Counted from the first letter of the stretch, positions 1 through 64,000 are shown. The stretch: 64,000 nt of DNA from Candidatus Micrarchaeota archaeon (GCA_018819225.1 JAHJQN010000005.1:47168-111167); one strand, 5' to 3'. Made by a program: numbers and translations. Notes: generated by a model from the letters alone, not told the origin.

Positions 1-344
1 ATGATCGGAATGTTTTCGTTGAACACGCGAATTTTTTCGTCGTTGCTGCGCATATCCCGCGAGTACACCATGCACGGGCCTTCCGCGTTCATGGAAAACG
101 TGACTTCAGCGTCGTCGGCAACGGATTCCTCCCAAGTCAGGGGAACGAGTCCGATGCGATTCGCCAAGTATTCGTTGAACATGGCGGAATTGTTTTCATA
201 GAAATCCACGCGATCAATCGCATAGCTCTCGAGCTCGGATAGCATCGTGCGACGCAATGCGTTCATCAAGCCGACGCGGGTCTTCTTGACGTGAAGCTGC
301 AGCTTAAAACCATCCTCTTTCAATACGTCCAACTGCATTTTCAT
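1..344 (-). CDS. rpoD: DNA-directed RNA polymerase subunit D (Rpo3), runs off window start
   Basis: Manual translation MKMQLDVLKEDG...NALRRTMLSELESYAIDRVDFYENNSAMFNEYLANRIGLVPL; follows S13-S4-S11; not in ORF track because truncated. Confidence 0.93.
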   Translation of the reverse strand, partial: MKMQLDVLKEDGFKLQLHVKKTRVGLMNALRRTMLSELESYAIDRVDFYENNSAMFNEYLANRIGLVPLTWEESVADDAEVTFSMNAEGPCMVYSRDMRSNDEKIRVFNENIPI

Positions 345-359
345 ATCCACCCATGCGTT

Positions 360-911
360 TTAAACTCGGCGACCCCTCTTTCCGCCGCGTCGTTTCGTGC
401 TGTCGGTTGGAACCGGAGTCACGTCTTCAATTTTTCCGATGCGTAGCCCGCTTCGCGCCAACGCTCGAATCGCGGCTTGGGCACCGCTTCCCGGCGTCTT
501 GGTTCGGTGTCCGCCGGGGGCGCGAACGCGAATATTTATGCCCACGAGTCCCCGTTCCTTGGCTTTCTCGGCGCACTTGAATGAGGCTTGCATCGCCGCG
601 TACGGAGAACCTTCTTCGCGGTCGTTCTTGACGACCATTCCTCCGCTCGCCACGGCAATGGTTTCGGCCCCGCTTAAGTCCGTGACCGTGATAATCGTGT
701 CGTTCTTGCTGCTGAAAATGTGGGCAACGCCCCACCGGCCTTCTTTCTGAATGTACTTGCGATCGAATCGGTCGCGAGAACTACCTGAACGACCGGAAAA
801 GCTTCGGCTCGATGCACTGGCGGGTCGCGTCGGCAGCGACGCACGCGAAGGGGCCGCGGTTTCCGGTTTAATGGGTTCTTTGATTGAATCGTCTTCGGCC
901 ATGAGGTTCAC
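360..911 (-). CDS. rps11: 30S ribosomal protein uS11 (with S/R-rich N-terminal extension)
   Basis: [37 protein letters not shown]-like C-terminal motif. Confidence 0.97.
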
Positions 912-1468
912 GCTGCAGTCTTTTCAAGTTGCTTCACGTCCGAAATGTCGGGAGTGAGAGGTTCGTCTTCTGGTTTCGGGACCGGTTCCACGTTGATTTT
1001 GTGTCCGTGCCAATTGATTTCATCTTCCTCCACGTATTTCACGAGGTAGGAAGGAGAAGAAATGCGCTTTCCTTTAACGGTCAAATGCCCGTGCGAAATG
1101 AATTGACGGCTTTGTTTGATGGTTTTCGCGAAATGTTTCTTGTGCGCAATGGTTTGCAATCTCCGATCGAGCACGTCTCGAACCGTCAATGAAAGCACGT
1201 CATCGAGCGTGGGGGTTTCTTTGCGAATCAGGAAGCCCTTCATGCGTTTGATCAACTGTTCTTTTCGGCGCTCCACATCCTTACCGCGCGCGGAAAGCAA
1301 TCGGCGGGCTTCACGGCGGATCTTTCGAAGTAACGTCTGCATTTTCCACAATTCTTTTGCGTTCTTTAAACCGTATTCCTCGCGCAGTTTGCTCTCGCTC
1401 TCGATTCGCTGCTTGTCCCACAGCCTACGCGGCTTCTCATATTGTTTTCGCAAGCGCTTGGCTCCCAT
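908..1468 (-). CDS. rps4: 30S ribosomal protein uS4
   Basis: [27 protein letters not shown] motifs; operon position. Confidence 0.97.
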
Positions 1469-1473
1469 TCAAC

Positions 1474-2058
1474 TCACTTCTTTTCCTTCTTCTCTTCGCC
1501 ACCCGCTGCGGCAGCCGCCTTTTGTTCCTTAATGGATTTGCGCAGGACGCCGACGGTCATTCCGCTTCGGCCGGTGGTCCGCGTGTGCTGGCCGCGCACT
1601 TTTTGGCCGAGGGAGTGTCTCCAGCCTCTCCACGAACGCATGTCCTTTTCTTTCTGCACATCGGTTCGGACGGCAAACACTAAATCGTTCATGAGCACGT
1701 GTTGGGCCCTGCCGGTTTCGGCCGATTTGCTTCGGTTCAACGAGAACTCGGGAATCCCGTGCTGGGAAGGCATTCTCAACATTTCATCAATTTTATCGAT
1801 CTGTTCGTCCGTCAAGTCCCCGCAACGCATTTGGAGCGGTAACTTCAATTCGTTTCGGATGACGCGTTCCATGGCATAAGCGAGATTGGATCCCACGCCG
1901 CGTACGCGCAATAGTCCTCGGTACAACAGCATGTGGCCGTCAACGTCCTTTCCGGCGATACGAATGACGCCTCGAAAATTCTCGTCCTCTGCCTTTTCGG
2001 GCTTCGCTTGCACGGAAGGCGCGCGCGGGCCTTTTTTCTTAAATTCTTTCTTCGCCAT
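1474..2058 (-). CDS. rps13: 30S ribosomal protein uS13
   Basis: SWRGWRHSLGQKVRGQHTRTTGR motif. Confidence 0.97.
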   Translation of the reverse strand: MAKKEFKKKGPRAPSVQAKPEKAEDENFRGVIRIAGKDVDGHMLLYRGLLRVRGVGSNLAYAMERVIRNELKLPLQMRCGDLTDEQIDKIDEMLRMPSQHGIPEFSLNRSKSAETGRAQHVLMNDLVFAVRTDVQKEKDMRSWRGWRHSLGQKVRGQHTRTTGRSGMTVGVLRKSIKEQKAAAAAGGEEKKEKK

Positions 2059-2077
2059 ACTTCATCAAAACATCAAG

Positions 2078-2297
2078 CGCCGGGACTGGGATTTACGCCC
2101 CTCTCTCTATTGGCGCGATCAACGCAATGGCTTTCTTCAGGGAATATACCATTCCCGGAAACAGCGTTTGAGGCAACCTCTTGAGTCAGAGGATTCGAAC
2201 CCAGGAGTCCTTGCGGACACCAGCTCTCCCACGTTTTCTGCCTGCTCGGGAGAAATACGTTTCCAGGCTGGCGCTTTAACCACTCAGCCATCCCGGC
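2078..2297 (-). tRNA. tRNA-Ser(GGA) with two introns: 37/38 (2226-2260, 35 nt) and T-loop 59/60 (about 2092-2193, 102 nt)
   Basis: GCCGGGA/TCCCGGC acceptor stem, CCAGC-CTGGAA..A-GCTGG anticodon arm, long variable arm GTCCGCAAGGAC, TTCGAA|TCCCAG after splicing; usual position upstream of S13. Confidence 0.9.
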
Positions 2298-2350
2298 ACG
2301 TGAACTAACATTCTTCCAACCTACCTTTATAAGGTTATCGACTCCCGGGC

Positions 2351-2794
2351 ATGAAAAAGCGATTTAAAGCCTGCGTCCGTTATTTTGACGTGGACCTCAA
2401 GGAAAAGGATATCCGGCTGAAAAAGCTGTGGAAAAAGTTGAACGACGCCCTATTAGTCGTGGAAGGAAAGCATGACGTAGCGGCTTTGAGGGAAGTGGGC
2501 GTGTACGCACCCGTGATCACCGCGAATGGAAAACCCGAGCGCATCGTCCAAAAAGTGATTGCGCAGGCGCGAGGTAAGCCCGTCGTATTATTGTTTGATT
2601 ACGATCGGGAAGGCACGCGCAAGACGCTGTTTTACAACGAATTATTTTTCGCGGAGGACTGCAACGCGGACCTGCAGCCGCACAAGCAGTTGAAACAACT
2701 GCTGCCGTTAAACACGATCGAGGATTTGCCGACGGCGTACTACGACGTGATGGAAGAGATTGCTCTCGAGAAACGCGTCCGAAAAAACGTTTAG
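2351..2794 (+). CDS. Toprim-domain protein (UPF0292 / RNase M5-like)
   Basis: VVEGKHD and LFDYDREG Toprim motifs. Confidence 0.85.
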   Translation: MKKRFKACVRYFDVDLKEKDIRLKKLWKKLNDALLVVEGKHDVAALREVGVYAPVITANGKPERIVQKVIAQARGKPVVLLFDYDREGTRKTLFYNELFFAEDCNADLQPHKQLKQLLPLNTIEDLPTAYYDVMEEIALEKRVRKNV

Positions 2795-3270
2795 AGAATG
2801 CGAATGACGCGACGCGCTTGCTCTCTGGAAAGCCCGAAAAACGTGACGGCAACGGATTCCCATTCCCGCGCACTGCGCTCGTCTTCCTTCGCCTGCGGTT
2901 CCGATACGAGAACGAACGCCGCATTCAAGCGCAAGCACAGCGAAAGAAATCGACGGTATTTATAGAGGCGGCGCGCGCGCGGACCGATAGGCAAATGCAA
3001 CAATGAAGTCAACGGTAATTCTATGGAAACCCGTGCTTCCTTGGCGAGTTGAACGAAACCGTTTTCCCGGTGAAATGAAGGCACGCGCGTTGGATTGACG
3101 GAGGCCGGATGGCGGCGTAGGGCTTCTTTCAGCCATTCGATGTGCTCGCTTTCCACGCGCGCGTGAGGGGGTAAGCGATGCACGTCCGCCCGCGATGTTA
3201 GAAATATTACACTATTTTTTTGGTGCACGCCAACCCCTTTTTTTCGCAGCGTCTTCGATGAGTCGCTCAA
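2791..3270 (-). CDS. Short/divergent RNase P protein subunit Rpp30-like; start uncertain
   Basis: AKEARVSIELPLTSLL...FVLVSEPQAKEDERSAREW...FGLS resembles the Rpp30 C-terminal half; near rpl15e as in other archaea. Confidence 0.6.
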   Translation of the reverse strand: MSDSSKTLRKKGVGVHQKNSVIFLTSRADVHRLPPHARVESEHIEWLKEALRRHPASVNPTRVPSFHRENGFVQLAKEARVSIELPLTSLLHLPIGPRARRLYKYRRFLSLCLRLNAAFVLVSEPQAKEDERSAREWESVAVTFFGLSREQARRVIRIL

Positions 3271-3841
3271 AGGCGCCGTGCCTCATGGATTCAAGCGTAT
3301 GATGAATTTCGGGATAAAACCGCCAATGGTTATGATGCGCCAGCGTTCCCAAAACAGCATTGAAGAAATCGTGAGAGTGCTTTGGACCCATATTCGAAAT
3401 GATGCTCAATGCTCGCTTTTTTTGAATAAGAGACCTTTGAGGTTCAAGCAGGGTTCGAAGAGCGGTTCCCGCGAATCGTGCGTCGGGTCCAAAACGTTTT
3501 AATGCCCTTTCCGCTTCGTGCTGCACCTGTTCATTGCCATATAATAAAATCCATCCAGCGCTGAGTGCGAGTCGTTGGTCTCCTAATGCTCGAATGGTGC
3601 GCGCTATTCGAACCACTTCCTCATGCTGGTGGTTGCGAATCATGGGAGCCATTAACCGATTAATCCTTTCATTGACTTGAAGAATACCGTGTTGTTCGAT
3701 TTCTCCACTCAGAAATTCTCGTGCATCCGCCAGTATTCTTCCAGTAATCCGGCGGGAATGCAATCGAGAATAGGATGCTTGAAGTCTCTCGGGAAGCTTC
3801 CGAATCCCGCTTAACGGTAAGTCAACAATACGGTCGTCCAT
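3212..3841 (-). CDS. Hypothetical protein (R/H-rich, helical)
   Basis: 209-aa ORF tightly packed between rpl15e and rpp30-like gene. Confidence 0.6.
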   Translation of the reverse strand: MDDRIVDLPLSGIRKLPERLQASYSRLHSRRITGRILADAREFLSGEIEQHGILQVNERINRLMAPMIRNHQHEEVVRIARTIRALGDQRLALSAGWILLYGNEQVQHEAERALKRFGPDARFAGTALRTLLEPQRSLIQKKRALSIISNMGPKHSHDFFNAVLGTLAHHNHWRFYPEIHHTLESMRHGAFERLIEDAAKKRGWRAPKK

Positions 3842-3847
3842 AACGCG

Positions 3848-4255
3848 TTATGCGTTGGGGATCTTTAAAATGACTTCGAAATACGCGTGCACGCCGTCCG
3901 ACCCCACTAAATAGGAATTGATGGGCACCATGTTTCGAAAACGTTTCCGCGCCTTTTGTTCCGCGTAATACGACATGGTTCGTCCCGGGTTCTGGAACTT
4001 GACGTTGCGGCCCGGCTTGCGTCCGAGGTCCGCCTTTCTTCGAGCGCGCTTGCCGCGGTGAATTTTCACGCGGGCAATGGCATAGCCCTTCTTCGCCTTG
4101 TAGCCTAAACTGCGCGCGCGGTAGGGGTTGGAAGGCTTTTCCGCCCGCTCAACGGTTTTCTCTTTCCGCCATTTCGCGAGTCGTTTTCGGAACGAGGGAA
4201 GGCGTTCGCCGTAGCTCTTAGAAAAAGAGTCCTGAACATGTCGATAAGCTCCCAT
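3848..4255 (-). CDS. rpl15e: 50S ribosomal protein eL15 (C-terminally short, 135 aa)
   Basis: RARSLGYKAKKGY, AEQKARKRFRNM..INSYLVG..YFEVIL. Confidence 0.95.
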   Translation of the reverse strand: MGAYRHVQDSFSKSYGERLPSFRKRLAKWRKEKTVERAEKPSNPYRARSLGYKAKKGYAIARVKIHRGKRARRKADLGRKPGRNVKFQNPGRTMSYYAEQKARKRFRNMVPINSYLVGSDGVHAYFEVILKIPNA

Positions 4256-4364
4256 TCTTCATCACCGTATTCTGGTCCCTGCGGATGGCAGGGAAATCCA
4301 ACATCCATCTACTAGTACGCAGGAAGCCATTTTTAACGCTTTTGGGATTGGATGAAGCCCTGCA

Positions 4365-5162
4365 TTAACGCCGGAGCACGCGGCGGAAGATGCGCCACAC
4401 GCGGCCGAAGAATCCTTCACGGGCATGCATGGGTTCCGTGCTCCCCGTAATAATGCCCACGCCTTCCTTGAGAACGCGCGCCGCAGGCGAAGAACCCTTG
4501 TAGAGTACGATGGGCGTTCGGGCGGCAATGCTTTCCGGAATCAAGTGATCTTCCGGAATCGAGAAAATAACAGGGACTTCCGCCATCGTCTCAATTTCCT
4601 TATTGGATAACTCGAACGGGGAACCCGTCGAGCGATTGACGACGATGCCGCGCACGCGCGTCTTCTTGTCCTGGCACAACGAAACCACTTTCGCTGCCGA
4701 TGTGGAGGAAGGCACATCCGGCGTCGTGATCACGATGACTTCATCGCACGTCTCCAGAATATATTCGACGTCGGACGTGATACCCGGAGGGGAGTCGACG
4801 ATGATGTAGTCGTAAGCCGTCATGCTCCACAACACGTTTTTCAAATTTTTCAAGCTCACGTCCGGATGGTACTTGAGACTCGCCGGAAGCACGCGGATGC
4901 CCGTTTGCGGTTGGACGACGACGGCTTCCGAAACCTTGTTCTTGCCCTGAAGGACTTCTTGAATTCCAACGGCGCCGTAAGATAACCCGAGGTGGAGTCC
5001 AGTCGACGGATTGCTCAAATCGCAATCGACGATAATGGAATTGCGGCCCATGCGCTTGAGAATCGCCGTCGTATTGACGGCTACAACGCTTTTTCCAACG
5101 CCTCCTTTACCGGATACGACCCCGATAATCTTATTCTTACGATTAGTGTTTGCAGCTGGCAT
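4365..5162 (-). CDS. minD: MinD/ParA-family ATPase
   Basis: SGKGGVGKS deviant Walker A, VDCD, IIVDSPPG, C-terminal amphipathic helix GFFGRVWRIFRR. Confidence 0.9.
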   Translation of the reverse strand: MPAANTNRKNKIIGVVSGKGGVGKSVVAVNTTAILKRMGRNSIIVDCDLSNPSTGLHLGLSYGAVGIQEVLQGKNKVSEAVVVQPQTGIRVLPASLKYHPDVSLKNLKNVLWSMTAYDYIIVDSPPGITSDVEYILETCDEVIVITTPDVPSSTSAAKVVSLCQDKKTRVRGIVVNRSTGSPFELSNKEIETMAEVPVIFSIPEDHLIPESIAARTPIVLYKGSSPAARVLKEGVGIITGSTEPMHAREGFFGRVWRIFRRVLRR

Positions 5163-5223
5163 ACCTCATTCTCCAAACACTAGACAACAAGCCCTTTTAA
5201 ATGAGTTTGGGCAAGTGGTTAAA

Positions 5224-6951
5224 CTACTCCATCATTTGCTTGAGTTGCCCCAAATAATCGGAGCGGTCTTGCCGGAACTGTTTGCGGGCATGCGCATCAT
5301 CGCGTTTTTTGCGGAAGGAAACGAACATGGCGGCCGCCGCCACAATCGAAACACCGATGATGGCCGCGACCTCCGGTGGAAAACGCGCGATCAACGTGCT
5401 CACGGAATCGTCTTCGCGTTTGCGCACTTGAACGGGCGTGCTTTTCGCATTCAAACCGTCTTCGGTAAACAAACGGAACGTGAACAAGTGCGACCCCGCG
5501 CTTCCAACGGGCGGGGTGACCCGGAAACCAAACCGCGTAATGCCTCTCGGGAGCAATGGTTTTTGGATTTCCAAGGGCTGTAATTCAAAATCAACGGGCA
5601 CTTCCAGCGCGGCTTGCACGTGCAGCGGTTGAATCCCGGAATAAAACACGTCAACCGCCACTTCCCCTTCTTCCCCCTCGAATAATTCGGGGGCGAACAA
5701 TCCTTTGACTTCCACGAATTCCAAGAGGCGCAACTTTTCCTGCGTGACCGCTACCTGGTCGGTCTGCCAATCCACGTACGTGGAATACGTGGGGAGGACA
5801 AGGGGAAGGACGTACGTGGCGTACGCGATTTCGTTGGGATTCAAATTCAAAAACTCCCATCGAACCTTTAACGGCCGTTCTTGAATGATTTCTCCGGGTT
5901 TATCGAGAAAACGAATGTCTTGCGAGGTCACATCCATGAGAGTGGGAATGGATTCGTAGACGTTGACGACGGGTATGGCTTTCGTGCCCAGATTGCGCAC
6001 GTTGAGCGCGACCGTGGTTTCGCGCGCGAGCCGATCAATGCGGATGTGTCGCAATACGACGGGGTAGGGGTATTCGCGCGGAAAGCTCTTGACGCGCAAT
6101 ACCATGTATTCAATCGTAGGGCGCGTGCTATGAACCTCTAATTTCAGTAAATAATCGCCGGCCAACGCGTAATTCGGAACGGATAAACCGAAATTGATGA
6201 TGCGTTCTTCTCCGGGGCGTAACGTCGTTTCCTTGGGCTGGAACGATACCCAGGATTCGGAAGTCCCGGTCACGAGCAAGCGAATGGTTTTCTCGGTTCC
6301 GCCGTCGTTGCGAATCGTAAAGGATTCGAATGCGCTCGTGCCCGCCAAGAGCTCTCTGAGAACCGTGTGGCGCAAGAACTTGATGTCCCCTTCAACGGGA
6401 ATGATTTCATCCGGCAGGGGTTTCGGGGGCGTGAAATTATCGGTGGGCGGAATGAAAAATCCTCCGGACGAGCCACCCCCTCCCGGGGATTGCGGAGGAG
6501 GAGTCACCGGCGGATTCACGACGGAAAAGCATTCAGAAAACACTTCGCTTTGGTTCGCGTAATCGTCGTAATACGCGGTGGCGTTCGCGCAGTATATGCC
6601 GATGGGAAGCGTGCCCGTGCTCCAGCTCTTGATGAGAATCACTTGCGAAAAACGCGAGATGAGCGTCGGCGAGTAATTGAACGAGTCCACGAGGTCATCC
6701 GTCGTGTTGAAGATGAGGACTTCCGCGGTCGCGTTCGCTTGAACGGTTCCGTTGTTGTAAAGCGTGAGAACGAAGTCGCCGCTGGCCCCTGAATAAATGG
6801 GATCGGGAGCTACGGTCAGGTTTTGGATCGTGACGTTCGTGTAATTAGGCAAGTCGGACCGGAACCACGTCAGCGTGTCCGCGTAATCGGCGTGAGCGAG
6901 ACTACTCAATAAGAAAAGAATAAAAAATAAAAAAAAGGTTTCATGGCTCAC
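5224..6951 (-). CDS. Secreted Ig-like (CARDB/NEW3-type) protein with C-terminal TM anchor; candidate pilus base
   Basis: Probable GTG start overlapping upstream TGA; signal FFLFFILFLLSSLAHA; beta-rich repeats; PPP/GGGGSSGG linker; TM plus basic tail. Confidence 0.75.
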   Translation of the reverse strand: MSHETFFLFFILFLLSSLAHADYADTLTWFRSDLPNYTNVTIQNLTVAPDPIYSGASGDFVLTLYNNGTVQANATAEVLIFNTTDDLVDSFNYSPTLISRFSQVILIKSWSTGTLPIGIYCANATAYYDDYANQSEVFSECFSVVNPPVTPPPQSPGGGGSSGGFFIPPTDNFTPPKPLPDEIIPVEGDIKFLRHTVLRELLAGTSAFESFTIRNDGGTEKTIRLLVTGTSESWVSFQPKETTLRPGEERIINFGLSVPNYALAGDYLLKLEVHSTRPTIEYMVLRVKSFPREYPYPVVLRHIRIDRLARETTVALNVRNLGTKAIPVVNVYESIPTLMDVTSQDIRFLDKPGEIIQERPLKVRWEFLNLNPNEIAYATYVLPLVLPTYSTYVDWQTDQVAVTQEKLRLLEFVEVKGLFAPELFEGEEGEVAVDVFYSGIQPLHVQAALEVPVDFELQPLEIQKPLLPRGITRFGFRVTPPVGSAGSHLFTFRLFTEDGLNAKSTPVQVRKREDDSVSTLIARFPPEVAAIIGVSIVAAAAMFVSFRKKRDDAHARKQFRQDRSDYLGQLKQMME

Positions 6952-7907
6952 GTGACCTCGAAGAACATCGTGTACCATGTTTGTCCGATGCTTCCGCCTC
7001 CCGTGCCGATGTAGTCCAGTTTGTACTTGTAGAACCATTCATCGTTCTTCGCCCCGGACGGCGGCGTGATGTTGATTCCGACGATGTATCGGCCGGGTTT
7101 CACGTCCTTAGCCCTTACTTTAACCGTAATCTTTTGGGTCCAACCCGATTGGAAGACGGGAAATGCCGGTTCCAGCAAGACGTCTACCGGATCCACTGAA
7201 ACGTCAAAGTACTTTTTGGTTTCCTCGGGGTCGACGTCGACGGTACGCGTGCCATCCGCGAACTCGCTTAACTTGAGCTCGCCGTGCGGCGGGTATTCAA
7301 CCGAGAAGGCCATGCCCTGATAGGTCTGCACGAGCCACGTGGAATGGATGAAGAAATGCGTTTCGTATTCGTCGTTTCGTCTGGATAGCACGATGACTTC
7401 GCTCGGGAACGTTCCGTAACCGACTGCGGCCCAGCGGTCCGTCGGAGGATACTGGTACAATTTGCACCCGCTTTCATCGAACATGGGATACCATTCGGGC
7501 TGTTTCCAATAATTTTCCCCGAAATAGTTGGTGTCCGAAATTTTTCCGAGGTGGAACAACAGCTTTTGGACGTAGAAATCTTCAGGGAACGGAGGGACCT
7601 CGGCATACACTTGGGGAGGCAAGTCGCATCGCCGCTTGGCGATCTCGAACGGATCTTCCTGGTATTGCTGCAGGCGAACCATCAAGTCCGGGTACTTGGT
7701 CCAGAACGGATCCTCGGTCGGCGTCGGGGTTGTGGCCACTGTTATGGCCGTTGGAATGATTGTAGGCACCGGAGCCGGAGGAGCAAACGCGTCCTGCAAC
7801 GGTCCCAAGAAATACAGTGCGAGCACCGCGATCACGGCCAATCCAATCCACACTTCCTTGCCCATTTTCTTTCCGTGATGCGACGTGCTATGAGGCTTCT
7901 TCTTCAT
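6948..7907 (-). CDS. N-terminally membrane-anchored extracellular protein
   Basis: Basic N-terminus, TM WIGLAVIAVLALYFL, PT linker, aromatic-rich body. Confidence 0.75.
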   Translation of the reverse strand: MKKKPHSTSHHGKKMGKEVWIGLAVIAVLALYFLGPLQDAFAPPAPVPTIIPTAITVATTPTPTEDPFWTKYPDLMVRLQQYQEDPFEIAKRRCDLPPQVYAEVPPFPEDFYVQKLLFHLGKISDTNYFGENYWKQPEWYPMFDESGCKLYQYPPTDRWAAVGYGTFPSEVIVLSRRNDEYETHFFIHSTWLVQTYQGMAFSVEYPPHGELKLSEFADGTRTVDVDPEETKKYFDVSVDPVDVLLEPAFPVFQSGWTQKITVKVRAKDVKPGRYIVGINITPPSGAKNDEWFYKYKLDYIGTGGGSIGQTWYTMFFEVT

Positions 7908-7927
7908 GATCTTTCCCCCTCTTATGC

Positions 7928-8536
7928 TTAGTTCGCGTTCGTGCTGTTGTGCGTGATCAAACGCTGTTCCACGAGACCGGATACGGACGTGAAGTTCGCG
8001 TACAACGTCACGTTAATCGAACAACATGCGGGTGAAGCCGTGGTATTGAGTTCCTGGAAAATCATTGCTTCCATGGAATTGTTCAACGGAATCTCTGGAC
8101 CAATAGTTACCGCGTTGTTACCCACTCCACTTGCAGAACTGTTCACGCCCACCGTAATACCCGATGGAAGCGATGAATTGAATATGAGCGTCATGCTGAG
8201 ATTCACGTTTCCGGCATTCGTGTACTGGAAAATAGGTACCGCTGCTCCGGCTTGACACGAACCGCCGAATGCGGTGGTCAAACACGGTTCGACTCGCGTG
8301 CACGTTCCGGTGACGCAGGTAAAGTTAATGTCTGCAGTTGCGGGGCCGGGATCGGATGCACTCGAAGCATTCGCTTCACCGGCTCCCAACGGTAATGTAA
8401 TCGTGAAACCCGTGTCCACCGGGACATTGAAGATGACGGCGGTATTCGCCCATTCCGCTAACGGCATGGCAGCCAACGCAATAAATGCGGCAACAAAAAC
8501 AATCAAGCGAAAGTGTTTCCAAACCATTGCGTCCAC
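7928..8536 (-). CDS. Small secreted Cys-containing beta protein; candidate major fimbrial subunit
   Basis: Signal peptide, many NxS/T sequons, homology to the C-terminus of the 8615-13174 protein. Confidence 0.75.
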   Translation of the reverse strand: MDAMVWKHFRLIVFVAAFIALAAMPLAEWANTAVIFNVPVDTGFTITLPLGAGEANASSASDPGPATADINFTCVTGTCTRVEPCLTTAFGGSCQAGAAVPIFQYTNAGNVNLSMTLIFNSSLPSGITVGVNSSASGVGNNAVTIGPEIPLNNSMEAMIFQELNTTASPACCSINVTLYANFTSVSGLVEQRLITHNSTNAN

Positions 8537-8614
8537 CTTTTAATTATACGAAGCGGGGATATGAATCCGTGACGTTTAAGGCCTATATAAAGCTTTCTGC
8601 GAGGGAAAAAATAA

Positions 8615-11600
8615 CTATTGTGATGCGGTGGCGTTGTGAGTAATTTCCACCCACTCGGCCATGCCTCCGCTGACGCCGCTGAAATCAGCCCAGCACCATA
8701 ACTGTTCCCCTTCGCCCGTTGGAACCGTCGTATTCACGAGGAACGGATCCGCCGCACTCGTATTGGTATTAATGGTGTGAGAGCTTCCGTAACCTGCGCC
8801 GGAATTGTGACATTTGAGGGTCACCCCCGTTGGAGGCGTTGCATTCAAGTAAATACTCCAATTGAGATTTGCATCCCCCGTATTATTGAAAATAAAGAAC
8901 GGATTATCATTGTTTTGACAATTCGCGGTATATCCGACGCATGGATGCACCTCCGTTTGATCGCCCGTCAAACTCGTGAAGTTCATGTCCAAGGTAAATG
9001 CAGGCGTGTAGTTGATGTGCAAGGCTGGTTTATTATTTAGTGAGTGGTTTGCAGAAGAGATCACAAAACGTTCTGTTCCTGAATCGGGCACAGATACCGC
9101 ACCGAAGATGGAAATCCATTCCGGGTGATTCAATATTTGGGCATGGGCGATCGCTGGATCCAACGTGAAGTTCTTGTAACCGGTACTCTCGAATAATGCG
9201 GCAGTGGAATTCCAGGTATTCGAAGCATCATTAGAATGCATGGCTTTACAAGATATTAACTGCACGCGACTGACAACATGACCACCCAAAAGTCCATTGT
9301 TTTCTCCTGGATTGGTAGCAGTGGAAACATATAATTCTGCTAGAATTTCATTGAAAATAATTCCGGATCCATTCGTTAATCCGGTTTCAAAATCCATATG
9401 CCATTTTCCGGATGCCCCTATCCCAAGGGTTTGGTTGGCTTCAATCAATTCATCTCCTTCCGGCGTACAAGCCGCATTTCCTGCATTTCCATACTCTGCA
9501 ATATCAAAACTGGGGTAAACCGCTATAGTTCGAGAATAGTTCGCAGTAGAACCAACGGCTCCCCTTCCGGGAATCGTTAACGTAAACGATGTGACGGCTG
9601 GCACGGTCCAAGGCATACGGATGTGCACCTCGCGGTTCGTGCTCAACGTGATGTTTCGAATCGATGAATTGTCGGTATAACCCGGCGAACTGGCATTGAA
9701 GTAATGAGGCGTGTAATCCGTTTGCGTGTTCGTTCCGTCCGGCGCGTTGACGATCGTAAAAGCAGTGAGGGTCTGCCAAGGAGTCATTCCGTTCGAGTCC
9801 GTGGTGATTCCCGTGAGCATTTCCGTGCCAGACGTGTAATTGGTGATCGAAACCGTGGCGCCGTTCATGGGATCGTCGGTCACGTTGGTGACATTCACCA
9901 ACAAAAACCATTGCCGCGTGTAATTGTTTTCATTTCCCCCGAACGTGACCAGGAGGTCATCAAACGAACTGTTGCGGAACACGTGGCCTTGCGAACCGCT
10001 GGAGAGGAATAAATCCTTGTTCTGCGTGTCACGGATGGTGTTGTTGATCCACAGGCTGTTGTTGGAGGCCACGATATGGATGCTGTTGTTGGAATGGTTT
10101 TGAATCGTGTTGTTCGTGAAATTGTTGAAATCGGAGTTGATGATCCTCACGCCCCGCGGTCCTCCCGTAAAGTTGTTGTTCTCGACGACGTGGTCGGTAC
10201 GCGTTCCCGCAGAAACGGACCAAATACCTAATGCTTCCCCGTAACCGTCGCCATTATCTTTCATTTCCTCCACTGTATTGTTCCGAACGACGCACCACGC
10301 ATTGTCGCCGGTCCCCTCGTAACCCAGCGCCATGCCGTACGGAGACTGGTTGACGTAATTGTTTTCTATCGTGCAGTTATCGGAGTGGCCGTAGAAGAGG
10401 ACGGAAAAATCAGCTCCTGACGGCGTGTGAACCGTGTTGTTTCGGAAAATGGTGTTGTTGGACGAGTCCTTGATTTGGATGGCTCCATAACCCTGCGTGC
10501 TGAAATTGTTGTTTCGGATGGTCGTATCGTATGCGAACGAAGCCAATACGCCATGCCGATATCCGTAAAAGGAACAGTTCGCGACGTCGGTTTCGTTAAA
10601 GTTTGTAATCGATACATGCGTTCCAACGCGTCCTACTCGGCTGATCGTATGGCCGTCGCAGTCGAGCGTCAACGTATTTGCCGCGATGGTGAAACAGGAT
10701 CCGGGGGGGGCCGTCAGGTCGTTGTTCAACAAGACGCTTTGTTTAATGGTTCCGCAACTCCCGTTTACAATCGCCGTAAAATTGTTTTTGTCAGTATCCG
10801 TTAAACCCCACTCGTCGGATCCGATGCAATTCCAGATGTATTTATTCGGAGGCAACCCAAAAACATTAAACGCGGTATTCGTCGCATTCTGTAAACCCGT
10901 AGCGCTCGTATTCGAGAAGTTGGCGGCCCAAACTCCGGAAAAGTTGCCCCATAACGTTAGATTTTGAGGAGTTCCGGTGTCCACATCGATACTGCAGTTG
11001 AACGTAACCATCGCTTGGGCACTGCTGGAAACCGTGGTATTATCGGTCGCAGGACTAATCAATACCACGTCAGGGGGCTCGGAGTAATTGACATATAGAT
11101 AAACCTGCGATAACGCATCTTGGGAAGAGATGGGATCCCGATCCTTACGATCTTCATCCTTGATGCCAAATCCGAAGAAATTAGTTCCAAGTCCATTTTC
11201 CATGTCCGTATGAGCTGCGTCTATAAGGGTATAATTCGTCCACTGTAACCCTGGAACCGAAGCCACTCCGGTATGATAAATAGTCGAAGAATTCACGTAA
11301 TCCCACGGCGAATCCGAACTACCGCAGGAAAAACTGGATAACGGTTTGTTGATCGCGCGAATGGTATGGTTACTCGCATGAACAGTATTCCAGTACAACG
11401 AAGCCGTGATGTTGAAAATTTGTGCAGTACCTGGAATGCTGGTGGTGTCCCAGTCAATTGCAGGCCGGTAATCAATATCGTTATAATAGGTTGCAGTCGC
11501 ATTCGTGCACGAAGTACTCGTAAGATTTCCTACGATAAGAGAAAAAGCGCTGTCGACAGCACAACCGTAATAATTGTCGACAGTCGTACAACCAATACCC

Positions 11601-13174
11601 GAATAATTTATGGTGCGCCAGAACGTGGTATCGTTATTGTTTTCAGCAGCGGCATATCGCACAAACGGATCCAAGAATAACTGTTTGCCTTGCAAATTGG
11701 AGATGCGCAGCTCCGTTTGATTCGTCATCGAGAGCGAAAAGCCTTCCTCAATCAAGTCGTTGAAATCCAAAACGATATCGCCCGGTAACATGATGGAATG
11801 ATCCTCGACGTAAACCGTGCTCCAATCCATTTCATCCGATGAGAGCCGTAATCCGATGGACTGAATCTTGTCGTGAATGGGTTGCGGCGAATCCCGGAAA
11901 TCCAAAGCGAACTTCGGATGTTTTTCGTTGCGCACCTGACCGCGGAAGTTAACCCCTAATCCCTGCTTGATTTCGTGAACGCTTTGATCGCGATTCTCGA
12001 ATACGATGAAGGGATCCAGTTTCACCGTGTAATTGGGGGCTTGCAGTTGGAAGTGCGGGTTTTCCCACGTAAACGAAATGTATTCGTTGAAGCCCATCCA
12101 CTTTCCGAAGAAGAACACGTTGACGGGTTTCTGATACAAAATCGCGGTCTTGTATCCGTTGCCGCTTTCGATCACGTCCGCTTTCGCGCCAACGGCTTTC
12201 CCCGTCACCGGCAAGTCGGATTCGAATAATTTGACTCCGCGCGGTTCAATTAATGCGGGAACAAGTGTGGGCATAGGAGTGGCATTTGCGGTGGGCGACG
12301 CGCTAACAGATGGCGTGGGGGTCATCGTGGCGTTCGGGGTTGGAGTCATGGTCGCGTTTGGAGTCGGCGTGGGAGCCGGTGTGGAAAACGAATACCCGTC
12401 TTCCCGCGAGCAGTTTTCAGAATTACAGCTTTCAACTGAGAAGAAATACTGCGTGGATGCCAGGAGACTGGAAAGGGTTAGCGAATGCGTTTGCACGAGC
12501 GAGGAATCCGATTCAATGAGACTGAGATCGATGTCTTGACCGTAATAGACCGTGGAATTCGCGGGCTGGTCGGTATCCCAGGAGATGAGCGCGCTGCTGG
12601 TTTGGGGTTCTGCAGTCACATTATCGATGATGGGAAAATCAGGGTAAGGCGTTGCCGTAGGCGTTGGAGTCGGAGTCGCTTCCAATTCGCAGGCGGTAGC
12701 GCAACACGTGCCGGAGTCGGAAGCATTGAGCCATTGATCGCCAGGACAAATTTCTCCCTCTAAACAAATCGTTCCGTTTTGTTCCGCGCAAGTCGGTTCA
12801 GGGGTCGGAGTCGGTTCTTCCGTGGGAGTAGGTGTCGGGGATTCGCAGGCAACCGCACAACACAAACCGGTATCCGAAGCGTTGAGCCATTGATCGCCAG
12901 GACAAATTTCTTCCTCAGAACAAACGAACCCTCCTTGTTCCGCGCACGTGGGATCGGGAGTGGGCGTGGGCGCTTCAGTTGCAGTAGGAGTAGGGGTTTC
13001 CGTTGGAGTCGGCGTAGGAGTAGCAGTAGGAGTAGGCGTTTCCGTTGGAGAAGGAGTAGGGGTGGGCGTAGGATCGTCGGCCCCGGCAACCGCAGCCAGT
13101 AAAAAGACAATAACCACTAACAATCCAATGTTCGCGAGCAGGAAACTCCCACGGAAACGGGAGGGAAACGGCAT
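8615..13174 (-). CDS. Large secreted multidomain adhesin-like protein (PT linkers, 2 Cys-rich repeats, FN3-like, parallel beta-helix/NosD-like region, C-terminal subunit-like domain)
   Basis: 1519-aa ORF; ISWDTDQPANSTVYYG FN3-like motif; NNT-rich beta-helix repeats; no C-terminal TM. Confidence 0.85.
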   Translation of the reverse strand: MPFPSRFRGSFLLANIGLLVVIVFLLAAVAGADDPTPTPTPSPTETPTPTATPTPTPTETPTPTATEAPTPTPDPTCAEQGGFVCSEEEICPGDQWLNASDTGLCCAVACESPTPTPTEEPTPTPEPTCAEQNGTICLEGEICPGDQWLNASDSGTCCATACELEATPTPTPTATPYPDFPIIDNVTAEPQTSSALISWDTDQPANSTVYYGQDIDLSLIESDSSLVQTHSLTLSSLLASTQYFFSVESCNSENCSREDGYSFSTPAPTPTPNATMTPTPNATMTPTPSVSASPTANATPMPTLVPALIEPRGVKLFESDLPVTGKAVGAKADVIESGNGYKTAILYQKPVNVFFFGKWMGFNEYISFTWENPHFQLQAPNYTVKLDPFIVFENRDQSVHEIKQGLGVNFRGQVRNEKHPKFALDFRDSPQPIHDKIQSIGLRLSSDEMDWSTVYVEDHSIMLPGDIVLDFNDLIEEGFSLSMTNQTELRISNLQGKQLFLDPFVRYAAAENNNDTTFWRTINYSGIGCTTVDNYYGCAVDSAFSLIVGNLTSTSCTNATATYYNDIDYRPAIDWDTTSIPGTAQIFNITASLYWNTVHASNHTIRAINKPLSSFSCGSSDSPWDYVNSSTIYHTGVASVPGLQWTNYTLIDAAHTDMENGLGTNFFGFGIKDEDRKDRDPISSQDALSQVYLYVNYSEPPDVVLISPATDNTTVSSSAQAMVTFNCSIDVDTGTPQNLTLWGNFSGVWAANFSNTSATGLQNATNTAFNVFGLPPNKYIWNCIGSDEWGLTDTDKNNFTAIVNGSCGTIKQSVLLNNDLTAPPGSCFTIAANTLTLDCDGHTISRVGRVGTHVSITNFNETDVANCSFYGYRHGVLASFAYDTTIRNNNFSTQGYGAIQIKDSSNNTIFRNNTVHTPSGADFSVLFYGHSDNCTIENNYVNQSPYGMALGYEGTGDNAWCVVRNNTVEEMKDNGDGYGEALGIWSVSAGTRTDHVVENNNFTGGPRGVRIINSDFNNFTNNTIQNHSNNSIHIVASNNSLWINNTIRDTQNKDLFLSSGSQGHVFRNSSFDDLLVTFGGNENNYTRQWFLLVNVTNVTDDPMNGATVSITNYTSGTEMLTGITTDSNGMTPWQTLTAFTIVNAPDGTNTQTDYTPHYFNASSPGYTDNSSIRNITLSTNREVHIRMPWTVPAVTSFTLTIPGRGAVGSTANYSRTIAVYPSFDIAEYGNAGNAACTPEGDELIEANQTLGIGASGKWHMDFETGLTNGSGIIFNEILAELYVSTATNPGENNGLLGGHVVSRVQLISCKAMHSNDASNTWNSTAALFESTGYKNFTLDPAIAHAQILNHPEWISIFGAVSVPDSGTERFVISSANHSLNNKPALHINYTPAFTLDMNFTSLTGDQTEVHPCVGYTANCQNNDNPFFIFNNTGDANLNWSIYLNATPPTGVTLKCHNSGAGYGSSHTINTNTSAADPFLVNTTVPTGEGEQLWCWADFSGVSGGMAEWVEITHNATASQ

Positions 13175-13360
13175 GCGCGTATTACAGCGAAGTCATATTA
13201 AACCTTTTACAGAACCGGCGGGAAAAGAAACGCAAGTCTTTTAAAGCAGAAAGCGCATTGAAAGTGTTCCTTTGGGGAGTAAGCCGGTGCGGCTTGAGAA
13301 CCAATTCAACTTGTTCTTGATTTCCTCATCGATTGCGCATTCATTATCAGGTCATAGTTT

Positions 13361-13666
13361 ATGGACGTCAACAAATCCCTTCGATTGGTCGTGGATACGG
13401 GCAAAGTCGTGCTGGGCACGGACCGCGCCATGAAAACGGCGTTGCTGGGAAACGCGAAATTGATCGTGATTGCAAGTAATATGGCGAGGGATTCGCGACG
13501 CGATCTCGAGCAATACTGTAGGCTCGCCGGCATTCCGACCATGGAATTCAATGGGACGAGCATCGAACTCGGAACCGTTTGCGGGAAACCGTTCCCGATT
13601 TCTGCATTGACGGTTCTCGAGGAAGGGGAATCCGGTATCTTGAAGGAGAGAGGCGACGCGTCATGA
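13361..13666 (+). CDS. rpl30e: 50S ribosomal protein eL30
   Basis: VDTGKVVLG, ELGTVCGKPF. Confidence 0.97.
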   Translation: MDVNKSLRLVVDTGKVVLGTDRAMKTALLGNAKLIVIASNMARDSRRDLEQYCRLAGIPTMEFNGTSIELGTVCGKPFPISALTVLEEGESGILKERGDAS

Positions 13667-14091
13667 CGAAGCTCAGCATGGAAGACATTCAGAAAATGAA
13701 CGCGATGGAGCAGATAACGGGAGCGAAAGCGCAAGACGTCGTGGACTTGCCGGACCGCATCATATTCATTGTTCCCAAGCAGGATTTGGGCAAGGCCATA
13801 GGAAAAGGCGGAAGTAACGTGTCTCGTTTGAAGCAAGGCCTCGGCAAACCCGTGGAAATCGTGGAAGCCGCCGACGAAGAAAAAGCGTTTTTTGCCGCGT
13901 TGTTTAAACCCGCGGTGGTTGATGATTATAGCGTGAATGAAAACGATGGCAAGCGTTCGTTGGACGTGCGCGTTCAGAACAAGGAGAGGGGCATTGCCAT
14001 AGGACGAAATGGGGAAAAAATCAAGCGAGCGAAATTGCTTGGAAAACGTTACTACGGATATGAAGACGTGCGCATCGTGACGCGAGGGTGA
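13663..14091 (+). CDS. nusA: Archaeal NusA (KH domains)
   Basis: AIGKGGSNV and [11 protein letters not shown] motifs; ATGA overlap with rpl30e. Confidence 0.95.
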
Positions 14092-14095
14092 AAGC

Positions 14096-14524
14096 ATGGC
14101 AAGAGGAGAATTTGCTGGAAGGATTCTGAAATCGCGCCGCAAGCAAGCGCGGTGGTTGCGAAAGAAGTGGAAGCGCAAGGCATTGGGCTTGAAATTCAAG
14201 TTCGATCCGTTGGAAGGCGCGCCCCTCGCTAAAGGAATTGTTTTGAAAAAGGAAGGCAAGGAGCAGAAGCAACCGCACTCGGGAATCGTGAAAACCGTTA
14301 AAGTTCAATTGATCAAGAACGGAAAGAAAGTGGGCGCGCATTGTCCGCGCGACAAAGCCATTAATTTCATCGACGAGCACGACGAAGTGACGATTGCGGG
14401 GCTCGGCGGATCGCAGAGAGGTCAGATGGGTTCGATTCCGGGCATTCGGTATAAAGTCGTCGCCGTAAACGGGATTTCGCTCGACGAACTGCGCAAGGGC
14501 AAGAAAGAGAAGCCGAAGAGGTAG
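14096..14524 (+). CDS. rps12: 30S ribosomal protein uS12
   Basis: [23 protein letters not shown]. Confidence 0.97.
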
Positions 14525-14530
14525 AGAGGC

Positions 14531-15139
14531 ATGAACCCAGACGTCAAACTGTTCGGAAAATACGATTTCAACGTGCAAGTGCAGGACGTGAGTCTCGCGA
14601 AGTACATTAGCCTGAAGCCGGTGCGCTACCCGCATACGTTCGCCCGTCACGGAAACAAGCAATTCGCGAAAGGAAAAGTCAATCTCGTGGAACGCTTGGT
14701 GAACAAGCTGATGCGCGGCGGAACCGGAGAAAAAATGGGGGGGAAAATCATTCGCACGCACGGTAAATTGCAGGGCAAGAAGACGCGCATGATCAAAACC
14801 GTGGAGAAAGCGTTCGCGGAAGTGCAAAAGCGCACGAAACAGAATCCCGTGCAAGTGCTCGTTCAAGCCGTCGAAAACTCGGCACCGCGGGAAGATATTA
14901 CGCGCGTGCGGTTCGGAGGAATTAGTTACCAGCTCGCCGTCGACATTTCAGCCCAACGCCGGTTGGATTTATCGCTTCGAAATATTGCGTTAGCGGCGAT
15001 CATCAGCTCGTTCAAGAACCCGTTGACGCTCACCGAAGCGCTTACGAACGAAATCGTGTTGGCAGCCACCAATGATCCCAACTCGTTCTCGATCAAGCGC
15101 AAGAACGAAGTCGAACGGGTCTCGCGAAGCGCGCGTTAA
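14531..15139 (+). CDS. rps7: 30S ribosomal protein uS7
   Basis: NPVQVLVQAVENSAPRED, VDISAQRRLD. Confidence 0.97.
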   Translation: MNPDVKLFGKYDFNVQVQDVSLAKYISLKPVRYPHTFARHGNKQFAKGKVNLVERLVNKLMRGGTGEKMGGKIIRTHGKLQGKKTRMIKTVEKAFAEVQKRTKQNPVQVLVQAVENSAPREDITRVRFGGISYQLAVDISAQRRLDLSLRNIALAAIISSFKNPLTLTEALTNEIVLAATNDPNSFSIKRKNEVERVSRSAR

Positions 15140-15750
15140 TTGGCCTGCGCCCGCACCACGTAGCGCCCGCGGCGCTCAATTTCATCGAGGCGACCGAGCA
15201 CCAGCCTGCACTTCTTTCGCGTCTTGCAATAACCCGTTCGAAGGGCCGCGAACTGAAGAGGGGTTGAAGACTTTTTGAAGAGCAGTAAATCCGTGGCTTG
15301 ATCCTCCAAACTCGCGGAAAAACGGCCTAACCCGAAATCAATGAACGCCATTTCCGATGAATACAATACGATCACGTTCGAGGTCGTGAAATCACCGTGC
15401 ACGATTCCGTGGTCATGCAATAAAGCCAACGATTGCCCTAGCTGTTCCAGCCGTTTTCGAGGAAGGGCGTGCGTTTTCAAATACGGGGCCAGCAAGGTTC
15501 CCCGGAGTTCTTCGAGAACGAGTTCGTGTTTCCCGCGACGCGCGCCTAATATCAAGGGACAGCGCACCCCCGCTTGCTTCGCGGCGGACAGGAGACGGGC
15601 TTCGTTTCGCGTGCGCGACGTCCGAATGGCTTGGTCGAGAGCCGGGACGCGGTAGTGTTTCCTCACACGGCGTTTGCAGAGCGCCTGCCGAGAGTGGAAA
15701 CGAATCCGATACAATTCCGCTTCCGCGCCTTTAGCGACCCATTTCATCAA
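15136..15750 (-). CDS. bud32: KEOPS kinase Bud32 (stand-alone)
   Basis: KGAEA, HGDFTTSN, IDFGL, C-terminal RGRY. Confidence 0.93.
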   Translation of the reverse strand: MMKWVAKGAEAELYRIRFHSRQALCKRRVRKHYRVPALDQAIRTSRTRNEARLLSAAKQAGVRCPLILGARRGKHELVLEELRGTLLAPYLKTHALPRKRLEQLGQSLALLHDHGIVHGDFTTSNVIVLYSSEMAFIDFGLGRFSASLEDQATDLLLFKKSSTPLQFAALRTGYCKTRKKCRLVLGRLDEIERRGRYVVRAQAN

Positions 15751-15758
15751 ATCACGAA

Positions 15759-16196
15759 TTAAATGTCGAGAAGGATGCGAATGCGCCAGCGTCCGTTGGC
15801 TTGATGTTCGACGAGGGTTTGGTGGTGCGTCACCGCTTTCACGTGCATTTCTCCTTTTTCCGGCGAATACGGTTCGCCGCGGGCCTCGCCAACGAGACGA
15901 AAACCGTGTTCCGTTTTCTGGAATTGTCGGACGTGAAAGCTCTTGAAAAACAGTTCGGAGGAATCGCTCTCGGATAAGACATCCGACAGAACGAAATTAG
16001 TGAGTTCTTCCAGCGATTCGGCTTCCGCCCGCACCTCGAAACGATGGGATTCCTGCAAATCGTCGACGTGAGCGATCGTGGAAAACAAGGCGAGCGCGGC
16101 ATGAGAAAGCGTTTCCTCGTACGTGGAACCGAACGCCTCGAACAGGACATCCGCCGTATGATCCAAAAAACGGTATTTATCTCCGAGGACCAGCAT
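15759..16196 (-). CDS. Archease (RtcB cofactor)
   Basis: FLDHTADV, VKAVTHH, C-terminal LDI; start trimmed to MLVLGD. Confidence 0.93.
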   Translation of the reverse strand: MLVLGDKYRFLDHTADVLFEAFGSTYEETLSHAALALFSTIAHVDDLQESHRFEVRAEAESLEELTNFVLSDVLSESDSSELFFKSFHVRQFQKTEHGFRLVGEARGEPYSPEKGEMHVKAVTHHQTLVEHQANGRWRIRILLDI

Positions 16197-16250
16197 TTCC
16201 GAACACCATACCCATACGCTATAATAACTGCAAGGAACTAAAGCATTAAA

Positions 16251-16631
16251 ATGGTGTCTTCGAAAGGCGCTGCATACGAAAGGCAGCTCAAAAAAATGTT
16301 GGAAGGGAAAGGCTTTTTCGTGATTCGATCCGCAGGAAGCGGCGTGGACTCGACGTCGCCTGACTTGCTCGCGCTTTCTTCCGCGAAACGAATGGCGATC
16401 GAGTGCAAGGCCCGGAATTCCGGGTACGTTTGGATTGAAGCCACTCGCATGCGGCGCATGAACGCCTTCGAGGAAAAAACCGCGATTCCGTACTATGTTG
16501 CGTGGAAGGTGGCGCGGGAGGAATGGCGGTTCTTTCCGCTGATCGCCCTCCGAGAAACGGCGAAAGCCTTCGTGATAGAGGAAAAGGACTTGCACAGCGG
16601 ACTTTCTCTCGAGCAATTACTGAACCGCTAA
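16251..16631 (+). CDS. hjc: Holliday junction resolvase Hjc
   Basis: KGAAYERQL, RSAGSG, PDLLA, IECK. Confidence 0.93.
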   Translation: MVSSKGAAYERQLKKMLEGKGFFVIRSAGSGVDSTSPDLLALSSAKRMAIECKARNSGYVWIEATRMRRMNAFEEKTAIPYYVAWKVAREEWRFFPLIALRETAKAFVIEEKDLHSGLSLEQLLNR

Positions 16632-17413
16632 TGGATGTAGCTTAACACGTCTTTCTTAGGGGTTTCCGGAATCGCGAAGCCTGCCTGTTCTTCTTTGCGG
16701 GCCTGCAATTCGATTTTCTTGAGAAAGTGCTCCGCTTTCTCGGCCTTTCCGCGAAGCGTCTTCGTATCGATGCGGTCGCCGAGCATCTTGGAGATCAAAT
16801 CCAGGAGAACCGAAGCGCCGGTGGCGTCAATGGCTTGACCCGGAGTTTCCACCAACAAACACGTGCCCCTCATGTGATACAAGCGGGAAATCGCTGGAAC
16901 GAGTCCGGCCATTCCCACAATCGGGATCACGGCCTGATTCGGTTTCGCGCCGAGTTTATAAAAATATTCGAGATACGATTTGGAGGTCGCCGAACAGAAT
17001 ACGTCCGGCTTTTCTTTGGTTCGGTTGAGCGCATACCCCGCCATCGCCACGACTTCCGAGCCTCCCAGACGTTGGAAGAATTCGAGAATCTTTCCCGTGA
17101 CTTCATACTGGCCTTCAACGGTCAAGGGTTGGACGTCTCCCTTCAATATCACGACGTCCCGTTTCTTAAACTTCTTGTAATAAAAACGCATGGAAAACGG
17201 GCGCAGCGCCCCATTCTTCATTGCAATCACTTGATTCGGGAAATTCGGAGAGTACAGCGTAGCGAAATGTTCGGCCTGACTGGTTTTAATTAAATGATCG
17301 GCCGCCAGTTTGCTCACAAAACCGACGCCCGGTAGACCCATAATCAATATGGGATTTTTCGGTTTCACGGATTTCTTGACGCGGATCATGCTCTCGAGAA
17401 AACGCGGATTCAT
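16628..17413 (-). CDS. PAC2-family proteasome assembly chaperone
   Basis: GLPGVGFVSKLA, IVGMAGL, CLLVETPG; conserved position after nop10; start uncertain. Confidence 0.88.
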   Translation of the reverse strand: MNPRFLESMIRVKKSVKPKNPILIMGLPGVGFVSKLAADHLIKTSQAEHFATLYSPNFPNQVIAMKNGALRPFSMRFYYKKFKKRDVVILKGDVQPLTVEGQYEVTGKILEFFQRLGGSEVVAMAGYALNRTKEKPDVFCSATSKSYLEYFYKLGAKPNQAVIPIVGMAGLVPAISRLYHMRGTCLLVETPGQAIDATGASVLLDLISKMLGDRIDTKTLRGKAEKAEHFLKKIELQARKEEQAGFAIPETPKKDVLSYIH

Positions 17414-17477
17414 GGAGTTCAACCCAATGTAAAGTTAAGACGCGTATAATAAAAACGTATGGTTATGCTTCGCGGCG

Positions 17478-17633
17478 TCACGCGCGGTATAACGCGTTTC
17501 GGCGATAGGAACGGAACGGGTCTTCCTTCGAGTATTTGGCGGGGTGCGCGGAACGTGTCTTCTTCCCGCACGAAGGACACGCTTTTTTTAACGTGTACGT
17601 CGCGCACGCGGAACAGCAATGCAAGACGTTCAT
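17478..17633 (-). CDS. nop10: H/ACA RNP protein Nop10 (below ORF-track cutoff)
   Basis: Manual translation MNVLHCCSACATYTLKKACPSCGKKTRSAHPAKYSKEDPFRSYRR. Confidence 0.92.
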   Translation of the reverse strand: MNVLHCCSACATYTLKKACPSCGKKTRSAHPAKYSKEDPFRSYRRNALYRA

Positions 17634-17634
17634 G

Positions 17635-18387
17635 CTAAACCTTCACTTTTTGCATCGAATACTGAATGCGCGATTCTTTTTCCAGCAAGTGCTCGATGCG
17701 CAACAACGATTTTTCCGCGCGCTTGTAATCCGTGTCGGGAATGTCAATAAAGTATTTGGGGGCGCCCAAGTACTTCAAGGAAATGCGGGGAGTGGATTTG
17801 GAAATACGCAGAAGAATTTTTTTCACGTGTTCCACGCCTTCGCTGTCGAACGATTGCAACGTCAGATTCGCGCGCACGTGAATTTCTTTCTCTTTGATCT
17901 CGACCTCCGCGATCTCCGCGAGCGCTTGCTTCCAAGGCGCCGGAATGGCGGTATCGCACGTCCCCGCTTTCAATGCCTCGAATGCGAGAAAGAGATCCCC
18001 GTATTCCTTGATGAGCAGGTCCCCGGCTTCGGTATACGCTTCTTTCAACGTTTTCTTGAGCTTGAGGGCGCCGCGCTCCAACAGTTTTTCCGCGCGCTTG
18101 CCCAGTTGATACGCCTCCATTTTGCGCTTGCGGTCGTTGTCGCTGACGCGCTTGAGACTCAAATCAATTTGTCGTTTCTCGTGGTCGACGCGAGAAATCA
18201 TGACCACGACTTTTTGGCCTTCCTTGACGTGATCGCGAATGTTTTTGACCCAACCCGAGCTCACTTCCGAAATGTGTAGAAAGCCTTCCATAGCACTGTA
18301 TTCGTCCAGGGAAAGAAACGCGCCGTACGGCATGATCTTGATTACGGAAGCGATGACGAACTCGCCGACTTCGGGATATCCCGCCAT
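17635..18387 (-). CDS. eif2a: Translation initiation factor aIF-2 alpha
   Basis: S1 domain YPEVGEFV..LDEY..EGFLHISEV, GAPKY. Confidence 0.96.
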   Translation of the reverse strand: MAGYPEVGEFVIASVIKIMPYGAFLSLDEYSAMEGFLHISEVSSGWVKNIRDHVKEGQKVVVMISRVDHEKRQIDLSLKRVSDNDRKRKMEAYQLGKRAEKLLERGALKLKKTLKEAYTEAGDLLIKEYGDLFLAFEALKAGTCDTAIPAPWKQALAEIAEVEIKEKEIHVRANLTLQSFDSEGVEHVKKILLRISKSTPRISLKYLGAPKYFIDIPDTDYKRAEKSLLRIEHLLEKESRIQYSMQKVKV

Positions 18388-18394
18388 GAATGTT

Positions 18395-18556
18395 TCAACT
18401 CAGTACTTCCACGATGCGGCAATTGATTTTCGCGCGCCCGCCACGAGGCTGAACGAGTACGGCATGGCATTTCTTGCATTCCACCGACTGCTTCGAATCT
18501 CCAAATACCGTACGGGATTCTCCGCATTCGCAAACGACTTTTAAGAAACGACTCAA
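18395..18556 (-). CDS. rps27e: 30S ribosomal protein eS27 (TTG start, below cutoff)
   Basis: Manual translation SRFLKVVCECGESRTVFGDSKQSVECKKCHAVLVQPRGGRAKI. Confidence 0.93.
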   Translation of the reverse strand: MSRFLKVVCECGESRTVFGDSKQSVECKKCHAVLVQPRGGRAKINCRIVEVLS

Positions 18557-18566
18557 GATAAACACC

Positions 18567-18863
18567 TCATTCGCGCGCCACTTCCGCTTTTTTCTTCATG
18601 CGACCGGAAACGACGGTCTCGTGCTTTTTCTTGCACCCACTGCATTGAAGCATGATCTTGTTTCGAATGCCTTGCTTGCGCACCTTAGCCTTGCCTTTGA
18701 CTTTTCCGTGGTAACCCGCGAGTTTGCGCTCGTGTTTTCGCGTACCCCATGCGAGCGAGCGGCCCGCCTTGTATTTACTGGTGCTCACTTTCACTTTGTG
18801 CAGATTATGTTTCCGACAATGGGGACAATACGTTCGAATTTCTTTTGGAACTTTCATAGACAA
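18567..18863 (-). CDS. rpl44e: 50S ribosomal protein eL42 (L44e)
   Basis: PKEIRTYCPHCRKH, CSGC. Confidence 0.95.
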   Translation of the reverse strand: MSMKVPKEIRTYCPHCRKHNLHKVKVSTSKYKAGRSLAWGTRKHERKLAGYHGKVKGKAKVRKQGIRNKIMLQCSGCKKKHETVVSGRMKKKAEVARE

Positions 18864-18948
18864 CAGCCTCTAAGCGCGGAAAGCGCTATATAGAAAAAGA
18901 GACGAGAAAAGTGGGGCGGTCAAGGCTTTTAAGCCTACCGAATCCGAA

Positions 18949-19641
18949 TCAATAGACCTCGATTTCATTACCGGGTTTTTTTACGTTCGGTACCTGGTTT
19001 TCGGATTCCCCGCTGGCAATCTCCTCCACGAGGTCGCGGATTTCTTTTTTCGAGGCCTGAGTGGCCATCTCGGCAATTTCCTTTTTGACGAAAATAGCGG
19101 CCATTTCCTTTTGAACGGATACGATTTGCCCTTCCTTGAATGGGCCGTACATGGCTCCATCCGTTCCCACGAATTGCGCCAGCGGTTTGAGCATGCGCAC
19201 GGCTTCCAATAACGGTTTTTCTGGCGGCTTCGCGTCCGGAAGGGTTTCGGGAGTGATCGTGCGTTCGATCACGGTTTTCGGTTGTTCTTCTTCGTTGATC
19301 AAAACGGCTTGTTCAAAACCGCTCAACGATTTCAGGAGCTCCAAATAAAGACCTTTTTCTTCTTTCGCGAGTCCGTCCGAATCCACGGACTGGTTCTTGC
19401 GGTCTTTCAACGCCTTCAATAAAATCTTCTGCTCGCGTTTCTCGCTAATCTCGGTCAAAATGGTTTTCGCGTTCTCGAACGCCTTCAACCGCTCGAGCGA
19501 ATAGTCCCCTTGCAGCGCGCGCTTTTGCTCCAATAACCACAAATGGTGCGCTTCGTAGAAATCGTCCGATAACTTCGATAACGCGCTGAAATTGCGTTCC
19601 TGCAACTGCACCTTGCGCAATGCGTCAAAACTGAGTTCCAT
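18949..19641 (-). CDS. GINS-family replication protein
   Basis: LRKVQLQER..LSKLSDDFYE, REQKILLKA, FVGTDGAMYGPFKEG B-domain; conserved position before L44e. Confidence 0.8.
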   Translation of the reverse strand: MELSFDALRKVQLQERNFSALSKLSDDFYEAHHLWLLEQKRALQGDYSLERLKAFENAKTILTEISEKREQKILLKALKDRKNQSVDSDGLAKEEKGLYLELLKSLSGFEQAVLINEEEQPKTVIERTITPETLPDAKPPEKPLLEAVRMLKPLAQFVGTDGAMYGPFKEGQIVSVQKEMAAIFVKKEIAEMATQASKKEIRDLVEEIASGESENQVPNVKKPGNEIEVY

Positions 19642-19646
19642 ACGAT

Positions 19647-20603
19647 TTAATCCTCTTTCACATCCTTGGAATTCATTCCCGCGCCTTGATCCATGACTTT
19701 CTTCTGCTCGGCGGCGTAGGCCTTCACTAGCTCCTGAATCACGTCATCGTATTTCGGAGGCGTGCCGCTGGGCGTCATTTTGGAGGACAGCAGGCTGGCC
19801 AGACGCGACAACTCCAACGGAAAAATAATTTTGTTGCTTTTTCCTTCCGAAATCTTTTTCAGCGCATCCATGTAAAGTAACGACATCGTTTTATCGCTCA
19901 TCTTGGCCGCCGCCTTATCCAAAATGTCGAGGCTGACCTGACGGGCAGTGGCTTCGGTCTCCAACTTCACTTTATAATCCACGGCTGCGCGTGCCTTGTG
20001 TCTCGCTTCCAGAATCTCGGGAGGCAGTTCAATGGTCACCACTTCCGCCTTCAATACGAGGAACCCCCAGCTTTCCTCGACTTCCTTCAGTTTCGCGAAA
20101 AGGAACGTGTTGATATCCTCCGTTTTTTCAATCAATTCCTCTAAACTCATTTTTCCGACGATGTTTCGCACTTCTCCAACCAGCATGTTCGTGAGCGCGC
20201 GGTCCAGATTCTTGACTTCGATGACGACTTTCTTCGGATCCACCACCCGAACGTACGATATCACGTCCACTTTCACGTTCACGTTATCCTTGGTTTCCGT
20301 TCGCTGGGGGGCCGTATCCAAAACACGAACCCGCAAGTCCACGGGAGTAAAACTTTCGAATAGGGGAAACAACACGACCCATCCCGGTCCAGCCACATTG
20401 GAAAATTTACCGAATCGGAACACGACGCCGCGCTCGAATTCCTTGAATTCAATGATGCGCGGGGATAGCGTAAAAAGAATGAGCAATGCGAGCGCCAAAA
20501 TAATGACGGTCAGCGTATCAATCGAGCGGGCCACGAATACGCCATAGGCTATGAAACTCACGACGGCGACGGCCGCAACAAAGACGATCATGACTTTATC
20601 CAT
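19647..20603 (-). CDS. SPFH/Band 7 (stomatin-like) protein
   Basis: EFERGVVFRFGK, TKDNVNVKVD. Confidence 0.92.
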   Translation of the reverse strand: MDKVMIVFVAAVAVVSFIAYGVFVARSIDTLTVIILALALLILFTLSPRIIEFKEFERGVVFRFGKFSNVAGPGWVVLFPLFESFTPVDLRVRVLDTAPQRTETKDNVNVKVDVISYVRVVDPKKVVIEVKNLDRALTNMLVGEVRNIVGKMSLEELIEKTEDINTFLFAKLKEVEESWGFLVLKAEVVTIELPPEILEARHKARAAVDYKVKLETEATARQVSLDILDKAAAKMSDKTMSLLYMDALKKISEGKSNKIIFPLELSRLASLLSSKMTPSGTPPKYDDVIQELVKAYAAEQKKVMDQGAGMNSKDVKED

Positions 20604-20630
20604 ACGACACCCGATTCCAGTAATCCGGAT

Positions 20631-21299
20631 CTAACGCGAAAACGTTTCTTTCCATACGATCTTGGAAATTTCGGCAATATAAAGCAATGCGTTTTGCACG
20701 ATCGTATATTTTCCGCTTAAGTAACCGTCCCGGCGAGCGGTTTCCATCGACACGTCCACCTCCGCTTCCCCGTCTTTCATGGTAAGGGTTTGCTCCAAAT
20801 CCAGGAATTCAAGCAACAGGGCTTGCAACTTTTCTTCCGGTTTCTGAAGTTGCGCCTCCACGTTATAATGGTATACTAATTTCTTGCCGGCCAGCTCGTG
20901 ATTCAAATCCACTCGGACGCGTCCCCCGGAAACGCTTTGAATGCGCCCTCGGTAATCATCCAAATTCACGACCATTCCCGCCACCGGATCCACTCCCCCC
21001 TCCTTGAATTTTTGAAGGGGTACGACGCGTACCAAGTCCGGCTTGCGCTCCCCAAACGCGTCCTGAACGGCAATATGCGCCGAGCCGGCTTTGCCGACGG
21101 ATGCATTTAACAGAACGTCCTTGAATCCTTTCACCAAACGGGTATCCTTCAACATGACCAGCGTGGGCCGGTAACGCAGTTTCTCGTTGTAAATGCCTTC
21201 TTTCTTCGCTTCGGCTTCGTCCGTCGTTTCCGCCAACCGTCCGCCTTCCTCGCGAACGGAAAACGAGACTTTCAAAAAATCGGTTTCAGAAAACGCCAT
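20631..21299 (-). CDS. slyD: FKBP-type peptidyl-prolyl isomerase (long archaeal type)
   Basis: AFGER, GGRVRVDLNHELAGKKL. Confidence 0.9.
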   Translation of the reverse strand: MAFSETDFLKVSFSVREEGGRLAETTDEAEAKKEGIYNEKLRYRPTLVMLKDTRLVKGFKDVLLNASVGKAGSAHIAVQDAFGERKPDLVRVVPLQKFKEGGVDPVAGMVVNLDDYRGRIQSVSGGRVRVDLNHELAGKKLVYHYNVEAQLQKPEEKLQALLLEFLDLEQTLTMKDGEAEVDVSMETARRDGYLSGKYTIVQNALLYIAEISKIVWKETFSR

Positions 21300-21422
21300 T
21301 GAAATCGCCTCTTGCCCCCTTCACCCGTAACCAAAACGTTTTAAATAATATCTCGGAATAAGGGGTACGCTTTTTGTGCAACTGAATGAATTTAAAGCCT
21401 TTTATTGAGGGAACGATTCGCC

Positions 21423-22820
21423 ATGAAAAAGGAAAGTCTACTGAAATGGTTCACGATCGCCATGATCGTGGTGTTCGCTTTTGAAATTGTCCTGATCGGC
21501 ATTCCCAGCGGCGGTTTCGATGCCACGCCAACGCCCTCGAATATTCCGACGGCTACCCTCGCGCCCGAATTCGTCGGTTCGGCGACCACCGAAGCCGTCA
21601 TAACGGGATTCGGTACCGAGTTCTTGGCTCGCTGCAACACCACGGAACCCGTCGCCGTATTACTGAGGGACGTGGAAGGGATTACCAATGCCGTGCAAGA
21701 TCCGAGTACGCAACTGATAAGCATCACCATGGCCGCGGACGCCAACGTCAGCGAGAGCACGCAATCGATTCGGGAACTCCTTCAACCCTATTGCACACCG
21801 TTACTGTTGAGACAAGCACTACTCGAATTTGAAGAGGACGTGGAATTCACGTCCGGTAACGACCCGAATGAAACCAAAACGATTTCCAAACGAAGTATTG
21901 AATGTTTTTCGAATCCGTTCGCCGGATGCTATGCCTTCGTTTTCCCGCACCGAACCACGGGACAAACCATTGACGTCAACATTTTCGGCCGTTTCCAAGG
22001 ATCCACGCCCGTTCAAGTGTTTGCCGAAGAGCTACTGGGATCGACGATTCGCATTGAAACCGTTTTCGCCAACGGAACCATTTCCGCCATTGAAAACCGA
22101 GGACAAGTGAACGCCGACCTGCCGTGGGAAAACCGGTGGATCAACATCACCATCTTCCAAGACGAGATGTTGGAACAAGGCGACTTTTCGGAAACCGTGA
22201 ATTACGCGCCGAATTCCCTTGTACGCATTTCCGGTAACGTCAGCAACGACACGCTGGAGGCATTAAACAATTTGTCCATGATCGAAACCGCAAGCGTGCG
22301 ACTCGATGATCCCGATCACCCCGAAGTGGTGTTAATCGTCAACGATAATTATACGCGAAAGACTCGCTTGCTGGAGTTATTGAATGCGTTGGAGATCGAC
22401 GAGGATCGCGTTTCGTTCGAGGTCACCAAGTTCTCCAGCATCGTCCGATATCAAGCCTACGAAGGATTAGCGGATTTCTTGTCGGATTGGATCGGAGACG
22501 AGTTCACGTTCCAACGATTCGCATTAATGCGTTTAGATGACCCCGATGCCGTGGAAGTGAGCTTGCAAGCGATTTGGGAAGAGAAAAACGATCCGCAATT
22601 CGTGCTCGTGCCCGCAGACACCGCGTCGGATGCGGCGTTAGAGGTTCGTATTGTCACGCAAATCGAATTCGACATCGTTTCCAATGCAGACGTGTATTTC
22701 GTGCGCGCGCGGAATCCCTTGGATGAAGAGGAAATACGCGTTGAAGACAAGGAGACCCCTGTCAACGATCCAGCCAATGGAACCGACGAAACGCCGGAAC
22801 CTACGCCCCAAGAATCTTGA
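21423..22820 (+). CDS. Acidic membrane-anchored extracellular hypothetical protein
   Basis: N-terminal TM, very D/E-rich, about 465 aa. Confidence 0.75.
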
Positions 22821-23214
22821 TGATGACGCGCTTTTTCCTTCGGCCGTCGAACTCCCCATAAAGCACGCGTTCCCAAGGCCCTAAATCCAACTGGCCCTTC
22901 GTGATCGGAAGGACGACTTGATGTCCCATCACCGTGCGTTTTAAATGCGCATCCGCGTTCGGATCCGACGTACGATTATGCATCCAATCCTCCGTTGAAG
23001 GCGCTAAACGCTCCAACCATTTCTCGAAGTCGCGGTAAATGCCGTCCTCTTCGTCATTCACGAAAACGGATGCCGTAATGTGCATGGCGGATACGAGGCA
23101 CAAGCCTTCGCGAACCCCGCTTTCATTAACGGCTTGCTGAACCTCGTCGGTTATCGGGACGAACTCCCGTTGTTTTTTCGTTTGAAACCACAAATATTTC
23201 GTGAACGATTTCAT
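22801..23214 (-). CDS. yjbQ: YjbQ/UPF0047 (secondary thiamine-phosphate synthase family)
   Basis: [26 protein letters not shown]. Confidence 0.92.
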
Positions 23215-25235
23215 TTCTTGAATCGCTTCTTTTTATCGAGCCAACCCCCCTTCTTTTTTCGAACCGGCGACGTTAACGGCTCAACAAGAGGAGGCTGACC
23301 GGCATCAAACTGCTTTTTCCGCTTCCGGCGTTCCTCTTCCACCAAGGCCGCATACTTGTCACGAATGCGCTCGTAATTGCGTTCGCTCAACTTGCCATCC
23401 AATAACAAGGATTCGGCGCGTTCCAGGCGGCGCGCGAAATCATTCAATGGATCTGCGGCCTTTTTCTTCAAGCGACCTCGAATCACGAGCGTCATTAAGC
23501 CTAACAATGCGAGGAGTGCGATGATGCTGAACACGACGAGATCGCGTCCCGAACCCGGTGTCGGCGCCGTGGTCACCGACACTTCAAGCCCTTCATCCAA
23601 AGGCAGTTCAACGGATATCGATGGCTCCGAGGATACCGGGGAAGTAAAGGCTTCCTTTGACTTGCTGTAAAGCGTTTCAATGCCCTCCGATAACTTGAAC
23701 AGTTTCAACGCGCTGACTAACAGCACGAGATTGTCCGAGCGATTCGCTTCGTAAACGTAGTACCGTCCGTGATCGTAGTATAAAGAGCCCCACGCCGACG
23801 CATGAGATTGAGACGTCAAACACGAATAGGTGTCTCCGCATACCCCCTCCCAAAGCTCGGCATACGTGAGATCGCCCGCCTCCTGAAGTGCTTCCGTGTA
23901 TCGAAGCACGAATTGTAAGTTGAACGCAGCCGTCAAATAGTCTCCATTCTGAAACGCGCGTCGCGAAGCCGTCAAATGATCCATTCCTTCATCATCCAGC
24001 TTGCCTTCAATGCGCAACTCCTCCGCTTCATCCAAATAATCCACGGCGATCGGCCGAATGGACAACTCGTTCACTTCCGCATCAGCGGACACGGAGACCG
24101 CGACATCATTCAAATTTTTTGAGGCCGTCAACCAACTTTTGGCGAGCGCATATTCTTCCAGCAAATAGTCCGGGGATAAAACCACGAGGCGTTCCTCCAG
24201 CGTATCCAAGCGTTCGAGCGCCCAATAATAGCGCAGTTTCGCGGAAACCACCCATTCCCAATTGGATCCAGTCGGTTCAACAAAATCAAGGGCCTCCGCT
24301 TCGTCTTGCAACGACCGCACTTTCGAACGGAAATTCTGTCGAGTCATATTCAACGTGCCCAGCTCATCCAACGTCACCATCGCCAAGAATGCCGAGTTCG
24401 CCGAAGAATAGAAATACCCTTTTTCCAACAGCATTTCGGATAGATTCAACGCCTTCCGCAAGTTCGTACGCACCAATGACGTGGCATCTTCGTCGGGAAG
24501 AGCGCGTAAGGCAGTCGTGGCTTCCGACAAGATGTTTTCGCTCACGGATTTGAAAGGAAGCGTTGAAAGCGCCGGCGTCACCTCCGGTACGACCAATGGA
24601 GGCAACACTTTTTCAACAACAACGACGGGTTCTCCAGCCACGGTATTGAACGCATAATTAAACACTTCCTCAATATCTTGGACTTCGACGACCTGCATCC
24701 CCCACTGTTCTTCCCCGTACACGTTCAAATCCACGCCGTTTTGCACGCGTTGGCCTTCCGGTACGAGAAACAAACGGTATTTATTGCTTTTTCCGACGGC
24801 AACCGCTTTTTCAAAAATGCCGCCCACGGGGCCAATGCGGCCATCCCGTTCAATGGTCCCGGAGACCACCAAGTCTTTGCGGATGGTTTGATGGGAAAAT
24901 TCGGAATACGCGAGAAGCGTTAAAGCCGCGCCGGCCGACGGCCCGTCCACGACTTCCGCATCCGAATTGATCTTGAACAACACGTCGTACTGCATGCGGT
25001 CGACGTCCGCCATCTCCGCCGCGATTTTAACGGCGAGCTTTTCGGATTCTTGCGTGTCCATGCCCGTCAGCGGAGTCACGGAAACAAACGTATCCCCATC
25101 TCCGTCAATAATTTGCACTTCGATGCGCGTCAACACCCCGTTTCCTTGCGCGTCGATGGCTGGAACGTAAGTTGACAGCGCCTGCAGCGTTTGAACAAAA
25201 AGGAATAGTAACACTAGCCCCCTAATTTTTTTCAC
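23211..25235 (-). CDS. Secreted, membrane-anchored S16 (Lon-C-like) serine protease
   Basis: DGPSAG catalytic Ser, GPVGGIFEK catalytic Lys, signal peptide and C-terminal TM. Confidence 0.88.
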
Positions 25236-25251
25236 GAGCCATGACCCCTCC

Positions 25252-25512
25252 TTACTTGCCTAACGATTGCTTGAGCGCTTGAAATTCGGCATCCCGCATC
25301 GCGAACTCGAGGCTCTCGGCGTTCCCAAACAAGTCGTAGAACTTCATGCGCACGGACACCTTCCCCATGGCCGCCGTACCGAGTTTTTCCAACTCCACGA
25401 CGTGCGTTCGCTGGATTTCCTTTTTTTCCGGGCCTTGCACCCGAAGCATGGAATCCGTTAACTCCAATGATCCGGACGTGCTGCCAAAATACGCGGCAAA
25501 CGTTTCAGACAT
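25252..25512 (-). CDS. Small hypothetical protein
   Basis: ORF with protein-like composition, co-oriented with protease. Confidence 0.6.
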   Translation of the reverse strand: MSETFAAYFGSTSGSLELTDSMLRVQGPEKKEIQRTHVVELEKLGTAAMGKVSVRMKFYDLFGNAESLEFAMRDAEFQALKQSLGK

Positions 25513-25613
25513 ATTGCTCACAAACCCATTTAGATACACGGGCATTTTAAAACGATATCGTTTAACTCCGACTTTTCCAAAGCATTTATATGCCTCTCGC
25601 GTTTTAGATCGGT

Positions 25614-26666
25614 ATGCGCGTGGCGTGGGTTTCCGATACCTTTGAACAGAATAACGGGGTGGCCGTCTACTTACATGAAACGCTGCCCTTGCTCGCCAAA
25701 AAAGTCTCCGTTCAATTGCTGACGGGAAGGGTGTTGCGCAAATACCCTTACCCCGTCAAATCCCTGACGTTCTTTCAAGACCCCCTCTTACCCGATTACG
25801 ACATCGTATTACCGCCCACGCGTCCCCTTCCCGTGGACCTCATTCACGCCCACTCCCAATACAGTTTGGGGCTGTATGCAGCCAATTACCCCGGTAAACG
25901 CGTCGTGACCGCGCACTTCGTTCCCTACCATTTTCTTGAATTCTTTTTCGGAGCCCAACAGCCGCAAATGCTGAAGGATTCGGTTTGGCAATACGAGATC
26001 TGGCTCTTGAACCATTTCGACCGCGTGGTCTGCCAAACCAGGGCCGGCGCCAACATGTTCCGGAAACAAGGCCTCCGGAGAAAAGTGGAAGTGATTCCCA
26101 ATGGCATCAACCTCGACAAATACAAGCATGTTTCCGGCGAACGCTTCAAGAAAAAATATAAGGTGAAGAAGCCGTTCGCGTTATTCATCGGCCGCCTGGA
26201 CGCCAGCAAGCAACCGCACTGGATTCTGGAAACGGCAAGAAAACTCAAAAACATTCCATTCTTGATTTCAGGATCCGGTACCCTGGAATCGCAACTCAAA
26301 CGCGACGCGCCCGGGAACGTGAAATTCATGGGGCGTTTGCCCCGCGAGGATTTGCTGGACGCGTATGCCGCGAGTACGGCCTTGCTCATGCCTTCCGCCA
26401 TTGAAACCGAAGGCTTGGTGGCCCAAGAGGCCATGGCGTGCGGAACGCCCGCATTCATTTCCCCACTCGACGTGTTGAAGGAAGTCGTCGGAAAAGGCGG
26501 ATTCGTGTGCAAAAATTCGAATGATATGGCGGTGAAGCTCGAGCAATACATGGATGACCGTTCGCTGCAAAACGAAATGAAGGTGCGCGCGCTCCAAGAA
26601 ATCAAGAAACGGGAATTAAGTCGATCCATTGACCAACTCGTTAAGCTCTACCTTTCGATGAAGTAG
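25614..26666 (+). CDS. Glycosyltransferase family 4
   Basis: NGVAVY, VIPNGI, ETEGLVAQEAMACG. Confidence 0.92.
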   Translation: MRVAWVSDTFEQNNGVAVYLHETLPLLAKKVSVQLLTGRVLRKYPYPVKSLTFFQDPLLPDYDIVLPPTRPLPVDLIHAHSQYSLGLYAANYPGKRVVTAHFVPYHFLEFFFGAQQPQMLKDSVWQYEIWLLNHFDRVVCQTRAGANMFRKQGLRRKVEVIPNGINLDKYKHVSGERFKKKYKVKKPFALFIGRLDASKQPHWILETARKLKNIPFLISGSGTLESQLKRDAPGNVKFMGRLPREDLLDAYAASTALLMPSAIETEGLVAQEAMACGTPAFISPLDVLKEVVGKGGFVCKNSNDMAVKLEQYMDDRSLQNEMKVRALQEIKKRELSRSIDQLVKLYLSMK

Positions 26667-26671
26667 ATCGC

Positions 26672-26992
26672 ATGTACGCGAAAGTCCACGAACGCCGGTT
26701 CCTTCAAAATGACCGCGAGGTCGTTCGCCGCATCACCGCGATCTGCGATGCCTCATTATTGGGTAAGATATTCGAGGAAAAAGGCATGGTGATTGACTTG
26801 AAGAAATACCGCTCGTTTTATGAAGGCGATAAAGTCGCGGCAAAAAAAGCCGAGCAATTGTTGAAAGAGGCGACGAACGCGAACCTCGTGGGGAAAAAAA
26901 GCGTGGGGTTGGCGCTAAAGGTCATGAAGGGAAACGCATCCAGCGTGAAAACCATTCAAGGAATACCGCACCTGCAAATCTATTTCGTCTGA
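26672..26992 (+). CDS. DUF424 family protein
   Basis: AICDASLLGK, FYEG, NLVG, IQGIPH. Confidence 0.85.
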   Translation: MYAKVHERRFLQNDREVVRRITAICDASLLGKIFEEKGMVIDLKKYRSFYEGDKVAAKKAEQLLKEATNANLVGKKSVGLALKVMKGNASSVKTIQGIPHLQIYFV

Positions 26993-27137
26993 CGCCGGCG
27001 CCCAATCGACCAATATTTTTTTGAATTTCGAATCCGCAATCCCAGACGCTCCACGGCTCGCGATAGGTCGCTATGCAAAGCAGACCCATCCATACCCGTT
27101 GCTTTTCGGGAAATATAAACAAGTACGGAAACGGGCT

Positions 27138-27506
27138 TCACTCGATTATTTCAAACGGAATCGCGTTGCCGTTCTTATCGTAAGCGCGCGTGCTCTTCGC
27201 GGTATACGGCAAGCACGAAATGAAATGATGCTGAAAATGCAAGGAAAAAAAGCGCAGGTCCGCATGGGAGGGCCGCGCGCTATACCCTGGATGCGAGTGA
27301 AACGAAGCCGTTAACGAAGGATCGGCGGCTAAATGGTATAATTGGAAACCGGAATGATGCCTTCCGTATTCCGCCAGCGGGGCCAGAATCAATTCTTCGA
27401 GCACGTGCTGGCGTTCGCGAAACAGGCCGATGAACTCGTTCGGGTGCACGTTGCGTGCGCCTTCCAACGCGCTCTCCAAAGCCACCCGCGTTATGCGTAA
27501 CATCAT
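27138..27506 (-). CDS. JAMM/MPN (Mov34) metalloprotease
   Basis: PNEFIG and HSHP....PSHAD motif. Confidence 0.9.
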   Translation of the reverse strand: MMLRITRVALESALEGARNVHPNEFIGLFRERQHVLEELILAPLAEYGRHHSGFQLYHLAADPSLTASFHSHPGYSARPSHADLRFFSLHFQHHFISCLPYTAKSTRAYDKNGNAIPFEIIE

Positions 27507-27538
27507 CCACCCACATTATATAGTCGAAACCATTATGC

Positions 27539-28510
27539 ATGCTCATGCCCGCACTTTCTTTTAAGCAATTGGTTGAACGTCTGCGCAAACAGAGGGGGAG
27601 AACCGCGGTCGTCGGACACGCGCTCGCCGACGTGGATGCGGTGGCTTCCGCGGTCGTGCTCGCAAAATTGATTCATGCGGAAGCATGGGCACTGGACCGC
27701 ATGCGTTCGACGGCCCAACACGTACTCCAACGCGCGCGAGTGCGACTGCCGACTCTGGAAAATGTGAATGCGTTCGAAAACGTGGTTCTGGTGGACGTCA
27801 GCAACGCGGCCTTGCTGGGAGCGCACGCACCCGCCATTGTGAAACACCCGAACGTTCTCGCTATTGATCATCACGCCCACAACCAAATGCTCCCCGTTCC
27901 GAAATACGTGGATGCCCGCAAGACCAGCTGCAGCGAAATCGTGTTTGAAATCGCGGCGTCCATGAAAAAACCCCTTTCTCCGGCGCTCGCCGCGTTATTG
28001 GCGTGCGGAATACTGGAAGATTCCGCGTTATTGAAGAGCGCCAACCAACAAACCATTCAAACGCTCGCGAAACTATTGCCTCAAACCAAGAAAGAATTGC
28101 AGGAACTCATTTCTTGGCTCGTGGAAGAACCTGCGGTCGACCAGCGTCTCGCCTCTTTAAACGCCCTCAAGAAAACCCGCCTGGAAAAACGCGGCGAAAT
28201 CCTGATTGCGTGCTCGGAAACCAACGCCTACGAAAGCCGTACCTCCGCCTTATTAATTCAAATGGGCGCCGATGTCGCCATTACGAGTAATGTGAAAAGA
28301 GGAAGAATCAGCATCATCAAAAGCCGGCATGCCGCCATTAAGAAATTAAATGTCGGAATTCTCGCGAAACAAATTGCGCTTGCGTTCAATGGAAGCGGAG
28401 GCGGCCATCCGTTCATCGGAGGAATACGAGTCTCCGGCGCGCGTTCAAGCGCGGCCGTGGCGCGTACGATCGACGCGGTACGTTCTCAGGTAACGGGGTC
28501 TCGCCCATAG
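27539..28510 (+). CDS. DHH-family phosphoesterase (NrnA-like)
   Basis: HALADVDA, LVD, IDHH, GGGHP. Confidence 0.9.
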   Translation: MLMPALSFKQLVERLRKQRGRTAVVGHALADVDAVASAVVLAKLIHAEAWALDRMRSTAQHVLQRARVRLPTLENVNAFENVVLVDVSNAALLGAHAPAIVKHPNVLAIDHHAHNQMLPVPKYVDARKTSCSEIVFEIAASMKKPLSPALAALLACGILEDSALLKSANQQTIQTLAKLLPQTKKELQELISWLVEEPAVDQRLASLNALKKTRLEKRGEILIACSETNAYESRTSALLIQMGADVAITSNVKRGRISIIKSRHAAIKKLNVGILAKQIALAFNGSGGGHPFIGGIRVSGARSSAAVARTIDAVRSQVTGSRP

Positions 28511-28805
28511 AACCCGCGCTGCGCGATAATGCGCGCTTCAGTTCGGCAGTTCGCGCGTCACGAGCAAACGTTTCGTACTCGAGCGTATACACCACTAGAA
28601 TCGCAAAAAACACGATGAGCGCGGGCACCAACATGACCCCGCGGGCCACGACATCCTCTTGAAACACCATGCTCCCGATAATGAGAAAGAGAACAATAGA
28701 CAAGAACAGGTGCGGCCTAAGCAGTAATATCTGGCTTCCAATCATTAAAGCAAACCCAAACGAGAGAAACGAATAAACCGCGATATATGGCTATGGCCAA
28801 TACAT
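28413..28805 (-). CDS. Small membrane protein; possible in-frame TAG at codon 5 (otherwise starts at 28745)
   Basis: Hydrophobic ORF; upstream frame reads MYWP*PYIAVYSFLSFGFAL-MIGSQ. Confidence 0.45.
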
Positions 28806-28936
28806 TGCGCGGTAGAAAGCACGCGTTCATACCCGCATATACTTTCAAGAACGCTCACCCCCAACACTCCAACACGTATAAAAAGGATTAATGAGATGAA
28901 CTGTCTGGGAAACGACGAACGGAATGGGTTTAGCCG

Positions 28937-29932
28937 ATGTTGCAACGAAAGGTCCAATTGACAGGTTCCTCGACGCTAGCCGTCAGTTTGCCGAAAGCCT
29001 GGACCAAGCGATACGATGTCAGGCCCCAAACCCCCCTATTCATTTGGGAGGGCCCGGACGGAAATCTCACGGTATCCAGAAACCACGACGTGCAACCAAC
29101 CGAGGAAGCCCGGTTCGATGTCTCCCAGTTCGGAAACCGACCCGAGAACCTACGACGCGCATTCATAGCAAAATACTTGGCGGGTTCCACGAGCTTCCGC
29201 TTCACGTCCGCAAAACCCATCTCCAAAGTTTTCCGAAAAACGATTCTCGAGGAAAGTCACTTGCTCATCGGACTCGAAGTCGTCGACGAATCCGAACACG
29301 AGATTCACGTGCAAGACTTCTTTTCCCCCCGATCCCTTTCGCTCGAAAAAGCCATGAAACGAACGCACGATATCCTCTGCCACATGCAGGAATCCATTTC
29401 CTTGTTCTTGGAAACCGGAGACGAAAATCTCCTCATTCAAACGCGGAATAAAGACGATGAAGTGGATCGCCTCATGTTCCTCGTATTGCGTTTATTGAAT
29501 GCGTCGCTCAACAGCTCGCTCATGCTCGCCGAACTCAAGCTCAGCACCAACGAATGCATTTACTATTCGTTCGTGATCCGCGTCCTCGAAAGCATGGCCG
29601 ACAGTCTGGACAGTATTGCCGAACACTTGCAACGAGCGCCCAACGGAAAAAAATTCATTCCAACGCGTCAAACCATTCGCGCATTAAACGACGAAGTGCT
29701 AGTACTTCAACGCAGCGCCATGAAGTCATTCTTTGAACGCGACGTGAAAAAAGCGAACGAAACGCTGGACGCGTACGAAAAACTGCTCCCGAAATTTGCG
29801 TCCATGAGCGATCGGTTGCACGAAAAAGAACTGTCGTTCGAGTACCGGCAAACCAAAAACTCGATGATGTGGGTCGCCCGCAAAGCCATGGACATTGCGG
29901 ATACCGCGGTCGACGTCAGCTATCTTCACTGA
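28937..29932 (+). CDS. Archaeal phosphate-uptake regulator (AbrB plus PhoU domains)
   Basis: RKVQLTGSSTLAVSLPKAW, DDEVDRL, LESMAD. Confidence 0.9.
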   Translation: MLQRKVQLTGSSTLAVSLPKAWTKRYDVRPQTPLFIWEGPDGNLTVSRNHDVQPTEEARFDVSQFGNRPENLRRAFIAKYLAGSTSFRFTSAKPISKVFRKTILEESHLLIGLEVVDESEHEIHVQDFFSPRSLSLEKAMKRTHDILCHMQESISLFLETGDENLLIQTRNKDDEVDRLMFLVLRLLNASLNSSLMLAELKLSTNECIYYSFVIRVLESMADSLDSIAEHLQRAPNGKKFIPTRQTIRALNDEVLVLQRSAMKSFFERDVKKANETLDAYEKLLPKFASMSDRLHEKELSFEYRQTKNSMMWVARKAMDIADTAVDVSYLH

Positions 29933-30207
29933 CCCGCTTCTTTTTGCTGCTGCCAGTACGGTTTCCGACGCTCCGCGTCATGCTCGAGAGCCTCGAACGC
30001 GTAGTGCTGCAATACGGTCGACATCTTCAACGCGTCCGCCGGCTTGAAGTACACGGATTCCGATCCCTCGATTCCATCGCGCCGCATGCGCATTGAAACG
30101 CTGGAGGAAAGCGGCTTGCCGTCCTTTTCCCGACCTTCCCAAAAACTCACGTCCACGCTGCGCTTCGCGTAAGGAAACGCGAACTGCAGGCTCTTCCTCG
30201 GCCTCAT
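29926..30207 (-). CDS. Small hypothetical protein downstream of radA
   Basis: About 93-aa ORF co-oriented with radA. Confidence 0.6.
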   Translation of the reverse strand: MRPRKSLQFAFPYAKRSVDVSFWEGREKDGKPLSSSVSMRMRRDGIEGSESVYFKPADALKMSTVLQHYAFEALEHDAERRKPYWQQQKEAGQ

Positions 30208-30250
30208 TTTCAACCACCCGCTTATTCAAAGAGCCTCCCATCAAAAAAAA

Positions 30251-31216
30251 TCAAAGGTCTCCGATGCCGTCCGTGCTCACCGTAAATACGCATTCGCCGT
30301 CTGGAAGACTCGGAGAGTCCACGAGCTTGGAAATGCGGCGATCCTCTTTGCTTCGGCGAAAGTACATGCGGTACGTGCTCTGATGCGCCACAATGTTTCC
30401 TCCCACGGGCGTCGTGGGATCCCCGAACAAAATGTCGGGCCGGTCCATGACTTGGTTCGTCACGTAAATCGCTAGATTGAATTGCTCCGCCAAACGCTGC
30501 AAGTCATGCAAGTGATTGTTCAATCGCCCCTGCCGCACTTGAAGCGTTCCTCTCCCAATGTAATCGTTTCGAAACGCGCTCATCAGCGAGTCCACGACAA
30601 TAATTTTGATGTTCTTCTCCTTGATGAGCTCGCTCGCCTTTTGAACGAGCAAAATTTGGTGGTCCGAGTTTTTAGCGCGCGCCACAAACACTCGCTTCAG
30701 CGTCTCATCCGCATCCAAGCCCTTGGCCTGCGCCATCTGAGCCAAGCGCTCGGGACGGAACGTGTTCTCGCTGTCAATTAAAAGTGCGGCGCCATCCAAT
30801 CCGCCCTTGTCCTTCGGGAGTTGCACGTTCACGCACAACTGGAAGCCCAGCTGCGATTTTCCGCTCCCGAATCGACCAAAAGCTTCCGTGATCGCCTGCG
30901 TCTCAATACCCCCGCCCAACAATTGATTCAATTCCTCGCTTCCCGTAGAAATTTTTTCAATCAACTTCCGGCGATCAAGCAACACCGCTCCGTCTTCGTA
31001 AGAAGGCTCGACGGCTTGCTTGGCTGCTGCAATGACCTTGACCGCCGTATTCAATCCGATTCCAGTTGCTTCAACGAGCTCGGCCGGCATGCTCGCTGCC
31101 ACGGATTCAATGTCGTAACCGGCTTCCTTGATCTTCGAGAGAATGTTTTCGCTGATTCCCTGAAGATCCTCGATGGTTTCCACTCGCTTTTCCTTTTGCG
31201 TCTCTTCATCTGCCAT
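30251..31216 (-). CDS. radA: DNA repair and recombination protein RadA
   Basis: GGGIETQAITEAFGRFGSGKSQ, IDSENTFRPER, TNQV; no intein. Confidence 0.97.
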   Translation of the reverse strand: MADEETQKEKRVETIEDLQGISENILSKIKEAGYDIESVAASMPAELVEATGIGLNTAVKVIAAAKQAVEPSYEDGAVLLDRRKLIEKISTGSEELNQLLGGGIETQAITEAFGRFGSGKSQLGFQLCVNVQLPKDKGGLDGAALLIDSENTFRPERLAQMAQAKGLDADETLKRVFVARAKNSDHQILLVQKASELIKEKNIKIIVVDSLMSAFRNDYIGRGTLQVRQGRLNNHLHDLQRLAEQFNLAIYVTNQVMDRPDILFGDPTTPVGGNIVAHQSTYRMYFRRSKEDRRISKLVDSPSLPDGECVFTVSTDGIGDL

Positions 31217-31413
31217 GTTTCTCACCTTTATGCCAAGAGCCTTTATGAAAAAGGCATTTTCGGCCTCAATAACAGTAAACAACTCAAGATGACGCGCGTA
31301 TTTAAAGAGAAGTGCCTACCCCATTTCCACTGTGGCACAACCGTTCAACCTAAACCTTTTATTGAGGACTGCAAGATCAAGTTGATCAACTGAATCGGAA
31401 AGGTGGACGCCCT

Positions 31414-31974
31414 ATGGAAAATCCTATCGTGAACGGTTTACTGCTCGTATCCCTGCTATTGTTAGGGTGTTTAGGCGGATCCGCCAATACAGCGGCTACT
31501 CATACTCCCCAAACGGATGAAACGCATCAAGTCATGGAGGGGGACGTGATGGATCAAGAAGAAGGAAATGCCATGCAAGACAACGGGCATGCGGACGACG
31601 GCGCGGTGATGGAAAAAGCGACGTATACGCCTTTTACGCAAGCGGCATTCGATCAAGCGAAAACCGAAGGCAAAGTGATTTTCTTGGAGTTTTACGCGAA
31701 CTGGTGTCCCACGTGTCAAGTACAAAAACCGAAACTCGAGCAAGGATTCACGGATCTTAATAATCCGAAAGTGGTTGGTTTCCAAGTAAACTACAAAGAC
31801 TCGGAAACCGATGGAGACGAACAGGCATTAGCACAACAATACGGCATTACGTACCAGCATACGCACGTTATTATTGATAGCAACGAGAACCTATTATTGA
31901 AGGAGTTGACGGACTGGAGCGCACAGGAGACGGTTGAAAAACTGAACGCAGCAACCGCTCAAGCCGGAGCCTAA
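31414..31974 (+). CDS. Exported thioredoxin-family (lipo)protein
   Basis: LLLGC lipobox-like, FYANWCPTC. Confidence 0.88.
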   Translation: MENPIVNGLLLVSLLLLGCLGGSANTAATHTPQTDETHQVMEGDVMDQEEGNAMQDNGHADDGAVMEKATYTPFTQAAFDQAKTEGKVIFLEFYANWCPTCQVQKPKLEQGFTDLNNPKVVGFQVNYKDSETDGDEQALAQQYGITYQHTHVIIDSNENLLLKELTDWSAQETVEKLNAATAQAGA

Positions 31975-31997
31975 AAAACAAAGCAAGGGATAAAATA

Positions 31998-32735
31998 ATG
32001 GTAGAGATCACACTGGCGCTGGCGTTTCTGGCCGGACTTATTTCGTTTCTGAGTCCGTGCGTCATGCCGTTAATTCCGGCATACTTGACGTTCTTGGCTG
32101 GAACCACGGCTAAAGATGTGCAAGATAAAGTCGAGGGAGTACGCAAGCGCATTTTTCTAAGCAGCGTTTTCTTCGTCCTCGGATTCGGCGTCGTGTTCTC
32201 GCTTATTGGCGTGTTGCTGCAAAGCGTGTTAAGCAGCATCGCATTCGATGTCCAACGCTATCTCGGATACGTCGGAGGCGCCGTCATCATACTATTTGGA
32301 TTGATTCTCATCGGAGTGCTCAAAATCCCGTTTCTGCAAGCCGAACACAAACTATCCGTTAAGAAAACGCGTTTCCAGTACCTTACCTCATTCATTTTTG
32401 GAGCGGCTTTCGCCGTCGGATGGACGCCTTGCGTCGGAGCCGTGCTCGGAGGGGTTCTGACCCTCGCGGCGACTCAACCGGGAGTGGCATTCCCGCTTAT
32501 GCTCGCGTACTCGCTGGGGCTCGGACTACCGTTCCTGCTCGCCGGCGCATTCTTCTCGCGCACCACGGGAATCATTCAATGGCTGGGGCCGTACTTGAAA
32601 ATCATTAACGTGTTCTTTGGAATTGTGCTGGTGATTCTCGGCATCCTCGTGTTCACGGATTCCTTGAGCCAAATCGCTAACCTCTTGATTCCCGCGCAAC
32701 TATTGGGTGCGGAACAAGCAATACTCGGAGAGTGA
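31998..32735 (+). CDS. ccdA: CcdA/DsbD-type transmembrane electron transporter
   Basis: SFLSPCVMP and GWTPCVG. Confidence 0.93.
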   Translation: MVEITLALAFLAGLISFLSPCVMPLIPAYLTFLAGTTAKDVQDKVEGVRKRIFLSSVFFVLGFGVVFSLIGVLLQSVLSSIAFDVQRYLGYVGGAVIILFGLILIGVLKIPFLQAEHKLSVKKTRFQYLTSFIFGAAFAVGWTPCVGAVLGGVLTLAATQPGVAFPLMLAYSLGLGLPFLLAGAFFSRTTGIIQWLGPYLKIINVFFGIVLVILGILVFTDSLSQIANLLIPAQLLGAEQAILGE

Positions 32736-33898
32736 AAGAAAACATGAAATGGCAGAATAATCCGTTACTTATTGGGGCCTCGATCGTGTTAATTGCGAGT
32801 GCGATCTGGTTTATTCAGACCGCCAAAAGCCCGATTGAAAGCGCGAGCCATTTGCTTCCCAATGTTCAAACCGCAGGCTCGATCCAGCCGTTTGCCAACA
32901 ATGAAAACGATGACTACGATCCACAACGCGAGATTCCCGTTAAGCCATTTCCGTTAGCGCCCGAATTCCAGCAAATTCACGGATACATCAACGCGCCCGA
33001 AGGACTGTCGCTCAAGAAAGATTTGCAGGGGAAAGTCGTTCTAGTGGATTTTTGGACGTACAGCTGCATTAACTGCATCCGCACCCTTCCGCATTTGAAG
33101 GAATGGCACCGCAAGTACGCGGATAAAGGCTTGGTCATTGTCGGGGTCCATTCGCCGGAATTTGCGTTTGAAAAAGAATTCAAAAACGTTCTTGCAGCCG
33201 TGGAGAATAACGGGATTGAATACCCCGTTATTCTCGATAACGATTTTGTGACGTGGAGATTTTACGAGAATCGGTTCTGGCCGCACAAATATCTCGTGGA
33301 CGCGGACGGATACATCCGGTATGATCACATCGGGGAAGGCGGATACGATGAAACCGAGCAACAAATCATTGAATTATTAATGGAACGCGATCGCAACCTG
33401 CAATGGTCTCAACAAACGAGCAGCGTGACCCCTGCACCTCCGGATTTCTCGCTCATCGAAACCCCTGAAATATATTTGGGTTATGGATTCGCGCGCCAGC
33501 CCCTCGGAAACCCGGAGAATTTCCAACCAGGAGAAATCGTCTCGTACCAGCTCCCTGAATCATTCGAATCCAACCTCGCTTACCTTGAAGGAGATTGGGA
33601 AAATGAAAACGATTTCGTGCGCCTTATCTCCAATACCGGAAAAGTCGCATTGAAATACAAGGCATCCAAACTGAACATCGTCGCCGGTTCTCCCTCGGAA
33701 TCAACGCTCTTCATTGAACTTGACGACCGGCCATTAGGAGAAAATGCAGGGGATGATGTATCGAAAACCGATGGACGCGCTATGGTGAAAGAACAAAAGC
33801 TGTACAATCTCGTTTCCTCGGCCGACTACCAATCCCGAACCATCGTGTTTGAAGTGAACGGGAAGGGGTTTGAGCTTTACACGTTCACGTTCGGATAA
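32732..33898 (+). CDS. DipZ-like exported redoxin
   Basis: DFWTYSCINC, GVHSPEF, HIGEGGY, ETPEIYLG, C-terminal TFTFG. Confidence 0.92.
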   Translation: MKENMKWQNNPLLIGASIVLIASAIWFIQTAKSPIESASHLLPNVQTAGSIQPFANNENDDYDPQREIPVKPFPLAPEFQQIHGYINAPEGLSLKKDLQGKVVLVDFWTYSCINCIRTLPHLKEWHRKYADKGLVIVGVHSPEFAFEKEFKNVLAAVENNGIEYPVILDNDFVTWRFYENRFWPHKYLVDADGYIRYDHIGEGGYDETEQQIIELLMERDRNLQWSQQTSSVTPAPPDFSLIETPEIYLGYGFARQPLGNPENFQPGEIVSYQLPESFESNLAYLEGDWENENDFVRLISNTGKVALKYKASKLNIVAGSPSESTLFIELDDRPLGENAGDDVSKTDGRAMVKEQKLYNLVSSADYQSRTIVFEVNGKGFELYTFTFG

Positions 33899-34014
33899 TT
33901 GAAAAAAGACGAAATACCGTAGCCCCTAGAGGATATTTCGTACTAAAGAATCCGAAATTTTGGCTAGTTAATGCAAATTTCAGTCACCGAAATGCTTATA
34001 TATCACCTATAATC

Positions 34015-34027
34015 TACGATAAACGTA
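34015..34027. promoter_or_regulatory. Candidate Lrp operator TACGATAAACGTA about 20 bp downstream of TATA box
   Basis: Variant of the palindrome at 34710 and 35451. Confidence 0.55.
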
Positions 34028-34064
34028 TCAGGATTTTGTTTATTCGAACAGAATCAGCAAAGAG

Positions 34065-34688
34065 GTGATTGAGTTGCGTCCCACCCGCATACTCGCATTA
34101 GGTTTAATAGTCGCTGGCGTCATGTCGGTAATTGTCTACGCGGCAGTCGAACAATCGGATAACACGAATGTTGCGGTGCCAACAAATAACGGAACTTCCA
34201 CCAACCTATCGGTTGCCGGACGAATGCAGCAATACGTTGGCTTCTACGGAAACATGAGCTACCAGGTCCGTAATGATACGACGGTAGGCAACATTCTGTA
34301 CCAGAAAACCGTTACTCAAGGAGTGCTCTATTTCTTCAAAAATGGCGCTACTCCAACGGAACCGTTCGTGAACGCCTCGACGAACAGCACCACGGATACC
34401 AATTTCTCGCTCACGGGGTATTATGTGACCGGAAACCATTTCGATACGAACGCGTCTGATGGACAATGCGCGTCCAATCTGGATCTGAAGGTATTGAATA
34501 CCACAGATGGCCGAAGCACGGCCATTCTATTTGATTCATCAACAGCTGGCACGGAGAATTACCTCTTCTGCACCAACATCAGTTCGTTCACGTCAACAAA
34601 CGGATTCGGTACCATCAACTACGAGATCGTGGTGGCCAAGACGCCAACGTATATGGCGTATGACATCTGGCACGACTTAACCACCTGA
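34065..34688 (+). CDS. Secreted N/T-rich protein, paralog 1
   Basis: Signal peptide; highly similar to 35521-36123. Confidence 0.8.
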   Translation: MIELRPTRILALGLIVAGVMSVIVYAAVEQSDNTNVAVPTNNGTSTNLSVAGRMQQYVGFYGNMSYQVRNDTTVGNILYQKTVTQGVLYFFKNGATPTEPFVNASTNSTTDTNFSLTGYYVTGNHFDTNASDGQCASNLDLKVLNTTDGRSTAILFDSSTAGTENYLFCTNISSFTSTNGFGTINYEIVVAKTPTYMAYDIWHDLTT

Positions 34689-34709
34689 TGCGAAAAATAT
34701 GAAAATCAA

Positions 34710-34722
34710 TACGATTTTCGTA
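34710..34722. promoter_or_regulatory. Candidate Lrp operator TACGATTTTCGTA upstream of lrp
   Basis: Palindrome identical to 35451-35463. Confidence 0.6.
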
Positions 34723-34835
34723 TTTTTTACTAACCTTTTTCGTTTTTATTTTTTTAGGATTCGCAAAGAAGAGCTTGTGAAGCCCGTTGTTTGGAAGGCT
34801 CGCCGGAAAAAACCCACGTGAGGAGGAAAGGAATA

Positions 34836-35270
34836 GTGGATGAGCTTGACCTCAAAATTGTTCGGCGCCTGCAGGCCGATGGAAGGATTCGCTTCCTCAA
34901 GCTAGCGAAAGAGCTGGACGTCAGTGAAGGGACCATTCGCAAGCGCGTTCAAATCCTCGAGGACAAGAAAGTCGTTATTCAATACTCCGCAATCGTGGAT
35001 CCCCGCAAGATCGGTTTTGATTCCGTGGCGTTTATTGGTTTGAATATTGAACCGCTCAAGTTTCTGAAGGTCGTGGAAGCGCTCTCGCGATTGGAGGAAC
35101 TCTCGTACTTGGCAACGGCAACAGGAGAGCACATGGTGCTTATGGAGGTGTGGATGCGTAACCAAGAAGAGATCACGCGCTTCATCAATGAAAAAATTTC
35201 GGTCATGGACGGCGTAAATAAAATTTCGCCCACCATCATCCTCGAACGCGTCAAGCTTAAGCATAAATAA
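34836..35270 (+). CDS. Lrp/AsnC transcriptional regulator
   Basis: DELDLKIV..LQADGR..LAKELDVSEGTIRKRV HTH, ATGEH; GTG start after GAGGAGG. Confidence 0.95.
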   Translation: MDELDLKIVRRLQADGRIRFLKLAKELDVSEGTIRKRVQILEDKKVVIQYSAIVDPRKIGFDSVAFIGLNIEPLKFLKVVEALSRLEELSYLATATGEHMVLMEVWMRNQEEITRFINEKISVMDGVNKISPTIILERVKLKHK

Positions 35271-35450
35271 TGCGCATCGGCCGGCCCCTTGCTCCAAAAC
35301 CCCTCTTCTTCTTTTGAGGGGCCGCTTGAACTGATAGGCGAAGCCCCCTTCAAAATCAAGAGCTTCTTCGAATACACTACAATGCATTTCACTAAGTCTA
35401 ATAGCAATTATGGTATTCATAACCAAAAGCTTTAAATATATCAATATTAT

Positions 35451-35463
35451 TACGATTTTCGTA
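35451..35463. promoter_or_regulatory. Candidate Lrp operator TACGATTTTCGTA over predicted TSS
   Basis: 20 bp after TTTAAATA box at 35431. Confidence 0.6.
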
Positions 35464-35520
35464 TATTTTTCTTGAATATACTAAATTAAATTCAATAAAT
35501 ATAGGGGTGCTTGTAAATAA

Positions 35521-36123
35521 ATGAAAAACAATCGAGTATTTTTCGTCGCCATATTACTAATAACCGGATCATTTATGGTTTATGCGGTTCAACAGTCCGA
35601 TAATACGAATGTAGCCGCACCAACTGATAACGGAACGTCCAGCAACTTGACCGTTACAGGACGCATGGAGCAGTACGTTGGATTCTACGGCAATTTGACG
35701 ATGCAAGTCCGGAACAATACCGCCGTAGGCAACGTGTTGTACACGAAACCCGTTTCTCAAGGCGTACTGTACTTCTTTGAGACCGGCGTCACTCCATCGG
35801 AACCGTTCGTGAACGCCTCGACGAACAGCACCACGGACGGCAACTTCTCTCTCACGGGATATTACGTGACCGCGAATCACTTCGATTCTTCCGCATCCGA
35901 CGGACAGTGCGGGAGTGCGTTGAACATGCGCGTGTTAAACACAACGGACTCGCGCAGTACGGCTATTATCTATGATTCAACGGGCGCGGGAACGGAGAAG
36001 TACGGATTCTGCACGAACCTCAGCAACTTCGCCACTACCAGCTTCGGTCGGATCAACTACCAAGTCGTTGTGGCAAAAACAGCAGGCTACAATGCATATG
36101 ACATATGGTTCGATTTGACATAG
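35521..36123 (+). CDS. Secreted N/T-rich protein, paralog 2
   Basis: Signal peptide; shares YVGFYGN and EPFVNASTNSTTD with paralog 1. Confidence 0.8.
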   Translation: MKNNRVFFVAILLITGSFMVYAVQQSDNTNVAAPTDNGTSSNLTVTGRMEQYVGFYGNLTMQVRNNTAVGNVLYTKPVSQGVLYFFETGVTPSEPFVNASTNSTTDGNFSLTGYYVTANHFDSSASDGQCGSALNMRVLNTTDSRSTAIIYDSTGAGTEKYGFCTNLSNFATTSFGRINYQVVVAKTAGYNAYDIWFDLT

Positions 36124-36322
36124 AACTAGGAAGAAAATAGCGCATATTTCTTTTGTTTTTTATATTTTTTATTTTATTTTTCTTATTTAAATACTAACTA
36201 TTCGTATCAATAAATACATTACTGGTAAAATATATCTTATAATATATTAATAATATTACGAAATTCGCATAAATAAGTACGAATATAGTAAATAGTATGT
36301 AATGAATTCTGCATAAATCGCG

Positions 36323-37252
36323 TTAGTGAACCAATTCCTTCTTCAGAAGCGACTCCAGCTCGGCAATCAACTCGCGATTCCCCACATATACCGGGGTCCG
36401 CGCGTCCACGTCATCCGCGGAAACATCCAATAACGAAATGCGGCCGTTGCTGCTTCGACCTCCGGCCTGCTCAACAATCATGCCCATGGGATGGCCTTCA
36501 AAGAACAAGCGGAACTTGCCTTGAGGCGCTTTCTTGGTGCCCGGGTACGCAAAAAATCCCCCGTAGTGCAGGACTTGGGAGAAATCGGCCACGAATGCTC
36601 CGCTATACCGGTTCTTAAGTTTTTTCACGCTCACCAAGTCCTCCACAAATTTTTTGAACGAGTCATACCATTGCAAGGGATCGCCTCCGACTCCGTATAC
36701 CGATCCGGGTTCGGGAAGCTGCATATCCTCATTCAAGAGAAAGAATGCGTTTTTGCCTTCCCCTTTACGGTGTTTGACAAACTCGTGGACGCCTCGTCCC
36801 GCCGTATAAACAAGCGTGGTTAACGGACCGTATAGCTTGTACAAGGAAGCCACCTGTTCGCGGCCCTTGCAGGGAAGCGGCTGGCGGTAAATGCCTACAA
36901 TCGTACCGAACGCGTTATTGGATACAATGTTGCTGCTACCGTCCAGCGGGTCCATGGAAACGTGAAACGGAGCATCCGCATTGCATTGAAGGGGTTTCGA
37001 GAGCTCTTCACTGTGAATCGTGTTCACCAACCCCGTTTCCCCCAAACGTTTGACGATGAAATCGTTCGCCCATACATCCAATTCAGCCGTAATTTCACCG
37101 TACTTGTTCTTGTTTTCTTTTCCGAGTTTCAATCGATGGGGGAACTCCTGACGCACATCCGGAGACAGCGCAGCGATTGTTTTCAGTAACTCGGCCAGCT
37201 CGGAATCCTCGAGCGAATCCGCGTGCGAACGAAATGAAAGCGATGAAGACAT
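36323..37252 (-). CDS. fbp: Fructose-1,6-bisphosphatase class I
   Basis: SEE, DPLDGSSN, RYSGAFVAD, GKFRLFFE. Confidence 0.95.
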   Translation of the reverse strand: MSSSLSFRSHADSLEDSELAELLKTIAALSPDVRQEFPHRLKLGKENKNKYGEITAELDVWANDFIVKRLGETGLVNTIHSEELSKPLQCNADAPFHVSMDPLDGSSNIVSNNAFGTIVGIYRQPLPCKGREQVASLYKLYGPLTTLVYTAGRGVHEFVKHRKGEGKNAFFLLNEDMQLPEPGSVYGVGGDPLQWYDSFKKFVEDLVSVKKLKNRYSGAFVADFSQVLHYGGFFAYPGTKKAPQGKFRLFFEGHPMGMIVEQAGGRSSNGRISLLDVSADDVDARTPVYVGNRELIAELESLLKKELVH

Positions 37253-37256
37253 GGGA

Positions 37257-38168
37257 TCACTCGCCCTTTCCGGCCTTCCAAACCCGTACGAATTCCGCGT
37301 ATTTGTCCGCGATCATTTGAACGGCTTGCTCGCTGGAATGTTTCTGTTCCTTGAATCCGTTTAATGCGTCCCAGAAAATCGTTCTTCCAACGGCAAATCC
37401 GATCACGCCCGCTATACCGGAACTCGCTTTCAACCACTGCCTGACTTTCTCGTCATTCGCCCCCCGTCCCAGAGTCACGATCCCAGCATTCGTGAGGTTC
37501 GATCGCGCTTGACGCACGACCGCTTGCACATCCGACTCGTTAACCAGGCCCTCCAGTTTCCAAACGTCCGGTTGCACGCCGGCTTGCTGCAATTCGCTCA
37601 TGCACTGGATCATTAGCTTGGGCCGGATGTGCTCATCGAACGTCTCCGTATTACCACCAGCTTCCCGCAACTGCTTTTCCGATGCAGGAACCAGTAATTC
37701 GAAAAGAAACAAGCGCCCCTGATCATGCAAATAACGAGTCAACTGTTTCAAACGGGCTTGCTGCCTTTTTTTCAGCTCGGAATCGTCTTCGGGATTGTAG
37801 CGCACCAAAACTTTCGCAAACGAGGGATTAAAGTGTTCGATGTGTTTCGCGTAATCCGTTCCGTACTCAAAATCGAATTCGTTTTGACCGCTTTTCTCGA
37901 TCGGCATGGCAAACGTATAGCCCTTGCGTTTCGCGTCTTCCAAAATAGGGGATCCGAACTGTTCGTCAATGAGAATGCCGGCGGATGCTTTGGGAACGCC
38001 TTGCTGTATGGCGCGCTCGAAACCCGCATAAATGATTCGCTTGTAGGCCGAAATTTCGATCGTTTGCTCGGGAGTCGGCACGCCTTCAATTCCGAATAGT
38101 TTTTTCTGAAAACTGCCTCGGTGATCGAAGGCGAGAATCAGGAGCTCTTTGGAATAACCCACTAGCAT
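37257..38168 (-). CDS. DUF2090 / IolC-C-terminal-like TIM-barrel aldolase
   Basis: LAFDHR, PDVWKLEG, LGRGA, GFAVGRTIF. Confidence 0.85.
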   Translation of the reverse strand: MLVGYSKELLILAFDHRGSFQKKLFGIEGVPTPEQTIEISAYKRIIYAGFERAIQQGVPKASAGILIDEQFGSPILEDAKRKGYTFAMPIEKSGQNEFDFEYGTDYAKHIEHFNPSFAKVLVRYNPEDDSELKKRQQARLKQLTRYLHDQGRLFLFELLVPASEKQLREAGGNTETFDEHIRPKLMIQCMSELQQAGVQPDVWKLEGLVNESDVQAVVRQARSNLTNAGIVTLGRGANDEKVRQWLKASSGIAGVIGFAVGRTIFWDALNGFKEQKHSSEQAVQMIADKYAEFVRVWKAGKGE

Positions 38169-38275
38169 ACATCCATCCCCCCTTAAAACGAATACTGAAC
38201 GATGCGCGGAAAACGGGCGCGATTATTAAAATAAAGGGTCTCCTATAAATGGGTTTTGTTGCAGGCGTTAACGAT

Positions 38276-39076
38276 ATGAAAAAATCGGTGCGGAAAGTAT
38301 TGAGTATTGCCGGCTCGGATTCCGGAGGCGGGGCAGGCATTCAAGCGGACTTGAAAACGTTTTCGGCTCTCGGGGTCTATGGAACGACGGTGGTTACCGC
38401 GGTCACCGCTCAAAATACGCGGGAAGTCGCCGCCATTCACAATATTCCCGTTTCCATCATTGAAGCGCAACTGCATGCCGTACTCTCGGATATAGGAGCG
38501 GACGCCATCAAAATCGGCATGCTATCGAACGCGGAAACCATTGAAACCGTCGGGCGAGTGCTCAAACAATACGAAGTGAAAAGTGTTGTGCTCGATCCCG
38601 TAATGGTTTCCGCGACGGGAGCGCCGCTTCTTGAAGAAACAGCGGTGGACGCGTTGAAAAAGCATTTGATTCCCGCCGCAAGCGTGTTGACCCCAAACAA
38701 AGCGGAAGCGGAAATCCTCGTACAAAAACGCATGACGACGAGGGATGAAGCAATTCAAGCGGCTAAAGAAATCCGGGGATTAGGATGCGAAAGCGTGTTG
38801 TTGAAAACGGCGTTTGAGGAAAACGCGCGCGTATTTGACCTGTATTTTGATGGACAAACGTTTAGGGAAATAAGCCATCCCCGTTTGGGTATTGTAGGTC
38901 ACGGAGCGGGTTGCACGCTTTCATCAGCTATCGCGGCATTTCTCGCGGCCGGAGAATCAAAGGAGTCCGCAGTAGAAAAATCAGTGGCGTTCGTTCAAAA
39001 AGCTCTTAAAAGCGCGTATCGCGTGGGATCAACCCATTACGTACTCGGCCATTTTCAAGCCGAGCCGAAAGACTAA
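38276..39076 (+). CDS. thiD: Hydroxymethylpyrimidine/phosphomethylpyrimidine kinase
   Basis: IAGSDSGGGAGIQADLK, TAQNT, DPVMV, HGAGCT. Confidence 0.95.
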   Translation: MKKSVRKVLSIAGSDSGGGAGIQADLKTFSALGVYGTTVVTAVTAQNTREVAAIHNIPVSIIEAQLHAVLSDIGADAIKIGMLSNAETIETVGRVLKQYEVKSVVLDPVMVSATGAPLLEETAVDALKKHLIPAASVLTPNKAEAEILVQKRMTTRDEAIQAAKEIRGLGCESVLLKTAFEENARVFDLYFDGQTFREISHPRLGIVGHGAGCTLSSAIAAFLAAGESKESAVEKSVAFVQKALKSAYRVGSTHYVLGHFQAEPKD

Positions 39077-40488
39077 TCCAGCGAAACAATGAGCTTCTTG
39101 AGAATCTTGAAATCAAAAGGCTTGTTGAACGGAATGAATATAAGAGATACTCCGATGGGAACCAAGAGCGCCGCTAAAAACGCGTGCAACAAGTTACCTC
39201 CCTGAAACGCCGCATCCGGGAAGAAAAACGAGCCGGCGATCATGCCAGTAACGGATGCCAGAAATGCGGCGTTCCCCGAGTATTTCGATAGAAATAACCC
39301 CGCTACGGTTGGGAAAAACGCCGCCGCGCAAACCAAGTCCGCTACGAGGAACAAATAGAGCACGCTATGGCCTTGCGTGGCAACCATAATGGCCATAAAG
39401 GAGATGATGACGGTCAGCCATTTCGCAAATAATAGTAAGCGTGGCTGCTGGCTTTGGGGACGCCAGCGCATCAAATCCACGGTGAACAAACTGACTAAAC
39501 CGTTGAGCAACGTGTCCATGCTGCTCATGACTAATGCCACGGCCAGCATCATGACTAACCACACCATCCATATGGGCAATTGCAGGAAATACGCGAATAA
39601 TGCGACCGACGCATTTTCAGCCGTGCCGGCACTCAACGATAGAATGCCGAATGTTCCCGTGATGAGTACGATGGGAATAACGATGAGTCCCGCTATCGTA
39701 AAGGCACGAAAGACATTCGATTTCGTTCGGGGCAAGAAGACGCGTTGCCAATACCCTTGATGAAACCAGTTCGCGGCGACGATGGCGATCAAGAACGCGA
39801 ACGCGGCCTCGATTCCCGGAAGAAAATTCCCGTTAAACATTTGCGGGGATACGGAAGCGGATTCGGACAGGGATTCGAATCCATTGAAGAGAAACAGGCT
39901 CGCCAGGAACAATAGGAGTAGTAACGGAATGATGAGCAGGCTTTGAAGAGTATCCGTGAATACGGACGCGCGAATCCCGCCCAACGAGGTATACGCGAGC
40001 GTTCCCACTCCGACAATAACCGCGGTATACAGCAAGGGAATATTGAAAACCAATTGGGCGGCCAACGCAATGCCCGTTAATTCAGCGGTCAGGAAAACGG
40101 ACATGTAGAAGACGCTGATGATCACGACGAGGAGGTACATGGCCGTACCGAATCGGTGGTAAACGTATTCCGTGATGGAATGACCGTTGGGCATGAGGTC
40201 GCGCAAGCGTTGTCCAACGAAAGCAAAAAGAAACAAGGCCGCCGCACTTCCAAGAGCGTAGCCGATTAACGCAATGACGTTGTTGCGAATCGTGGCTTCC
40301 GCGGGACTGAACAGAATCCACGCCCCCATGCTGGACGCGACCAGCGTCGCCACCGTGGTCCATAACGCGGAACTTCCGCGGGCGGAAATGAAATCCTCTA
40401 AAGTAAATCGTTTGCCTCGCGCATACCAAATGCCCGCTAGCGAAAATATTAAGGCGGTTGCCAGAATCACGTACAATCCTTCCGACAC
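39073..40488 (-). CDS. Sodium:solute symporter family transporter
   Basis: Multi-TM, MGAWILFSPAE, GGIRASVFTD. Confidence 0.88.
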   Translation of the reverse strand: MSEGLYVILATALIFSLAGIWYARGKRFTLEDFISARGSSALWTTVATLVASSMGAWILFSPAEATIRNNVIALIGYALGSAAALFLFAFVGQRLRDLMPNGHSITEYVYHRFGTAMYLLVVIISVFYMSVFLTAELTGIALAAQLVFNIPLLYTAVIVGVGTLAYTSLGGIRASVFTDTLQSLLIIPLLLLLFLASLFLFNGFESLSESASVSPQMFNGNFLPGIEAAFAFLIAIVAANWFHQGYWQRVFLPRTKSNVFRAFTIAGLIVIPIVLITGTFGILSLSAGTAENASVALFAYFLQLPIWMVWLVMMLAVALVMSSMDTLLNGLVSLFTVDLMRWRPQSQQPRLLLFAKWLTVIISFMAIMVATQGHSVLYLFLVADLVCAAAFFPTVAGLFLSKYSGNAAFLASVTGMIAGSFFFPDAAFQGGNLLHAFLAALLVPIGVSLIFIPFNKPFDFKILKKLIVSLD

Positions 40489-40592
40489 GTTGGAGAAACC
40501 CCGCGAGTAACTAACGAATCAACGTTTAATAATCGTTGGATTGACATCGCAACAATTTAAAATCGCTGGAAGCATAACTGGTTTTCCCGCGC

Positions 40593-40665
40593 GGGGCTGT
40601 GGGGTAACCTGGTATCCTGCTAGCTTCGGGAGCTAGTGATCTGAGTTCAAATCTCAGCAGCCCCA
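40593..40665 (+). tRNA. tRNA-Pro(CGG), intronless
   Basis: GGGGCTG/CAGCCCC acceptor stem, CTAGC-TTCGGGA-GCTAG anticodon arm. Confidence 0.95.
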
Positions 40666-40712
40666 CTCTCACGATTTTTGATCGACCTTTTTGAAAAGGT
40701 CGGTTGCCAAAA

Positions 40713-40727
40713 CTCAGCAGCCCCACT
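40713..40727 (+). repeat. Direct repeat of tRNA-Pro 3' end (CTCAGCAGCCCCACT)
   Basis: Identical 15 bp at 40653-40667. Confidence 0.8.
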
Positions 40728-40774
40728 ACTTCTTTGGTCGACCCTCACAATATAAAAAAGCAGTATGAATTACG

Positions 40775-41785
40775 ATGGATATGGTTCGGAAATCTATTTG
40801 GATTTTTCTCTTGTTTTCAATCGCAGTTTTTGGATCCGTCAATGCCATCAACGAAACGTGTTCAAATTTGCATGGCACCCCCAACCCCGCAGAAAGCGCT
40901 CAATCCGTCGCCATCTCTTTCTTTTTTACAGGAAACGCTACGGGAACCATAACCTGCAACGGTGCTATAGACTCGAATCCACCGGTGAGCTGCTACGGTA
41001 ATTCCTCTTCATGTACCGCGAACTGTGTTTGGGGGTCCGGAGGCACGTATCCAGTGGAAGCGGATTATGGATCGGCTGCGTGCAATCCATTTAATCAAAC
41101 CATTAACGCGGAGGCAACGCCGACACCGACTCCCACTCCTTCCCCCACGCCTTGGCCCACTTGTTCGAACATGAATGGAACCGTTTGTGCATTAGAAGAA
41201 ATTTGTCCTGCAGATCAATGGCTTAACGCATCGGATTCCGAGCGTTGTTGCGCGGTGGATTGTGAAGCGAATGCGACGCCAACCCCTTCCCCTACCGTGA
41301 CGCCGACGCCTACGCCTCCAGGGAACGCAACCGAGTCCCCGACACCCTCGCTTACGCCCACTCCCACACTAACGCCGATTCCAACGAACACGCCGACACC
41401 GAGTCCGACGAATACGCCGGTGCCCACCGAACCCCATGTCGTTCCTTCGACGGCCACACCGTCAAGCCCAGTGCCTCCAGCTTTAGAGGAAGAAATTGAG
41501 GAATTGAGGGATCAAGTGGATGCGTTACCGGAAGGCAACGATAAGCAAGAGCTGTTCATCCTGCTTAATGAAGCGGAAGAAAACATGCAAGCCCAACAAA
41601 CCAGCAAGGCGCGCGCCCTGATTCTTCAAGCGCGACTAAAAATTGCGGAAGCCGGTACGTACAAAACGGATCGCTCGACACCCATTTCATATGCGGAAAT
41701 TGCGTTTGTCGGCGTGCTCGTGGCAGGAGTCGTGTGGGCGGTATCCGGGCTCATTATCCGCCGAGGAAAAATCAAACAAGCCTAG
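40775..41785 (+). CDS. Surface protein with Cys-rich module, PT linkers and C-terminal TM
   Basis: Signal peptide; TCSNMNGTVCALEEICPADQWLNASDSERCCAVDCE shared with the 1519-aa protein. Confidence 0.8.
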   Translation: MDMVRKSIWIFLLFSIAVFGSVNAINETCSNLHGTPNPAESAQSVAISFFFTGNATGTITCNGAIDSNPPVSCYGNSSSCTANCVWGSGGTYPVEADYGSAACNPFNQTINAEATPTPTPTPSPTPWPTCSNMNGTVCALEEICPADQWLNASDSERCCAVDCEANATPTPSPTVTPTPTPPGNATESPTPSLTPTPTLTPIPTNTPTPSPTNTPVPTEPHVVPSTATPSSPVPPALEEEIEELRDQVDALPEGNDKQELFILLNEAEENMQAQQTSKARALILQARLKIAEAGTYKTDRSTPISYAEIAFVGVLVAGVVWAVSGLIIRRGKIKQA

Positions 41786-41830
41786 GAGAGCAAGGCGCTG
41801 ACCCGCAAAAGCTATTTATAGAATCGATTC

Positions 41831-42205
41831 GTGAGACAGGATATGGTCAAACATTTTGAACTCCGCGTGCTCGTCATACTATTTCTAATGATCGGGATCG
41901 CGAATCTGGTGGTCTGGCGTTCGCAGGTCTTAGCGCACGAGCTCACGCACAAAGCCATTTTTTCTGCATACGGCGTCGAGTCCGAAATCGTCATGCACGA
42001 CTTCGGTTTAAGTGCGGAAACCATTCCGAACAACAATTTCACGAGCGCGGAAGACGCGAAAGTAGCGAACTTGTTGAATACGCAGACGGAGCTCATCAGC
42101 TATCATTTCTTCCCCGCGTACATTTCGAACATCATTCTTCAACTCATCTTAATTTTTGCGATTTACCGAGTAGGCCACCGCATGCAGCCTGAACCGGGGC
42201 TATAG
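41831..42205 (+). CDS. Small membrane protein with HExxH motif
   Basis: Two hydrophobic segments, HELTH. Confidence 0.55.
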   Translation: MRQDMVKHFELRVLVILFLMIGIANLVVWRSQVLAHELTHKAIFSAYGVESEIVMHDFGLSAETIPNNNFTSAEDAKVANLLNTQTELISYHFFPAYISNIILQLILIFAIYRVGHRMQPEPGL

Positions 42206-42273
42206 CACTTGACGCGCCGTTCTTGCGACGACTCAAAGCGTTAAAAACAGTTGTTTTCATAAGATGTGAACGT

Positions 42274-42403
42274 GCGGCCGTGGTCTAGCTGCTTTTCTTC
42301 CTTTGAAGGAGAGCAAGACAATGGTTAGGATTTGGGCCTTCCAAGCCTACGGCCCGGGTTCGAATGCGCAAGCGATGACGAGCCGAAATTCCCGGCGGCC
42401 GCA
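42274..42403 (+). tRNA. tRNA-Gly(TCC) with two BHB introns: D-loop 15/16 (42289-42321) and T-loop 59/60 (42365-42389)
   Basis: GCGGCCG/CGGCCGC acceptor stem; central helices GTCT/AGAC and TTCG/CGAA with 3-nt bulges. Confidence 0.92.
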
Positions 42404-42416
42404 CTTCCTATTCGCG

Positions 42417-42911
42417 ATGTTTATGGAGGAGATGCAAAGGAATCAAAACAAGTTTGTAGCTCGTTTATTGGCAATGGGTATTCACTCAGAGGGTTTTCGG
42501 CATGCCATTCCAAATAGCGTCGGGTTAGAGCACAAGCGTTTTCGACCCGCTACGGTTAAGCGAATCGTGCGCAATCTTGCCGCGCATCATTTCGGGAAAG
42601 ACGCGCCGCGTTTCCAATGGACTCGGGTAACAAGAGAACCCATAGTCCCCCGTTTTCATCCACTGAACTGGTCCCGTCGAATTAGGAGTTCGCTTTATTC
42701 GCGAAAAGTCAAAGACATTCGCTTTGGAAGAAATCAACGGGTCATGTCCGTAGCGTTATCTCATAAGTATTTGGATCCCCTCACTATTCGCCTGATGGTG
42801 CGCGACGTGTTGGAGAACCACTTGCATGGGGGCGGGATTTCTTACGAATTCGCCATTCAACCCAAACCAAAACGGTTGTTGGTCCGGTTTTATGAAAAGG
42901 CGCGAGGTTGA
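42417..42911 (+). CDS. Hypothetical R-rich protein
   Basis: ORF after tRNA-Gly; track start lies inside the tRNA so it was trimmed. Confidence 0.5.
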   Translation: MFMEEMQRNQNKFVARLLAMGIHSEGFRHAIPNSVGLEHKRFRPATVKRIVRNLAAHHFGKDAPRFQWTRVTREPIVPRFHPLNWSRRIRSSLYSRKVKDIRFGRNQRVMSVALSHKYLDPLTIRLMVRDVLENHLHGGGISYEFAIQPKPKRLLVRFYEKARG

Positions 42912-42916
42912 TGGCG

Positions 42917-43315
42917 TCAACGCGTAACGTAAAACCGCACGCGAACCCATTCGACGCCGTTCCAGATCGTGCGCGTGGTAGAAAATTGTTCCGACTCTTT
43001 CGATGAATCACACGCACTTCGAACACGGTGCTCGTTCGCGTCAATTTCCATGCAATAGGTGCCCGTGGATTCCGCAAACGAATTTAATGGGTTCCGTAAA
43101 GACGCGTATCCATCTGAAACTCCGAGCGATAAAAGCGCCAGATCCGATTCGTGATTTCGAAACGAGAGTTCCGCCACGTCCTGCACGAGTTCGTAGGAAT
43201 AGATATCAACGTATCGAGGAGAATAACCGGTTCCCGAAAACAGAATGAGAAGCGACGTGGCCGCCAGTAACGTAGCCAATGCCTCGATGGTAAAAAACAG
43301 GCCTTTAGTCTTCAT
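42917..43315 (-). CDS. Hypothetical protein with class III (prepilin)-like signal
   Basis: MKTKG-LFFTIEALATLL. Confidence 0.6.
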   Translation of the reverse strand: MKTKGLFFTIEALATLLAATSLLILFSGTGYSPRYVDIYSYELVQDVAELSFRNHESDLALLSLGVSDGYASLRNPLNSFAESTGTYCMEIDANEHRVRSACDSSKESEQFSTTRTIWNGVEWVRVRFYVTR

Positions 43316-44021
43316 ATCCGAAACGCGAGGAGCTCGGCGGGAGCCGGTAGCGCTGGCGCAGTGAAATAAATTCTCGGTTCAACCGTTCGTAAGCGACCGA
43401 CGCGTCTTTTTCGCTAAACAGGAAGGAAATCATTCTCCACGTGGAGAAGAAGGAAACGATGTTGATGCCTTCCAGTTTTTGTAAGAAATAAAGGTATACG
43501 CCCGGCGTGTGGATGACGCCTTCATCGTAAGCGACGGAGAACAGCGTCAGGTTTTCCACGAATTCCATGACCTGTTTTTCGGGAGCCAGCTTTAACAAGT
43601 CCGGAAGGAACTTCTTGCTGACAATCACGAGAATTTCCTCCGAACGCTGGATCACGTACATTTTTTCGCCCATCTCCCAACGCACTTTCGTCGACGCAAA
43701 TTCCGCCAATTTTTTGTACAATTGCGAGGTGCGAACGAAGTAAATGTTCGCCATCTGCTCGCGCACCAAAAGCGTGCAATGGGATAGCAATTCCTCCAAT
43801 TTCTTGGACTCCCTGGAATCCAGCGAGTGCGCCACGAATCGGCGCGACGCCATGACGATGGCATCCTCGCTCACCGGATTGTTTCCGAGTTTTTGTTGCA
43901 CGTACGGCTTGAGGTAACGCGCCAAAGCGGAATAGTTGATGAGGCCTTCCCTCATCGCGGGATGCATCGAGTGCAAGCCTTCTAATATCTCGTATACGGC
44001 ATCGGATACGCTCGTCTTCAT
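43305..44021 (-). CDS. ACT-domain-like protein
   Basis: GLINYSALAR, TPGV..EGINIV. Confidence 0.75.
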   Translation of the reverse strand: MKTSVSDAVYEILEGLHSMHPAMREGLINYSALARYLKPYVQQKLGNNPVSEDAIVMASRRFVAHSLDSRESKKLEELLSHCTLLVREQMANIYFVRTSQLYKKLAEFASTKVRWEMGEKMYVIQRSEEILVIVSKKFLPDLLKLAPEKQVMEFVENLTLFSVAYDEGVIHTPGVYLYFLQKLEGINIVSFFSTWRMISFLFSEKDASVAYERLNREFISLRQRYRLPPSSSRFGYED

Positions 44022-44310
44022 ACTGGCAAACCCCCCTTAAATCCAACACGGATTAGTAAATGAGACAAAAGTGTAGGATTTTCAGGTAGATTAAGGTTTT
44101 TATAACTATTGTTGGGATTGTTTTGAATAGCTAAGGGATAATACGCGTTTAATCCGAGGAGGGAGAAGGGCTTAAAAAAAAGTCTTCCTCACCTTCAATG
44201 GATGGCCGTCATGTCATGATACGCGATCCACGGGTATCGGCAACTTAATATTCGTTATCCGTTTAAAATGGAAAACGGGAATCCGTTTTCCCTTGGGAGT
44301 GATAAGCGCG

Positions 44311-45066
44311 ATGTTAATAACCGGTGCGAGCGGGGTTCTGGGGCAGGAGGTGGCCAAGCGGTTTCCGGACGCATTGAAACCCCCTCATTCCGAGCTCGAC
44401 GTGACGAACCGTGCGGAAGTGGAGGCGTGCATTGAAAAAAATCGCCCGGATGTCGTCATCCATTTGGCGGCTGCAGTAAGCCCCGTCAAGTGTCATACAA
44501 ACAAGGAATGGGCGTGGAAGACGAACGTGCTAGGAACGCAGCATCTAGTGGATGCACTACTCAAACATCACCCTAACACATTCCTGGCCCTCATGAGCAC
44601 GCCCTGCATTTTTGACGGGGAGGATGAAAACCCCAAGGACGAGTTCGCGTTCCCGTTTCCGGATAATTTCTATGGATTATCAAAAGCGATGCAAGAGCTC
44701 ATCGTATCCCGAAGCGGGTTGAATCACGTCATTATTCGTTCGAATTTTGTCGCGTTCACGCGGTGGCGGTATCCAAAGGCGTTCACGGATAGAAGAAGCA
44801 ACTACTTGTTCGCTCCCACGGTTGCCGATGGCATCGCGGACGTGTTGAAAGAAGGGATAACGGGCGTCGTGCACGTGTTGGGCGACCGAATCATATCCAT
44901 GTATGAATTGGCTCGATTGTGTCCGGATTCGGAGGATGTTAAGCCCATGACGCTCGACGAATATTATTCAAAGAACGCGGGAGGTTGCCGTTTAACGAAG
45001 AACATGATCTTGGCGTCCACGCGCTGGAAGCGTTACGCCATAACAAGCGCGATGACCCAAACCTAG
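44311..45066 (+). CDS. RmlD-like NAD(P)-dependent sugar reductase
   Basis: ITGASGVLG, HLAA, YGLSK. Confidence 0.85.
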   Translation: MLITGASGVLGQEVAKRFPDALKPPHSELDVTNRAEVEACIEKNRPDVVIHLAAAVSPVKCHTNKEWAWKTNVLGTQHLVDALLKHHPNTFLALMSTPCIFDGEDENPKDEFAFPFPDNFYGLSKAMQELIVSRSGLNHVIIRSNFVAFTRWRYPKAFTDRRSNYLFAPTVADGIADVLKEGITGVVHVLGDRIISMYELARLCPDSEDVKPMTLDEYYSKNAGGCRLTKNMILASTRWKRYAITSAMTQT

Positions 45067-45082
45067 CAACGGAGGATCTCAC

Positions 45083-45595
45083 ATGAAATTAAACTTAGGT
45101 TGTGGAAACGTTCACAAAGAAGGGTTCATCAACATCGACTCGGAAAAAACGTCCGCAGCAGACCAAATCGTTGATTTGAACCGCTACCCGTGGCCATTCC
45201 CTTCGAACTCGATCGACGTCGTCTATTGCAGCCACTTCCTCGAGCATGTGGACGAGCCCGTCAAAGCCATCGAGGAAATCTATCGGATCCTGAAGAAAAA
45301 CGGGGGATTGGAGGTCATCGCACCGTATTACGCATCCCCCGGCGCTTTCTACGATTTAACGCACCGTTCCTTCTTTGGCTATAAGACCTTTGACCCGTTC
45401 TCGGACAACCGGGAATACAACTACATCTCCAAGGCCCGTTTTCGAATCGGAAAACGCAAACTGGTTTTTTCCAAAACCCACCACGTACTCGGAGTACAAG
45501 CATTTGCCAACGCGTTTCCCCGAATTTATGAGGATTTCATGGCGATGGTCTTTCCGGCAAGGGAAATCCACTTTTTCATGGAGGCCGTGAAATGA
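45083..45595 (+). CDS. SAM-dependent methyltransferase
   Basis: KLNLGCG, SHFLEH, EIYRILK. Confidence 0.88.
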   Translation: MKLNLGCGNVHKEGFINIDSEKTSAADQIVDLNRYPWPFPSNSIDVVYCSHFLEHVDEPVKAIEEIYRILKKNGGLEVIAPYYASPGAFYDLTHRSFFGYKTFDPFSDNREYNYISKARFRIGKRKLVFSKTHHVLGVQAFANAFPRIYEDFMAMVFPAREIHFFMEAVK

Positions 45596-46530
45596 CCGGA
45601 ATCAGCTTCATTGTACTAAATTACAATGGGGAAAACGTCCTTTCCGGAACGCTTCGGTCGATAGAGGCCGAAAGGCGTCCTGGAGATGAATGCATTGTCG
45701 TAGACAACCACTCGACCGATCAGTCCAGAAGCGTTTGCCAACGATTTCCGGGGGTCCGTTTCCTTTCGCTTGCCGAAAACCGGGTGTTGGGCGCCTACAA
45801 TGCAGGAGTGCAAGCGGCGGTTCATCCGTGGGTATGTTTGCTAAACAACGACATCCACATCGAAAAGGGGTTTCGTGACGCGGCAATAAGACACGTAGGG
45901 GACAAGCGCTTATTCGCGGCAACCGCCAAGATCCTGTATCCCGACAAAAAAACGATGGAAACCGGGTATTGTCGGCCGTCCTTCAACAATTTCCATTTCA
46001 AATACGACATCGTGGGCCGCGGGGAGCTGGCGAGCCAATACGAACAAGAAATGGAGAACTTTTCCGCACCGATGGCGGGAATCTTCCATCGCGAAAAGTA
46101 TCTGGAACTGGGGGGAATCGATTGCCTCTATTTTCCAGCGTATTGGGAGGAAATTGATTTGGCGTACAATGCATGGAAGCGCGGGTGGTGCGTACTCTTC
46201 GACCCCAAAATGGTTGCCGTGCACCACCATGAGGACCGGATCGTGAAAACGCACGGCGCGGGAAAAACAGTGGCCGCGGGAGCGAGGAATAAGATCCTGT
46301 TTGTCGCGAAAAACATTGCGGACAGGGGTTTGTTGTTCCGCTTTTTCATCGGTTGGCCGGCGGTTTTTCTTGCTGGGACGCTGCGCCGCGGGCCATGGTT
46401 CGCCTATGGCTTTTTTCAAGCGATTCCTCGGCTGACGAACGCTTGGAAGCGGAAAAAAGAAATGGAAAAAAAACGCGTGCTATCCGACCGGGAGATTTTC
46501 CATCGGACGCACGGAATGATCCGCCCTTAG
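45592..46530 (+). CDS. Glycosyltransferase family 2
   Basis: VLNYNG, VDNHSTD, LLNND, EEIDL. Confidence 0.92.
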   Translation: MTGISFIVLNYNGENVLSGTLRSIEAERRPGDECIVVDNHSTDQSRSVCQRFPGVRFLSLAENRVLGAYNAGVQAAVHPWVCLLNNDIHIEKGFRDAAIRHVGDKRLFAATAKILYPDKKTMETGYCRPSFNNFHFKYDIVGRGELASQYEQEMENFSAPMAGIFHREKYLELGGIDCLYFPAYWEEIDLAYNAWKRGWCVLFDPKMVAVHHHEDRIVKTHGAGKTVAAGARNKILFVAKNIADRGLLFRFFIGWPAVFLAGTLRRGPWFAYGFFQAIPRLTNAWKRKKEMEKKRVLSDREIFHRTHGMIRP

Positions 46531-46568
46531 TTTGTGACGCCGAATCGAACACGGTCACACGGAATGCG

Positions 46569-47984
46569 TTACAACGACCGGGGGTTTTCCGGTTTACCCA
46601 AACCCCGATAATAAAAACCTGCAGCGATCGCTTCGCGTTGATCGTAAAAATTGCGGGCGTCGAGGAGGATCGGGGTTCGCATCACCCTCTTCAAATCGGC
46701 CAACGAGATGCTCCGGAATATATCGTGATCCGTTGCGAGGATGACGGCATCGGATTGACGGATCTCCGTATCGAGACATCCATCGACTCGAATGTCCGTG
46801 GTCTGACCGGTCGCTTGCCGGATGACGGGATCGCAGAGCACGACTTGGACCCCGAGATTTCTCACCTTTTGGGCAATGGTGTTGGATAAGCTGACGCGCG
46901 CATCGGGAATGTTCTTCTTGTAAGCAATGCCCATGATGCATACCTTCGACTCGTTGATGGGGACGTTCCGTTCTTCGAAAGCCTTCTGCAGCAGTGAAAC
47001 GAAATAATCGGCCACGCCGTCGTTAACCTCTCGAGTCACGCGCATCATCTTCGTGTCGACCCCCATTTTTTCAGCCTGTTTGATGAGATACCACGTGTCG
47101 ACTGGAATGCATTCGCCCCCCACCAAACCAGGGAAATGGGGAAGGAAAGCGAATGGCTTGGTTTCAGCGGCTTGGATGACGTCGTAGGTATCCAGTCCGA
47201 GCTTCGAGAAAATGACGGCAAACTCGTTCACAAGCGCGATGTTCACGTCGCGAAATATGTTTTCCATCAACTTGGAGGCTTCCGCCGTTTCGATATCTGC
47301 TACGGGAGTGACCCCCGCCAGAATGAATTCGGAATAAAAGAGACGGGCCAGCTTGAGACTTTTTTCGTCGACTCCGCCCACCACGCGCGGAATCTGATCC
47401 AAGGTCATCATCAGTGCGCTGGTTTTTTTATCGTATATCACGTGCGCATGCGTTTCCGTGGGGAGTCCGGGATTGTAACGCTCGGGGCAGTATGCGAGAC
47501 CCCAATCGGATCCGATGCGCAATCCGGATTTTTCCTCGATGAGCTTTCCGAATGAACGCGTCGTACCAATGGTAATGGAGCTTTCAAGTACCACCAAGCT
47601 GCCCTTGGTCAGATGGGGCGCCAATTCGCGTGCGGCCCGCTGAAGGAATGATAAATTGATTTCCCGGTCATCGCCTACGGGTGTTGGCACGCAGACCACA
47701 ATGATTTTGGAATGGGGTATCGCTTCGGAAAAGTCCGTAGTGGCTTTGATCGTTCCCGACGAAACCAGTGGGCGCAACATCTGCGGATATTCCGATTCGA
47801 GGACGTTACCATTCAGTTTTTTTACTCGCTCCCGGTTCACATCAATTCCAATGGTTGGAAAGCCGGCGTGAGCGATGTGTATGGCCGTCGGCAAGCCGAT
47901 CGTGCCGATTCCCACAACAGATACTCCAACGGAATGCTCGCGCATCCTTTTTTCAGCAACGGCCATTGATTCCGTATAAACCAT
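46569..47984 (-). CDS. UDP-N-acetyl-sugar dehydrogenase (WecC/TviB-like)
   Basis: GIGTIGLP, CVPTP, CPER, KLMENIFR, GGECIPVD. Confidence 0.92.
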   Translation of the reverse strand: MVYTESMAVAEKRMREHSVGVSVVGIGTIGLPTAIHIAHAGFPTIGIDVNRERVKKLNGNVLESEYPQMLRPLVSSGTIKATTDFSEAIPHSKIIVVCVPTPVGDDREINLSFLQRAARELAPHLTKGSLVVLESSITIGTTRSFGKLIEEKSGLRIGSDWGLAYCPERYNPGLPTETHAHVIYDKKTSALMMTLDQIPRVVGGVDEKSLKLARLFYSEFILAGVTPVADIETAEASKLMENIFRDVNIALVNEFAVIFSKLGLDTYDVIQAAETKPFAFLPHFPGLVGGECIPVDTWYLIKQAEKMGVDTKMMRVTREVNDGVADYFVSLLQKAFEERNVPINESKVCIMGIAYKKNIPDARVSLSNTIAQKVRNLGVQVVLCDPVIRQATGQTTDIRVDGCLDTEIRQSDAVILATDHDIFRSISLADLKRVMRTPILLDARNFYDQREAIAAGFYYRGLGKPENPRSL

Positions 47985-48019
47985 GCGTATTCACCTTAAA
48001 AACAAAAACGGGTTTCATC

Positions 48020-48934
48020 TCATTGAGCGGAAGGGACCAAATGGCGTTTTTTATACTCGGCCACTCGCCGGATTCCTTCGGCGAGACGAACGTGCGGCTC
48101 GTACCCCAATCGTTTCGCTTTGGAGATGTCTGGTATCCGGCGGAATATCTCCCGCTGTTCGCTTCGGTCGCTTTGATCGAACGGAATCAGTTCAATACGT
48201 TCCTTCTTATCAAGTGCCGAGAACGCCGTCCGAGCCAAGTCCTTCACGGAAACGGGTTCGGACGGATTCCCGATGTTGAAGATCTCATTTTGCTGCTTGA
48301 ACGTGGTCATCGTCCCGTTGGCGACGTCGTCGACATAGCAGTACGCTCGCACTTGATCTCCGTTTCCGTAGATGGGTACGGGTTGGTCCCTCAGAATGAG
48401 GTCCACAAATTTCGGGATAACAAAATGGTTGCTTTGAAGGGGCCCGTAAACATTAAAATACCGATAGATCACGAACGGGAGTCCGTGTTCCTTATGATAT
48501 GACTTAATGTATTCTTCGGATACGACTTTGGCTATTCCGTAACAGGATTTGGGTTTGAGGGAATGAGTTTCCGCAATCGGGACCGTATCCGGCTCGCCAT
48601 AGGTTTCCGAAGTGGAAGAAAAAATGAACTTTTTAACGTCGGATTGCCGGCATGCTTCGAGCACCGACCGCGTTCCGTCAATGATCTGGTTCAATGTGTC
48701 GACGGGTTTTTTTTCCGTTTGAATAACACTCAGAGTGGAAGCGAAGTGAAAAACGGTTTCGCAATCGCGGACCGCCGAGCGCATGATGGCATGGTCGGTA
48801 ACGTCCCCTTGCACGAATTCCGTGACGGCCACCGAAGGACGTTTCAGGTCGATGACCCGCACCTGATCGATCTCCATCAATCTCGAAACCACGGCGCTTC
48901 CAATAAGTCCTGAGCCGCCGGATACTAAGAACAT
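48020..48934 (-). CDS. NAD-dependent epimerase/dehydratase
   Basis: SGGSGLIG, SSTSETYG, YGIAK, RYFNVYGP. Confidence 0.92.
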   Translation of the reverse strand: MFLVSGGSGLIGSAVVSRLMEIDQVRVIDLKRPSVAVTEFVQGDVTDHAIMRSAVRDCETVFHFASTLSVIQTEKKPVDTLNQIIDGTRSVLEACRQSDVKKFIFSSTSETYGEPDTVPIAETHSLKPKSCYGIAKVVSEEYIKSYHKEHGLPFVIYRYFNVYGPLQSNHFVIPKFVDLILRDQPVPIYGNGDQVRAYCYVDDVANGTMTTFKQQNEIFNIGNPSEPVSVKDLARTAFSALDKKERIELIPFDQSDRSEQREIFRRIPDISKAKRLGYEPHVRLAEGIRRVAEYKKRHLVPSAQ

Positions 48935-49114
48935 ATTAATACTCCCATAGATTCGCGTTGATCCTCGTACGAGTGGCTTAATCAGCACACCATAGTTTAA
49001 AACGCCTTTGCTGAACGATATCCGACCCCGTCACATGAACGGACTTTCTACTCCAGCGAATCGCTTGCAAATCTGGATTCTCGCGCAAGAAACAGAAAGA
49101 AAAAACAAGAAAAA

Positions 49115-49278
49115 ACTGTTTTTTGAAGAGGAAGAGCTTGTCTATAGACGTTTTCAGCGCTTTCGAAATGTCGTGCGCTAATTGCAGCGACGGATTGTAG
49201 GCGCCTTTTTCCACGAACACCATGGTTTCGCGCCGCGCCGACTCTCTTGGCCAAATCCTCTTGCGTCCATGAAAACAA
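49115..49278 (-). pseudogene. Frameshifted XRE-family HTH regulator
   Basis: [11 protein letters not shown] in one frame, then [27 protein letters not shown] in another. Confidence 0.75.
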
Positions 49279-50319
49279 GGAATCGCTCAGCCCAAATAAA
49301 AAAGAGTCGCCACGGAGCTATATAGCACGCGCCATCCGACGGAAACGTTTATATAGGCTTTTAAGCTAAATACTTAACCTGCGCGAATTTGCGATTTGCG
49401 TAGCTGGTTGCTGTAGTCCCGGCGAATCGAAGCTCGTGCTATGACCGATTCCTTGAGCGGTCCCTTGATCTATGATAGGGCGTATTACGCTCCATTCCAC
49501 TACAGCGGCCGATGGGAATGTGAGCAATCGTTTTGAATCACGATTCACGTTCGACGGACGCGGACCTCAACGCCAAAATAAATCGTTTAGTTCTTTGCGA
49601 CTCGTAATTCGCAATCAGTTAAATTCAGTACGGATTGCACACGCGCTCTTCCGAGAGGGAGAGTGGCGTGTAACACCAGTTGATCCTGCTGGAGGATATT
49701 GCTATCAGAATTCGACTAAGCCATGCAAGTCAGTGTTACCACCTGGTAACACGGCGAACGGCTCAGTAACGCGTACTTAACTTACCCTAGGCAGGCGAAT
49801 AACTTCGGGAAACTGAAGGGAATACGCCGTAGGAAACAATTTCTGGAACGAAGTGTTTCTTAAAGTGCTCCGAATTGTAGGAGTTACGGCCTAGGATGGG
49901 AGTGCGTCTGATTAGGCTGTTGGTGGGGTAAAGGCCCACCAAACCGATAATCAGTAGGAGCTATGGGAGTAGAAGCTCCGAGATGGGCACTGAGACAAGG
50001 GCCCAAGCCCTACGGGGTGCAGCAGGCGCGAAATTTCCGCAATGCGCGCAAGCGTGACGGGGGAATTCTGAGTGCTTCTCTTACGAGAAGCTTTTGCTTA
50101 GCTTGAATCGCTAGGCGAATAAGGAGTGGGTAAATCCTGTGCCAGCCGCCGCGGTAATACAGGTAGTCCAAGTGATATCCACGAATACTGAGTCTAAAGC
50201 GCTCGTAGCGGGTTCGGCAAGTTCTCTGTGAAATCTTCAAGCTCAACTTGAAGGCGTGCAGGGAATACTACCAGACTTGGGAGTGGGGGAGGCCAAGGGT
50301 ACTTTAGGGGGAGGAGTAA

Positions 50320-50379
50320 AACGACCTTTTCTTTCAAAAAGAAAAGCTCGACCAAAAGAAATCGACATGTCGTACTCAA
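50320..50379 (+). mobile_element. 60-nt BHB intron in 16S (about E. coli 695)
   Basis: GAGT-AAA-ACGAC...GTCGT-ACTC-AAA; removal restores GGAGTAAAATCCTG. Confidence 0.85.
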
Positions 50380-50595
50380 AATCCTGTAATCCTTAAAGGA
50401 CCTTCAGTAGCGAAGGCGCTTGGCCAAAACACGTCCGACCGTGAGGAGCGAAGGCCAGGGGAGCAAATCGGATTAGATACCCGAGTAGTCCTGGCAGTAA
50501 ATGATGCAGACTAGGCATTGCAATGGTTTCGAACTGTTGCAGGGCCGTAGGGAAGCTGATAAGTCTGCCACTTGGGGAGTACGGTCGCAAGACTT

Positions 50596-50636
<41 letters not shown>

Positions 50637-51177
50637 TGCTGCGGTTCAATTGGACTCAACGCCGGGAAACTCACCAGGAGAGACAGCAGAATGAAGCTCA
50701 GGCTAAAGACCTTAGCTGACAAGCTGAGAGGTGTTGCATGGCCAGCGTCAGTTCGTGCCGTGAGGTGTCAAGTTAAGTCTTGCAACGAACGAGATCTTCA
50801 TCCACAGTTGCCAGTTTCGCGGTAACGCGGAGCGCACTCTGTGGAAACTGCCTGCGTTAAGTAGGAGGAAGGAGAAGGCGACGCTAGGTCTGTATGGCCC
50901 GAATCTCCTGGGCCACACGTGGCATACAATGGCGGAGACAATGGGTTCCGACGCCGAAAGGCGAAGGTAATCTCCGAAACTCCGTCTAAGTCCGGATTGG
51001 GGGCTGAAACTCGTCCCCATGAAGCTGGAATCCCTAGTAATCGCGTGTCATCATCGCGCGGTGAATATGTCCCCGCTCCTTGCACACACCGCCCGTCAAG
51101 TCAACCAAGCGAGGCTTTAGTGAGGCTTGGTCTTCGGATCAAGTCGAGCTAGAACTTTGTAAGGTGGATTAAGTCGT

Positions 51178-51946
51178 AAGAACGTTGCGACCTCGGATCT
51201 GTGAGGATTTGAGAAAAAATCTGCTATATGCTGGAAACCCCGAGCATCTCAGGCTACCATCGGAAACGACGCTTCGGAATGAATATCATTCTCGAAGAAA
51301 TTCAGTTGGTGAAAATGTTTTGAGTGCGGGCAATCAGCAGGGAAGTCGGCGCGAAAGCGCTTGACCCCTCAGAGACTACACGCAGACTTCTATAGTGCAA
51401 GAGAACATGAAGGCATATCTCCTTGGCGCGCTACACGATGGCTCCAATCACGGTAACACGTACCGAATCGTCCAAAAAGAAGAAGAATACGTCCGCTGGA
51501 TTGCGGATGAACTTCATCAAATGGGCATTTCGGCATGGGTTTATCGGGAAGGAGCTGAACGACATTTATTCGTCGTCGAGTTCTCGAAAAGTCGGTTATC
51601 GGAAATCAAGATCAATAGTCTTGAAGAGAAAACTGAATACATTCGAGGATACTTCGATGCCGAAGGTAGCGTACCATTGAAATCGGGAGCCAGAATGTAC
51701 ATTTATTTCTGCCAAAAAGACCGAAAGGATCTGGAAGAAGTAAAAACATTCTTGGAAGAACTTGGAATCGTTTGTGGAAAAACCCACAATCCAACGTTCA
51801 AAGAACCTGATTATTGGAGATTCTTCATTGGATGTAAATCCTACAAAGCATTTGCATCTAAAATTGGTTCTCGCCATCCTCGAAAGAGGAAAGTACTCGA
51901 GAAGATGATATAGTCCATGCCGCGCAGCGATGCGTGGAAGAACATG
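51178..51946 (+). mobile_element. Group I intron in 16S after U1498 (E. coli numbering)
   Basis: P1 GTCGT/GCGAC with G-U; P ATGCTGGAAA, Q AATCAGCAGG, R TCAGAGACTA, S ATGATATAGTCC; terminal G; removal restores AAGTCGTAACAAGG. Confidence 0.92.
51395..51913 (+). CDS. LAGLIDADG homing endonuclease (group I intron, between R and S)
   Basis: YLLGALHDG and YIRGYFDAEG. Confidence 0.9.
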   Translation: MQENMKAYLLGALHDGSNHGNTYRIVQKEEEYVRWIADELHQMGISAWVYREGAERHLFVVEFSKSRLSEIKINSLEEKTEYIRGYFDAEGSVPLKSGARMYIYFCQKDRKDLEEVKTFLEELGIVCGKTHNPTFKEPDYWRFFIGCKSYKAFASKIGSRHPRKRKVLEKMI

Positions 51947-52087
51947 AACAAGGTAGCCGTAGGGGAACCTGCGGCTAGATCACCTCAAAAATCAATAAGA
52001 ACTAAAAGGTGATTTCAAAGCAAGGAAGTCAATTAAGTCAATTTCCTTTTTTGGAAACAATGAGGTCCGCGTCTTTATTTTTCTTAA

Positions 52088-52196
52088 GGGCTCGTGGCGC
52101 AGTGGTAGCGCGCCTGCTTTGCAAGCAGGAGGCCGTGGGTTCAAAGCCCTCGCGCCGGCGTTTCGCTGACCGGGGATGAAAATCCCACCGAGTCCA
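52088..52196 (+). tRNA. tRNA-Ala(TGC) in 16S-23S spacer with T-loop intron (52146-52182)
   Basis: GGGCTCG/CGAGTCC acceptor stem, TTCA/TGAA BHB helix. Confidence 0.93.
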
Positions 52197-54348
52197 TCGA
52201 TTTTTTCTTTTTGAAAAAAAGAAAACATTCAGTAAAAGAAAAATGAAAACCAATTATGATTCAAAAAAAATATGAAAATATTTTTTGTTTCCCTTTTTCT
52301 TCATTGAAGGGGGAAGCATTCGATGCAATTCCCGAGTAAGTCCTTCTTGGTCCGAAGAGGTTTCGTGGAATGAAGTGCGGAAGAGCATGAAGCAGTATAG
52401 GTTTAGTGTTCACTGAGAATAGTGGCTACTAGAGCCGTTCAGTGGATGGTTTGGCTTAGGTAACGACGAAGGACGTGGCAAGCTGCGATAAGCTCGGGGA
52501 AGGCGCACGCAGCCTCCGATCCCGAGATTTCCGAATCGTTTCGAGAGAAACGGAGACCGGCAGAATTGAAATATCTTAGTATGCCGAGGAAAAGAAATCA
52601 ATAGAGATGCCGTTAGTAACGCGAGTGAAACCGGCGTAGGGCAAACCGAATCCTCTCCGCGAGGAGAGAAGAGATGTGGTGTTGTAGGACCCGCTTTTAG
52701 TGAAGAGACCGTAGCCGAAGTGCGTTGGAAAACGTTGCGATACAAGGTGAAAGCCCTGTAGGCGACACGGTGTTTTCATGTGCGGAGTTCCTGAGTAGCG
52801 CCCGCTGATTTGCGAGCGTGAATCTGGGAGTACTAACTTCCAACCCTAAATATACCCTAAGACCGATAGCGAACCAGTAGCGCGAGCAAAAACTGAAAAG
52901 TATGCAAAAAATGCAAGTAAAAAGAGCCTGAAACTGAAACGGTTACATTAAGGCGCGGCGTAAAAGTAGTATGAGTTCCAACGATACGACGTTGCGCCCT
53001 ACTTCTTGAAGCAAGAGCCAAGGAGTTTATGGAAGTGGCGAGCATTGTGCACAGCGAAAGCGAGACTCCCGCATCGTAGCAATACGAAAGGGGAGGGGTG
53101 GTAATTCGCCCGAAGTCACTGCCATAAGATTTGAAGCCGGAGCGATCTAAGCGTGGGCAGGGCGAAGTCCCTCTTCAGAGGGGCGGAGGCCCGCAACCAG
53201 TGTTAGTCTATCTACTTGGGTGACCCGCGTTTAGGGGTGATAGGTCATTCGAGCCCGGTATTAGCAGATTCCCTCCGAAGTGGCCCGTAGGCCAGCCCTG
53301 TTGGAGGCGAACGATAGGTAGAGCGACTGATTTGGGGGAGCGGGAAGTAACATTCTCACCTCCTTGTCAAACTCCGAAGCTATCGTTGCCGTAGAAGACA
53401 GGAGTCGGGATGTACGAGGTAAGCGCGTACTCCGTGAGGGGAACGACCCCTACGGCGGTTAAGGTCCCAAAGAGTTGCTAAGTGTAAACGAAAGACGTCA
53501 TGGGTCTCAGACAGCGGGGAGGTAGGAACAGAAGCTCCCATCCTTTAAACAACGCGTAACAGCGGACCCGTCAAGATTTGTGGCGTCGTAAACTATCGGG
53601 ACTAAGCAATTCACCGATACCGTCGCACTGCTTTTTTTAAGAGCAGATTGGGTAGGAGGGCGTACGGCTTGGGTAGAAGTCGGGCCGTGAGGTCCGGTCG
53701 ACCGAGTCGTAATGAAGATCTTGGTGCTAGTAGTATCTATTCCAGGTGAGAATCCTGGACGCCGGAAGGGCAAGGGTTTCTTGGCAATGCTTTTCAGCCA
53801 AGAGTTAGTCGGTCCTAAGACTAAACGTAAATGTGATGTCAAAAGGGAAAGGCGTTAATAATCGTCTACCTGTTGGGTGAGTGTGGCAACACAAGATAAT
53901 ATCTAACGCTTGTGGGCAGGCCCCGTGCGATTTATCTCGCACTTAACTTGGATAACGCGAGGAAGTCTCGTTGAGAGGAGCACTCGCGTAAACGAGGAAA
54001 GGGGCTCATCCCAAAAGTCCTTGAAAAGGGTATTAGAATCTTCCTGACAGACCGTACCGAGATCTAGAACAAGTGCCCCTAGCAAAGAAAGCTAAGGCGT
54101 GACAGGAGAACTAAGGCAAGGGAACTCGGCAAAATCGTCCCGTACCTTCGGTACAAGGGATGCCTACACCTCTTCGGAATTTATTGTCGAAGATCTGTAG
54201 GTCGCAGTGACAAGGGGACTCCGACTGTTTAGCAAAAACACAGGTCTCCGCAAAGTGGAAACGCTGTGTACGGAGGCTGACGCCTGCTCACTACCAGTAC
54301 CTGAACCCGGGTTTCAACCTGGTGAAGGGCTGGCAAAGAGCGGGAGTA

Positions 54349-54998
54349 ATTCAAGTCTTCCCGAATAGAATCATCGGAAACGATGCGAGATAATTCATTT
54401 ATCTTAAGCTTCCGTGAAAAACGCATGCGAAAACGATTTCCATCTGAGAAAGAAGAATATTTTCTCGGAGCTTTAGCTGACTCACATCTAGATAAGGAAC
54501 GCAACGAATTGCAAATATACCAAAAAAATGTCGGTTGGTTGCAAATGATGAATGCCTTACTTTTCGAAATTTTCGGATTGAAAGGACGGATTTACAAACG
54601 CGATGTTTATTGGTTAAGAAAACGTAATAAAAACATGATGAAGCGGATACTCGAGCTTCAAACGCTCCCGATATCTGACGGAAAATGTTTTGTTGCGGGA
54701 TTATTCGATGCGGAAGGAAGTGTGTACACTTCCACATCATCTAAGATTCCCGTCTTAGATATAACGCAATGTGAACGTGGATTGGAGAGTCTACACGTTT
54801 CTCAACGCGTTCTATCAAATGTCGGAATAATGAGTCATCTAAATGGTCCATACCAGCATAAGTATGGAAAAATTCCGCAGTATCATCTGCGGATTTATGG
54901 AAAACGTTTTAGTCAGCGTTTTTTAGAACTGATTCCCATAAAACATGTGGAAAAACGAAACAAGTTATCTCGTTTATTGGAGAAGGCTTGGACTCCAC
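54349..54998 (+). mobile_element. 650-nt BHB intron in 23S helix 69 loop (about 1912/1913)
   Basis: GGAG-TAA-TTCAAG...CTTGGA-CTCC-ACA; removal restores GGGAGTAACTCTGACTCTC. Confidence 0.88.
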
Positions 54999-55024
54999 AC
55001 TCTGACTCTCTTAAGGTAGCGTAA
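54383..55024 (+). CDS. LAGLIDADG homing endonuclease of the 23S intron (linear ORF runs into the exon)
   Basis: YFLGALADS and FVAGLFDAEG. Confidence 0.88.
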   Translation: MRDNSFILSFREKRMRKRFPSEKEEYFLGALADSHLDKERNELQIYQKNVGWLQMMNALLFEIFGLKGRIYKRDVYWLRKRNKNMMKRILELQTLPISDGKCFVAGLFDAEGSVYTSTSSKIPVLDITQCERGLESLHVSQRVLSNVGIMSHLNGPYQHKYGKIPQYHLRIYGKRFSQRFLELIPIKHVEKRNKLSRLLEKAWTPHSDSLKVA

Positions 55025-55552
55025 TACCTCGCCGCTTAATTGGCGGCTTGCATGAATGGCGTAACGAGTGTCCTACTGTCCCTGCCTTAGACCTGGCGAA
55101 CCCGCTACTCAGTGAACATGCTGAGGACGTCTAGGGGGAAACGAAGACCCCGTGGAGCTTAACCGCAGCCTGTTGTTGCGCTGTGGTTGGGAGTTCAAAG
55201 CGTAAGCAGGAGCCGTTATGTCCGCCCTTCCGGGGGCGGGATAGGCGAAAGTGTGACACTGCTAATTTTTGACTACGGCGCTCATCCGCAAGGAAACAGC
55301 TGCAGGTGGGCGGTTTGACTGGGGCGGTACGCCTTCGATAAAAAAACAAAGGCGCCCAATGCTTAGCTCAAGAGCGTCAGAAATGCTCTGTAGAGGGTTA
55401 AACACAAATGCTAGGCTGACTGAGACTCTAAAAAAATGAGTCGCAGACACGAAAGTGGGGGTTAACGAACAATGATGTCTCCTTTATTGGGAGCTCATTC
55501 TGACAGACAAGCTACCCCGGGGGTAACAGGCTCGTCGCAGGCAAGAGTTCAT

Positions 55553-55740
55553 ACTCTTTCCTTTTTCTTTTTTAGTGAAAAAGGTTTATCTGCGTACGAC
55601 GGATCTAACGTTTCTTTTCTAGAATGTCAATAGTACGAGCGAAAATTTTCTCGCAACCAAGTGCTATTGAAAATCAGAGAGGTAACGCCGTCGGACGCGA
55701 CGATTTGGGAAACGTTTTTTTCTCTCATCGAGAGGAGGAA
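55553..55740 (+). mobile_element. 188-nt ORF-less intron in 23S helix 89 (about 2477/2478), relaxed BHB, boundary +/-1 nt
   Basis: Removal restores AAGAGTTCATATCGACC; terminal stem TCTTTC/GAGAGG. Confidence 0.8.
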
Positions 55741-56322
55741 ATCGACCCTGCGGTTTGGTACATCGCTATCGGCTCAGGTCATCCTGGTGGTGCAGGAGCC
55801 ACCAAGGGTTGGGTTGTTCATCCATTAAAGACCTACGTTAGTTGGGTTCAGAACGTCGCGAGACAGTTCGGTGGCATCTCCTAGGCGTGTTTGGCCGTCT
55901 GAGGGTAAGGTTCCCTAAGTACGAGAGGAACGGGGAATCGGCGCCTCTGGTGGAGCGGCTGTTTTACAAAGCAAGCCGCGTGGCTACGCGCTAACGAATA
56001 AGCCCTGAAGGCATCTAAGGACGAAGTCGTTCCTAAAACGAGACGGCCCAGGTCAGTTACAGCACATGACGTTGATAGGGCGGACGTGTAAACCCCGAGC
56101 TTCGGCGAGGGGCGAGCGAACCGCTACTAACGACCTTTTTTTCATCACCCTCCCTTGTAGAAGGATGCAAAACATGTTACAACGAGGGTTGTTATGAAAA
56201 CCATTGTTCTCAATGAAACACTAAACCGATATTGCTTTCTCAAATTCCGCACTTCCTTGTGCATCGTTTATTTTGAAAGCCCGAGCGCAAGCCATATAAA
56301 AACGGGTGGCATTAAGTGGCGC

Positions 56323-56700
56323 ATGGACCCTGGCGTCAAAGAGTATTTCGTGCTGTTCGTTCACGCGTTCGTGTTGTGGGCGTTGTGCGGCGCGGTGATG
56401 GCGATGGGTCAAGCCATGACCACCATGGAGAATGCGCTGATCGCGCACGCTTTGGCTGCTCCGTTGATTGCGGCAGGTGTCTCAGCGCACTATTTCTACC
56501 GGTTCGCGTACACGGGGGCATTGAAAACGGCGCTGTTTTTCGTGGGATTCGTGATCTTCATGGACGCGTTCGTCGTCGCCCTCTTCATTCAAAACAGTTT
56601 CGACATGTTTTACAGTTTGTTGGGCACGTGGATTCCGTTCGCGTTCATCTTCATGGCAACGCTTTTCGTCGGAATGAAAATGAAGAAACAAGGGAAATAG
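56323..56700 (+). CDS. Small multi-TM membrane protein
   Basis: Four hydrophobic segments; GTWIPF. Confidence 0.75.
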   Translation: MDPGVKEYFVLFVHAFVLWALCGAVMAMGQAMTTMENALIAHALAAPLIAAGVSAHYFYRFAYTGALKTALFFVGFVIFMDAFVVALFIQNSFDMFYSLLGTWIPFAFIFMATLFVGMKMKKQGK

Positions 56701-56701
56701 C

Positions 56702-57409
56702 ATGCCATTTCGCGACGCGCCCATTCCCGAACGACATGATTGGCGGCGTCATCCATTGCAAGCTCACGAATCGAACATGAACGGATTTCATTTGCATGTG
56801 GATGATCCTCACCAAATTCTAGAAAAAATAAAACGTCTCGAAGGCCAGCCACGAGAATTAACGGAGTGGGTTAAGGAAGCGAAACGCGAATCTCACATGA
56901 TCGAACTGGCGGAAGGTCCCACACCGGTTCCGCACGATATACCGAGCCATATAAGAAAAGAAATCGAGAACCCACGGCATACCATCGCATTATTTCCTGA
57001 ACCGGTACCGGGTAGTGAGCGAAGAGTGATACCAATGGAGTCACTGAGAACAAACCGCATTTTGCGGCATAGTGCATTTCAAGCTGAACCCCCTCTCAGC
57101 GAAAACGAGTATATATTAGACAGTGGAAGACCGCCGTACGTACTAACGCAAGTTTACGGTCAATTCGTGGAGGAACCCGAATATAGGAAAGAACGTTGGC
57201 GATTAGCGGACCCAGACTCTTTGCGCGATCCAAACTGGAGGGAAAATAGAGTGGATATCTGGCGCCCCATGACCGCTGCAGAGAGGCGAAGTTTCATCAC
57301 TCATTTTCGCGAATCGCTTCGAAGGCATCCCCATGCGGGATTTAACGACTTGCGAAATCCGTTAAAGCGCTTTAACGCCTTGCTTAAAGCGCACAAGATC
57401 AGGGAATAG
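56702..57409 (+). CDS. Hypothetical R/H/P-rich protein
   Basis: 235-aa ORF. Confidence 0.55.
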   Translation: MPFRDAPIPERHDWRRHPLQAHESNMNGFHLHVDDPHQILEKIKRLEGQPRELTEWVKEAKRESHMIELAEGPTPVPHDIPSHIRKEIENPRHTIALFPEPVPGSERRVIPMESLRTNRILRHSAFQAEPPLSENEYILDSGRPPYVLTQVYGQFVEEPEYRKERWRLADPDSLRDPNWRENRVDIWRPMTAAERRSFITHFRESLRRHPHAGFNDLRNPLKRFNALLKAHKIRE

Positions 57410-57449
57410 TCCGCTAATCCATTTATTAACGATATCGAATATTCATCTA

Positions 57450-57890
57450 ATGATGAAGCAGGTCCGGCGTGGAAAAAAAAGGAACGCGGGAGCAGCAGAA
57501 GACGGAATCATTAAAGGGCTACTGATCGCGATCGCGATTCTGGCGCTTCTGATGCTGTACTTGAACGCGTTTAAAGCAGGAGAAGAAGGGTTTACGCAGA
57601 TTTACTTGAACGAAAACGGGCGGGAAACGGAAGGCATTGCCGGCCATCCGTACGCGTTTCGCTTTACAATCGAAAACTTCGAGGGACACGACGTGGTTTA
57701 CGAATACCAGGTGTTGGTCGCTGATGAACAAATCATTGAAAAGAAAGTCATCTTGAAGGAAGGCGATCAACGATCGATTTCGGAAACGGTGCCGTCGTTG
57801 GATAACGGCGAAAACCGAGTCCGTATTTTTGTTCAAACGGATAGCGAAGAGGATCCGTTAAGTTTATACTTTTACGTCTACGCGCGTTAA
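57450..57890 (+). CDS. DUF1616-like membrane-anchored protein
   Basis: TM then EGFTQIYLN, IENFEG...Y. Confidence 0.7.
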   Translation: MMKQVRRGKKRNAGAAEDGIIKGLLIAIAILALLMLYLNAFKAGEEGFTQIYLNENGRETEGIAGHPYAFRFTIENFEGHDVVYEYQVLVADEQIIEKKVILKEGDQRSISETVPSLDNGENRVRIFVQTDSEEDPLSLYFYVYAR

Positions 57891-57902
57891 GCAGTTGATG
57901 GC

Positions 57903-58547
57903 ATGAAGGCGTTTGATCACATTGCAGACGAGTGGAATCAATACCGCAATCGCCCGATAGGGGCACTAAACGTTTTTCTCCCAAAATGGAAAGGGAATGA
58001 AGTCGTGTTGGATGCGGGTTGCGGGAATGGACGCAATCTCATTCCCATCATCAAAAAATGTCGGCGAGCGTACGGAGTAGACTCCTCGAGAAACATGCTG
58101 GCTCATGCGAAAAACAACCTGAAAAAAGCAGGAGTTCGTGCGATCTTGAAGCACGCGGACATCCGGAAACTACCGTTTGTCGATGAACGCTTCGACGTGA
58201 TTTTTTGTATGGCGGTCTTGCACCACATGCCTCCCAAACAAATGCGGAAGGCGTTGAAAGAAATGCATCGCGTGTTGAGGCCGGGAGGCCGCTTGTACGC
58301 GAGCGTCTGGAGTTTCAGGCATCCGAAAGCGAAAAAATATCACGTGAAGGAAGGCAAAATTCCGTGGAAACCGCACGGGCGCATTACGGGAAGGCGATAC
58401 CACTATTTTCTGACGAAAACGGAATGGCAGGACATCGTGAAACGGTCCGGATTCAACAAAGCGCACCTGTTTTTTGAGCGCAAAGGCCGACGCGTGCGTT
58501 ACCCGTTAGCGTATAACATGTGCTTGGAAGCGGAAAAGCATCATTAA
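57903..58547 (+). CDS. Class I SAM methyltransferase (Trm9-like)
   Basis: FDHIADEW, LDAGCGNGRN, AVLHH, RYHYF. Confidence 0.85.
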   Translation: MKAFDHIADEWNQYRNRPIGALNVFLPKWKGNEVVLDAGCGNGRNLIPIIKKCRRAYGVDSSRNMLAHAKNNLKKAGVRAILKHADIRKLPFVDERFDVIFCMAVLHHMPPKQMRKALKEMHRVLRPGGRLYASVWSFRHPKAKKYHVKEGKIPWKPHGRITGRRYHYFLTKTEWQDIVKRSGFNKAHLFFERKGRRVRYPLAYNMCLEAEKHH

Positions 58548-58585
58548 TAAATTGCGGGTCGAACAGTAGGAGAAGGGGAGTTTGG

Positions 58586-59284
58586 TTGACCGAGTATTTA
58601 CATCAATTGAAGGAAATAGAGTTCACGGATTTCTGGCTTCAAGCGAAAAGCGAACTGTTCCTGCAGCATTTGCCTGATACGAAGAACAAGAGAGTGCTGG
58701 ATTTGGGTAGCGGAACCGGTTTGTTGAGCTTCAAGCTCGCGGAAAGAGGTTGGAAAGTCGATGCGTTGGAACCCAGCGCGGAAGCCGTTCAATGGATCCG
58801 GGAAAAGAAAGGAAGGAACGTGAACGTCATTCATAATTCACTGGAAGGATTTAAAGGAAAGAAGAAGTACGCGTTGATCGTCGCCTCCGACGTATTAGAG
58901 CATATTGAAGACGATGAAAGCGCGTTGGAAAAAATTAATGAAATGTTGGAACCAGGTGGTACCTTCATTCTTTCCGTTCCCGCTCATCCTGCATTATGGA
59001 ATGCGCATGACGAATATTGTGAGCACTGCCGTCGATATCGGAAAAGTGAATTGCACCAAAAATTAAAGAAGCATTTTAATGTCGAAAAGCTCCGGTACTG
59101 GAATTTTGCGATGCTACCTATTGCGCTCGCAAACAAAATGCTGTACCAGAAAAAGTATCCGCATCAAGCCATTAACTCGGTCGGTTGGTTGAATCGCTCC
59201 TTAACCGCGTACTACTTGATGGTGGAAAATACGGTGGCGTTTCCCATAGGCATCAGCTTGTTCGCCGTCGCAAAAAAGGCGTAA
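58586..59284 (+). CDS. Class I SAM methyltransferase
   Basis: VLDLGSGTG, DVLEHIEDD, HCRRY; TTG start inferred. Confidence 0.85.
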   Translation: MTEYLHQLKEIEFTDFWLQAKSELFLQHLPDTKNKRVLDLGSGTGLLSFKLAERGWKVDALEPSAEAVQWIREKKGRNVNVIHNSLEGFKGKKKYALIVASDVLEHIEDDESALEKINEMLEPGGTFILSVPAHPALWNAHDEYCEHCRRYRKSELHQKLKKHFNVEKLRYWNFAMLPIALANKMLYQKKYPHQAINSVGWLNRSLTAYYLMVENTVAFPIGISLFAVAKKA

Positions 59285-59346
59285 CGCCATACCGATTCCA
59301 TTAAATAGGATTCGCCATTAAGCCCCTTCATTCACGACGGATCCGT

Positions 59347-60870
59347 ATGGAAAAAAACCGCAAACCGCCCTCGAAAAATCAAAAAGCGATTTCAGGAAGA
59401 AGAATCCTGGCCCTCTTCGCGATCCTGCTATTGCTCGGCATATACTTGCGAAGCAATGTTTTCGCGTTAATGATGAACGACGAGTTGCTCTATGTAGCGA
59501 CATCACTTCAGCATGCGGGTATATTCGAGGGCGAACCCATAAACAACGTGCACCCGCCTCTAGCGAAACTCTTCTTTGCGGCTACGTGCATGGTTCAATT
59601 CTGCGATTTTTCCGCTTTTGAAATCTATGCCTCGGCGTATCCATTGAGAACCGGATTCCCGAACGTTGTCGAGGCCCTTCAAAGCGTTTTGCCGCTCATG
59701 AGACTCGTTTCGATCGGATGGTCGATTGCGACGGCGGGAGTGGTTTACGTCTATACGCGCAAGTGGTTCGGGAATGACGCAGCACTTTTCGCGTTTGCGT
59801 TAATGCTGGTTTCACCCAACATGCTCTTGTACTCGAACGTCGTCATGTTGGAATCCGCGTTCCTCTTCTTCTTCGTGACCACTTACTTTTTCTATTTGGG
59901 AACGTATCGCGAACATCGCTCTCCAAACAATGCGCTGATCCTGACCGGCCTGTTAACCGCGGCCTTGTTGACGCGTCAACTGATTCCGTTCATTCTTCTC
60001 CCCCTTTTATTTGAATCCGAAATCATTGATTTCATTCGTCGTAGGCACTGGGATTGGAAAATGAGCTTCATCGTTTTCCTCTCTCTCAGCATTCTGATCA
60101 CGGTGTATCCCGTCCAATCATTTAATGAAGCCGCGGAGTTCGTGAACTATTTCGAGTTTGGTCGAAACGTTAATATGGATGCCATTCAGATGCTGGCCAG
60201 TCGATTGGAACTCGCCGTCATTCTCCCGCTCATTCTGGGAATGGGTTGGCTGATCGGAAGAAAATCACCCTCGCCTATCCCGCGATCGTTGGGTATTGGC
60301 GTCTTGGTGCTCGTAGCCATGCACATCTGGATTGGAGCCAACACCTTGAGATATGTGACCGCAGCGTTTCCATTGCTTTATGTACTCGCAGGCGCCGCTT
60401 TGGCATCACTGCACGGATGGAAGCGCGCGTTAGGCGTTGGACTCGCGGGACTGCTCATCGTTCAGGCGGTGATCGCCAATCCGTACTACGAACAATTTAC
60501 CGGGATTTCTGGGCTGGAACCCCCTGAAAATGAACGAACGAGATCCTTAGGCGTCCATGCGTTTCTGCTATCCGAAAACGCCGATAAAATTATTACGAAT
60601 GACGCGTACGCACTTCCGTATGCGTTTGATTTGCCTGTGGAATACATTTTGAGAATGAATGGTTCGGCTGGTCGGCCGATCACCATCCAACAAGCCTGTT
60701 CATACGCCGTCGTGATGAACGAAGCGATGGAACGGAGAGACGCCAATCTCTTCGCGTTCCGAAAAACAGGTACCGAACATTTATTCCGGTGTCCCGCGCT
60801 CTACGCGAGCCTTCAAAAATATCCGAAAGTCTACCAAGACCGGTTTTACGAAGTATACCAGCTCGAGTGA
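59347..60870 (+). CDS. GT-C (GT39/PMT_2-like) membrane glycosyltransferase
   Basis: NDELLY, HPPLAK, multiple TMs. Confidence 0.8.
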   Translation: MEKNRKPPSKNQKAISGRRILALFAILLLLGIYLRSNVFALMMNDELLYVATSLQHAGIFEGEPINNVHPPLAKLFFAATCMVQFCDFSAFEIYASAYPLRTGFPNVVEALQSVLPLMRLVSIGWSIATAGVVYVYTRKWFGNDAALFAFALMLVSPNMLLYSNVVMLESAFLFFFVTTYFFYLGTYREHRSPNNALILTGLLTAALLTRQLIPFILLPLLFESEIIDFIRRRHWDWKMSFIVFLSLSILITVYPVQSFNEAAEFVNYFEFGRNVNMDAIQMLASRLELAVILPLILGMGWLIGRKSPSPIPRSLGIGVLVLVAMHIWIGANTLRYVTAAFPLLYVLAGAALASLHGWKRALGVGLAGLLIVQAVIANPYYEQFTGISGLEPPENERTRSLGVHAFLLSENADKIITNDAYALPYAFDLPVEYILRMNGSAGRPITIQQACSYAVVMNEAMERRDANLFAFRKTGTEHLFRCPALYASLQKYPKVYQDRFYEVYQLE

Positions 60871-60937
60871 AAAATGACGGTTTTCAAGGCGAAAGGAATT
60901 GGTTTTTAAAGCCCCGTTTCCCCAAATAGTGGGCTGA

Positions 60938-61046
60938 AGCCCCGTCGTCTAGTGGCCAAATCGTTTTCTCGCTTTAGAGAATGGATTCCATAAAAGGATG
61001 GGAGGCTTTGGACCTCTCGACAGCGGTTCGAATCCGCTCGGGGCTA
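60938..61046 (+). tRNA. tRNA-Gln(TTG) with D-loop intron (60958-60993)
   Basis: AGCCCCG/CGGGGCT acceptor stem, GTGG/CCAT BHB helix; removal gives TAGTGGCCAAGGAT. Confidence 0.92.
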
Positions 61047-61248
61047 TGCATTAAAAGCACGAAGGGATACAAGACTAAAGCAGGTGCGTCAGGCGTCCGG
61101 ACGTTTAATTAGCCTTTAAAAAAAGTTGCCCGCATGCCAAACGGGTTTATCTTCGACTTTTAGGTCGAACTTTTTTCAAAAAGGCCGTTCGGAAACCGCC
61201 CGGACCAAACGCATTTTTTTTTAAATTTTCGAAAGATTGGTGAACGAA

Positions 61249-61473
61249 ATGGGACGAATCAAAGGAAAGCACGTGAAGACCGCAGCCAAAGAATTGGTGA
61301 AGCATGCGAGTGACAAGTTTGCCGCAGACTTCGATCACAACAAGGTTAGGTTGAAGGAACTCGGCATGCTGAAAGGAAACCGCATGGAACGCAACAAGCT
61401 CGCCGGACAGATCACGAAGCTCAAGAGAAATGAGTTGGAGGAGAAGGCCCGCGAGGAAGCGGAAGCCGCTTAA
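61249..61473 (+). CDS. rps17e: 30S ribosomal protein eS17
   Basis: MGRIK..VK, DFDHNK, RNKLAGQIT. Confidence 0.93.
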   Translation: MGRIKGKHVKTAAKELVKHASDKFAADFDHNKVRLKELGMLKGNRMERNKLAGQITKLKRNELEEKAREEAEAA

Positions 61474-61491
61474 TCTGGAAAGGAGTCATTC

Positions 61492-62523
61492 ATGGACTTG
61501 GAGGAGCGCTTGGAACTCGCCTGCCGGCCTCCGGTACAGGAAGTCGTGCTCAAGGAAGAATTGAAGGAGCGGTTTGAAACGCATCGGGAACCCGTACACT
61601 ATATCGGCCTCGAGATTTCAGGAGAATTACATATCGGAAGCCTGTTGCTCACCGGAAATAAAATCAATGACTTGAAGAAAGCCGGCTGCAAAACGCAAGT
61701 GTTTCTTGCGGACTGGCACTCCGTTATCAACAACAAGTTCGGGGGCCAATGGGAAAAAGTGCAGGAAGCCGCCAAATACTACGAAGAAGCGTTCACGTTT
61801 TATTGTCCGGGAACGCGCGTCATCAAAGGCTCGGACGTGTACCATCACAACGACGAATACTGGAGGGACGTGATCCACTTCAGCAAACACATGACCCTGA
61901 AGCGCGCGACGCGTTGTTTGACGATCATGGGCCGCAGCGAAAGCGATTCCCTGGAACTCGCGCAATTCTTTTACCCGTCCATGCAAGCCGTGGACATGAA
62001 ATACTTGGAAGTCGATATCGCGCACGCGGGGATGGATCAACGAAAAATCCACATGGCGGCCCGGGAAATCTTCCCGAAAATGAAGTGGAAGAAACCCGTC
62101 GCGTTACATCACCGCATCTTACCCTCCATGGCCCCGCCGACCGAAACCGGGGAATACGAGAACAAGATGAGCAAGAGCAAACCCGGAAGCGCGATCTTCA
62201 TTCATGACTCGGAAAAAGAAATCCGGGAGAAAATGAATAAGGCGTATTGTCCCGAGGAAACGAGGGATAACCCGGTGCTCGCCATACTCAAGCACCTTGT
62301 ATTCAATGACGCGAACGAGTTGACGGTCAACCGCCCTAAAAAGTTCGGTGGCGATCTGACGTATCACTCCTACGAAGAAGTTGAGAAAGCGTATACTGAA
62401 AAGAGGTTGCACGCGCAGGACTTGAAGAATGCCACCGCGGAAGCGCTCAACGAACGCATTGCGCCCGTGCGCACGCATTTCGAGAAAAAGAAGGAGCTGC
62501 TTAAAGTATTCGATGGAGCATAA
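61492..62523 (+). CDS. tyrS: Tyrosine--tRNA ligase
   Basis: YIGLEISGELHIG, YPSMQAVD, GMDQRKIH, KMSKS. Confidence 0.96.
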   Translation: MDLEERLELACRPPVQEVVLKEELKERFETHREPVHYIGLEISGELHIGSLLLTGNKINDLKKAGCKTQVFLADWHSVINNKFGGQWEKVQEAAKYYEEAFTFYCPGTRVIKGSDVYHHNDEYWRDVIHFSKHMTLKRATRCLTIMGRSESDSLELAQFFYPSMQAVDMKYLEVDIAHAGMDQRKIHMAAREIFPKMKWKKPVALHHRILPSMAPPTETGEYENKMSKSKPGSAIFIHDSEKEIREKMNKAYCPEETRDNPVLAILKHLVFNDANELTVNRPKKFGGDLTYHSYEEVEKAYTEKRLHAQDLKNATAEALNERIAPVRTHFEKKKELLKVFDGA

Positions 62524-62558
62524 GCCTTAAATCAACGCCGCCACAAGGATCCGTTACC

Positions 62559-63827
62559 ATGAGCCGAATGAGCACACTCGAAAAGCGTCTGCACTTACGC
62601 ACGATTTCCCCGTTAAAGAAAGTGTTGGCTCGACTCAAGCTTCGAAGATCCTCGAAACCCAAAGTGAAAGGCCGGAGAATGAAAATCGCGTTCTTTACCG
62701 ACACGTATTTGCCGAACGTGGACGGCGTCGTCAACTCCATCCTCTCCTACCGAAAAGAGTTGGAGCGTCGGGGCCATCACGTCTCCGTGTTTACATCCGG
62801 CACCAAAAATGATGAGGAAGAGAACGAAGACGCGGAAGTATTCTACTTCGATTCCGTGCGTTTTCCGCCGTATCCGCAGTACAAGATCGCGTTGTTTCCG
62901 TTCGGCTCGCGACAAATCGTGAAGGAGCAAGGCATTCAAATCGTGCACTCGCACGCGATTGCGAGCATGGGCTTGGCAGCGGTCGCGACCGCCAAGACGT
63001 TAAACTTGCCGTTGGTCGGCACGTTTCACACGATGGCTCCGCGCGCCGGATTCCTGGTCGCGAAAGACGAGATCGGGAAAAGCATTTTTTCCGCGCTCAC
63101 GTGGCAAGCCATCAAGCAATTCTATAAGCCGTACGACTTGGTGCTCGCGCCCACGGAAACCATTCAGAAAATGTTGAATGAGAACGGGGTCGCGCATACG
63201 GGCGTGGCGCCCAACGGCATTGACACGCAGCGCTTTTTCCCGAACCATAATGGACATCTCGTGCGCGAAATGATGGGCATCGGAGAAAACGAGCACGTCG
63301 TTTTGACGGCGGGTCGAATCAGCGAGGAAAAGAACGTGGACGTGCTCGTGAAAGCCGCGAAAATCGTTCTCGCGAAAGAAAACGCCAAATTTATTGTTCA
63401 AGGCGACGGACCCGCGCGAACGAAATGCATCAAGCTCGCGCGCAAGCTAGGGATTTCCGACCACTTCTTTTTCACGGGGTTCGTAAAGGACTTCGAGGTG
63501 CCGTTCTTTTACAACGCGTGCGACGTGTTCGCGACGGCGAGCACGTTCGAGACGCAAGGGCTTTCGTTATTGGAGGCGATGGGGTGCGGCCGGATTTCCG
63601 TTGGAGCCGATGCGCTGGCGATTCCCGAGTTGATTAAGCCGGGAAAGAATGGCTTCTTGTTCCAGCCGTTTAACGAAGAGGAAATGGCGGATCGCTTAGT
63701 GGAAGCCTTGAGATTAAGCTCGAAGGAACGGAAGAGGATCAGCCGGGCGGCCAGACAGACGGCTTTGAAGTACTCGATCAAGAACAGCACGGACGTGTTG
63801 TTGAAACAGTACAAGCGCGTATTGTGA
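62559..63827 (+). CDS. Glycosyltransferase family 4 (conserved part starts at 62679)
   Basis: MKIAFFTDTYLPNVDGV, ETQGLSLLEAM. Confidence 0.92.
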   Translation: MSRMSTLEKRLHLRTISPLKKVLARLKLRRSSKPKVKGRRMKIAFFTDTYLPNVDGVVNSILSYRKELERRGHHVSVFTSGTKNDEEENEDAEVFYFDSVRFPPYPQYKIALFPFGSRQIVKEQGIQIVHSHAIASMGLAAVATAKTLNLPLVGTFHTMAPRAGFLVAKDEIGKSIFSALTWQAIKQFYKPYDLVLAPTETIQKMLNENGVAHTGVAPNGIDTQRFFPNHNGHLVREMMGIGENEHVVLTAGRISEEKNVDVLVKAAKIVLAKENAKFIVQGDGPARTKCIKLARKLGISDHFFFTGFVKDFEVPFFYNACDVFATASTFETQGLSLLEAMGCGRISVGADALAIPELIKPGKNGFLFQPFNEEEMADRLVEALRLSSKERKRISRAARQTALKYSIKNSTDVLLKQYKRVL

Positions 63828-63889
63828 ACGTTCTGGTGCGCTCCGAAAATAACTCTTTTAAAGGTATTCCGCCCGTAGTATATCCTTGT

Positions 63890-63999
63890 GCCCTGGTAGC
63901 TCAGTCGGTAGAGCGGCTGACTGTTATCCTTATTGTTCCAATACGGTTCAGTAATGGACAGTGATCAGCAGGCCGCAGGTTCAAATCCTGCCCAGGGCG
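63890..63999 (+). tRNA. tRNA-Asn(GTT) with canonical 37/38 intron (63927-63963)
   Basis: GCCCTGG/CCAGGGC acceptor stem, CTGT/ACAG BHB helix. Confidence 0.94.
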
Positions 64000-64000
64000 T

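Follow-up and report, generated by a model that had tools for sequence, protein, structure and literature searches.

How DPANN archaea attach to their hosts is, to our knowledge, largely unknown at the molecular level. Donor-strand fibres have by now been described in Gram-negative bacteria and Bacillota as well as in CPR bacteria and several archaea. The locus analysed here in silico, part of a stretch of DNA of 64,000 nucleotides (the window), raises the question of whether a DPANN archaeon makes a fibre of this kind. An earlier note on this DNA had proposed a donor-strand pilus and guessed at a DPANN origin, and the genome indeed belongs to the Micrarchaeota. Most likely, the operon builds a membrane-anchored fibre in which anchor, shaft and adhesin would join by lending beta-strands.

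A conserved five-gene cassette

The five co-oriented genes claimed in the earlier note are all present: the ORF calls for the window place five minus-strand ORFs at positions 4365-13174, as follows.

4365-5162, minus strand: MinD/ParA-type ATPase, 265 aa, with Pfam ParA, AAA_31 and CbiA matches
5224-7038, minus strand: membrane anchor, a 604-aa ORF with the likely start at 6951 or 6978
6948-7907, minus strand: accessory protein (Acc), 319 aa, by its fold model a candidate membrane-bound chaperone or assembly factor
7928-8536, minus strand: small secreted subunit, the candidate shaft, a 202-aa ORF with a Sec-type signal peptide
8615-13174, minus strand: large secreted protein, 1519 aa, the candidate tip adhesin, as judged from its translation, its Pfam matches and its position in 20 loci

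Homologues of the small subunit co-occur with adhesin-type, accessory, anchor and MinD genes, a co-occurrence on which the earlier note had made its proposal depend. They do so in all 20 fetched genome loci, where the genes run Big, Small (1-2 copies), Acc, Anchor, MinD. Three more contigs, distant ones, also have them together, in a variant of the cassette made up of the same components. The MinD position can be counted in the 19 loci that extend far enough, and in 18 of these MinD is the last gene of the cassette. In the flanks of the fetched loci, no gene family is conserved beyond the five cassette families. The cassette is carried by 28 of the 401 sampled genomes of the phylum and, because so few have it, is not a general attachment device of the Micrarchaeota.

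No usher was found among the five conserved families, none of which is a large beta-barrel protein, and neither a SipW-type signal peptidase nor any other peptidase is conserved in the cassette, in agreement with the remark of the earlier note that no dedicated peptidase or usher is visible. A scan of viral contigs with P0011 and P0004 returned no relatives, and we found no description of the cassette in the literature on Micrarchaeota and DPANN. The term 'undescribed', used when the system was first proposed, is justified for the protein family but not for the architecture, which has close published analogues.

The small subunit and its paralogue in the large protein

The likelier start of the small subunit is the ATG at position 8527, so that the protein is probably 199 aa long; its Sec-type signal peptide is followed by a beta-sandwich of ~175 aa. 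It contains 10 N-glycosylation sequons, that is, 5 per 100 aa, and the fibre parts overall have 4-5 per 100 aa. The subunit-domain family comprises 336 representatives at 50% identity, about two-thirds of them stand-alone secreted proteins of 180-215 aa and about one-third C-terminal domains of proteins of 240-2200 aa. The C-terminus of the large protein in the window is likewise a subunit-like domain:

8618-9610, minus strand: C-terminal subunit-like (acceptor) domain of the large protein, residues 1189-1519, delineated by BLASTP and profile search

The alignment of the 202-aa protein with the C-terminus of the 1519-aa protein, as originally proposed, is confirmed by BLASTP, which matches residues 67-199 of the former with residues 1394-1516 of the latter (32% identity, E 5e-14), and the family profile matches residues 1384-1519 of the large protein (E 8e-41). 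On this sequence evidence, the small protein and the C-terminal domain of the large one are paralogues. A further segment pair from the same proposal, FNVPVDTGFTITLP / WTVPAVTSFTLTIP, is weak when taken alone (E 0.65) but turns out to be homologous when traced through the L001 orthologue, in which this pair and the main match are contiguous, with no insertion. Because the L001 domain is contiguous, it follows that the window's copy carries an insertion of ~190 aa in the first loop (residues 1203-1393, bases 8996-9568). The large proteins retain the body of the domain and lack the N-terminal donor motif described below. We considered self-complementation by the large protein's own upstream strand; the upstream segment has no motif and is poorly aligned, which speaks neither for nor against it.

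Besides this domain and a signal peptide, the large protein contains PT-rich linkers along with two Cys-rich repeats, an fn3-like domain and a right-handed beta-helix at approximately residues 843-1069 (Pfam Beta_helix and NosD matches), and carries 66 N-glycosylation sequons. Its orthologues in the 20 loci range in length from 298 to 3752 aa and differ in payload, with CBM96, Laminin_G_3 and Big_7 among the domains found. The NosD/beta-helix region and the many sequons would also suit an S-layer or another surface lattice. The S-layer protein of Micrarchaeum is a ~101 kDa glycoprotein with copper-binding (NosD-like) and glycoside-hydrolase-like regions and without a clear anchor (10.1101/2021.04.28.441871). 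A second, TM-bearing stalk protein has been suggested for that of Ca. Micrarchaeum harzensis; by this token, the large NosD-like glycoprotein of the cassette would be the coat protein and the TM protein its stalk, as in SlaA/SlaB. Under such a scheme, the small paralogue and the strand motif would have no role, and no S-layer domain was detected. Because the cassette is patchily distributed across the sampled genomes and the large protein is so variable in length and payload, we regard a lattice as highly improbable.

Predicted donor strands of the subunit and the anchor

In both the small subunit and the anchor, an N-terminal motif directly follows the signal-peptide cleavage site and shows an alternating hydrophobic pattern, as in a strand. 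The features concerned are:

8414-8455, minus strand: predicted donor strand of the small subunit, mature residues 1-14, EWANTAVIFNVPVD
6859-6888, minus strand: mature N-terminus of the anchor, DYADTLTWFR, a predicted donor strand that co-varies with the subunit N-terminus
5314-5370, minus strand: C-terminal TM helix of the anchor
5227-5313, minus strand: conserved cytoplasmic tail of the anchor, with the motif Y-[LI]-x-x-[IL]-K

The motif is kept over ~100 stand-alone subunit homologues, a conservation that the donor-strand proposal had called for. The proposal had also turned on whether the subunit folds as a complete monomer. In the AF2 model of the monomer (pLDDT 90.6), residues 1-16 form no strand, and in a model of three copies of the mature subunit, the 14 N-terminal residues of one copy lie within the adjacent copy, where they contact its residues 30-48, 96-102 and 153-171. 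The ipSAE of this interface is 0.65 (runs 0.67, 0.61 and 0.65), compared to 0.00 for the best control, for a three-copy job with a custom alignment that lies outside the calibration of the tool, such models possibly favouring strand swaps. Of proteins with solved structures, 20 of 30 that are pairs of one chain reach this ipSAE mark, as does 1 of 23 that are single chains. The runs share at least 95% of the contacts, with a partner pLDDT of at least 79, and the strand is buried in the neighbour's core with expected errors of 0.9-1.5 Å. The N-terminal strand is thus predicted by the model to insert between subunit copies.

The anchor, encoded by a gene that is single-copy in the genome, consists of a signal peptide, the N-terminal strand motif and ~four CARDB/NPCBM_assoc-like Ig domains, followed by the TM helix and the tail. 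Anchors carry the strand motif without the subunit domain, and the presence and absence of motif and domain across the three proteins fit the roles assigned to them in the earlier note, namely, a donor-only anchor, a shaft that both donates and accepts, and an acceptor-only adhesin.

The mature N-termini of anchor and subunit co-vary among loci: the mean score is 22.7 for matched loci compared to 16.15 +/- 1.06 for permuted ones, and none of 20,000 permutations reached the matched score, the 22 locus pairs representing perhaps 4-6 independent clade-level changes. Examples of paired N-termini, with the anchor given first, are GYTTTPTYLS with KYTTTLTYFN, DFIQTRIFFS with QFVQTTVIFS, DFAGSRAYFI with DFASTRVFFI, and GYYGTSRSYF with NYATTRVYF. 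The likeness of EWANTAVIF to DYADTLTWF, from which the earlier note started, is weak in the window itself, where its own pair ranks 14th of 22, but the relationship is real family-wide, as the permutations indicate. At the level of sequence, then, the paralogy, the conservation of the cassette and of the motif, and the co-variation can be considered established.

The co-variation speaks for contact between anchor and subunit rather than between subunits. It would accordingly suit a 1:1:1 arrangement for adhesin display, in which a single subunit serves as an adaptor that links the large protein to the anchor by strand insertions and the Ig-domain stalk of the anchor supplies the reach. The anchor already has about four Ig-like domains for such a purpose, and most loci contain one small gene only. 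Pulling towards a chain are the confident head-to-tail interface between subunits, subject to the limits of calibration noted above; the T-run and TATA-like box between the large and small genes, which would allow separate, higher expression of the subunit; and the ratio of about 2 to 1 between stand-alone subunits and fused forms in the family. We consider the single-adaptor tether possible but rather unlikely, and continue with the strand-linked fibre.

Fold and family relationships of the subunit

Searches of Pfam, NCBIfam and PDB sequences gave no match for either the subunit or the accessory family; a PDB profile search with the subunit family returned nothing at E up to 1; and neither known pilins nor known chaperones nor the TasA family could be linked to these proteins by sequence. 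PF12389 was found neither in P0004 nor in the 149 family members nor in the six-frame translation of the genome (90% complete). At the level of structure, none of the PDB entries that Foldseek matched to the subunit reached E <=0.001, the best value being 0.027. The fold matches include Csu pilin (Z 6.9), a CanA-like tube (6.8), AbpA (6.7), TasA (6.1), Tafi (5.9) and Saci_0406 (5.1), with rmsd 6.2 over 134 residues for AbpA and 3.5 over 131 for TasA, Z values below 8 being common by chance; the list also holds non-pilus Ig folds, namely, MSP, the integrin hybrid domain and GH accessory domains. Atlas clusters with Peptidase_M73 (PF12389) reach TM 0.58-0.61 to the subunit, and one of these is fused to a beta-helix. 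The modelled fold weakly resembles those of TasA/AbpA/cannula and chaperone-usher pilins.

Fold matches this unspecific, together with the location of the motif right after the cleavage site in both proteins, would be expected if the cassette encoded merely co-located surface proteins that share a beta-sandwich and an export or processing motif, without strand-mediated joining; a peptidase, a glycosylation step or Acc would then recognize the motif as a signal. This reading has to contend with the strand-like alternation of the motif and its modelled burial in the neighbour's core, with the large protein, which is exported too and shares the domain but not the motif, and with the lack of a peptidase conserved in the cassette. 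We judge it very unlikely that the proteins are not joined through strands, although the motif that they share could, instead of being a donor strand, mark them for processing or chaperoning in a common step.

A type IV pilus or archaellum was considered and rejected: the signal peptides are of the Sec type, ending A-x-A-like and followed by a polar strand, not class III, and the cassette contains no prepilin peptidase or PilB/PilC-type ATPase/platform genes. The putative filament had been described as non-type-IV from the outset, and both its signal peptides and the machinery of the cassette bear this out.

The accessory protein and the ATPase

Acc comprises an N-terminal membrane tether, a PT linker, a helical part and a PapD-like/ASH-type Ig domain (AF2 model pLDDT 92). 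None of its 43 homologues has a Pfam match, 16 of 42 have a lipobox-like LxGC, and Acc itself has only 1 sequon. The best-matching structures for the Ig domain include EcpB (Z 7.8), WxLIP (7.5), YadV (7.2) and FimC (6.8), which stand among generic Ig folds, as do the pilus chaperones EcpB, YadV, FimC and FaeE taken together (Z 6.6-7.8). In L054-L058, Acc is duplicated, and one copy follows each structural gene. The fold class and this gene pattern make Acc a candidate membrane-bound chaperone.

In the ATPase, the Walker A motif is deviant (GKGGVGKS) and the C-terminus basic and amphipathic; the protein matches PF10609 (E 1.7e-22). Its score against TIGR01969 (minD_arch), 160 bits, is below the cut-off of 201.75, and therefore it is a member of the family but not a MinD equivalog. 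It is one of 4 paralogues in the genome, with 31% identity to the nearest, and these comparisons mark it as a dedicated MinD/ParA paralogue.

Proposed assembly and its implications

On balance, the cassette probably encodes a surface fibre or tether that is exported by the Sec route, heavily N-glycosylated and joined through donor-strand complementation, a reading that draws, step by step, on observation or sequence comparison and on models. The large protein, with its lineage-variable payload and an acceptor-only domain at its end, would form the distal tip. The subunit would lend its N-terminal strand (mature residues ~1-14) to the sandwich of its distal neighbour and receive a strand from its proximal neighbour, thus forming a chain of one or more copies. 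The 604-aa anchor, with a strand but no acceptor domain, would plug the last subunit and tie the fibre to the membrane through its Ig-domain stalk and C-terminal TM helix. Acc, anchored as a lipoprotein or by its signal, probably retains subunits at the membrane on their export and primes them there. Acting on the conserved tail from within the cytoplasm, MinD/ParA probably governs the position or clustering of the anchor. Fibre polarity, polymer length, the roles of the chaperone and MinD, and host attachment are what we infer here. The combined proposal of a self-contained archaeal pilus pathway, in which Acc primes TasA-like subunits for donor-strand exchange and MinD/ParA, via the anchor tail, sets where the fibre is built, is offered only tentatively, and we lean against it.

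The cassette is a candidate for the means by which Micrarchaeota hold on to hosts and supplies named parts that lend themselves to testing, from the modular adhesin and the shaft subunit to the anchor and the candidate chaperone. If the proposal is true, the fibre would be a host-contact organelle of the cassette-bearing Micrarchaeota, and its subunits another family of donor-strand proteins, one that sequence comparison does not connect to those already known. Among donor-strand systems, it would be the first to have a MinD/ParA partner of its own and, if the tail functions as suggested, the first fibre to be coupled to an ATPase that sets its position from the cytoplasm. Description of the subunit and accessory families would annotate hundreds of metagenomic 'hypothetical proteins'.

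Comparison with known donor-strand systems

Chaperone-usher pili (Fim, Pap, CFA/I, Csu) resemble the cassette in the N-terminal strand that their subunits donate, in the pilin domain at the C-terminus of the tip adhesin and, possibly, in a chaperone of PapD-like Ig fold, for which Acc is the candidate here. The structural likeness amounts to Z 6.9 for the subunit with Csu and, among generic Ig folds, to Z 7.8 and 6.8 for Acc with EcpB and FimC, respectively. Completion of the pilin fold by the N-terminal strand of the next subunit, as in these pili, is predicted here by the three-copy model. The cassette differs in having no usher, no outer membrane and no sequence membership in these families, and Acc differs from their chaperones in that it combines one Ig domain with a helical part and is membrane-tethered.

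The archaeal threads (Saci_0406) and the Tat-fimbriae, Tafi (PMC9715654, PMC12337348), are, like the proposed fibre, archaeal, glycosylated, non-type-IV fibres built by strand donation; TafC is the proposed tip of Tafi, which has TafF as membrane anchors. The subunit resembles them weakly in fold (Z 5.1 for Saci_0406 and 5.9 for Tafi), and there is no sequence match. Unlike the cassette, Tafi employs Tat export and a dedicated peptidase, and for neither threads nor Tafi has a MinD gene been described, or an anchor whose N-terminal strand co-varies.

The TasA/TapA fibres of Bacillus and the archaeal bundling pili AbpA/AbpB (PMC9674648, PMC10151520, PMC9245690) share with the cassette Sec export and the lack of an usher. 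Their subunits are jelly-roll-like sandwiches with an N-terminal donor strand, which the modelled subunit may resemble, and an accessory or anchor protein donates its own N-terminus to the subunit, as proposed for the cassette. In contrast to these systems, the cassette lacks PF12389 and a SipW-type peptidase, its anchor is an integral membrane protein, and a copy of the subunit domain is part of a large tip protein; nothing in those systems corresponds to Acc or MinD.

The Pam pili of CPR bacteria (PMC13278184) are donor-strand pili of ultra-small episymbionts, with membrane-anchored chaperone-like PamC/D, a tip pilin and a membrane-anchoring terminator, all of which resemble the parts of the cassette. 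Pam, which is reported to be exclusive to CPR (PMC13278184), differs in being bacterial and in its two-domain pilins with a linker strand; no MinD has been described, and ATP-synthase genes are its neighbours.

The Elr/WxL system of Enterococcus faecalis and other Bacillota (10.64898/2026.10.17.759780) follows the same logic in a host without an outer membrane. The cassette proteins have no WxL, DUF916 or DUF3324 Pfam matches, and, in contrast to Elr/WxL, the cassette has no sortase/LPXTG, belongs to an archaeal host, encodes a multi-Ig TM anchor and N-glycosylated proteins, and includes MinD/ParA. In Elr/WxL (10.64898/2026.10.17.759780), as in the reading of the cassette favoured here, a donor-only base has an N-terminus that follows the pilin motif and a membrane-tethered C-terminus; the pilin both donates and accepts; the chaperone, for which Acc is the candidate here, is membrane-anchored, the model of Acc matching WxLIP at Z 7.5 among generic Ig folds; and the tip adhesins vary in payload, often a beta-helix or lectin, with an invariant C-terminal acceptor. 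By analogy, the logic of the cassette matches those of the Elr/WxL, Pam and TasA/TapA systems, and its architecture of a donor-only base, a donor and acceptor pilin and an acceptor-only modular tip is that of Elr/WxL.

Gene cassette and genomic setting

The cassette consists of five co-oriented minus-strand genes flanked on both sides by ribosomal-protein genes (L15e, S13, S4 and S11 at one end; NusA-KH and S7 at the other), within a 709 kb contig of a 1.37 Mb genome that is 90% complete. The intergenic gaps are 78, 20, ~0 and 61 bp.

Genes of the candidate donor-strand cassette (window coordinates)
8615-13174, minus strand: large protein, 1519 aa, candidate tip adhesin; secreted, with a NosD/beta-helix region and an fn3-like region
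7928-8536, minus strand: small subunit, 202 aa, candidate shaft protein; secreted
6948-7907, minus strand: accessory protein (Acc), 319 aa; N-terminal membrane helix
5224-7038, minus strand: Anchor, 604-aa ORF; signal peptide, CARDB/NPCBM_assoc-like Ig domains, C-terminal TM helix
4365-5162, minus strand: MinD, 265 aa; MinD/ParA ATPase

A T-run (TTATTTTTT; window 8584-8614, minus strand) immediately follows the stop codon of the large gene and, downstream of it, a TATA-like box (TTTATATA) precedes a GGTG Shine-Dalgarno-like site ahead of the ATG at 8527. The presence of these elements between the two genes suggests that the small-subunit gene could be transcribed independently of the large gene. 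Further TATA-like boxes are found upstream of the large gene (~13195) and the MinD gene (~5195). The longest Anchor ORF overlaps the end of the Acc gene by 91 bases (window 6948-7038), and two alternative starts, GTG 6951, directly past the Acc stop codon, and ATG 6978, yield a normal signal peptide; the start annotation is thus uncertain, and the mature Anchor sequence is the same either way.

The window also includes an rRNA operon of the archaeal type. Homologs come from sources labeled, for example, Ca. Micrarchaeota, Norongarragalinales and Burarchaeum, which assigns the window to Micrarchaeota. The 23S rRNA match (52418-56149) spans 3732 bases against a 2987-position model, so that the gene probably carries at least one insertion or intron, ~750 bases in total. 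The tRNA match at 63890-63999, 110 bases against a 71-position model, suggests an intron-containing gene.

Conservation of the gene order

The subunit domain was found in 28 of the 401 genomes sampled from the phylum and, in almost all of these, the small gene comes immediately after a large gene whose product terminates in that domain. The order large gene, small gene (1-2 copies), Acc (319-aa type), Anchor (550-650 aa) and MinD is kept in all of 20 loci and in the related locus L001, with MinD present in 18 of the 19 loci that reach far enough, so the expected co-occurrence of subunit homologs with anchor and adhesin-type genes is borne out. All-against-all clustering of the fetched loci yielded no further conserved neighbor family. 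Large-protein length varies from 298 to 3752 aa, and the payloads differ as well (beta-helix, CBM96, ConA-like lectin and bacterial Ig domains), as would be expected if interchangeable adhesin heads were mounted on an invariant attachment module.

Three distant contigs (L056-L058) hold the same components, with a ParA gene last and two Acc paralogs, one following the large gene and the other following the small gene. Two Acc paralogs flanking the small-subunit gene are seen at L054:6035-8685, L055:1396-3927, L056:7208-9640 and L058:6453-8860. The variant at L057:11046-13184 includes, between the accessory and ParA genes, a 712-aa protein with matches to DUF87/HerA-type ATPases (T4SS-DNA_transf, weak), the N-terminal part of which has a weak match to the Anchor profile. 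At L003:1-8713, and also at L004, an accessory gene and a divergent small subunit (33% identity) adjoin ~18 short ORFs, of which two give weak HTH/TrmB matches; neither of these loci, which may represent a mobile-element context, contains an anchor or MinD gene.

The subunit domain and its N-terminal motif

The resemblance of the small protein to the C-terminus of the large protein, first noticed from the sequence alone, is confirmed by BLASTP, with residues 67-199 aligning to large-protein residues 1394-1516 (32% identity, E 5e-14). The first-strand match, FNVPVDTGFTITLP / WTVPAVTSFTLTIP, non-significant alone, sits 190 residues upstream in the large protein. Because both pieces are contiguous in the L001 ortholog, the large protein of the window carries an insertion of ~190 aa (residues 1203-1393; window 8996-9568, minus strand) in the first loop of its subunit-like domain. 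This insertion, which is absent from the L001 ortholog and the other large proteins examined, may form an additional subdomain next to the groove predicted to accept the strand. Near its N-terminus, the large protein contains two ~35-aa Cys-rich modules (CAEQ..G..C.E.EICPGDQWLNASD.G.CC...CE; window 12686-12946, minus strand) separated by Pro/Thr linkers.

A small-protein profile search of 1.84 billion proteins produced 336 family representatives at 50% identity. About two-thirds stand alone as signal-peptide-bearing proteins of 180-215 aa, and about one-third carry the domain at the C-terminus of proteins of 240-2200 aa. Searches of Pfam and NCBIfam found no match for any member, and PDB sequences gave none for the profile. 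In nearly all stand-alone members, a strand-like motif, approximately [DE]-[FYW]-A-x-T-x-V-[YFW]-F-N-[VI]-P followed by S-F-T-V-T-L-P, comes straight after the predicted cleavage site (…A|), in agreement with the conservation that the model of the earlier note requires.

The mature N-terminus of the Anchor bears the strand motif of the small subunit, and the two change together locus by locus, as in GYTTTPTYLS/KYTTTLTYFN, DFIQTRIFFS/QFVQTTVIFS, DFAGSRAYFI/DFASTRVFFI and, in a distant contig, GYYGTSRSYF/NYATTRVYF (Anchor/subunit). Scored as the best ungapped BLOSUM62 match of the subunit 10-mer within the first 110 residues of its own Anchor, matched pairs average 22.7 vs 16.15 +/- 1.06 for permuted pairs, with 0 of 20,000 permutations reaching the observed value; the loci being related, this co-variation amounts to perhaps 4-6 independent clade-level co-changes, not 22. 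Thus, the proposed resemblance of the two N-termini holds across the family, but the window's own pair, in which it was originally spotted, does not stand out (rank 14 of 22). The body of the domain is retained in the large proteins, down to clade-specific variants such as SFTVFTLG, and the N-terminal motif is not. Since the motif is present in the Anchor and the subunit, and the large proteins keep the domain without it, the Anchor, small and large proteins look, by sequence, like donor-only, donor-plus-acceptor and acceptor-only components, respectively.

Subunit fold and predicted joint

The AF2 model of the mature subunit (149-sequence alignment) is all-beta and confident (pLDDT 90.6), with no strand in the first 16 residues of the monomer. 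Foldseek against PDB gave only weak matches (best E 0.027), in a list rich in strand-donating fiber subunits (CfaB, CS20, Csu, AbpA, cannula). An exhaustive aligner returned Csu pilin (Z 6.9), CanA-like tube (6.8), AbpA (6.7), TasA (6.1), Tafi (5.9) and Saci_0406 (5.1), although MSP/PapD-like and integrin domains score like pilins and Z values below 8 are common for this tool. In the ESM Atlas, Peptidase_M73 (TasA/camelysin) clusters match at TM 0.58-0.61, and one of these clusters has the match fused to a beta-helix; other leads are weaker. We take the model to be a TasA- or pilin-like sandwich at the fold level, homology being unproven.

Modeling of three mature-subunit copies gave an ipSAE of 0.65 (runs 0.67, 0.61, 0.65) vs 0.00 for the best of three controls, a mark reached by 20 of 30 solved one-chain pairs and 1 of 23 single chains, counts that are rough here given three copies and a custom alignment. 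At least 95% of contacts recur between runs, and partner pLDDT is at least 79. The predicted interface is head-to-tail, with residues 1-14 of one copy contacting residues 30-48, 96-102 and 153-171 of its neighbor, and the donor strand placed between the C-terminal strand (LVEQRLITH) and the TADINFT strand (expected errors 0.9-1.5 A). These two groove strands are the segments best conserved between the small and large proteins.

The model put forward in the earlier note, with a donating Anchor, a donating and accepting subunit and an accepting adhesin, is therefore supported in silico, and we consider it fairly probable that the cassette encodes a donor-strand fiber. A non-polymeric tether could be built with the same strand joints and appears rather unlikely; a lattice, or no joining at all, would share the still smaller remainder.

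Accessory protein and ATPase

Several loci show one Acc gene for each structural gene, a pattern that would suit a subunit-specific assembly factor. Searches of the Acc family (43 sequences) against Pfam and PDB sequences yielded no match. The model (pLDDT 92) comprises a helical part followed by an Ig domain, for which Foldseek (E ~1e-5) retrieves PapD-like/ASH/MSP domains and the pilus chaperones FimC, FaeE and CfaA; the exhaustive aligner lists EcpB (Z 7.8), WxLIP (7.5), YadV (7.2) and FimC (6.8), interspersed with other Ig domains. A lipobox-like L-x-G-C occurs in 16 of 42 homologs and an N-terminal helix in the remainder, which places all of them outside the membrane and tethered to it. 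Acc has 0.3 sequons per 100 aa, compared to 5.0 in the subunit, 4.3 in the large protein and 1.7 in the Anchor.

The cassette MinD, one of four MinD/ParA paralogs in the genome and 31% identical to the nearest, has a deviant Walker A motif and a basic amphipathic C-terminus. Past the TM helix, the cytoplasmic tails of the Anchors have a motif in common, …R-x-x-Y-[LI]-x-x-[IL]-K…, and it is through this tail that MinD might act in positioning or clustering, by analogy with TadZ/CpaE, BcsQ and archaeal MinD4.

Comparison with known strand-donation systems

Literature searches found no published description of the cassette. The Enterococcus Elr/WxL pilus combines a polymerizing pilin, a tethered donor-only base with an N-terminus that conforms to the pilin motif, tip adhesins of modular build that have their acceptor module at the C-terminus and often a beta-helix payload, and a membrane-anchored chaperone (10.64898/2026.10.17.759780). 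Pam pili of CPR bacteria employ membrane-anchored chaperones and an anchoring terminator (PMC13278184). The TapA N-terminus is donated to TasA (PMC10151520), and AbpB has been proposed to donate its N-terminus to AbpA in the same manner (for TasA/TapA fibers and AbpA/AbpB pili, PMC9674648, PMC9245690). Threads and Tafi are archaeal strand-donation fibers with proposed cap or tip and anchor proteins (PMC9715654, PMC12337348). The cassette, known here in silico, would work like all these systems but falls outside Elr/WxL, Pam, TasA/AbpA, threads and Tafi in sequence-membership tests, and adds a multi-Ig TM anchor and a MinD gene.
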